In this document: piece by piece, positions 1-11,099 of the stretch
How the letters are laid out: each line of letters starts with the position of its first letter
Numbering within the stretch: the first letter of the stretch is position 1
Origin: a virus
Lineage: Duplodnaviria > Heunggongvirae > Uroviricota > Caudoviricetes
IMG/VR virus record: IMGVR_UViG_2541047953_000001
Location: 1 to 11,099 of that record
Length of the DNA stretch: 11,099 nt
Direction: 5' to 3' (one strand)
The notes under the pieces: model-generated
Seen by the model: only the letters and a program-made list of their open reading frames with translations
Told to the model about the DNA's origin: nothing
Databases searched by the model: none
Made by a program: the position numbers and the translations under genes

Positions 1-552
1 ATGTACAAACACCCATTTGTGATGCTTGCCTATTTGATCACGCAACACTTTACAGGCGGTAAAGGCGTTTACCCGAATCAGGTAAACACAAAAGACAAAC
101 TAACAAAAGACAATATAAAACCTTTTTCGTCCGAGAATTCTGGCGAATCCTCTGACCAACCAGAAAACGATCTTCCTGTGGTGAAACCAGATGCTGCAAT
201 TCAGAGCGGCAGCAAGTGGGGGACAGCAGAAGACCTGACCGCCGCAGAGTGGATGTTTGACATGGTGAAGACCATCGCGCCCTCAGCCAGAAAACCGAAT
301 TTTGCAGGGTGGGCTAACGATATCCGCCTGATGCGTGAACGTGACGGACGTAACCACCGCGACATGTGCGTGCTGTTCCGCTGGGCATGCCAGGACAACT
401 TCTGGTCCGGTAACGTGCTGAGTCCGGCCAAACTCCGCGACAAGTGGACCCAGCTCGAAATCAACCGAAACAAGCAACAGGCTGGCGTGACAGCCGGCAA
501 ATCAAAACTCGACCTGACGAACACTGACTGGATTTACGGGGTGGATTTATGA
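1..552 (+). CDS. Prophage hypothetical protein (nin-region), 183 aa in window; may be the 3' part of a longer gene starting upstream of the window
   Basis: Open frame from window position 1 to a TGA at 550-552 that overlaps the ATG of the next ORF (ATGA coupling). It has an acidic/Ser-rich linker followed by a conserved-looking C-terminal block ([35 protein letters not shown]...CQDNFWSGN). It sits directly upstream of the Q antiterminator, where nin-region genes lie in lambdoid phages. Family assignment is uncertain; I did not recognise it as RusA, NinE or YbcN. Confidence 0.45.
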
Positions 553-719
553 AAAACATCGCCGCACAGATGATTAACTTTGACCGTGAGCAGATGCGTC
601 GGATCGCCAACAACATGCCGGAACAGTACGACGAAAAGCCGCAGGTACCGGATACTGAAGAATTACGCCAAAACCCTGACAGGAGCAGGAGTATGAAGTC
701 AGAGATAACAATCAACTAA
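549..719 (+). CDS. Small hypothetical protein, 56 aa, translationally coupled to the upstream ORF
   Basis: ATG at 549 overlaps the upstream TGA, with a GGTGG purine-rich stretch a few nt upstream; stop TAA at 717-719. Not in the supplied ORF track, presumably below its length cut-off. No recognisable motif. Confidence 0.35.
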   Translation: MKNIAAQMINFDREQMRRIANNMPEQYDEKPQVPDTEELRQNPDRSRSMKSEITIN

Positions 720-781
720 TACTATTTTGTTGATTTTTGCTTGTAATTGGCGTTCTGGTCTGATTTTTGTGGAGTAAGTTG

Positions 782-1165
782 ATGCGTGATATTCAGATGG
801 TTCTTGAGCGTTGGGGAGCGTGGGCGGCTAATAATCATGAAGATGTGACCTGGTCGTCCATTGCCGCCGGTTTTAAGGGATTAATTACTTCAAAAGTAAA
901 ATCTCGCCCGCAATGTTGTGACGATGACGCGATGATCATTTGCGGGTGCATGGCCCGTCTGAAAAAGAACAACAGCGATTTGCACGATTTATTAGTAGAT
1001 TATTATGTAGTCGGTATGACATTCATGTCACTGGCAGGTAAGCATTGCTGCTCTGATGGTTATATCGGGAAAAGGTTACAGAAGGCTGAGGGTATAATTG
1101 AAGGGATGTTAATGGCATTAGATATCCGGTTAGAGATGGATATCGTTGTTAATAACTCTAATTAA
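782..1165 (+). CDS. quuD: Late-gene antitermination protein Q (short Q family, 127 aa)
   Basis: ATG at 782 preceded by GGAG at 771-774; the track ORF starts at an upstream TTG at 767. Cys-rich zinc-binding-like motifs ([18 protein letters not shown]). The protein matches my recollection of DLP12 QuuD ([24 protein letters not shown]...). It sits immediately upstream of the lysis region. Confidence 0.85.
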
Positions 1166-1189
1166 TATGCCAGTTGTTTACTAAAAGTT

Positions 1190-1217
1190 ATTAAAAATGG
1201 GGCGTTGCAACGCCCCC
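1190..1217 (-). terminator. Candidate intrinsic terminator (minus strand), possibly terminating the porin transcript
   Basis: Perfect 18-nt palindrome GGGGCGTTGCAACGCCCC at 1199-1216. On the minus strand it is followed by ATTTTTAATAACTTTT; on the plus strand the downstream sequence is A-rich, so it is not a plus-strand terminator. It lies about 140 nt downstream of the nmpC stop. Confidence 0.4.
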
Positions 1218-1304
1218 AAAAATAAAGGGTAATATATAACAGAAGGTTTATATAGTTAGAAGCAAGGTTGTGCTCCTAAAGGAAGTGGCTTGAGGGAGCC
1301 ACTT

Positions 1305-1346
1305 ATATGTTGGGGAGGCAAAGCCTCCCGCAACATATCTTTTTCG
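1305..1346 (+). terminator. Candidate intrinsic terminator (plus strand) downstream of Q; tR'-like
   Basis: Stem ATATGTTGGGGAGGC / GCCTCCC(G)CAACATAT with an AAA loop and one bulged base, followed by CTTTTTCG. It lies about 180 nt after the Q stop codon, comparable to the pR'-tR' leader of lambdoid phages. Confidence 0.45.
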
Positions 1347-1354
1347 TAATCAGA

Positions 1355-2452
1355 TTAGAACTGGTAAACCAGACCTACAGCAACGATGTCATCAGTGCTT
1401 ACACCGAGTGCTTTAGTGAAGTCATTTTTGTCAAGCAGGTTGATTTTGTAATCAACGAAAGTAGACATATTTTTGTTGAAGTAATAGGTTGCACCTACAT
1501 CAACATATTTGACTAAGTCCTGATCGCCCCATACTCCAAGATCCTTACCTTTAGATTGCAGGTAAGCAACGGACGGACGCAGACCGAAATCGAACTGATA
1601 TTGTGCAACAGCTTCGAAGTTTTGAGCTTTATTAGCAACGAAGTGATCAGCAAATACAGTCATATTCTGGGTTTCAGAATAGGTAGTGGCCAGGTAAATG
1701 TTGTTAGCGTCATATTTCAGACCTGCGGCCCAAACTTCTGCATTTTTACCGGAAGCAAATACTTCAGGAAGAACTTTCCCTGCATTAACTTGAGTGTCGG
1801 TACGATCAGATTTCGCATAAGTTGCACCGATACCGAATCCTTCGTATTCATAGGTAGCAGAGAAACCGAAGCCATCACCGTTACCTTCAGTGTAGTTATC
1901 GAAATCGCTACGATCGTTTTTGCCTTGGTACTGAGCAGCAAAGTTCAGACCATCAACCAGACCAAAGAAGTCGTTGTTACGATAGGTTGCAACACCAGTG
2001 GTACGACCAGTCATGAACACATCTGTTTGGGTCCAGGTATCGCCACCGAATTCTGGCAGAACGTCAGTCCACGCACCGATGTCGTATGCTACACCGTAGT
2101 TACGGCCGTAATCGATTGAGCCGTAGTCACCGAATTTCAGGCCTGCAAATGCAAGACGGGTTTTGTCTTTGGAGGAACCTTGAGATTCAGCGCGGTTGCC
2201 TTTGAATTCATATTCCCACTGACCGAAACCAGTCAGCTGATCGTTGATTTGGGTTTCACCTTTGAAGCCAAGACGGGCATAAGTAGTATCACCATCATCT
2301 GCATCATTAGAGGAGAAGTAGTGCTTAGCATTAACTTTCCCGTACAGATCCAGCTTGTTACTGTCTTTATTATAAATTTCAGCTGCCTGAGCAGACATCG
2401 CCATCAGTACTGATGCAGCTACAGCAGAAATTGCCACTGTTAATTTTTTCAT
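1355..2452 (-). CDS. nmpC: Outer-membrane general porin of the OmpC/OmpF/PhoE family (NmpC/OmpD-like), 365 aa, apparently intact
   Basis: Signal peptide [23 protein letters not shown] then AEIYNKD; Gly/Tyr/Asp/Asn-rich beta-barrel composition; C-terminal ...VGLVYQF with the terminal Phe typical of porins. It occupies the Q-to-holin interval, as nmpC does in DLP12. There is no IS interruption in this window. Confidence 0.9.
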
Positions 2453-2880
2453 CGTGAGCCCTTTTTTTTGAACTATTATTAAAAAATGATGTCACTGCGC
2501 GATAAATATTCATCTAATCAATGTGATTATTTCAAGATGTAAGTTTTGGTTTCTCGTTTGATTTGTGAAGTAGATCTCTATTTTTATCTGAACTTTTTTC
2601 TATCGAATCCTATTTATAGCTCTTGGCTGAATAAAAATAAATCTATTAGCCAATTTATATTAACGGCTGTTATTTATAAGTGCTCTATAATTTGAAGGTT
2701 CAATTTAAATCGGCTAAAAATAACACTGGAAATTATTTGTTGGTTATTTGTTGAGATTTGCTTATGTATTTGTAGTGGTGTTTTCAATACTCGGTAGCAT
2801 TCTCGCAAATATCATTTAGTGGTTTACGTACGTAAAAAATTGGTTATGCTGTTAAGAGTGGTTACTTCGTCACACAGCTT

Positions 2881-2913
2881 AAACCCGCCGTCGAGCGGGT
2901 TTTTCCATTTTTT
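2881..2913 (+). terminator. Candidate intrinsic terminator (plus strand) about 110 bp upstream of the holin start
   Basis: Stem AAACCCGC / GCGGGTTT with loop CGTCGA, followed by TTTCCATTTTTT. On the minus strand the downstream sequence is not U-rich. Confidence 0.45.
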
Positions 2914-3025
2914 GAGTCTCGATATTAGCTGATAACCCAATACCTGAGTTATTCACTGACTCCGAGTCTGTTACGTTTCGTAGTATTCCCTCAATTTACA
3001 CCCGCTTTGTCTGCGAGGTGGGGTT

Positions 3026-3241
3026 ATGAAATCCATGGATAAGTTAACAACGGGTGTCGCCTATGGCACCTCAGCAGGTAGTGCCGGGTACTGGTTTTTA
3101 CAGCTGCTAGATAAAGTCACGCCCTCACAGTGGGCGGCAATTGGAGTGCTGGGTAGCCTGGTATTTGGCCTGCTGACGTACCTGACAAACCTTTATTTCA
3201 AGATTAAAGAAGATAAGCGTAAGGCTGCGAGAGGTGAATAA
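3026..3241 (+). CDS. essD: Class II holin / pinholin of the phage 21 S type, 71 aa, with dual-start motif
   Basis: ATG at 3026 preceded by GAGGTGGGG. The N-terminus MKSMDK offers two in-frame starts (Met1 and Met4), the antiholin/holin arrangement of S21. Two transmembrane segments ([16 protein letters not shown] and [17 protein letters not shown]) and a basic C-terminus [11 protein letters not shown]. The stop TAA overlaps the endolysin ATG (TAATG). Confidence 0.85.
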
Positions 3242-3738
3242 TGTCGCCATCATTACGCAAGGCTGTAGCAGCTGCTATTGGTGGTGGGGCTGTTGCCATA
3301 GCGTCTGTGCTCATCACTGGTCCGAGTGGTGACGATGGTCTGGAAGGTGTCAGCTACATACCATATAAAGATATTGTTGGTGTATGGACTGTATGTCACG
3401 GGCATACAGGAAAAGACATCATGCTCGGTAAAACGTATACCAAAGCAGAATGCAAAGCACTCTTGAATAAAGACCTTGCCACTGTCGCCAGACAAATTAA
3501 CCCGTACATCAAAGTCGATATACCGGAAACAACGCGCGGCGCTCTTTACTCATTCGTTTACAACGTGGGTGCTGGCAATTTCAGAACATCGACGCTTCTT
3601 CGCAAAATAAACCAGGGCGATATCAAAGGCGCATGTGATCAGCTACGTCGCTGGACATATGCTGGCGGTAAGCAATGGAAAGGTCTCATGACTCGTCGTG
3701 AGATTGAGCGTGAAATCTGTTTGTGGGGTCAGCAATGA
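3241..3738 (+). CDS. rrrD: SAR endolysin, T4-lysozyme-like muramidase (R21 type), 165 aa
   Basis: The N-terminal Gly/Ala-rich weakly hydrophobic segment ([20 protein letters not shown]) is a signal-anchor-release domain. It is followed by a lysozyme catalytic region with E, D and T within [23 protein letters not shown]. The protein matches my recollection of phage 21 R / DLP12 RrrD. Confidence 0.9.
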
Positions 3739-4196
3739 ACAGAGTAACCGCGATTATCTCCGCTCTGGTTATCTGCATCATCGTCTGCCTGTCATGGGCT
3801 GTTAATCATTACCGTGATAACGCCATTACCTACAAAGCCCAGCGCGACAAAAATGTCAGAGAACTGAAGCTGGCGAACGCGGCAATTACTGACATGCAGA
3901 TGCGTCAGCGTGATGTTGCTGCGCTCGATGCAAAATACACGAAGGAGTTAGCTGATGCGAAAGCTGAAAATGATGCTCTGCGTGATGATGTTGCCGCTGG
4001 TCGTCGTCGGTTGCACATCAAAGCAGTCTGTCAGTCAGTGCGTGAAGCCACCACCGCCTCCGGCGTGGATAATGCAGCCTCCCCCCGACTGGCAGACACC
4101 GCTGAACGGGATTATTTCACCCTCAGAGAGAGGCTGATCACTATGCAAAAACAACTGGAAGGAACCCAGAAGTATATTAATGAGCAGTGCAGATAG
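3735..4196 (+). CDS. rzpD: Inner-membrane spanin Rz (i-spanin), lambda type, 153 aa
   Basis: ATG at 3735 overlaps the endolysin TGA (ATGA); the track ORF begins at an upstream GTG at 3723. N-terminal transmembrane helix ([16 protein letters not shown]) followed by a charged coiled-coil-like periplasmic domain. Nearly identical to lambda Rz as I recall it. Confidence 0.85.
3955..4137 (+). CDS. rzoD: Outer-membrane lipoprotein spanin Rz1 (o-spanin), 60 aa, embedded in the +1 frame of Rz
   Basis: Signal peptide with lipobox LVVVGC, then a proline-rich mature region ([15 protein letters not shown]). It lies wholly inside the Rz gene in a different frame, the classic Rz/Rz1 architecture. Confidence 0.8.
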
Positions 4197-4227
4197 AGTT
4201 GCCCATATCGATGGGCAACTCATGCAA

Positions 4228-4521
4228 TTATTGTGAGCAATACACACGCGCTTCCAGCGGAGTATAAATGCCTAAAGTAATAAAACCGAGCAATCCATTT
4301 ACGAATGTTTGCTGGGTTTCTGTTTTAACAACATTTTCTGCGCCGCCACAAATTTTGGCTGCATCGACAGTTTTCTTCTGCCCAATTCCAGAAACGAAGA
4401 AATGATGAGTGATGGTTTCCTTTGGTGCTACTGCTGCCGGTTTGTTTTGAACAGTAAACGTCTGTTGAGCACATCCTGTAATAAGCAGGGCCAGCGCAGT
4501 AGCGAGTAGCATTTTTTTCAT
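4228..4521 (-). CDS. borD: Bor lipoprotein (Iss/Bor serum-resistance family), 97 aa
   Basis: Signal peptide and lipobox (LLITGC). It is on the opposite strand immediately after Rz, the lambda bor position. Sequence matches my recollection of Bor. Confidence 0.85.
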   Translation of the reverse strand: MKKMLLATALALLITGCAQQTFTVQNKPAAVAPKETITHHFFVSGIGQKKTVDAAKICGGAENVVKTETQQTFVNGLLGFITLGIYTPLEARVYCSQ

Positions 4522-4811
4522 GGTGTTATTCCCGATGCTTTTTGAAGTTCGCAGAATCGTATGTGTAGAAAATTAAACAAACCCTAAACAATGAGTTGAA
4601 ATTTCATATTGTTAATATTTATTAATGTATGTCAGGTGCGATGAATCGTCATTGTATTCCCGGATTAACTATGTCCACAGCCCTGACGGGGAACTTCTCT
4701 GCGGGAGTGTCCGGGAATAATTAAAAACGATGCACACAGGGTTTAGCGCGTACACGTATTGCATTATGCCAACGCCCCGGTGCTGACACGGAAGAAACCG
4801 GACGTTATGAT

Positions 4812-5222
4812 TTAGCGTGGAAAGATTTGTGTAGTGTTCTGAATGCTCTCAGTAAATAGTAATGAATTATCAAAGGTATAGTAATATCTTTTATGTTCAT
4901 GGATATTTGTAACCCATCGGAAAACTCCTGCTTTAGCAAGATTTTCCCTGTATTGCTGAAATGTGATTTCTCTTGATTTCAACCTATCATAGGACGTTTC
5001 TATAAGATGCGTGTTTCTTGAGAATTTAACATTTACAACCTTTTTAAGTCCTTTTATTAACACAGTGTTATCGTTTTCTAACACGATGTGAATATTATCT
5101 GTGGCTAGATAGTAAATATAATGTGAGACGTTGTGACGTTTTAGTTCAGAATAAAACAATTCACAGTTTAAATCTTTTCGCACTTGATCGAATATTTCTT
5201 TAAAAATGGCAACCTGAGCCAT
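4812..5222 (-). CDS. ybcV: DUF1398-type prophage moron protein (YbcV-like), 136 aa from the Met with a strong RBS
   Basis: The minus-strand ORF is open to 5345 (177 aa) but its first codon is GTG with no RBS. The ATG at 5222-5220 is preceded by GGAAGG at about 8 nt spacing and gives 136 aa, matching my recollection of the YbcV length. The gene is visibly AT-rich relative to its flanks. Confidence 0.6.
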
Positions 5223-5507
5223 TGGTAAAACCTTCCATGTGATACGAGGGCGCGTAGTTTGCATTATCGTTTTTATCGTTTCAATCTGGTCTGACCTCTT
5301 TGTGTTTTGTTGATGATTTATGTCAAATATTAGGAATGTTTTCACTTAATAGTATTGGTTGCGTAACAAAGTGCGGTCCTGCTGGCATTCTGGAGGGAAA
5401 TACAACCGACAGATGTATGTAAGGCCAACGTGCTCAAATCTTCATACAGAAAGATTTGAAGTAATATTTTAACCGCTAGATGAAGAGCAAGCGCATGGAG
5501 CGACAAA

Positions 5508-5714
5508 ATGAATAAAGAACAATCTGCTGATGATCCCTCCGTGGATCTGATTCGTGTAAAAAATATGCTTAATAGCACCATTTCTATGAGTTACCCTGAT
5601 GTTGTAATTGCATGTATAGAACATAAGGTGTCTCTGGAAGCATTCAGAGCAATTGAGGCAGCGTTGGTGAAGCACGATAATAATATGAAGGATTATTCCC
5701 TGGTGGTTGACTGA
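5508..5714 (+). CDS. ybcW: Small prophage protein (YbcW-like), 68 aa
   Basis: ATG at 5508 with GGAG about 9 nt upstream. Its position and length correspond to the small ORF near the right end of lambda and to DLP12 ybcW. No recognisable motif. Confidence 0.6.
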
Positions 5715-5878
5715 TCACCATAACTGCTAATCATTCAAACTATTTAGCCTGTGACAGAGCCAACACGCAGTCTGTCACTGTCAGGAAAGTGGTAAAACTG
5801 CAACTCAATTACTGCAATGCCCTCGTAATTAAGTGAATTTACAATATCGTCCTGTTCGGAGGGAAGAACGCGGGATGT

Positions 5879-6073
5879 TCATTCTTCATCACTTTTAATT
5901 GATGTATATGCTCTCTTTTCTGACGTTAGTCTCCGACGGCAGGCTTCAATGACCCAGGCTGAGAAATTCCCGGACCCTTTTTGCTCAAGAGCGATGTTAA
6001 TTTGTTCAATCATTTGGTTAGGAAAGCGGATGTTGCGGGTTGTTGTTCTGCGGGTTCTGTTCTTCGTTGACAT
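5879..6073 (-). CDS. ylcI: Small basic protein (YlcI-like, DUF3950), 64 aa, possible ribbon-helix-helix DNA binder
   Basis: Minus-strand ORF ending just before cos. The N-terminus is Arg/Thr-rich and is followed by RNIRFPNQMIEQINIALEQ, which has the strand-helix pattern of Arc/MetJ/CopG-type RHH proteins. The surrounding DNA matches my recollection of the lambda right end. Confidence 0.6.
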   Translation of the reverse strand: MSTKNRTRRTTTRNIRFPNQMIEQINIALEQKGSGNFSAWVIEACRRRLTSEKRAYTSIKSDEE

Positions 6074-6244
6074 GAGGTTGCCCCGTATTCAGTGTCGCTG
6101 ATTTGTATTGTCTGAAGTTGTTTTTACGTTAAGTTGATGCAGATCAATTAATACGATACCTGCGTCATAATTGATTATTTGACGTGGTTTGATGGCCTCC
6201 ACGCACGTTGTGATATGTAGATGATAATCATTATCACTTTACGG

Positions 6245-6461
6245 GTCCTTTCCGGTGATCCGACAGGTTACGGGGCGGCGACCTCGCGGGTTTTCGCTAT
6301 TTATGAAAATTTTCCGGTTTAAGGCGTTTCCGTTCTTCTTCGTCGTAACTTAATGTTTTTATTTAAAATACCCCCTAAAAAGAAAGGAAACGACAGGTGC
6401 TGAAAACGAACTTTTGGGCCTTTGTCGTTTCCTTTCTCTGTTTTTGGCCGTGGAATGAACA
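6245..6461. other. Lambda-type cos packaging site (cosQ region, cosN with 12-nt cohesive end at 6273-6284, cosB with R sites) immediately upstream of nu1
   Basis: GATCCGACAGGTTACG|GGGCGGCGACCT|CGCGGGTTTTCGCTATTTATGAAAATTTTCCGGTTTAAGGCGTTTCCGTTCTTCTTCG... matches the joined right-end/left-end sequence of lambda as I recall it. There are a few substitutions in the cosB region, for example CGTAACTT versus lambda CATAACTT. Confidence 0.8.
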
Positions 6462-7112
6462 ATGGAAGTCAACAAAAAGCAGCTGGCTGACATTTTCGGT
6501 GCGAGTATCCGTACCATTCAGAACTGGCAGGAACAGGGAATGCCCGTTCTGCGAGGCGGTGGCAAGGGTAATGAGGTGCTTTATGACTCTGCCGCCGTTA
6601 TAAAATGGTATGCCGAAAGGGATGCTGAAATTGAGAACGAAAAGCTGCGCCGGGAGGTTGAAGAACTGCGCCAGGCCAGCGAGGCAGATCTCCAGCCAGG
6701 GACTATTGAGTACGAACGCCATCGACTTACGCGTGCGCAGGCCGACGCACAGGAACTGAAGAATGCCAGAGACTCAGCTGAAGTGGTGGAAACCGCATTC
6801 TGTACTTTCGTGCTGTCGCGGATCGCAGGTGAAATTGCCAGTATTCTCGACGGGATCCCCCTGTCGGTGCAGCGGCGTTTTCCGGAACTGGAAAACCGAC
6901 ATGTTGATTTCCTGAAACGGGATATCATCAAAGCCATGAACAAAGCAGCCGCGCTGGATGAACTGATACCCGGACCATCACGTCTGCAAACATCGACCGT
7001 CTGCGCTTTACCTTCGGTGTGCAGGCACTGGTGGAAACCACCTCAAAGGGGGACCGGAATCCGTCGGAAGTCCGCCTGCTGGTTCAGATACAGCGTAACG
7101 GTGGCTGGGTGA
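6462..7112 (+). pseudogene. nu1: Terminase small subunit Nu1, C-terminally truncated and fused out of frame to J-derived sequence
   Basis: The first ~171 codons match lambda Nu1 (MEVNKKQLADIFGASIRTIQNWQEQGMPVLRGGGKGNEV...KAMNKAAALDELIPG). After about position 6970-6975 the reading frame continues into unrelated sequence (PSRLQTSTVCALPSV...) until a TGA at 7110-7112. The terminal residues of lambda Nu1 (...LLSEYIEQSG) are missing. Confidence 0.8.
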
Positions 7113-7482
7113 CGGAAAAAGACATCACCATTAAAGGCAAAACCACCTCGCAGTATCTGGCCTCGGTGGTGGTGGATAACCTGCCGCCGCGCCCGTTCAA
7201 CATCCGGATGCGCAGGATGACGCCGGACAGCACCACAGACCAGCTGCAGAACAAAACGCTCTGGTCGTCATACACCGAAATCATCGATGTGAAACAGTGC
7301 TACCCGAACACGGCACTGGTCGGCGTGCAGGTGGACTCGGAGCAGTTCGGCAGCCAGCAGGTGAGCCGTAATTATCATCTTCGCGGGCGCATTCTGCAGG
7401 TGCCGTCGAACTATAACCCGCAGACGCGGCAATACAGCGGTATCTGGGACGGAACGTTTAAGCCGGCATACAGCAACAACCC
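6971..7482 (+). pseudogene. J: Internal fragment of tail tip/host-specificity protein J (about 170 codons), with no start and no native stop
   Basis: A different frame from nu1 encodes ...[168 protein letters not shown], which I recognise as an internal segment of lambda J. Similarity ends abruptly at about 7480 (window PCD-stop versus lambda MAWCLWD...). Confidence 0.75.
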
Positions 7483-7484
7483 AT

Positions 7485-11099: not shown

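Follow-up and report, generated by a model that had tools for sequence, protein, structure and literature searches.

A reversed porin gene probably lies upstream of the late promoter in a lambdoid phage locus with a Q21-family antiterminator

In the 11,099-nt stretch of phage DNA analyzed here (positions 1 to 11,099 of IMG/VR record IMGVR_UViG_2541047953_000001, hereafter the window), an intact porin gene is located, in reverse orientation, between the late antiterminator gene Q and the lysis genes. We propose, with a probability of roughly 85%, that this porin is a self-contained moron inserted between Q and its cognate late promoter pR', and that late transcription starts at about A2857 and crosses no part of the porin. 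The porin would stay outside the late operon because late transcription would start beyond it. The evidence consists of homology to the pR' region of Stx phages, the coincidence of the predicted start with a start site mapped in Escherichia coli K-12, and the comparative layout of related loci.

Gene Layout and the Porin

The genes of the region, and the region upstream of the porin, are as follows.

782-1165, plus strand: Q, late antiterminator of the QuuD type, Q21 family, 127 aa (PF06530, E 4e-53, full-length)
1355-2452, minus strand: porin of the OmpC family, nmpC/lc type, cargo gene (intact 365-aa open reading frame)
2453-2651, minus strand: porin promoter region (PnmpC) and 5' UTR, assigned from K-12 data on a spacer about 99% identical
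3026-3241, plus strand: S21-type holin/antiholin, the first late gene (PF04971)
3241-3738, plus strand: SAR endolysin (SAR-type lysozyme; PF00959)
3723-4196, plus strand: Rz (PF03245)
3955-4137, plus strand: Rz1, embedded in Rz

The Q protein is 78-81% identical to the Q proteins of 933W, Sp5, and other Stx phages, and matches the Q21 structures 6P1B/6JNX weakly (phmmer E 7.6e-7, residues 8-87). The porin matches Porin_1 over its full length (1-337/337, E 1e-156) as well as the PA-2 lc record and DLP12 nmpC. The holin, endolysin, and Rz genes are annotated likewise in phages 434B and PhiR30_1, and window positions 700-3300 are 100% identical to PhiR30_1, which is a plaque-forming phage. The initial annotation had described this order of Q, porin, and holin on the plus, minus, and plus strands, respectively, and had noted that nmpC is split by IS5 in K-12 while the porin here is intact; both descriptions are correct. 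A tRNA scan of the window found none, although 933W and phage 21 do carry tRNAs after pR', and an Rfam search of 1166-3025 at a permissive threshold gave no match.

The porin has the properties of a moron, in that it has its own promoter, known from the K-12 literature on PnmpC (PMC11677980), and its own terminator, a minus-strand hairpin with a U-tract (1216-1190), and in that the junction it occupies is filled in some homologous phages and empty in others. In K-12, PnmpC activity is lost upon deletion of positions -199 to -1, its start is a G as determined by 5' RACE, control of nmpC by CRP, OmpR, IHF, MprA, and RyhB has been reported, and PnmpC is reported to be expressed from the repressed prophage (PMC11677980).

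Late Promoter, Start Site, and Leader

Two features between the porin promoter region and the holin make up the proposed late promoter unit.

2823-2850, plus strand: late promoter pR' (-35 TTTACG at 2823-2828, 16-bp spacer, -10 TATGCT at 2845-2850)
2857-2880, plus strand: late transcription start A2857 and leader (AGTGGTTACTTCGTCAC...), assigned from homology and K-12 Cappable-seq

Window positions 2822-2904 align at 77-78% with positions 20665-20746 of 933W and with VT1-Sakai, and the aligned stretch in these phages is annotated as pR', qut, and the first terminator, directly after Q. In the Stx phages of strain Sakai, the distance from the pR' start (dRNA-seq) to the RNA 3' end (Term-seq) is 258 nt. 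For Sp5, this span fits a start at the A located 7 nt after the -10 element TATCAT and an end at the second terminator, and the base homologous to this A in the window is A2857. A plus-strand transcription start site (TSS) in the K-12 Cappable-seq data (U00096.2 position 576452) converts exactly to window position 2857. The signal at this site is weak (score 1.7, near the cut-off of 1.5). The chance of finding a TSS within 1 nt on either side of the predicted start is about 0.5%, given about one TSS per 560 nt per strand. The regulatory DNA of K-12 DLP12 to which these data apply is about 99% identical to the spacer here, and 100% identical across pR'-tR'.

The -35 element and the spacer of pR' contain a perfect 14-bp palindrome, TTTACGTACGTAAA (2823-2836), which was seen as a self-hit, plus an A-tract. 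This palindrome is the putative Q-binding element of pR'. Among 68 distinct sequences, the -35/spacer element co-varies with the Q subtype (TTTACGnnCGTAAA, TAACGCGnnCGCA, TGGAATTCCA, TTCGTTACGAA, and TGTTATAACA), whereas the leader and the position of the hairpin that follows it are constant across Q subtypes. In 32 porin-type loci, the pR' core has a single variable site, compared with 24-37% variable sites in its flanks. The leader motif occurs once in the window. Because this motif was the search bait for the 100 loci described below, the conservation of 2853-2873 is by construction. In phage 1H12, whose Q is 87.5% identical, the leader motif is not detectable.

The pR' hexamers match the sigma-70 consensus at 8/12 positions. 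The best candidate for a sigma-dependent pause element, TACTTC at +7 to +12, matches at 2/6 positions, compared with 4/6 for TACATT in 933W. The locus contains several parts of a Q21-family late cassette, namely a PF06530 antiterminator, a sigma-70 promoter (with the 8/12 hexamers) and start upstream of the lysis and late genes, and, between that start and the late genes, a predicted intrinsic terminator consisting of a hairpin and a U-tract. It departs from such a cassette in that Q is not directly before its promoter, as 1657 bp (1166-2822) separate the Q stop codon from the -35 element. Because Q acts in trans, this wide gap is a difference in layout and not in mechanism.

Terminator Before the Holin

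2881-2913, plus strand: tR', promoter-proximal intrinsic terminator (stem 2881-2902, i.e., +25 to +46; U-rich tract to +57)

The hairpin at 2881-2902 has a folding energy of about -12 kcal/mol on the plus strand and is followed by TTTCCATTTTTT. Its energy by itself is unremarkable (z -1.6). The site is the sole terminator-like one between the late start and the holin, and is homologous to the first annotated terminator after pR' of 933W. A hairpin with a T-tract is present in 53/68 distinct leaders, with at least six differing stem sequences and compensatory changes. In Stx phages this first hairpin is leaky, since polymerase there reaches +258 without Q.

The window as a whole shows no excess of terminator-like sites (12 found vs. 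10.9 expected from shuffles). The three hairpins pointed out in the initial annotation (1190-1217 on the minus strand, 1305-1346 and 2881-2913 on the plus strand) were all found in place, and it is their intergenic placement and conservation, not the bare pattern, that sets them above chance.

Spacer Between Q and the Porin

The spacer between Q and the porin contains three hairpins.

1190-1216, minus strand: intrinsic terminator found by terminator scan (stem 1199-1216, U-tract 1198-1190)
1278-1299, either strand: extra 8-bp hairpin, without a U-tract on either strand (-11.8 to -13.8 kcal/mol)
1305-1346, plus strand: strong hairpin and intrinsic terminator (stem 1305-1338 followed by CTTTTT), 9 nt past the porin stop codon

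The 1199-1216 hairpin folds at -13.9 kcal/mol on the minus strand and is followed by ATTTTTAAT / AUUUUUAAU, and its variation among 32 porin-type loci falls mostly in loop positions. The porin transcript likely ends here, which would shield Q from antisense transcription. The 1278-1299 hairpin has 2 variable sites out of 22. The stem at 1305-1338 has a folding energy of -22.7 kcal/mol on the plus strand (z -4.3) and -23.3 kcal/mol on the minus strand (z -4.7); CTTTTTCG follows it on the plus strand, while the minus strand folds equally well and has no U-tract. A K-12 plus-strand start is located within Q (at about window position 1009), upstream of this hairpin. The most plausible reading of the 1199-1216 and 1305-1346 hairpins, we infer, is that of a convergent pair of terminators insulating Q and the porin from each other.

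Proposed Model of Late Transcription

In the proposed model, a weak sigma-70 promoter (TTTACG / TATGCT) would drive late transcription, with the start at about A2857. Without Q, RNA polymerase would halt at the hairpin and U-tract at +25 to +57 (2881-2913), while Q loaded near the start would allow read-through into the lysis genes (holin, endolysin, and Rz) and the remainder of the late operon. Transcription of the porin would run in the divergent direction, from a host-regulated promoter of its own (within 2453-2651), and the porin transcript would end at the 1338-1305 hairpin and at the canonical terminator of the minus strand (1216-1190), both in the spacer that separates Q from the porin. 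The terminator at 1305-1346 may stop unmodified transcription leaving Q, including that from the start inside Q, which would keep the porin free of antisense RNA in the lysogen. Antisense interference with the porin upon induction is possible, and would then come from early, pR-derived read-through past Q, and not from pR'.

Alternative Sources of Late Transcription

In K-12, the strongest plus-strand start in the spacer between the porin and the holin is located next to the porin start codon.

2474-2486, plus strand: strong start A2486 with -10 TATTAT at 2474-2479 (K-12 Cappable-seq TSS 576081, score 90.2)

The initial annotation considered two positions for the late promoter. If, as in lambda, it were just after Q (within 1166-1300, e.g., GTAATA-16-TATAGT at 1229-1256) with tR' at 1305-1346, the late transcript would cross the porin in antisense and the porin would be shut off upon induction. 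A plus-strand hairpin of high stability, followed by a T-run, does occur 140-180 nt after Q, comparable to the lambda 6S RNA unit, with an 8/12 promoter-like match ahead of it, and antisense genes within Q-dependent late operons are known, e.g., taiEcA of phi80. The promoter match is of little help here, as a standard promoter scan (at least 9/12) detects neither 1229-1256 nor 2823-2850, and lowering the threshold to 8/12 recovers the two of them along with 62 hits on the strand (about 1 per 180 nt); consensus scans were rejected as a discriminator because the spacer after Q also has an 8/12 match. What speaks against a promoter in this spacer is that the K-12 Cappable-seq list contains no plus-strand TSS between quuD and nmpC, that the spacer holds no copy of the leader motif and no homologue of the Q-subtype-specific element, that it is found only in phages with the porin (36/36), that the hairpin follows the porin stop codon by 9 nt, the usual position for a terminator between convergent genes, and that insertion of an rrnB terminator into this spacer was without effect in K-12 (PMC11677980). 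We therefore regard a late promoter directly after Q as very improbable. The claims that a Q-modified transcript must cross about 1.1 kb of porin antisense, and that the porin was inserted downstream of pR'/tR', are not supported, as the porin is upstream of the late start at 2857 and no plus-strand TSS is listed in the K-12 spacer. The second position, with a functional pR'-qut-tR' unit next to the holin, is supported by the homology to Stx pR', the coincidence with the K-12 TSS, the co-variation with Q subtype, and the layout of 100 loci.

The lysis genes could also be transcribed from a promoter beside the porin start codon, with Q acting there and 2823-2857 being minor or vestigial. The start at 2486 is by far the strongest plus-strand start in the spacer (K-12 score 90 vs. 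1.7 at 2857), its promoter is also a match in the relaxed scan, and it lies head-to-head with PnmpC, so that its transcripts head toward pR' and tR'. An RpoE-like motif, GAACTA-N16-TCACT, overlaps it at 2470-2496. Published work on DLP12 is reported to place the essD promoter elsewhere and to describe it as RpoE-dependent, and a paper citing that work gives an essD regulatory region of -121 to +650 and states that Q, RpoE, and Hha govern the operon. From the primers given in the citing paper, we infer that the published essD promoter (essDp) starts near window position 2501. Nevertheless, a protein of the Q family loads at its binding element and pauses no farther than about 25 nt from its own promoter, whereas the subtype-specific element and leader (2823-2880) are 340-370 nt downstream of the 2486 and 2501 starts. 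Moreover, the upstream promoter is missing in cargo-free relatives, where Q abuts pR', and transcripts from 2486 would still face the terminator at 2881-2913. Q-dependent transcription from beside the porin start codon is thus unlikely, though such a promoter may coexist as a host-controlled, Q-independent input that leaves the position of the Q-dependent start unchanged. It is extremely improbable, in turn, that the pR' homologue is an inert relic and that the late genes are expressed mainly from antiterminated early transcripts that extend past Q and the spacer terminators and across the porin. In lambda, antiterminated early transcription does give some late expression, and the promoter hexamers here are weak (8/12). 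However, no non-coding part of the locus is more conserved than the promoter core and leader, the promoter element tracks Q subtype across many cargo types, plaque-forming phages of this layout keep an intact Q, and a start was detected at the predicted base in K-12.

Comparison With Known Systems

This type of locus is not new, and has long been known from DLP12 and PA-2 lc. In DLP12 (qsr') of K-12, the genes quuD, nmpC::IS5, essD, rrrD, and rzpD have the same order and orientation as here, and the same is true of the PA-2 lc porin region. In DLP12 and PA-2 lc, identity is 97% for the spacer between Q and the porin and about 99% for that between the porin and the holin, which contains pR', leader, and hairpin. 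The layout, covering at least 80% of the query, is present in 2465/5426 complete E. coli genomes. The window differs from DLP12 in that its porin is intact and without IS5, and in that the element is from a plaque-forming phage.

In the Stx phages 933W, Sp5, and VT1-Sakai, homology to the window covers the -35 element TTTACG, the palindromic spacer element, the -10 element, the start context (TAAGAGTGGTTAC), and the first hairpin. The Stx promoter overlaps the end of Q without intervening cargo, whereas here the porin lies between them. The main mapped 3' end in Stx phages is at the second terminator at +258, which gives the small RNA StxS (the Hfq-binding sRNA formed by the 3' 74 nt of a 258-nt pR'-tR' RNA). 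The window does not encode an RNA of this type, as the homology to the Stx leader is limited to the first ~50 nt (window 2822-2904), the StxS part and its terminator are absent, and the single hairpin is followed 113 bp later by the holin. In Stx phages, the cargo (tRNAs and stx) is downstream of pR' in sense orientation, while the cargo here is upstream and antisense.

Phage 21, whose Q is the characterized member of the family, shares with the window the PF06530 Q family and a lysis cassette consisting of a pinholin and a SAR endolysin, as well as a compact plan, with its Q-binding element (QBE) between -35 and -10 and its terminator at +3 to +50. The Q21 QBE, as taken from the GenBank annotation, is a direct repeat (ATTGAGCA AATGAGCA), in contrast to the palindrome of the putative element here. 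In addition, Q21 abuts its promoter, which Q in the window does not, and phage 21 has a clear -10-like pause element (TAAGCT at +2 to +7) that is not evident here.

The phi80 gene taiEcA, a defense gene, resembles the porin in being reversed prophage cargo near Q and the lysis genes that is expressed in the lysogen, an arrangement described as a "noncontiguous operon". For phi80, the proposal is that taiEcA is situated beyond the late promoter and that late transcripts passing through the gene silence it. Because the cargo in the window (1355-2452) is upstream of the late start (2857), pR' transcription would avoid the porin, unlike taiEcA.

A Cargo Slot Between Q and pR'

We compared 100 IMG/VR loci in which the leader motif is preceded by a PF06530 Q gene on its own strand. 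Q is located 6-41 bp from the leader motif in 23/100 loci, and in the other 77, a cargo of 627-2462 bp separates the two, which is wholly antisense in 71. The order of Q, cargo, and pR' is also found in PhiR40_1, SfII, and mEp390. The junction in relatives is empty, or is occupied by a porin or by one of about 20 other cargo types.

The cargo includes porins, lipoproteins, and anti-phage defense genes (Kiwa, a candidate KAP NTPase system, an HNH nuclease, and several unknown two-gene sets). Several cargo types have a hairpin on the Q side. With a home-made hairpin finder, a hairpin was detected within the first 70 nt after Q in about half of the architectures, which is suggestive only, as this finder gives many false positives inside ORFs.

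We tentatively suggest, while considering it somewhat less than an even chance, that the junction between Q and pR' is a dedicated, almost always antisense cargo slot in lambdoid phages with a Q of the Q933, DLP12, or SfII type, and that the Q-binding element in these phages is a Q-subtype-specific palindrome and not a direct repeat like that of Q21. As the cargo in such a slot would be divergent from pR', it would be expressed in the lysogen, remain outside the late operon, and be exposed only to antiterminated early transcription upon induction. This slot, including its defense genes, is the sole point of the analysis that is mildly new.

Implications

For this window, expression of the porin and late transcription no longer need to be seen as in conflict, and the late promoter, start, and terminator now have exact coordinates in a type of prophage that is very common in E. 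coli. In DLP12, the comparative and start-site evidence places a Q-responsive promoter 169 nt upstream of essD, while the RpoE-dependent essD promoter, by our reading of its published description, would be about 525 nt upstream of essD. Knowledge of an antisense slot for cargo, defense systems included, at the junction of Q and pR' could aid the mining of prophages for new cargo, and could help predict when such cargo is turned off.

Gene Content and Distribution of the Locus

Based on the ORF map and Pfam scan, the window contains a lambdoid phage lysis cassette and the right end of the early operon, with the following genes:

782-1165, plus strand: Q (PF06530)
1355-2452, minus strand: OmpC-family porin (365 aa)
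3026-3241, plus strand: holin, S21-type
3241-3738: lysozyme
3723-4196: Rz
4228-4521, minus strand: bor

Together with folding, these results confirmed the gene order, strands and hairpins of the initial annotation, and the porin is indeed intact, its domain match being full-length. The locus is an old acquaintance of a known and very common type, since the plaque-forming phage PhiR30_1 matches positions 700-3300 at 100% identity and ~35 other phages do so at 90-99% (among them a 434 derivative that acquired the segment from DLP12, the cryptic prophage of K-12), and, of 5426 complete E. coli genomes, 2465 have the layout at ≥80% query coverage. Its K-12 counterpart is the DLP12 segment quuD-nmpC::IS5-essD, and the phage PA-2 lc record also matches. 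The GenBank record of PhiR30_1 gives the porin (3656-4814) as two CDS (3656-4699 and 4680-4814), an annotation artefact because the identical stretch in the window, porin included, has an intact ORF. Outside the present locus, an Rfam IS009 match was seen at 9160-9352 (plus strand; 103.8 bits, below the gathering score of 117; E 1.6e-23).

Probable Late Promoter Next to the Holin

When the porin-holin spacer was used as query in a sensitive search, 2822-2904 matched, at 77-78% identity, the DNA directly 3' of Q in hundreds of Stx phages besides 933W, VT1-Sakai and phage 24B; their records annotate pR', qut and a first terminator in this stretch. In the alignment, the window and 933W share a -35 TTTACG, a 16-bp spacer, a -10 (TATGCT in the window, TATCAT in 933W), the invariant block TAAGAGTGGTTAC, and a homologous hairpin and T-run. 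The Q of the window is 78-81% identical to Stx-phage Q across 126/127 residues, so similar sites should be recognized. The pR' hexamers themselves match the consensus poorly (8/12), an equally good chance-level match is found in the Q-porin spacer (1166-1354), and no convincing pause element was identified in the late leader. In phage 21, the characterized family member, the Q-binding element sits between the -35 and the -10, a pause element spans +2 to +8, and the terminator covers +3 to +50; the position of the terminator here (+25 to +57) is therefore normal for the Q family.

Published start-site data point to the same place. In the Sakai Stx phages, the distance from the pR' start (dRNA-seq) to the 3' end (Term-seq) is 258 nt (PMC7547250). 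On the Sp5 sequence, this distance is matched if transcription begins at the A 7 nt past TATCAT and stops at the second terminator; the window homolog of that A is A2857. The porin-holin spacer is ~99% identical to that of K-12 DLP12, and 100% identical from pR' to the hairpin. We took K-12 start sites from a Cappable-seq list (PMC4782308), with a coordinate conversion (U00096.3 = U00096.2 + 777 here) that agrees with essD at 577398. The plus-strand start at 576452 falls exactly on window 2857, with a weak signal (score 1.7); at a background of ~1 start per 560 nt per strand, such a match is unlikely to arise by chance. The complete set of nearby plus-strand starts corresponds to window positions 1009, 1498, 1858, 2486, 2857, and 3312, with none in the Q-porin spacer. 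The starts at ~1498 and ~1858 are antisense within the porin coding region (scores 16.8 and 2.8 respectively), and the former may not exist in an intact porin gene, as it is 85 nt from the K-12 IS5 insertion point.

Comparative Layout and Co-variation With Q

We scanned IMG/VR for the conserved leader motif and found 120 loci, 100 of which had enough upstream DNA; all 100 have a PF06530 Q homolog upstream on the same strand. In 23 of these, the gap between the Q stop and the motif is 6-41 bp, and Q abuts the promoter as in 933W, while in the other 77 it is 627-2462 bp and holds 1-3 ORFs, which are all antisense in 71 loci and sense in the remaining 6. The same plan is found in the annotated phages PhiR40_1, SfII and mEp390, the last with a bidirectional terminator marked by the depositors between Q and the antisense gene.

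The 120 loci comprise 68 distinct promoter-leader sequences, in which the -35/spacer element changes with Q subtype: TTTACGnnCGTAAA in the DLP12/933W/PhiR40 group, TAACGCGnnCGCA in the SfII/mEp390 group, and TGGAATTCCA, TTCGTTACGAA and TGTTATAACA in smaller groups. The window version, recovered as a self-hit, is a perfect 14-bp palindrome at 2823-2836, TTTACGTACGTAAA. Because the element co-varies with Q subtype and the leader and hairpin position stay constant throughout, the palindrome looks as a Q-binding element should, and we regard it as a putative one. The Q21 site, in contrast, is a direct repeat, so the Q branch of the window may bind its site differently. A hairpin and T-tract at -7 kcal/mol or better is present in 53 of the 68 sequences, and its stem comes in six or more different versions. 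In a comparison of 32 distinct porin-type loci, a single site varied within the pR' core vs. 24-37% of sites in the flanking spacer. The conservation of 2853-2873 is by construction, as this motif was the search bait. At 2897, within the 3' half of the tR' stem, 16 porin-type loci have T instead of G (GCTGG for GCGGG), and their hairpin is weaker (-5.3 vs. about -11.5 kcal/mol); the window carries the strong form.

The initial annotation had left open whether pR'/tR' follows Q directly, with the late transcript crossing the porin antisense, or whether the functional pR'-qut-tR' unit is next to the holin. The Stx pR' homology, the K-12 start at 2857, the layout of 100 loci and the co-variation with Q subtype all support the latter, and the leader block is absent from the Q-porin spacer by motif search, as is any listed K-12 start. 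The former might apply in phage 1H12, since its late promoter was not located: its Q is 87.5% identical to that of the window, and no leader motif was detectable. A plus-strand terminator after Q in 1H12 (3879-4035) resembles the StxS/tR' terminator of Stx phages and is followed by an antisense lipocalin (Blc) gene. For the window, we propose that the late operon begins at ~2857 next to the holin, which would place the porin upstream of it and outside it, contrary to the earlier claim of a porin antisense to the late operon. The porin promoter lies within 199 bp of the ATG, as determined in K-12 by 5' RACE and deletion (PMC11677980). An antisense effect on the porin at induction would need antiterminated early transcription out of Q.

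Predicted Terminators Flanking the Porin

Folding and a terminator scan showed that all three hairpins previously claimed are real. The hairpin at 1305-1338 (-22.7 and -23.3 kcal/mol on the two strands, z about -4.5) has a T-run on the plus strand only, that at 1199-1216 has a U-tract on the minus strand only, and that at 2881-2902 has TTTCCATTTTTT directly 3' on the plus strand. Over the window as a whole, simple terminator patterns show no enrichment (12 found vs. 10.9 expected), and the predicted terminator function is argued from position and conservation, not from counts.

The Q-porin spacer is confined to porin-carrying phages (36/36 records). Its canonical minus-strand terminator (1216-1190) would receive the porin transcript and protect Q, and its plus-strand terminator (1305-1346) would face transcription coming out of Q. 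The K-12 start inside Q (~1009, score 9.3) would provide transcription that needs stopping before the porin. Inserting a further terminator in this spacer in K-12 had no effect, which the authors interpreted as a sign that such transcription is already blocked by intrinsic terminators (PMC11677980).

Other features were seen around this spacer. A minus-strand promoter-like site (GTGACA-18-CATAAT, 1031-1002, 10/12) overlaps the ~1009 start in the 3' part of Q (979-1031), and could be an anti-Q promoter by analogy to paQ of lambda and phage 21. At 1176-1186, 11 nt past the Q stop, GTTTAC...TAAAA looks like the pR' palindrome (GTTTACGTACGTAAAA) stripped of its centre, with just the outer halves left, and may be a scar of cargo insertion; no such sequence was seen at the left junction of PhiR40_1. 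A 69-aa ORF (1307-1516, plus strand) begins within the 1305-1338 hairpin, overlaps the porin 3' end in antisense, and is listed as a hypothetical gene in the 434B annotation; it has no match in Pfam and is unlikely to be a genuine gene.

In Stx phages without Q, polymerase passes the homologous first hairpin and stops at +258 (PMC7547250). In the window, no terminator-like site other than the hairpin at 2881-2902 precedes the holin. K-12 has a strong plus-strand start (score 90) equivalent to A2486, with a -10 TATTAT at 2474-2479. The start is only ~35 nt away from the porin ATG, in a head-to-head arrangement with the porin promoter, and RNA made from it would meet the 2881-2913 terminator after ~400 nt. 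This argues that the hairpin works, as such transcripts would otherwise reach intact lysis genes. This start may be related to the RpoE-dependent essD promoter of the DLP12 literature, for which primers and numbering given in a citing paper led us to place the +1 near 2501, adjoining an RpoE-like motif at 2470-2496. The essD promoter may act alongside pR' as an input from the host, and is unlikely to be the site where Q loads.

A Proposed Antisense Cargo Slot

The window stretch 1166-2822 is one instance of ~20 different cargo sets found at the Q-pR' junction in related prophages (L012-L131, the 120 IMG/VR loci). The porin is the commonest; others include Kiwa (KwaB protein and a membrane partner), a KAP-family NTPase (PADLOC PDC-S20), an HNH nuclease (PDC-M68A), predicted lipoproteins, an esterase, an NA37-family protein, and several unannotated two-gene sets. 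What is mildly new is the proposed generalization of an antisense cargo slot between Q and pR', one that also carries defence genes, together with the subtype-specific palindromes. We found no description of these in the searchable literature, although one may exist.

Follow-up and report, generated by a model that had tools for sequence, protein, structure and literature searches.

An apparent RNA motif, widespread in lambda-like phages, between the lysis cassette and the terminase genes

Does the inverted repeat that lies between bor and ybcV in a lambdoid prophage belong to a functional element and, if so, does that element work as DNA or as RNA? The repeat was noticed in an 11,099-nt stretch of viral DNA (IMG/VR record IMGVR_UViG_2541047953_000001, the whole of which is here called the window). 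The window is a defective DLP12-like prophage in which a porin gene is followed by holin, lysozyme and Rz, then by bor, then by ybcV, ybcW and ylcI, then by Nu1, and finally by tail-fibre fragments and a hydrolase gene. As the initial annotation had it, the arms TATTCCCGGA (4655-4664) and TCCGGGAATA (4710-4719) are perfect reverse complements (100% complementary) with 45 nt between them, and they are situated in the intergenic region bounded by two minus-strand ORFs, bor (4228-4521) and the DUF1398 gene ybcV (ending at 4812). Taken by itself, the perfect 10-bp repeat is unremarkable, because the window contains six inverted repeats of 10 nt or longer whose arms are separated by 60 nt at most. 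What raises it above chance is that the 96-nt stretch around it folds more stably than shuffled sequences on both strands (z -3.6 and -3.9), that its pairing continues outward (ATCGT/ACGAT) and that compensatory changes are found in related phages. Folding of both strands had been proposed at the outset, as had a comparison with lambda, which revealed the two to be essentially identical. Positions 4400-5000 of the window match phage lambda (J02459, 46631-47230) at 99.7% identity over 600 nt and the DLP12 prophage of K-12 derivatives at 98.3% identity; the lambda counterpart of the repeat lies at approximately 46886-46950. The suggestion that the repeat is a remnant of the equivalent lambda region can be set aside, as lambda itself carries the element.

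Three other features of the window were recorded in passing. Between 6462 and 9431 the Nu1 ORF is lengthened to 216 aa, and tail-fibre repeat and tail-fibre assembly fragments come right after it in place of a large terminase; this defective junction resembles the DLP12 deletion in K-12, and in E. coli M8, the closest genome at the element, the terminase is intact. A perfect 11-bp hairpin at 4196-4221 (GAGTTGCCCAT-N4-ATGGGCAACTC) falls exactly between the convergent genes Rz (end at 4196) and bor (end at 4228), and is probably a shared or bidirectional terminator or stabiliser. An inverted repeat at 6381-6437, with 26-nt arms (81% complementary) and a 5-nt loop, shortly precedes the Nu1/nohD start (6462) and, judged by this position, may represent the cos-proximal region.

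The repeat is one helix (H2, Table 1) of a conserved block of about 105 nt (46868-46972 in lambda), which covariance model R1 recovers in the window with a score of 114.5 bits (E 8e-31). In prophages that lack bor, homology to the window begins at about 4637, while in 933W-type Shiga-toxin phages, from which ybcV is absent, it stops at about 4744. At least eight unrelated types of sequence flank the block on its left. The element occurs equally without bor and without ybcV, so its initial description as an element downstream of minus-strand ybcV does not hold. The block was found in 285 phage records, nearly all of them named as Escherichia, Shigella or Stx phages (a single 'Campylobacter phage' record is 99.7% identical to lambda), and in more than 120 IMG/VR contigs. 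Among complete E. coli genomes, 4470 of 5426 (approximately 82%) contain it, at 7646 places and with up to six copies per genome. No annotated feature lies under the block among the E. coli matches listed or in the records sampled. In GTDB species representatives, true matches are confined by organism name to Escherichia, the remaining matches being due to chance; five further true copies lie on contigs labelled with unrelated taxa, which we read as contamination. Perfect E. coli-type copies were seen on four short contigs (L139, L143, L136 and L148) labelled as Pseudomonas yangonensis, Thiomicrorhabdus heinhorstiae, a Nanosynbacter MAG and a soil proteobacterial MAG; these copies probably reflect contamination of those assemblies by E. 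coli or lambda. A covariance model built from the family detected no divergent homologues in P22 and HK97, and the element is therefore accessory rather than universal among lambdoid phages.

Some copies lie outside phages. Plasmids hold 686 of the 7646 E. coli copies, and ColV-type plasmids carry a partly eroded copy beside iss. On the E. coli plasmid NZ_CP104524.1 (L182, 2500-2617), the copy adjoins iss, a homologue of bor, in surroundings made up of Rz/Rz1 pseudogenes and an IS2-family IS3-like element. One extra base and several broken pairs in this copy suggest that constraint is relaxed outside a phage.

The immediate neighbours of the element vary, but its place and direction are constant. 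When 168 instances were oriented by the element, Rz was upstream on the same strand in 146 of 146, with holin and endolysin likewise upstream on that strand, and the terminase small subunit was downstream on the same strand in 94 of 94, represented by three families (Nu1, 933W-type and JLK-type). Between Rz and the block there are 5-1741 nt, and between the block and the terminase gene 189-2336 nt. The comparisons show the element to be an independent module that lambda-like and Shiga-toxin phages and prophages carry in Escherichia and Shigella. It invariably follows the lysis cassette (holin, endolysin, Rz) and precedes the terminase genes, irrespective of the accessory genes that adjoin it. 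One IMG/VR phage contig (L018) has two copies approximately 950 nt apart (5065-5156 and 6015-6106), which bracket a plus-strand ORF. On one side of this arrangement is Rz, with a 103-aa ORF after it, and on the other is Nu1; it looks as though recombination between copies had brought in a cassette.

A nested four-helix model was tested on an alignment (A4) of 51 distinct copies. The overall shape is that of an elongated hairpin, with nested helices of 7, 11, 5 and 3 bp and internal loops between them. Across the 26 pairs, 98.2% of 1317 cells are standard pairs, a count in which cells are not independent events; the copies are closely related. Changes on both sides occurred in 8 of the 26 pairs, against 1.9 +/- 1.0 in shuffles (0 of 500 reached 8), and pairing fell to 30-66% when partners were slid by 1-3 columns. 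As judged from the alignment, most of the covariation support is borne by H1 and H2. The seven pairs of H1 are 98.9% paired and two of them show compensatory double changes (U-A to C-G and C-G to U-A); in the window variant A4644 is left unpaired opposite G4732. Helix H2 has 11 pairs (97.7% paired), five with compensatory double changes: pair 9 of the repeat switches from G-C to C-G, and the others go from C-G to U-A or A-U, or from U-A to C-G. The divergent copies L156, L167 and L178 contain several compensatory pairs in H1 and H2. The weakest helix, below H1 and H2 in support, is H3. Its five pairs are 97.6% paired; a single compensatory change was seen (C-G to U-A), and opposite an invariant G the copies have C and U in a 50:50 ratio. 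The window variant has a mismatch in H3, A4677 opposite C4702. At the tip, the H4 loop reads GACG, GACA, UGAC, UUGC, UAUG or GAGA, and a 9-nt deletion in POCJ13-type phages cleanly removes the hairpin. Short internal complementary runs had been pointed out within the spacer; one of them, CCC-TGAC-GGG, proved to be this conserved apical hairpin with its variable loop, while the other, CTCTGCGGGAG, is restricted to the lambda-type variant. The proposal of a long structured RNA element is upheld by the nested, covariation-supported helices.

Table 1. Coordinates of the conserved block, its helices and its flanking features in the window.
Feature	Position	Strand	Basis or remark
Whole conserved block (TGCG...ATCGTC...GGG)	4637..4741	+	Homology with unrelated lambdoid phages starts and stops here
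H1, 5' strand, GAATCGT	4643..4649	+	Pairs with 4727-4733
H2, 5' strand, TATTCCCGGA plus U4665	4655..4665	+	Covariation
H3, 5' strand, CACAG (CGYAG in most relatives)	4676..4680	+	Pairs with 4699-4703
H4, apical hairpin CCC-UGAC-GGG	4681..4690 (4681-4683/4688-4690)	+	Constant stem, variable loop
H3, 3' strand, CTGCG, nearly invariant	4699..4703	+	Alignment
H2, 3' strand, G4709 plus TCCGGGAATA	4709..4719	+	Covariation
A-rich 3' side of H2/H1 internal loop, ATTAAAA (AUCAAAA in most relatives)	4720..4726	+	Nearly invariant A4 columns 89-95
H1, 3' strand, ACGATGC	4727..4733	+	Covariation
Conserved single-stranded 3' tail, ACACAGGG (ACACCGGG in most relatives)	4734..4741	+	Alignment; T-rich run next in relatives
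Left neighbours of block: Rz, bor (-), Rha (+), 50-aa ORF (+)			
Right neighbours of block: ybcV (-), ylcI (-), TonB fragment (+), Nu1 (+), 933W-type TerS (+)			

Other pairings were considered. An inner 4-bp hairpin, ACUC/GAGU, is compatible with 72 of 78 variants, with wobble changes as its sole support, and is treated as an alternative to H3 because the two were judged sterically incompatible as a pseudoknot. An outer helix (P0), in which the 5' flank GCGCGGTA would pair with 3' TACCGCG, was rejected: it shows no covariation, and column 10 is C, G or T with the same partner. Also rejected was an alternative hairpin, GUGUGC/GCACAC, which is broken by G-to-A changes that fit H1. Conservation is unevenly spread along the element. 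The 3' half (TCTGCG.GAGTGTGCGGGRATAATCAAAAACGATRCACACCGGG) is nearly invariant, as are the A-rich internal loop and the tail, although some invariant columns are so by construction because the retrieval patterns were anchored on conserved stretches. Most of the change is taken by the 5' strand, as C to U. Conservation of the 3' half and loops exceeds a purely structural need, which hints at a sequence-specific partner.

The changes within paired columns also indicate which strand folds. G·U accounts for 138 cells, spread over 13 pair positions, and C·A for 6, and this large excess of G·U over C·A places the folded molecule on the plus strand, in the sense of the late transcript. Pairing under the model is 98.3% when read as plus-strand RNA compared with 85.9% for the minus strand, and the minimum free energy is lower for the plus strand in 42 of 55 variants. 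The plus strand is the sense of the phage late (pR') operon and is opposite to ybcV and bor, contrary to the tie with the ybcV strand in the initial annotation. A conserved plus-strand RNA structure is very probable. Conservation in related prophages and mapped transcript ends had both been put forward as signs of function; the repeat is indeed conserved in related prophages, and the K-12 Term-seq listing contains no 3' end inside the element. That dataset (supplement of Adams et al. 2021) does contain a bicyclomycin-sensitive, Rho-dependent plus-strand 3' end at NC_000913.3 579345, antisense to ybcV. It follows from this downstream end that plus-strand transcription crosses the element, even in a cryptic prophage. 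In the lambda RIL-seq study and the searched part of its supplement, no RNA from the element locus is reported.

Known RNA classes were screened. Against Rfam 15, the whole window gave no match at gathering thresholds, and the only hit within 4400-5000 was a chance snoRNA match (E = 4.5); neither the AgvB nor the AsxR model matched the window, and no tRNA or tmRNA was found. The known prophage and lambda sRNAs (AgvB, AsxR, EcOnc03, Pas sRNAs, StxS, lambda 6S, LPR2, PreS, IpeX and 24B_1) were rejected as candidates, as all lie at other loci. They too are ncRNAs of lambdoid phages, but are sited by pR'/upstream of holin, in the early left operon, by nmpC, or near lom. The core sites of integron attC elements have the consensus RYYYAAC / GTTRRRY; inspection of A4 found none at the block ends, there is no integron integrase among the neighbours, and an attC-like site was likewise rejected. 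Similarities to nut boxB, RfaH ops and hammerhead cores, compared by eye, were dismissed, since the bases concerned are not maintained from variant to variant. The searchable literature yielded no account of the element, which appears to be a widespread and so far undescribed RNA motif of lambda-like phages.

What might such an RNA do? Our tentative reading, held at rather less than even confidence, is that it is a processing or stability signal in late mRNA. The element would act in cis within the long Q-antiterminated late transcript, right after the lysis cassette. It could be a double-stranded RNase III target of the T7 type, with two stems around an internal loop, or a barrier against 3' exonucleases; in both cases the part of the mRNA that carries the lysis genes would be set apart from what lies downstream. 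The RNase III sites of phage T7 have a two-stem layout, cut polycistronic mRNAs and leave protective 3' hairpins. In the element, the 7 bp of H1 are followed by a 5 x 7 nt internal loop and then by the 11 bp of H2, with AU-rich pairs beside the loop. Held against the layout of RNase III sites (approximately two turns of dsRNA, often as two stems around an internal loop), H1/H2 has the appropriate geometry, and by this geometry the element is a candidate RNase III site.

Several other explanations were weighed against this one. That the element works as DNA, whether as a pair of protein half-sites, a cruciform, or a homology patch for lambdoid recombination and module swapping, is rather improbable. 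Unrelated flanks do meet exactly at the block borders, two copies enclose a cassette in L018, recombination between lambda and DLP12 takes place readily across the region, and compensatory double changes would also fit a DNA hairpin. However, neither a double-stranded site nor a symmetrical cruciform would be expected to show the 138:6 bias or a strand-specific stability, four nested helices with variable loops exceed the needs of a half-site pair, and a recombination joint is a consequence of conservation, not its reason. The protein-binding site pair suggested at first leaves the wobble bias and the extra nested helices unexplained, and is retained here within this rival. A transcription stop or insulator, which would end minus-strand ybcV/ylcI transcripts before bor or block non-antiterminated rightward transcription into the packaging genes, is more doubtful still. 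Its attraction lies in the position of the element, which in the window comes 93 nt after the stop codon of ybcV, in a minus-strand T-run that precedes the element together with a weak terminator-like match (4755-4730), and in the GGGTTTT(T) that follows the block on the plus strand of relatives. Yet no U-tract comes right after the helix on either strand (plus strand AUUAAAAAC / AUUAAAAACG, minus strand CAAUGACG) and the interior is too long (H2 encloses 43 nt, with 45 nt between the arms), which agrees with the original remark that this is not a simple intrinsic terminator; a terminator scan of both strands does not list the element. Furthermore, many copies have no minus-strand gene on their right, the wobble pattern favours the plus strand, and in K-12, where Term-seq places no 3' end here, plus-strand transcripts continue to the Rho-dependent end at least about 230 nt downstream. 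It is very unlikely that the conserved feature is part of the bor promoter. Overlapping the left arm on the minus strand is a sigma-70 promoter, TGGACA-N15-TACAAT (approximately 4677-4651), which is annotated in the GenBank records of HK629 and HK630 (L004, 1752-1778) and whose hexamers are present in the window sequence. Against this, the hexamers occur only in lambda-type copies, relatives having CGGTCT and TACGGC there, and the element is present in many phages without bor. The site is also unlisted in the promoter scan, a silence that is not independent evidence because its 15-nt spacer falls outside the 16-18 nt range of the scan. A better candidate, much closer to bor, is the PhoP-box-like direct repeat at 4574-4590. 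This repeat, TGTTTAGGGTTTGTTTA, is on the minus strand approximately 55-70 nt upstream of the bor start codon and fits TGTTTA-N5-TGTTTA, a pattern with one match in the window compared with 0.10 expected by chance; borD of K-12 is PhoP-activated. A small protein or leader peptide is the least credible of all and scarcely to be entertained. Two 31-aa plus-strand ORFs (4625-4720/4629-4724) do exist in the window, as do a 10-codon ORF over H1/H2 in relatives and an open frame, LRECAGIIKNDAHR, over the 3' half, and the variable columns 73, 85, 91 and 107 of A4 in that half would be silent in one frame. But the frames are not conserved, being broken by one-base indels and by a different frame in the lambda type; the 10-codon ORF reads GTG-CGA-TGA in the window; and the open frame has a stop 4-10 codons upstream and, in most variants, lacks an ATG, GTG or TTG start. 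Third positions show no overall excess of variable columns (4/9), and wobble pairing or loop positions explain the same columns.

A further rival keeps the RNA and changes its role. The element could be a sequence-specific ncRNA, released by processing of the late transcript, that serves as a decoy, sponge or regulator by binding to a factor of the host or the phage; this we consider unlikely, though less so than any of the foregoing rivals. The near-invariance of the 3' half and the drift of the 5' strand from C to U speak for it, as do the movement of the module independently of its neighbours, in the manner of accessory 'moron' genes, and the two copies that flank an inserted gene in L018. 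On the other hand, there is no promoter within or just upstream of the block and no terminator; the promoter scan covered the window's own flank, where no plus-strand promoter lies upstream of the block, and the upstream flanks of other copies are unrelated. Nor is the RNA among the Hfq-bound lambda sRNAs reported by RIL-seq, in so far as that study and the searched part of its supplement go. Within the same bounds, none of the marks of an Hfq-dependent sRNA (a discrete transcript, a terminator hairpin with U-tail, recovery with Hfq) was seen. One version of this rival is that the element mimics the type I-E CRISPR repeat: a stem CCC(C)GC/GCGGG(G) followed by AUAA, with a structured insert in place of the tetraloop, would bind Cas6e or seed dead-end assemblies of Cascade once released from the late transcript. 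The H2 arms do resemble GAGTTCCCCGCGCCAGCGGGGATAAACCG, which annotated CRISPR arrays confirm as the I-E repeat of E. coli. The 3' arm GCGGGGATAATC agrees with GCGGGGATAAAC at 11/12 bases in 24 of 66 distinct variants and at 10/12 in 31 more, GCGGGGAUAAUC is the variant of the element tied to this lead, and some variants have the full CCCCGC/GCGGGG stem. A scan of 3.15 Mb of strand encountered the 10-mer GCGGGGATAA at only 5 places outside the element, about the frequency expected by chance, which makes the I-E match nominally unusual. However, the comparison is post hoc, agreement falls to 8/12 bases in the window/lambda variant, the tetraloop of the repeat is replaced by approximately 45 nt, no acr or aca genes lie nearby (the neighbours being Rz, bor, Rha, ybcV, ylcI and terminase), and late expression is poor timing for an anti-CRISPR. 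Lambda is, moreover, efficiently blocked by engineered E. coli I-E systems. We regard the mimic as a very long shot.

Lambda is among the most closely studied genomes, yet the block is without annotation in the records sampled and has no Rfam family; it would be suited as an Rfam seed. It also provides a landmark at which accessory genes (bor/iss, ybcV, Rha and others) swap in and out. Should the element process or stabilise late mRNA, it would help to explain how the dosage and timing of lysis and structural proteins are obtained from one 25-kb transcript. Were its partner instead a factor of the host, phages would be widely equipped with a regulatory RNA, and if the I-E mimic were true, an RNA anti-CRISPR would be present in most lambdoid and Shiga-toxin phages of E. 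coli.

Among known systems, the solitary CRISPR-repeat units known as Racr (RNA anti-CRISPRs; Camara-Wilpert et al. 2023, PMC10651486, where E. coli lambdoid phages are not mentioned) resemble the element in that it is a phage-borne hairpin whose arms recall the host repeat, its 3' arm and the start of the handle agreeing at 11/12 in many variants. Unlike Racr, it has a loop insert of approximately 45 nt and a late-operon site, with no promoter of its own found and no acr/aca neighbours. On the preferred reading, as a putative processing or stability signal, the relevant comparison is with the RNase III hairpins of phage mRNAs (T7 R1.1-type, the lambda N-leader and sib), which are likewise placed between gene blocks of a long transcript. 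The coaxial 7- and 11-bp stems around an internal loop, with an AU-rich region beside that loop, are reminiscent of T7 R1.1-type sites, and in the 5' strand of the element, as in RNase III hairpins, sequence conservation is secondary to pairing. The element differs from such hairpins in its further inner helices, in its strongly conserved loop and 3' tail sequences, and in its absence from some lambdoid phages (P22, HK97). The late-operon stem-loops or 'putative terminators' annotated in HK97, P22 and lambda offer another parallel, being also hairpins in a Q-antiterminated late operon; they are read through in lytic growth and are thought to stabilise the upstream mRNA. Those stem-loops, however, come directly after a gene and consist of a short GC hairpin and a T-run, whereas the element is a multi-helix structure of 105 nt with no adjoining T-run, maintained as a sequence family across unrelated flanks.

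Follow-up and report, generated by a model that had tools for sequence, protein, structure and literature searches.

Identity and boundaries of the bor-to-cos interval

Three small open reading frames (ORFs) lie in mixed orientation between the bor gene and cos of a lambdoid prophage, which raises the question of what they encode and whether they act together. An initial annotation had read them as one candidate set, possibly with defense or superinfection-exclusion functions, and had proposed that the ORF nearest cos could encode a small DNA-binding regulator. In the window (the whole stretch of 11,099 nucleotides that was analyzed), the ORFs occupy positions 4812 to 5345 on the minus strand, 5508 to 5714 on the plus strand, and 5879 to 6073 on the minus strand, just as that annotation had placed them. 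They are bounded on the left by the bor lipoprotein gene (4228 to 4521, minus strand; Pfam Lambda_Bor, E = 1.9e-30; lambda 46459 to 46752) and on the right by the cosN cohesive-end sequence GGGCGGCGACCT (6273 to 6284, plus strand), an exact match that occurs only once in the window.

What the initial annotation had missed is that this stretch is phage lambda's own right end. Window positions 4522 to 6272 match lambda 46753 to 48502, the last 1.75 kb of the phage, at 99.7% identity, with gene order, orientation, and distance to cosN unchanged, and the match stops at cosN, lambda 48502. Because of this identity, the bor-cos stretch is a known sequence. The gene identities that had been suggested are borne out by matches to DUF1398 (ybcV), PHROG 657 (ybcW), and DUF3950 (ylcI), and all three genes are already catalogued; they are the same genes as lambda lambdap78 and lambdap79 and those of the K-12 prophage DLP12. 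The Qin prophage carries the paralogs ydfO (of ybcV) and ynfO (of ylcI). Among 5426 complete E. coli genomes, 4820 carry the bor-to-cos region, and the median copy number is 2. Compared with the lambda and K-12 copies, the genes described here sit in a defective DLP12-like prophage, and nothing else of substance differs. To the right of cosN, the small terminase gene Nu1 (6462 to 6953, plus strand) is truncated and fused (Phage_Nu1, E = 1.7e-100, residues 1 to 164 of a 216-aa ORF), and the head and tail genes are missing.

The window holds 67 ORFs of at least 40 aa. Because chance often produces such ORFs and their presence alone is no proof, coding status was judged by substitution patterns. 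Homolog searches with ylcI and ybcW were dominated by copies of a 3.5-kb fragment of lambda that are rich in errors, and homolog diversity was therefore drawn from a 50%-clustered library and from genome contigs. By this measure, all three frames are under purifying selection. In keeping with the initial annotation, we found no published function in the literature for ybcV, ybcW, or ylcI, and a comparison of the three proteins to PADLOC-DB v2 models gave no defense or toxin signature (best E values of 0.12 for ybcV and 0.017 for ybcW, and no match for ylcI). Nothing else supported the suggested defense or superinfection-exclusion role. An Rfam scan of the window returned no RNA family.

The ybcV and ybcW genes

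ybcV is a real gene, but the 177-aa ORF as listed (4812 to 5345, minus strand, GTG start) is over-extended. The protein belongs to Pfam family DUF1398 (PF07166; E = 2.6e-46, 157 bits against a cutoff of 22) and matches PDB entry 2HH8 (YdfO) at an E value of 1.1e-71, with the match covering residues 40 to 177 of the 177-aa ORF. The gene shows 38 synonymous and 39 nonsynonymous distinct codon changes and zero stops. We rejected the GTG start because the 41-codon N-terminal extension shows 0 synonymous and 6 nonsynonymous changes, contains a PdhR box, and precedes the YdfO chain, which aligns only from residue 40. The most likely start is M42, an ATG at 5222 preceded by GGAAGG, which yields a 136-aa protein encoded at 4812 to 5222 on the minus strand, stop codon included. 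As had been noted, ybcV is AT-rich, with a GC content of 0.32 versus 0.46 for the whole window.

YbcV is ~80% identical to YdfO over all 136 aa and thus should share the YdfO fold. The YdfO structure (2HH8, DUF1398), a structural-genomics NMR structure, has no function attached. We found no hydrophobic segment, signal peptide, or membrane segment in the YbcV sequence. For this reason, and because lambdap78 is nonessential and dispensable for plaques in lambda CRISPRi, we rejected the labels that databases give this protein ("putative envelope protein" and "head protein").

ybcW (lambdap79; 5508 to 5714, plus strand) encodes an acidic protein of 68 aa, predicted to form three helices, on the strand of the lambda late transcript. 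It matches PHROG 657 (E = 7.5e-48) and no Pfam family. Its length of 68 codons is strictly kept among four copies of 79 to 100% identity, and its pN/pS of 0.38 is the lowest among the six frames; two antisense ORFs considered in its place (5342 to 5581 and 5469 to 5675, both minus strand) acquire stops, show no synonymous bias, and were rejected. An AF2 model built from the single sequence (pLDDT 62) places helices at residues 14 to 24, 29 to 39, and 43 to 62, and a fold search with this model gave no meaningful match, only alignments at an rmsd of 8 to 13 Å. In lambda CRISPRi, lambdap79 scored as essential against a literature value of nonessential, which fits with a block that would hit the co-oriented late transcript. 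YbcV would be a soluble cytoplasmic protein of the YdfO fold, and YbcW would be small, acidic, and helical; the two would be carried as host-regulated cargo that is dispensable for plaque formation.

Regulation from the prophage

The two genes diverge from a control region at 5223 to 5507, the first 123 bp of which (5223 to 5345) are the noncoding part of the annotated 177-aa ORF. The PdhR box in this region, ATCTGGTCTGACCTCTT (5284 to 5300, plus strand), is an exact copy of the published K-12 DLP12 site, with 0 copies expected by chance. In K-12, this is a PdhR SELEX site, and ybcV and ybcW mRNA levels were down 10.0- and 8.9-fold, respectively, in a pdhR mutant (PMC7660256). Hha also binds the ybcV/ybcW control region and induces ybcW (PMC2408971). 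In BL21(DE3) overexpressing T4 MotB, which is reported to alter H-NS-dependent repression, DLP12 ybcV and ybcW were up >1000-fold. On the other side of ybcW, ybcW and ylcI form a convergent excludon with overlapping transcripts in K-12. The literature thus shows all three genes to be transcribed from the prophage in E. coli K-12. A hairpin between ybcW and ylcI (5751 to 5783) was rejected as a terminator, as it lacked a T-run and had z scores of -0.04 (ylcI strand) and -2.2 (opposite strand).

Independent occurrence of the three genes

The interval from the lysis genes to cos is a slot for variable cargo: lambda carries bor-ybcV-ybcW-ylcI, PhiR63_1 and HannyBb carry csp-ynfN-gnsB-ybcW, and BP-4795 carries an array running from ant to a DUF3950 gene. 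The description of the bor-cos interval as a moron site is thus well founded. The genes are present or absent among related phages, are flanked by cassette junctions, and have GC contents of 0.32 to 0.39 versus 0.54 for Nu1; their own transcription signals are represented by the regulated transcription documented in K-12.

The idea of a single candidate set did not survive, as related phages carry ybcV, ybcW, and ylcI independently and in differing orientations. A blastn comparison of the window to a Qin-type locus (L046) found homology at 6300 to 5911 (98.5%) and 5301 to 4793 (84.5%) and none in between. The lambda-type block of 609 bp at 5302 to 5910 spans ybcW with its upstream DNA as well as the 3' end of ylcI; it takes the place of 50 bp in the Qin-type arrangement, in which ynfO and ydfO stand in tandem, co-oriented and 57 nt apart. 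Adjacency of ylcI/ynfO and ybcV/ydfO is found only in such Qin-type relatives.

Conservation and flanks of ylcI

ylcI (5879 to 6073, minus strand) encodes a basic 64-aa protein (pI 10.5) that contains RNIRFPNQMIEQINIALEQ and is probably a ribbon-helix-helix (RHH) DNA-binding protein. It belongs to the DUF3950 family (PF13132; E = 1.9e-20, 72.8 bits against a cutoff of 25) and to NCBIfam YlcI_YnfO_N (NF041551; 37.6 bits against a cutoff of 30). Codons 1 to 50 have a pN/pS of 0.13, and 24 of 29 differences from one Stx-type copy (phage 569R3) fall at third positions; the other frames over these codons were all worse or contained stops. The wider DUF3950 family is conserved to about 35 to 45% identity across Enterobacterales and Pasteurellaceae, with a pN/pS of about 0.2. 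The gene corresponds to the complement of lambda 48109 to 48303, where it is unannotated in reference record NC_001416, and it is annotated elsewhere as YlcI/YnfO family. With lambdap78 given as 177 aa in the same record, the lambda reference annotation omits one gene under strong purifying selection and over-extends another.

Upstream of ylcI, a repeat search identified a candidate operator, a 13-nt inverted repeat (ATCAATTAATACG and CGTCATAATTGAT, 6143 to 6175) that is 85% complementary and lies 70 to 100 bp from the gene. It has no motif in common with Stx-type upstream regions, and a consensus scan upstream of ylcI found no promoter-like site. In Stx/HK97-type phages that encode an 81 to 87% identical protein, the DNA upstream of the gene is unrelated, and a search for operators shared between lambda-type and Stx-type flanks found nothing above chance upstream, while the downstream flanks were nonhomologous. 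Because the upstream DNA differs completely and the predicted DNA-contacting strand is common to both copies, a simple conserved upstream auto-operator is disfavored. A 38-aa ORF between ylcI and cos, annotated in O276/E26, shows 2 synonymous and 6 nonsynonymous changes and is probably not coding.

Evidence for a probable ribbon-helix-helix fold in YlcI

The initial annotation had likened YlcI to the Arc/MetJ/CopG repressors and had called for structure prediction and fold searches. The AF2 monomer model of YlcI (pLDDT 64) has an extended coil at residues 1 to 18 and helices at 19 to 32 and 37 to 62, with the beta-strand unformed. Foldseek searches with this model gave best E values of 0.88 (PDB) and 1.0 (BFVD), neither of them significant. 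Most of the named neighbors in the two databases are RHH proteins, at an rmsd of about 2.1 to 2.6 Å and with nonsignificant E values; these include Arc, NikR, ParD2, MazE9, CopA_SO, HicB, NikA, MatP, CopG, and AmrZ. The equally small ybcW model, which served as a control, showed no RHH pattern among its fold matches.

Profile comparisons point in the same direction. By hhalign, the DUF3950 profile aligned with the Arc family at a P value of 0.00099 (probability of 22%, 23 columns), with strand and helix A in register; the P values were 0.0034 against Arc alone and 0.18 against CopG. Pfam RHH models did not match the DUF3950 members, 1 of 24 of which gave RHH_6 at an E value of 0.09, and searches of PDB sequences with YlcI or its profile found no RHH match. 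The invariant residues of the family are R16, F37, V41, and A44. Taken together, these concordant tests, individually weak and below significance, make an RHH fold likely for YlcI on the basis of sequence and modeling.

Within the RHH proteins, the closest likeness is to P22 Arc and Mnt (immI). Shared features are the small size, the basic N terminus, an N-[IL]-R-[FW]-P-x-E-[LV]-[LI] motif running in register from the strand into helix A, a YlcI model that may reflect beta-alpha-alpha topology, and a gene within or adjoining a temperate phage's late operon, some DUF3950 relatives having antirepressor genes nearby. YlcI differs from Arc/Mnt in that neither sequence searches nor Pfam models matched it significantly to the Arc family, its inter-helix loop is longer and variable, and no ant gene is found in the window. 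Type II RHH antitoxins (ParD, CopA_SO, MazE9, and the HicB C-terminal domain) are also among the structural neighbors of the model and resemble YlcI in layout, with an N-terminal core (probably RHH in YlcI) and a tail at the C terminus that is short and variable. They differ in gene context, as ylcI is followed in the window by convergent ybcW and not by a toxin gene, and DUF1398 is not a known toxin family.

Possible roles of YlcI

We consider it fairly probable that the genes between bor and cos are three separate morons of the lambda-type right end rather than one system and that YlcI is an Arc/Mnt-like RHH repressor. YlcI would form a dimer whose N-terminal beta-strand (K/R-N-I-R-F-P) contacts DNA, and it would act as a small transcriptional repressor. 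Because ylcI points against the late operon, we propose that its product would be made in the prophage state and that the gene would be silenced by transcriptional interference as Q-antiterminated late transcription runs rightward through ybcW and cos. No account of lysogen-specific ylcI expression in lambda itself was found in the papers examined. The most likely ancestral target would be its own leftward unit; we propose this because ynfO and ydfO form a tandem in the Qin type, a pair that the ybcW block splits in lambda. If this reading is right, little changes for genes that are already catalogued as y-genes in existing families (DUF1398 and DUF3950), and YlcI now has a concrete and cheaply testable prediction as an Arc-like RHH repressor.

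The Arc likeness would also fit a more specific role, which we regard as rather unlikely. YlcI could be a Mnt/Arc-type repressor of a P22 immI-like secondary immunity that silences an antirepressor (Ant, Bro, KilA-N, or Rha type) in the lysogen; lambda, DLP12, and Qin would each have lost the antirepressor and kept an orphan repressor that could act in trans on antirepressor genes carried by incoming phages or satellites. In profile comparisons, Arc gave the best match, aligned in register across the strand that would read DNA, and antirepressor genes do adjoin some DUF3950 genes. The DUF3950 gene of BP-4795 has a P22_AR_N antirepressor gene about 1 kb away, that of the L006 prophage has a KilA-N/ORF11CD3 gene about 0.5 kb away, the neighbors in satellites are AntA/AntB (L055, L061, and L079) or Rha (L083), and a survey of E. 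cloacae lists AntA/AntB and YlcI/YnfO together in cf-PICIs. However, an AntA or Rha gene lies up to about 2.4 kb downstream (E ≤ 1e-5) in only 6 of 38 divergent loci, and the window contains no antirepressor gene. The DUF3950 gene is also convergent, not divergent, with the ant-like genes, and a shared-operator search found none.

DUF3950 genes recur in two settings, the junction between lysis and packaging genes in lambdoid phages and the regulatory zone of PICI/P4-like satellites. The family joins lambdoid prophages with these satellites, which could matter for helper-satellite regulation. One satellite lineage (L005/L006) encodes a fusion protein that joins the DUF3950 domain to the DNA-binding, N-terminal part of a Terminase_2 TerS; this TerS shares 64% identity with that of the neighboring prophage. 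By analogy, this DUF3950-TerS(N) fusion might act as does Rpp of E. coli PICIs, which is likewise a small satellite DNA-binding protein tied to the helper TerS. Rpp itself was rejected as a DUF3950 relative, as it is a winged-HTH MerR-like protein of 144 to 153 aa and not an RHH or DUF3950 protein (PMC6739421); YlcI in the window differs further in having no TerS-like part. Because the family appears where lysis and packaging genes meet in Stx phages and also beside antirepressors in satellite regulatory zones, DUF3950 proteins could serve as a common means of cross-regulation among phages and between phages and satellites, for instance, by silencing the antirepressors of invaders. Under this bolder proposal, ylcI would be an overlooked, strongly conserved lambda regulator, a lysogen-made repressor of the Arc/Mnt type, and the DUF3950-TerS(N) fusion a derived packaging-interference factor; we consider it distinctly unlikely.

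It is very unlikely that ylcI/ynfO and ybcV/ydfO form a two-gene module, in which an RHH regulator or antitoxin is paired with a DUF1398 effector or toxin, possibly in abortive infection or exclusion, and which ybcW has interrupted in lambda. The Qin-type tandem is what such a module would look like, and the conserved, probably RHH core with variable C-terminal tails recalls RHH antitoxins. A database protein (P0287) even reads as a DUF3950-DUF1398 fusion, although this may be a frameshift artifact. Against this, Stx-type phages and all 38 divergent loci carry DUF3950 genes with no accompanying DUF1398 gene. The window does not have the layout of a type II toxin-antitoxin pair, since ylcI is followed by convergent ybcW, with ybcV 656 nt further on. 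No known toxin partner was found either: YbcV matches DUF1398 only, with no PADLOC defense or toxin match below an E value of 0.1, and no report of ybcV or ydfO toxicity was found in the literature.

The initial annotation had placed ylcI right against cos. A role as a DNA-binding packaging accessory that modulates terminase action or protects cos is highly improbable. DUF3950 genes do lie within about 0.2 to 0.7 kb of cos and terminase genes in two unrelated types of packaging module (Nu1/A and HNH-TerS-TerL), and the satellite fusion to TerS is in line with such a role. But nothing indicates that YlcI binds cos, given the unrelated upstream DNA in Stx/HK97-type phages, and lambda packaging has been reconstituted in vitro without a YlcI-like factor. 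ylcI in fact lies 199 bp from cosN, outside the ~200-bp cos element (cosQ, cosN, and cosB) that is sufficient for terminase recognition (PMC4669245). In addition, most of the divergent DUF3950 homologs reside in satellite regulatory zones or at chromosomal sites away from terminase genes, and moron insertion would account equally well for a position at a module junction.

That the three ORFs are decaying, functionless remnants is scarcely credible, even in a defective prophage and with lambdap78 dispensable for plaques, given the purifying selection on all three frames, the conservation of DUF3950 beyond E. coli, the prevalence of the region in complete genomes, and the documented regulated transcription.

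As a separate observation on this DLP12-like prophage, an uninterrupted 365-aa porin ORF occupies the nmpC position.

The bor-to-cos interval is the right end of a lambda-type phage

Three independently acquired accessory genes occupy this lambda-type right end, between bor (4228-4521, minus strand) and the lambda cohesive-end sequence GGGCGGCGACCT (6273-6284), with the Nu1 gene next. The initial annotation described three moron ORFs here, and all are present as described: ybcV (4812-5345, minus), ybcW (5508-5714, plus), and ylcI (5879-6073, minus). Pfam assigns ybcV to DUF1398 (E = 2.6e-46), ylcI to DUF3950 (E = 1.9e-20; NCBIfam YlcI_YnfO_N), and ybcW to no family; the PHROGs families for the three ORFs are 413, 657, and 949. 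The AT richness noted for ybcV is real (GC 0.32, versus 0.46 for the whole window).

The interval is known material, namely lambda lambdap78/79, E. coli ybcV/ybcW/ylcI, and families DUF1398 and DUF3950. Window positions 4522-6272 match the terminal 1,750 bp of lambda (46753-48502) at 99.7% identity, and this similarity breaks off at the cohesive end. In the lambda RefSeq record, the ybcV ORF is lambdap78 (47042-47575, labeled "head protein" or "putative envelope protein") and the ybcW ORF is lambdap79. No annotation for ylcI appears in that record; a tblastn match locates it on the complementary strand at lambda 48112-48303, and both phage O276 (as gp68) and E. coli have it annotated. Among 5426 complete E. 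coli genomes, 4820 contain this lambda block, with annotations of ybcV, ybcW, and a "YlcI/YnfO family protein," at a median of two sites in each genome. Our additions are a corrected ybcV start; evidence that ylcI, absent from the lambda reference annotation, is a genuine constrained gene; a ribbon-helix-helix (RHH) assignment that is reasoned but inconclusive and includes an alignment to Arc in register; the arrangement of the cassettes by comparison with the Qin prophage; and the distribution of DUF3950 across lambdoid phages and satellites.

Coding status and the start of ybcV

Because short ORFs are common by chance (the 11-kb window holds 67 of at least 40 aa), we compared substitution patterns. 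For codons 1 to 50 of ylcI, a comparison of lambda-type with Qin-type and Stx/HK97-type copies gave pS = 0.42 and pN = 0.057 (ratio, 0.13); relative to the Stx-type phage 569R3, 24 of 29 differences are at third positions. The remaining five frames had ratios of 0.35 to 4, with stops in nearly all. The 68-codon ybcW ORF is kept in three natural copies (HannyBb, PhiR63_1, and Tritos) at 79 to 91% protein identity, and its pN/pS of 0.38 is the lowest among six frames; antisense ORFs of 68 and 79 codons over ybcW either gained stops or lacked synonymous bias and were rejected. For ybcV, distinct codon changes numbered 38 synonymous and 39 nonsynonymous, with no stops. All three accessory genes are under purifying selection.

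The first 41 codons of the 177-aa ybcV ORF show 0 synonymous and 6 nonsynonymous changes and, judged by this pattern, behave as noncoding. The published PdhR box (5284-5300) lies inside this extension, the solved chain of the Qin paralog YdfO (PDB 2HH8) aligns only from residue 40, and GGAAGG precedes the ATG at 5222. For these reasons, ybcV most likely starts at this ATG and encodes 136 aa, the length annotated in K-12, and not 177.

The three genes are separate cassettes

Comparison with a Qin-type prophage copy (L046) showed homology blocks at 6300-5911 (98.5%) and 5301-4793 (84.5%), between which 609 bp of the window (5302-5910) stand in place of 50 bp of the Qin type. This segment comprises ybcW with the DNA upstream of it and, from ylcI, the final ~11 codons and the stop. 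Its left junction (5301/5302) abuts the PdhR box. YlcI residues 1 to 49 form a near-invariant core, and the C-terminal tail varies from one copy to another (lambda, Qin, BP-4795, 569R3). The Qin type has ynfO (77 aa) and ydfO in tandem on one strand with 57 nt between them. Elsewhere, PhiR63_1 and HannyBb carry ybcW without ybcV, after csp-ynfN-gnsB on the late-gene strand, Tritos has ybcV together with ybcW, and Stx-type phages have DUF3950 without either. Because the genes recur in such differing combinations, they are separate cassettes in a variable slot, and the "candidate set" of the initial annotation does not stand as one system.

Expression, regulation, and published phenotypes

Full-text literature searches yielded no assigned function for ybcV, ybcW, ylcI, ydfO, ynfO, DUF1398, DUF3950, or lambdap78/79, as had been supposed. 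Similarly, the reported lack of a known defense signature agrees with PADLOC, in which no model matched the ORFs, and Rfam gave no RNA family, including any sRNA, in the whole window. Nothing marks the interval as a defense system.

The genes are transcribed in K-12 prophages under host-factor control by PdhR, Hha, and, indirectly, H-NS. PdhR binds the ybcV/ybcW intergenic region, both mRNAs are ~10-fold lower in a pdhR mutant, and a PdhR site is also listed in the Qin ynfO/ydfO region (PMC7660256). Hha binds the ybcV/ybcW region and induces ybcW (PMC2408971). Overexpression of T4 MotB in BL21(DE3) raised ybcV and ybcW of the DLP12 prophage >1000-fold, which its authors attributed to altered H-NS-dependent repression (PMC7827196). 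Convergent ybcW/ylcI transcription forms an "excludon" in at least half of examined K-12 RNA-seq samples (PMC12288877).

In a lambda CRISPRi screen, lambdap78 was nonessential for plaques; lambdap79 scored as essential (efficiency of plating, 3e-4), although the literature has it as nonessential (PMC10695390). That paper documents polarity of dCas12a blocks, does not discuss the lambdap79 case itself, and lists bor and lambdap78, both oriented opposite to lambdap79, as nonessential. Since ybcW runs in the same direction as the late transcript, which has to traverse cos into Nu1-J, the lambdap79 score probably reflects strand-dependent polarity and not a gene requirement. YbcV, YbcW, and YlcI all lack a hydrophobic segment (Kyte-Doolittle maximum over 19 residues, <1.0); taken with the nonessential score of lambdap78, this gives no support to the "envelope" and "head" labels of ybcV.

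YlcI as a probable ribbon-helix-helix protein

YlcI is basic (pI 10.5). Its AF2 model, for which 24 diverse homologs were used, is of moderate confidence (pLDDT 64) and has the topology coil (1-18)-helix (19-32)-turn-helix (37-62), as would be expected of a modeled monomer from an obligate RHH dimer. Foldseek found no significant PDB match (best E = 0.88), but the top matches, none significant, are mostly RHH domains (StnY, HicB, MazE9, NikR, Arc, ParD2, MatP, CopA_SO, NikA, and ParB of pCXC100) at rmsd of about 2.1 to 2.6 Å over 36 to 47 columns. Informatively named matches in a viral library were overwhelmingly of RHH/CopG/NikA/HicB/AmrZ type. The ybcW model, just as small and uncertain, served as an internal control and matched only ATP-synthase and ribosome fragments, at rmsd of 8 to 13 Å.

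The Arc/MetJ/CopG likeness originally proposed is partly supported. With Arc and CopG queries exactly matching PDB entries, a 25-sequence DUF3950 profile aligned in register with Arc (TKNIRFPHELIEEI versus QFNLRWPREVLDLV; P = 0.0034) and, against an 18-sequence Arc-family profile, gave P = 0.00099 (probability, 22%); CopG and the Pfam RHH models gave nothing. Invariant or near-invariant residues (I15, R16, F17; F37, S38, W40, V41, A44, C45) lie on the predicted strand and the N terminus of helix B, which make the DNA contacts in RHH proteins. We consider it probable that YlcI has an RHH fold, with dimerization and DNA binding predicted.

Possible roles of YlcI and the DUF3950 family

The overall reading that we favor, with some reserve, is of three accessory genes in which YlcI would work as a small repressor, in the form of an Arc/Mnt-like RHH dimer. 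As ylcI opposes the late operon, YlcI would be produced in the prophage state, and collision with Q-modified late transcription would then turn its expression off. Ancestrally it would belong to a ynfO-ydfO unit, so the simplest target may be autoregulation of this leftward unit; YbcV and YbcW are, in our view, putative host-modulating cargo.

Clustered at 50%, the family is small, with 142 representatives that include many sequencing-noise variants of lambda, and it is confined to Enterobacterales and some Pasteurellaceae. Most of the more divergent members belong to P4/PICI-like elements that carry an integrase, where they sit between int/AlpA and the primase operon and point against that operon. 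It is conceivable, if unlikely, that YlcI is an immI-like repressor of antirepressors. An AntA/AntB antirepressor neighbors the DUF3950 gene in three loci checked and Rha in one, a P22_AR_N antirepressor lies about 1 kb away in BP-4795, and a KilA-N/ORF11CD3 gene lies about 0.5 kb away in the L006 prophage; AntA or Rha occurs within about 2.4 kb downstream in only 6 of 38 divergent loci. PICI Rpp, considered as a relative, consists of winged-HTH proteins and was rejected. A regulator/effector or toxin-antitoxin-like pair of YlcI with ybcV would fit the ynfO-ydfO tandem; given the Stx-type phages with DUF3950 alone, we think it improbable.

We give slightly less credence still to a cos or packaging accessory. 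In phages, the gene always separates the end of the lysis cassette from the packaging genes and is encoded on the other strand, with both Nu1/A-type terminases (199 bp from cosN in lambda) and HNH-TerS-TerL modules (BP-4795, 569R3, and PPyecE; only 41 bp to the HNH start codon). The two types have unrelated DNA upstream of the gene, with no conspicuous short motif in common. In two complete representatives (120 to 129 aa), DUF3950 is joined to the N-terminal ~50 residues of a small terminase of the Terminase_2 type. In one, P0375 (120 aa, loci L005/L006), the TerS part is 64% identical to the N terminus of the neighboring prophage TerS and 53% to the satellite's own, a resemblance by which this fusion may be a packaging-interference or redirect factor. 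These loci hold a PICI-like satellite with two DUF3950 genes (4590-5363, plus) beside lambdoid prophage HNH-TerS genes (7318-8776). That the ORFs are functionless remnants is, with all three under selection, scarcely credible.

Apart from the repressor reading, about half of the divergent loci have a 200- to 438-aa antisense ORF, lacking a Pfam match, open across the DUF3950 gene (P4-like satellites L054, L055, L058, L061, L079, L083, L085, and L087, around 3450-4860; L174, 4435-5109); in Pasteurella "phage" Pmp7 it is annotated "transcriptional repressor." The pN/pS of about 0.2 for the divergent DUF3950 frame, versus 0.32 to 0.36 for the antisense ORF, favors the former, and there may be dual coding.

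The surrounding prophage and lambda copies in databases

The whole window is a defective DLP12-like prophage, ordered Q, porin ORF, S/R/Rz/Rz1, bor, ybcV-ylcI interval, and cos. The porin ORF (1355-2452, minus; 365 aa, uninterrupted) occupies the nmpC position of DLP12 and is called "porin" in matching genomes; the region upstream (2400-2850) is very AT-rich (GC 0.29 to 0.30). The cosN sequence is retained. The Nu1 ORF (6462-7112) matches Phage_Nu1 (Pfam) over 164 residues, beyond which its sequence is unrelated; head and tail genes A to I are missing, and J/tail-fiber fragments follow (7019-9431). Positions 7480-8620 are GC-rich (0.60 to 0.63) and of low complexity, with long ORFs open on both strands (plus, 324 aa, R/P/Q-rich; minus, 355 aa, A/D-rich); matching genomes annotate a prophage tail-fiber N-terminal domain protein there.

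Homology searches for genes of the interval are swamped by thousands of error-laden copies of a ~3.5-kb lambda right-end fragment in public protein and genome collections (for example, proteins P0001-P0240, loci L011-L049, and MW057783, "Campylobacter phage CJLB-4"). Filed under such unrelated names as Kitasatospora, Cohnella, Pseudomonas, Streptomyces, S. aureus, and a plant, these copies look like sequencing control or spike-in DNA.

Follow-up and report, generated by a model that had tools for sequence, protein, structure and literature searches.

The cos-nohD segment of DLP12-type prophage remnants is already known; annotations of it exist in thousands of E. coli genomes, and it was characterised in K-12 and recombines with lambda. 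Recombinants of lambda with DLP12 were reported to be frequent, with 10 of 19 junctions at cos, and the nu1 gene of DLP12 was reported to work in lambda (PMC3945230). The lambda site contains cosQ, which has a role in packaging termination (PMC4669245), a cosN defined as 16 bp (PMC9026076), and a cosB in which R3 is critical and sensitive to spacing (PMC9026076, PMC4669245) and the IHF site I1 is placed between R3 and R2 (PMC4669245). Terminases of cos type require a second cos for the terminal cut, uncut protruding DNA blocks the joining of tails, and cos phages such as lambda are considered unable to carry out generalized or lateral transduction (PMC6687093, PMC8575938). The passage of PMC8008629 that cites Sternberg and Weisberg (1975) states that excision-defective lambda prophages lead to immature particles.

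In 2009 it was proposed for Sp4 of O157 that the terminase of a co-resident prophage packages a lambdoid prophage with a disrupted nu1 (PMC2669165), and helper packaging of such a prophage is not a new idea. The Sp4 prophage of O157 Sakai, considered with the terminase of Sp14, is of near unit length, circularises and is amplified through regional replication that comes from a neighbouring prophage, and its packaging was shown (PMC2669165). The Gram-negative cos PICIs (phage-inducible chromosomal islands; EcCICFT073 and relatives) are short chromosomal elements in which a lambda-type cosQ and cosN adjoin a TerS-like gene, and their capsids and TerL must come from a lambda-like helper (PMC6739421, PMC9026076). 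They excise, replicate to concatemers and encode Rpp, and their cosB is without the lambda R sequences, so that packaging is redirected to the PICIs.

The window, which is the whole stretch of 11,099 nucleotides analysed here (IMG/VR record IMGVR_UViG_2541047953_000001), was found to be the cos-nohD part of a cryptic lambdoid prophage that belongs to the DLP12 family and occupies the argU tRNA locus of E. coli, in a heavily deleted, lineage-specific form of about 12 kb. Flanks of DLP12 type were found in a near-identical contig (L008, 99.9% identical to the window), which contained fimZ, tRNA-Arg(tct), the remnant, ompT, envY, ybcH and nfrA, with the tRNA-Arg(tct) gene directly behind fimZ and 360 bp upstream of the remnant. 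The gene order quuD-porin-essD-rrrD-rzpD-bor-ybcV-ybcW-ylcI-cos-nohD was that of the DLP12 family, and the identity to K-12 DLP12 was 97.6% over 5.5 kb. The segment 3735-6973 (Rz-bor-cos-nu1, up to Nu1 codon 171) was found to be 99.1% identical to lambda in an alignment with the DE3 record, which showed 26 substitutions and a single 1-base indel (4723), and 4724-6970, with cos and nu1, was ungapped. The statement of the preliminary description that cos and the N-terminus of Nu1 match lambda nearly base for base was thus borne out, all subsites and their spacing being intact. The ancestor of the remnant was a phage of the PhiR26_1/lambda-like type.

The left end of the remnant (1-719, plus strand) was found by PHROG matches to contain O' and P' fragments without a functional replication module. 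An O-like replication initiator is represented there by its C-terminal half (1-552, plus strand; phrog_277 profile positions 146-317 of 318), and a P-like loader by its first ~36 residues (549-719, plus strand; phrog_109 positions 1-36 of 236). The late-left block (767-6073) contained quuD, an intact nmpC-type porin gene, essD, rrrD, rzpD, bor, ybcV, ybcW and ylcI, all as full-length ORFs, assigned from the ORF list, from the order and lengths matched in K-12 DLP12 and from precomputed Pfam hits. The region 6974-9431 (plus strand) was found to be a patchwork of tail-gene fragments, with a J' fragment up to 7480 (plus strand), a stretch from within stf, the gene for the side tail fibre, at 7477-9173 (plus strand) and a remnant of tail fibre assembly; two more deletions with short overlaps, at 7477-7480 and 9172-9173, join the fragments. 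An alpha/beta hydrolase of 494 aa was found as a cargo gene at 9615-11099 (minus strand). The same hydrolase was also present in phage PhiR26_1, at its right end, and beside ompT in many E. coli. No structured RNA was found in the window with Rfam at gathering thresholds.

The cosQ subsite was found at 6243-6249 (plus strand) as the single exact match in the window to GGGTCCT, which we take to be the lambda cosQ sequence; it was identical across all nine aligned sequences and begins 2 bases before position 6245, from which the region had earlier been described. The cosN, with its 12-nt cohesive end and 2 bp on each side, was found at 6271-6286 (plus strand) and was identical to lambda, the cohesive end GGGCGGCGACCT being located at 6273-6284 exactly as had been claimed. 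The 25-nt cosN core was also identical to lambda and had one occurrence in the window, with 0 expected by chance. Subsite positions were obtained from exact matches in the window combined with the coordinates of PMC9026076. In cosB, the critical TerS-binding site R3 (lambda bp 50-65) was found unchanged at 6322-6337 (plus strand), with its contact segment, bp 55-63, at 6327-6335. Since 6285-6344 was identical to lambda and contained no indel, both R3 and the spacing from cosN to cosB were unchanged. This was followed by the R3-R2 spacer that holds I1 (6338-6380, plus strand), which contained three substitutions, by the inverted and unchanged R2 (6381-6396, minus strand), and by the accessory site R1 (6422-6437, plus strand), of which the first base was T and not C. 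R2 and R1 form an inverted repeat, and the nu1 start ATG is located at 6462 (plus strand), so that the order R3-I1-R2-R1, with R2 inverted, and its place beside the TerS gene were of lambda type. When the R sites were compared with the definition of Nu1 binding, as had been suggested earlier, the R3 contact bases and R2 were found to be unchanged and the outermost base of R1 was found to differ.

The site therefore shared with lambda cos all subsites, their order, orientation and spacing, and differed from it by eight substitutions (6345, 6374, 6377, 6406, 6410, 6416, 6422 and 6447) in the spacers and at the R1 edge; no substitution was found in cosQ, cosN, R3 or R2, and only 6422 fell in R1. 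Seven of the eight differences were also found in PhiR26_1, with 6345 and 6374 common to PhiR26_1 and K-12, and the T at 6422 was found in PhiR26_1 and in the STEC409 prophage as well. The G to A change at 6377, which lies 4 bp outside R2, was private to the lineage of the remnant in the window. PhiR26_1 is a phage deposited as a complete genome and propagated on MG1655; no paper on the PhiR phage series was found in the literature, and its status as a working phage is that of the GenBank record alone. As all the defined subsites and the critical cosN-cosB spacing were unchanged and the variant bases occur in a phage, the cos is predicted from its bases to be one that a terminase of lambda specificity can recognise and nick. 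Indirect evidence for cleavage by terminase with IHF and for packaging comes from these variant bases of PhiR26_1 and from the K-12 DLP12 cos region, which is functional in recombinants with lambda (PMC3945230). A G6A change in the cosN of two sister assemblies (L008 and L010) was considered as decay of the site and was rejected as unproven, since the same allele adjoins a full-length nu1 in two IMG/VR contigs.

The nu1' (nohD-type) gene was found to form a fusion ORF of 216 aa (6462-7112, plus strand; Pfam Phage_Nu1 1-164, E=1.7e-100). The nu1 part differed from lambda at 5 nucleotides and at one residue (L132I), its residues 1-171 were identical to Nu1 of PhiR26_1, and the recognition helix (residues 17-24) and the wing (residues 31-39) were identical to lambda. 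The gene was cut after codon 171 of 181, followed by the presence of 45 out-of-frame J codons; the truncation described earlier was thus confirmed, with the loss limited to 10 of 181 codons. At the nu1/J deletion junction (6968-6973), homology to lambda nu1 and to lambda J overlapped by ~6 bp, and the deletion removed about 15 kb, with the loss of A, of every head gene and of most tail genes. Neither a terminase A gene nor a head gene was found in the window or within 10 kb on either side in the near-identical contig, in agreement with the preliminary description, and since A is absent no cognate terminase is encoded in the window. The exact fusion protein was also found on 5 other contigs by exact-protein look-up, whereas the exact nu1::J junction was not found in the GTDB species-representative genomes or in any complete E. 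coli genome. Strains with the remnant include GCA_030007545.1, GCA_005395425.1 and ERR4791073.

The K-12 DLP12 (qsr') prophage shared with the window the argU-ompT site, the gene order and a lambda-type cos, of which the cosN core lies at about 580,638-580,662 of NC_000913. It keeps a full-length nohD with 309 bp of A, whereas in the window nu1 ends at codon 171 and runs on into J, and K-12 DLP12 keeps intD and the early region, both of which were lost in the lineage of the window. The nmpC gene is disrupted by IS5 in K-12 DLP12 and is intact in the window. A C to T change was found at R3 bp 53 in K-12 DLP12, whereas R3 of the window was that of lambda; in this comparison the window contained a lambda-type allele on the left of cos and a PhiR26_1-type allele in cosB.

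No integrase ORF was found between tRNA-Arg and the O' fragment or elsewhere in the element as present in the near-identical contig, and replication genes were limited to the O' fragment and the 36-residue P'. No rpp gene was found; the gene adjoining cos was nu1 itself (Pfam Phage_Nu1), and cosB carried the lambda R3, R2 and R1. The window contained one cos, and no second cos was found elsewhere in a 17.6-kb form of the locus (L003) or 4.5-54 kb downstream in a comparable complete chromosome (AP027850.1). The sequences examined thus contained neither two cos sites in the same orientation at a distance of about one lambda genome (~38-51 kb) nor a replicon making multimers, as a cosmid-like arrangement would, and lambda cos is repeated along a concatemer whereas the window holds a single chromosomal copy. 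Lateral transduction relies on a headful (pac-type) terminase, for which a second site is unnecessary, and on in situ replication of an inducible prophage; the site was of cos type and not of pac type, and the remnant was without replication functions.

Like Sp4, the remnant is a nu1-disrupted lambdoid prophage whose cos is the same as a potential helper's (PMC2669165), but at about 12 kb, without integrase or replication genes, it is not a near unit-length element that circularises and amplifies. Like the cos PICIs, it is short and its lambda-type cosQ and cosN adjoin a TerS-like gene, but it was without int, rep and rpp genes, and its cosB was of the helper's own type. Because integrase and Rpp are absent and O and P are fragments only, neither excision nor concatemers are expected. 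A single chromosomal cos in fixed orientation was also a feature of the 1975 in situ packaging system of Sternberg and Weisberg, in which packaging reportedly starts at cos, enters adjacent host DNA and gives immature particles. In that system the prophage is said to supply its own terminase and heads and to amplify the region in situ, whereas the remnant is single-copy and everything must come from a helper. The remnant is therefore not a packaging unit and not a mobilisable island. The earlier view of a helper packaging substrate held in so far as competence for recognition and nicking is predicted; the mobilisation of neighbouring genes, for which a single cos was found with none within 54 kb downstream in the comparable chromosome, and the likeness to cosmids or cos satellites were unsupported.

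The retention of cos was examined in genome surveys. A lambda-type cos was found in 4,591 of 5,426 complete E. coli genomes. Most of the segment, taken as at least 80% of 230 bp, was kept for cos in 3,981 genomes, for the 5' part of nu1 in 3,957, for the left flank in 3,753 and for A in 3,334, so that the count for cos was about that for the adjoining nu1 segment. A sample of 10 loci anchored on ompT contained 5 long prophages, 4 remnants without cos and 1 remnant with cos, in which nu1 was cut ~47 nt into the gene; cos was thus lost in 4 of the 5 remnants, in a small sample where 3 of these 4 share one architecture and probably one event. The decay of the remnant in the window was by deletion only, the entire quuD-to-nu1 block was as intact as cos, and the identity of the whole block to phages deposited as complete genomes was 98.8-99.1%. 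The intact cos is accordingly attributed to the youth or recent refreshment of the retained block, whose decay was by deletion alone, and not to selection, which had been suggested earlier. The clustering of deletion endpoints just right of cosB was considered as a sign of cos protection and rejected, since four endpoints (nt ~47, nt ~117 and nt 513 of nu1, and nt 309 of A) would all miss the 364-bp ylcI-to-R1 segment with a chance of ~0.25 under a uniform model over a 1.2-kb span, A or more is retained in further genomes, and cos is missing entirely from yet others.

A block of nine substitutions (6197-6256) was found between the window and three sister assemblies of the same remnant, with the lambda-type allele in the window and the PhiR26_1/DLP12-type allele in the sisters. 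The sister contigs were 99.8-99.9% identical overall to the window, contained all three of its deletion junctions and shared with it one cosB allele, including the private 6377A. The right boundary of the tract lies between 6257 and 6344, an interval that spans cosN; the nine substitutions fell solely on the side of cosN that terminase leaves unprotected. A tract ending at cosN fits the recombination role of the DLP12 cos, and its boundary may have arisen where the chromosomal cos was cut or where an incoming linear phage chromosome, which ends at cosN, recombined. The tract could also be an assembly artefact, since the sister sequences come from draft, Logan and metagenome assemblies and the prophage region is a repeated one. 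It is an unlikely, speculative extension that a lambda-type terminase of a co-resident or infecting phage cuts the orphan cos in lineages that survive, with repair from a phage template giving one-sided conversion tracts that end at cosN. If so, cryptic cos sites would be natural break-induced entry points by which live phages rewrite dead prophages, and rightward packaging of the ompT-cus-ent region might, rarely, also start there.

The reading preferred here, with a probability of roughly 0.8, is that the DLP12-type orphan cos is competent in sequence, is not a packaging unit, serves as a recombination partner for phages and is intact without selection. A terminase of lambda specificity from a co-resident or infecting lambdoid phage would assemble with IHF on R3-I1-R2 and nick cosN, and packaging would run rightward through nu1', ompT and beyond, as in lambda biology. 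Since lambda-type terminases need a second cos to finish, initiation at the orphan cos would be a dead end, with a filled head, uncut protruding DNA and no tail as the probable outcome, as for excision-defective lambda prophages. Recombination with related phages is the effect that has been demonstrated for such a site. The ~3.2 kb of 99% homology across cos, together with breaks or DNA ends at cosN, would promote exchange, by which phages may gain genes of the remnant and the remnant may be overwritten in patches. That the element acts as an ordinary recombination partner and not as a mobilisable island follows from the absence of excision, replication and a second cos. By contrast, an orphan cos that is a helper-dependent packaging origin, mobilises cargo and host genes (ompT, cus, ent) and is retained for this is considered very improbable, even though the site appears sequence-competent, its orientation sends packaging into ompT-envY-nfrA-cus-...-entF within one lambda headful, a nu1-disrupted defective lambdoid prophage can be packaged by a co-resident terminase, as with O157 Sp4 (PMC2669165), and a contig break at 6361 in GCA_005395425.1 hints at a co-resident second lambdoid element with the same cos-left sequence. 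The second cos needed for the terminal cut was found in none of the sequences examined, without int, xis, ori and rpp neither circle nor concatemer would form, Sp4 unlike the remnant excises and is amplified, and remnants at the locus are often without cos. Virion DNA of lambda induced in a K-12 host gave reads 'almost exclusively' of lambda and its 25-kb flanks, with no DLP12-proximal signal reported, in a study that did not look specifically at the DLP12 cos and where rare events there are possible (PMC7667829). The K-12 host of that study should carry the DLP12 and Qin cos sites.

An inert fossil, at which terminase never engages and where intactness and the allele patch reflect recent ancestry and ordinary RecA-mediated exchange, would be consistent with the 98.8-99.1% block identity, which leaves too little time for point decay. 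The alleles left of cos and those right of it were found to reassort freely among lambda, STEC409, PhiR26_1 and K-12, so that the joint at cos could predate the remnant or result from general recombination. This account is nevertheless judged improbable, since most E. coli genomes carry a lambda-type cos and most carry lambda-type terminase genes, so that encounters with a cognate terminase are likely, lambda recombination in K-12 is concentrated at the DLP12 cos, and the tract among otherwise clonal remnants was confined to the terminase-unprotected side of cosN. Interference with phages, in which the Nu1(1-171)-junk fusion or a decoy cos poisons or titrates an incoming lambda-type terminase, is scarcely credible. 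The fusion keeps the DNA-binding and oligomerisation regions and is without the last 10 residues of the C-terminal portion that binds TerL (residues 100-181; PMC6739421), and the Rpp proteins of PICIs show that TerS-like proteins are able to block lambda packaging (PMC6739421). Its exact conservation on the five contigs is, however, explained by the clonality of the sisters, its tail is out-of-frame read-through, and the ORF is a predicted one. The nu1 endpoints vary by lineage (~nt 47, ~nt 117, full length) with no common design, and one chromosomal cos cannot titrate a terminase made for hundreds of phage genomes.

The analysis is of little import for new biology, and what it usefully adds is negative and serves to clarify. 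A cos that looks intact within a remnant does not indicate a satellite or a potential for transduction where excision, replication and a second cos are all lacking, and intactness of cos is not evidence of selection where the neighbouring sequence is equally intact. The allele patch ending at cosN, if confirmed, would be population-level evidence of cos-associated exchange of live phages with dead prophages.

The alignment of window 3735-6973 with lambda (DE3 record) runs from Rz and bor past the ORFs of the right end to cos and nu1, with 26 substitutions and, at 4723, an indel of one base. The window position corresponds to 6272+n for lambda bp n. The cosQ heptamer GGGTCCT at 6243-6249 was the same as in lambda. 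The 16-bp cosN at 6271-6286 was also the same as in lambda, including the cohesive end GGGCGGCGACCT at 6273-6284, followed by an unchanged R3 at 6322-6337 (lambda bp 50-65) with unchanged TerS contact bases (bp 55-63) at 6327-6335, an unchanged inverted R2 at 6381-6396, R1 at 6422-6437 with the lambda C replaced by T at its first base, and the nu1 ATG at 6462; the subsites were defined according to the Feiss laboratory papers (PMC4669245, PMC9026076). No indel relative to lambda was found in the aligned cosN-cosB interval, where the loss of as few as 3 bp causes a severe defect (PMC9026076). The cos region contained eight substitutions (6345, 6374, 6377, 6406, 6410, 6416, 6422 and 6447), seven of which were located in spacers, the exception being 6422, the base at the outer edge of R1, which is an accessory site. 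The near-lambda cosQ, cosN and cosB of the preliminary description were thus confirmed, and on every sequence test the feature reads as a lambda-type complex cos. The R3 of other DLP12 lineages was found to be altered, with bp 53 C>T in K-12 (L002 10698) and bp 53-54 CG>TA in the locus of strain 2017.18.04CC (L003 8594-8595), whereas the R3 of the window was that of lambda; these changes (window 6325-6326 equivalents) fall in the 16-bp R3 but do not reach the contact segment at bp 55-63.

The reading of the cosB differences as damage was rejected, since seven of the eight variant bases were alleles of PhiR26_1, a lambda-like phage with a complete genome in GenBank and propagated on MG1655, and the same alleles were found in the near-intact prophage of strain STEC409. 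At 6345 the outlier was lambda itself, and 6377 G>A, located 4 bp outside R2, was the sole variant private to this remnant lineage. Because seven of its eight variant bases are shared with PhiR26_1 and STEC409, the cos of the window is best read as an ordinary allele circulating among lambda-group phages. When the substitutions were set against Nu1 binding, as had been suggested, the TerS contact bases were untouched and only spacers or the R1 edge were affected; lambda-specificity terminase, with IHF, would be expected to bind and nick this cos.

Nu1 residues 1-171 were found to be kept with one change from lambda (L132I), and the recognition helix and wing were identical to those of lambda, in agreement with the near-identity claimed for the DNA-binding region. 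The reported truncation was also borne out and was located after codon 171, where the last 10 residues were lost and replaced by 45 out-of-frame J codons. A search for exact copies of the Nu1 fusion protein found the same nu1/J junction on five contigs. The ORF of Nu1(1-171) with the J tail (6462-7112) was gene-called, was exact on five contigs and represents a predicted product only.

The window was 97.6% identical to the K-12 cryptic prophage DLP12 across 5.5 kb and contained the DLP12 gene order quuD, nmpC, essD, rrrD, rzpD, bor, ybcV, ybcW, ylcI, cos and nohD, and every sequence test places it in the DLP12 family. The flanking sequence was taken from one of the five contigs with the nu1/J junction, in the sister assembly GCA_030007545.1 (L008; 99.9% identity over the whole window), which contained sfm fimbrial genes, fimZ and tRNA-Arg(tct) upstream of the remnant and ompT, envY, ybcH and nfrA downstream. 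The left end retained the C-terminal part of an O-like initiator, together with a P-like loader reduced to 36 residues, and no integrase, excisionase, immunity region or origin was found in the remnant. Beyond nu1 codon 171, the sequence consisted of pieces joined by three deletions (overlaps of 2-6 bp), namely about 500 bp of J, followed by about 1.7 kb of the middle portion of stf (side tail fibre gene), a tail fibre assembly remnant and a 494-aa alpha/beta hydrolase gene (9615-11099, minus strand) with a counterpart at the PhiR26_1 right end. Terminase A and all head genes were missing from the remnant, as already described, together with most tail genes. The nmpC-type porin gene (1355-2452, minus strand; 365 aa) was intact, whereas nmpC of K-12 DLP12 is interrupted by IS5. 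The hydrolase was 99.8% identical to that of PhiR26_1 (L013 6001-7485) and represents phage cargo, kept beside ompT in many E. coli even where the prophage is mostly lost. In O157:H7 TR01 (L017, 1582692-1615645) a long lambdoid prophage located beside minCDE, not at argU, carried the hydrolase-ompT module at its right end, and therefore the module travels with phages between chromosomal sites.

The cos had been proposed as a helper-dependent packaging substrate, of which the initiation part stands as plausible; productive packaging is not plausible, because the terminal cut needs a downstream cos, none was found, and the remnant is without replication or excision functions. The window contained a single cos, and no second cos was found in the rest of the 2017.18.04CC locus (L003) nor 4.5-54 kb downstream in the comparable complete chromosome AP027850.1, a span crossing ompT, nfrAB and cus into the enterobactin genes. 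Packaging begun at this cos would be expected to yield an immature particle, as with the excision-defective lambda prophages from which Sternberg and Weisberg in 1975 reportedly obtained such particles (cited in PMC8008629). Lambda-type terminases start at cosN and cosB and finish at a downstream cosQ and cosN (PMC4669245), and cos phages such as lambda are considered incapable of generalized or lateral transduction because the terminal cut depends on a second cos and uncut protruding DNA blocks tail attachment (PMC6687093; PMC8575938). Cosmids and cos-type PICIs avoid the second-cos constraint by replicating to multimers or concatemers, and PICIs also excise and carry Rpp and a non-lambda cosB (PMC6739421; PMC9026076), whereas the remnant contained no functions for multimer formation or excision, no Rpp and no non-lambda cosB; the suggested analogy with cosmids and cos-type satellites fails on the tested defining features of both. 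The O157 prophage Sp4 is known to circularise and to be amplified, and its packaging, probably by the Sp14 terminase, has been demonstrated (PMC2669165), whereas the remnant lacked the tested features of a helper-packaged defective prophage. When lambda was induced in a K-12 host, expected to carry the cos sites of DLP12 and Qin, virion sequencing gave host reads that came 'almost exclusively' from lambda and the flanking 25 kb, cryptic cos sites not being the specific target of that study (PMC7667829). The helper-packaging idea is reasonable and already in the literature, but the anatomy of this remnant speaks against it.

No sign was found that cos has been retained by selection, as had been considered, since its neighbours were equally intact and it was lost from four of ten sampled loci. 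The remnant had decayed by deletion throughout and every ORF from quuD to ylcI was full length (block 98.8-99.1% identical to sequenced phages), so that an intact 200-bp cos is unremarkable. Of 5,426 complete E. coli genomes, 3,981 contained the greater part of the 230-bp query for the cos segment, 3,957 that for the nu1 5′ region, 3,753 that for the left flank (ylcI side) and 3,334 that for a segment of A, and cos goes along with its neighbouring segments; any match to the cos segment was found in 4,591 of these genomes, the median number of places being two. The ten sampled loci, anchored on ompT and hence blind to cos, contained five long prophages with tail genes, four cos-less remnants (two architectures, one common to three genomes) and one cos-bearing remnant with nu1 cut about 47 nt in. 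Cos-keeping remnants (K-12, H51, H2 and the window) and cos-less remnants are both common. Three genomes from unrelated sources (L021-L023; 729_xx_1_3_yolk, AVS0343 and AREA_505) shared one minimal remnant, with tRNA-Arg followed by an integrase fragment, a tail fibre assembly fragment, a SAM methyltransferase and ompT and with upstream sfm/fimZ absent, which is probably one old deletion inherited within a phylogroup.

Recombination between lambda and K-12 DLP12 across this homology is frequent (De Paepe et al.; PMC3945230), with 10 of 19 sequenced junctions right at cos, and recombinants that had taken up the lysis genes or nu1 of DLP12 were viable; the hot spot was ascribed to double-strand breaks at cos, bound terminase shielding the nu1 side (PMC3945230). 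The sister assemblies L008, L009 and L010 have all three deletion junctions in common with the window and, outside 6197-6256, show 1 to 8 differences from it over as much as 11 kb. This 60-bp block left of cosQ/cosN (L008 9736-9795, L009 9736-9795, L010 5579-5638) contained nine substitutions, with the lambda allele in the window and the PhiR26_1/DLP12 allele in the sisters. The block looks like an exchange tract that postdates the deletions and whose end, on the unprotected side, lies at cosN (between 6257 and 6344), because rightward of cosN a single cosB allele, private 6377A included, is common to all four. It could also be an assembly artefact, since the region is repeated and the sisters are drafts or metagenome assemblies, and the cosN boundary could be the end of an incoming linear phage chromosome. 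In L008 (9817) and L010 (5660) a G>A at cohesive-end position 6 (window 6278; GGGCGACGACCT) was found, which may be a natural variant rather than decay because the allele adjoins full-length nu1 in two IMG/VR contigs (L015 1814-1838, L016 1289-1313). A 3,071-bp contig of GCA_005395425.1 (BGFO01000179.1) was 100% identical to window 6361-9431, with the left break just right of R3/I1 and the right break in the tail fibre assembly remnant. These breaks suggest a second lambdoid element with common cos-left sequence and tfa in that genome, which, if present, might serve as a helper and might have been the donor of the exchange tract.

The cos of this remnant, a feature already known, is with a probability of about 0.8 ordinary, sequence-competent and functionally orphaned, its realistic roles being exchange with lambda-like phages, in which it would act as a homology arm and as a break or end point, and now and then a start of packaging, which may occur with a dead-end outcome.
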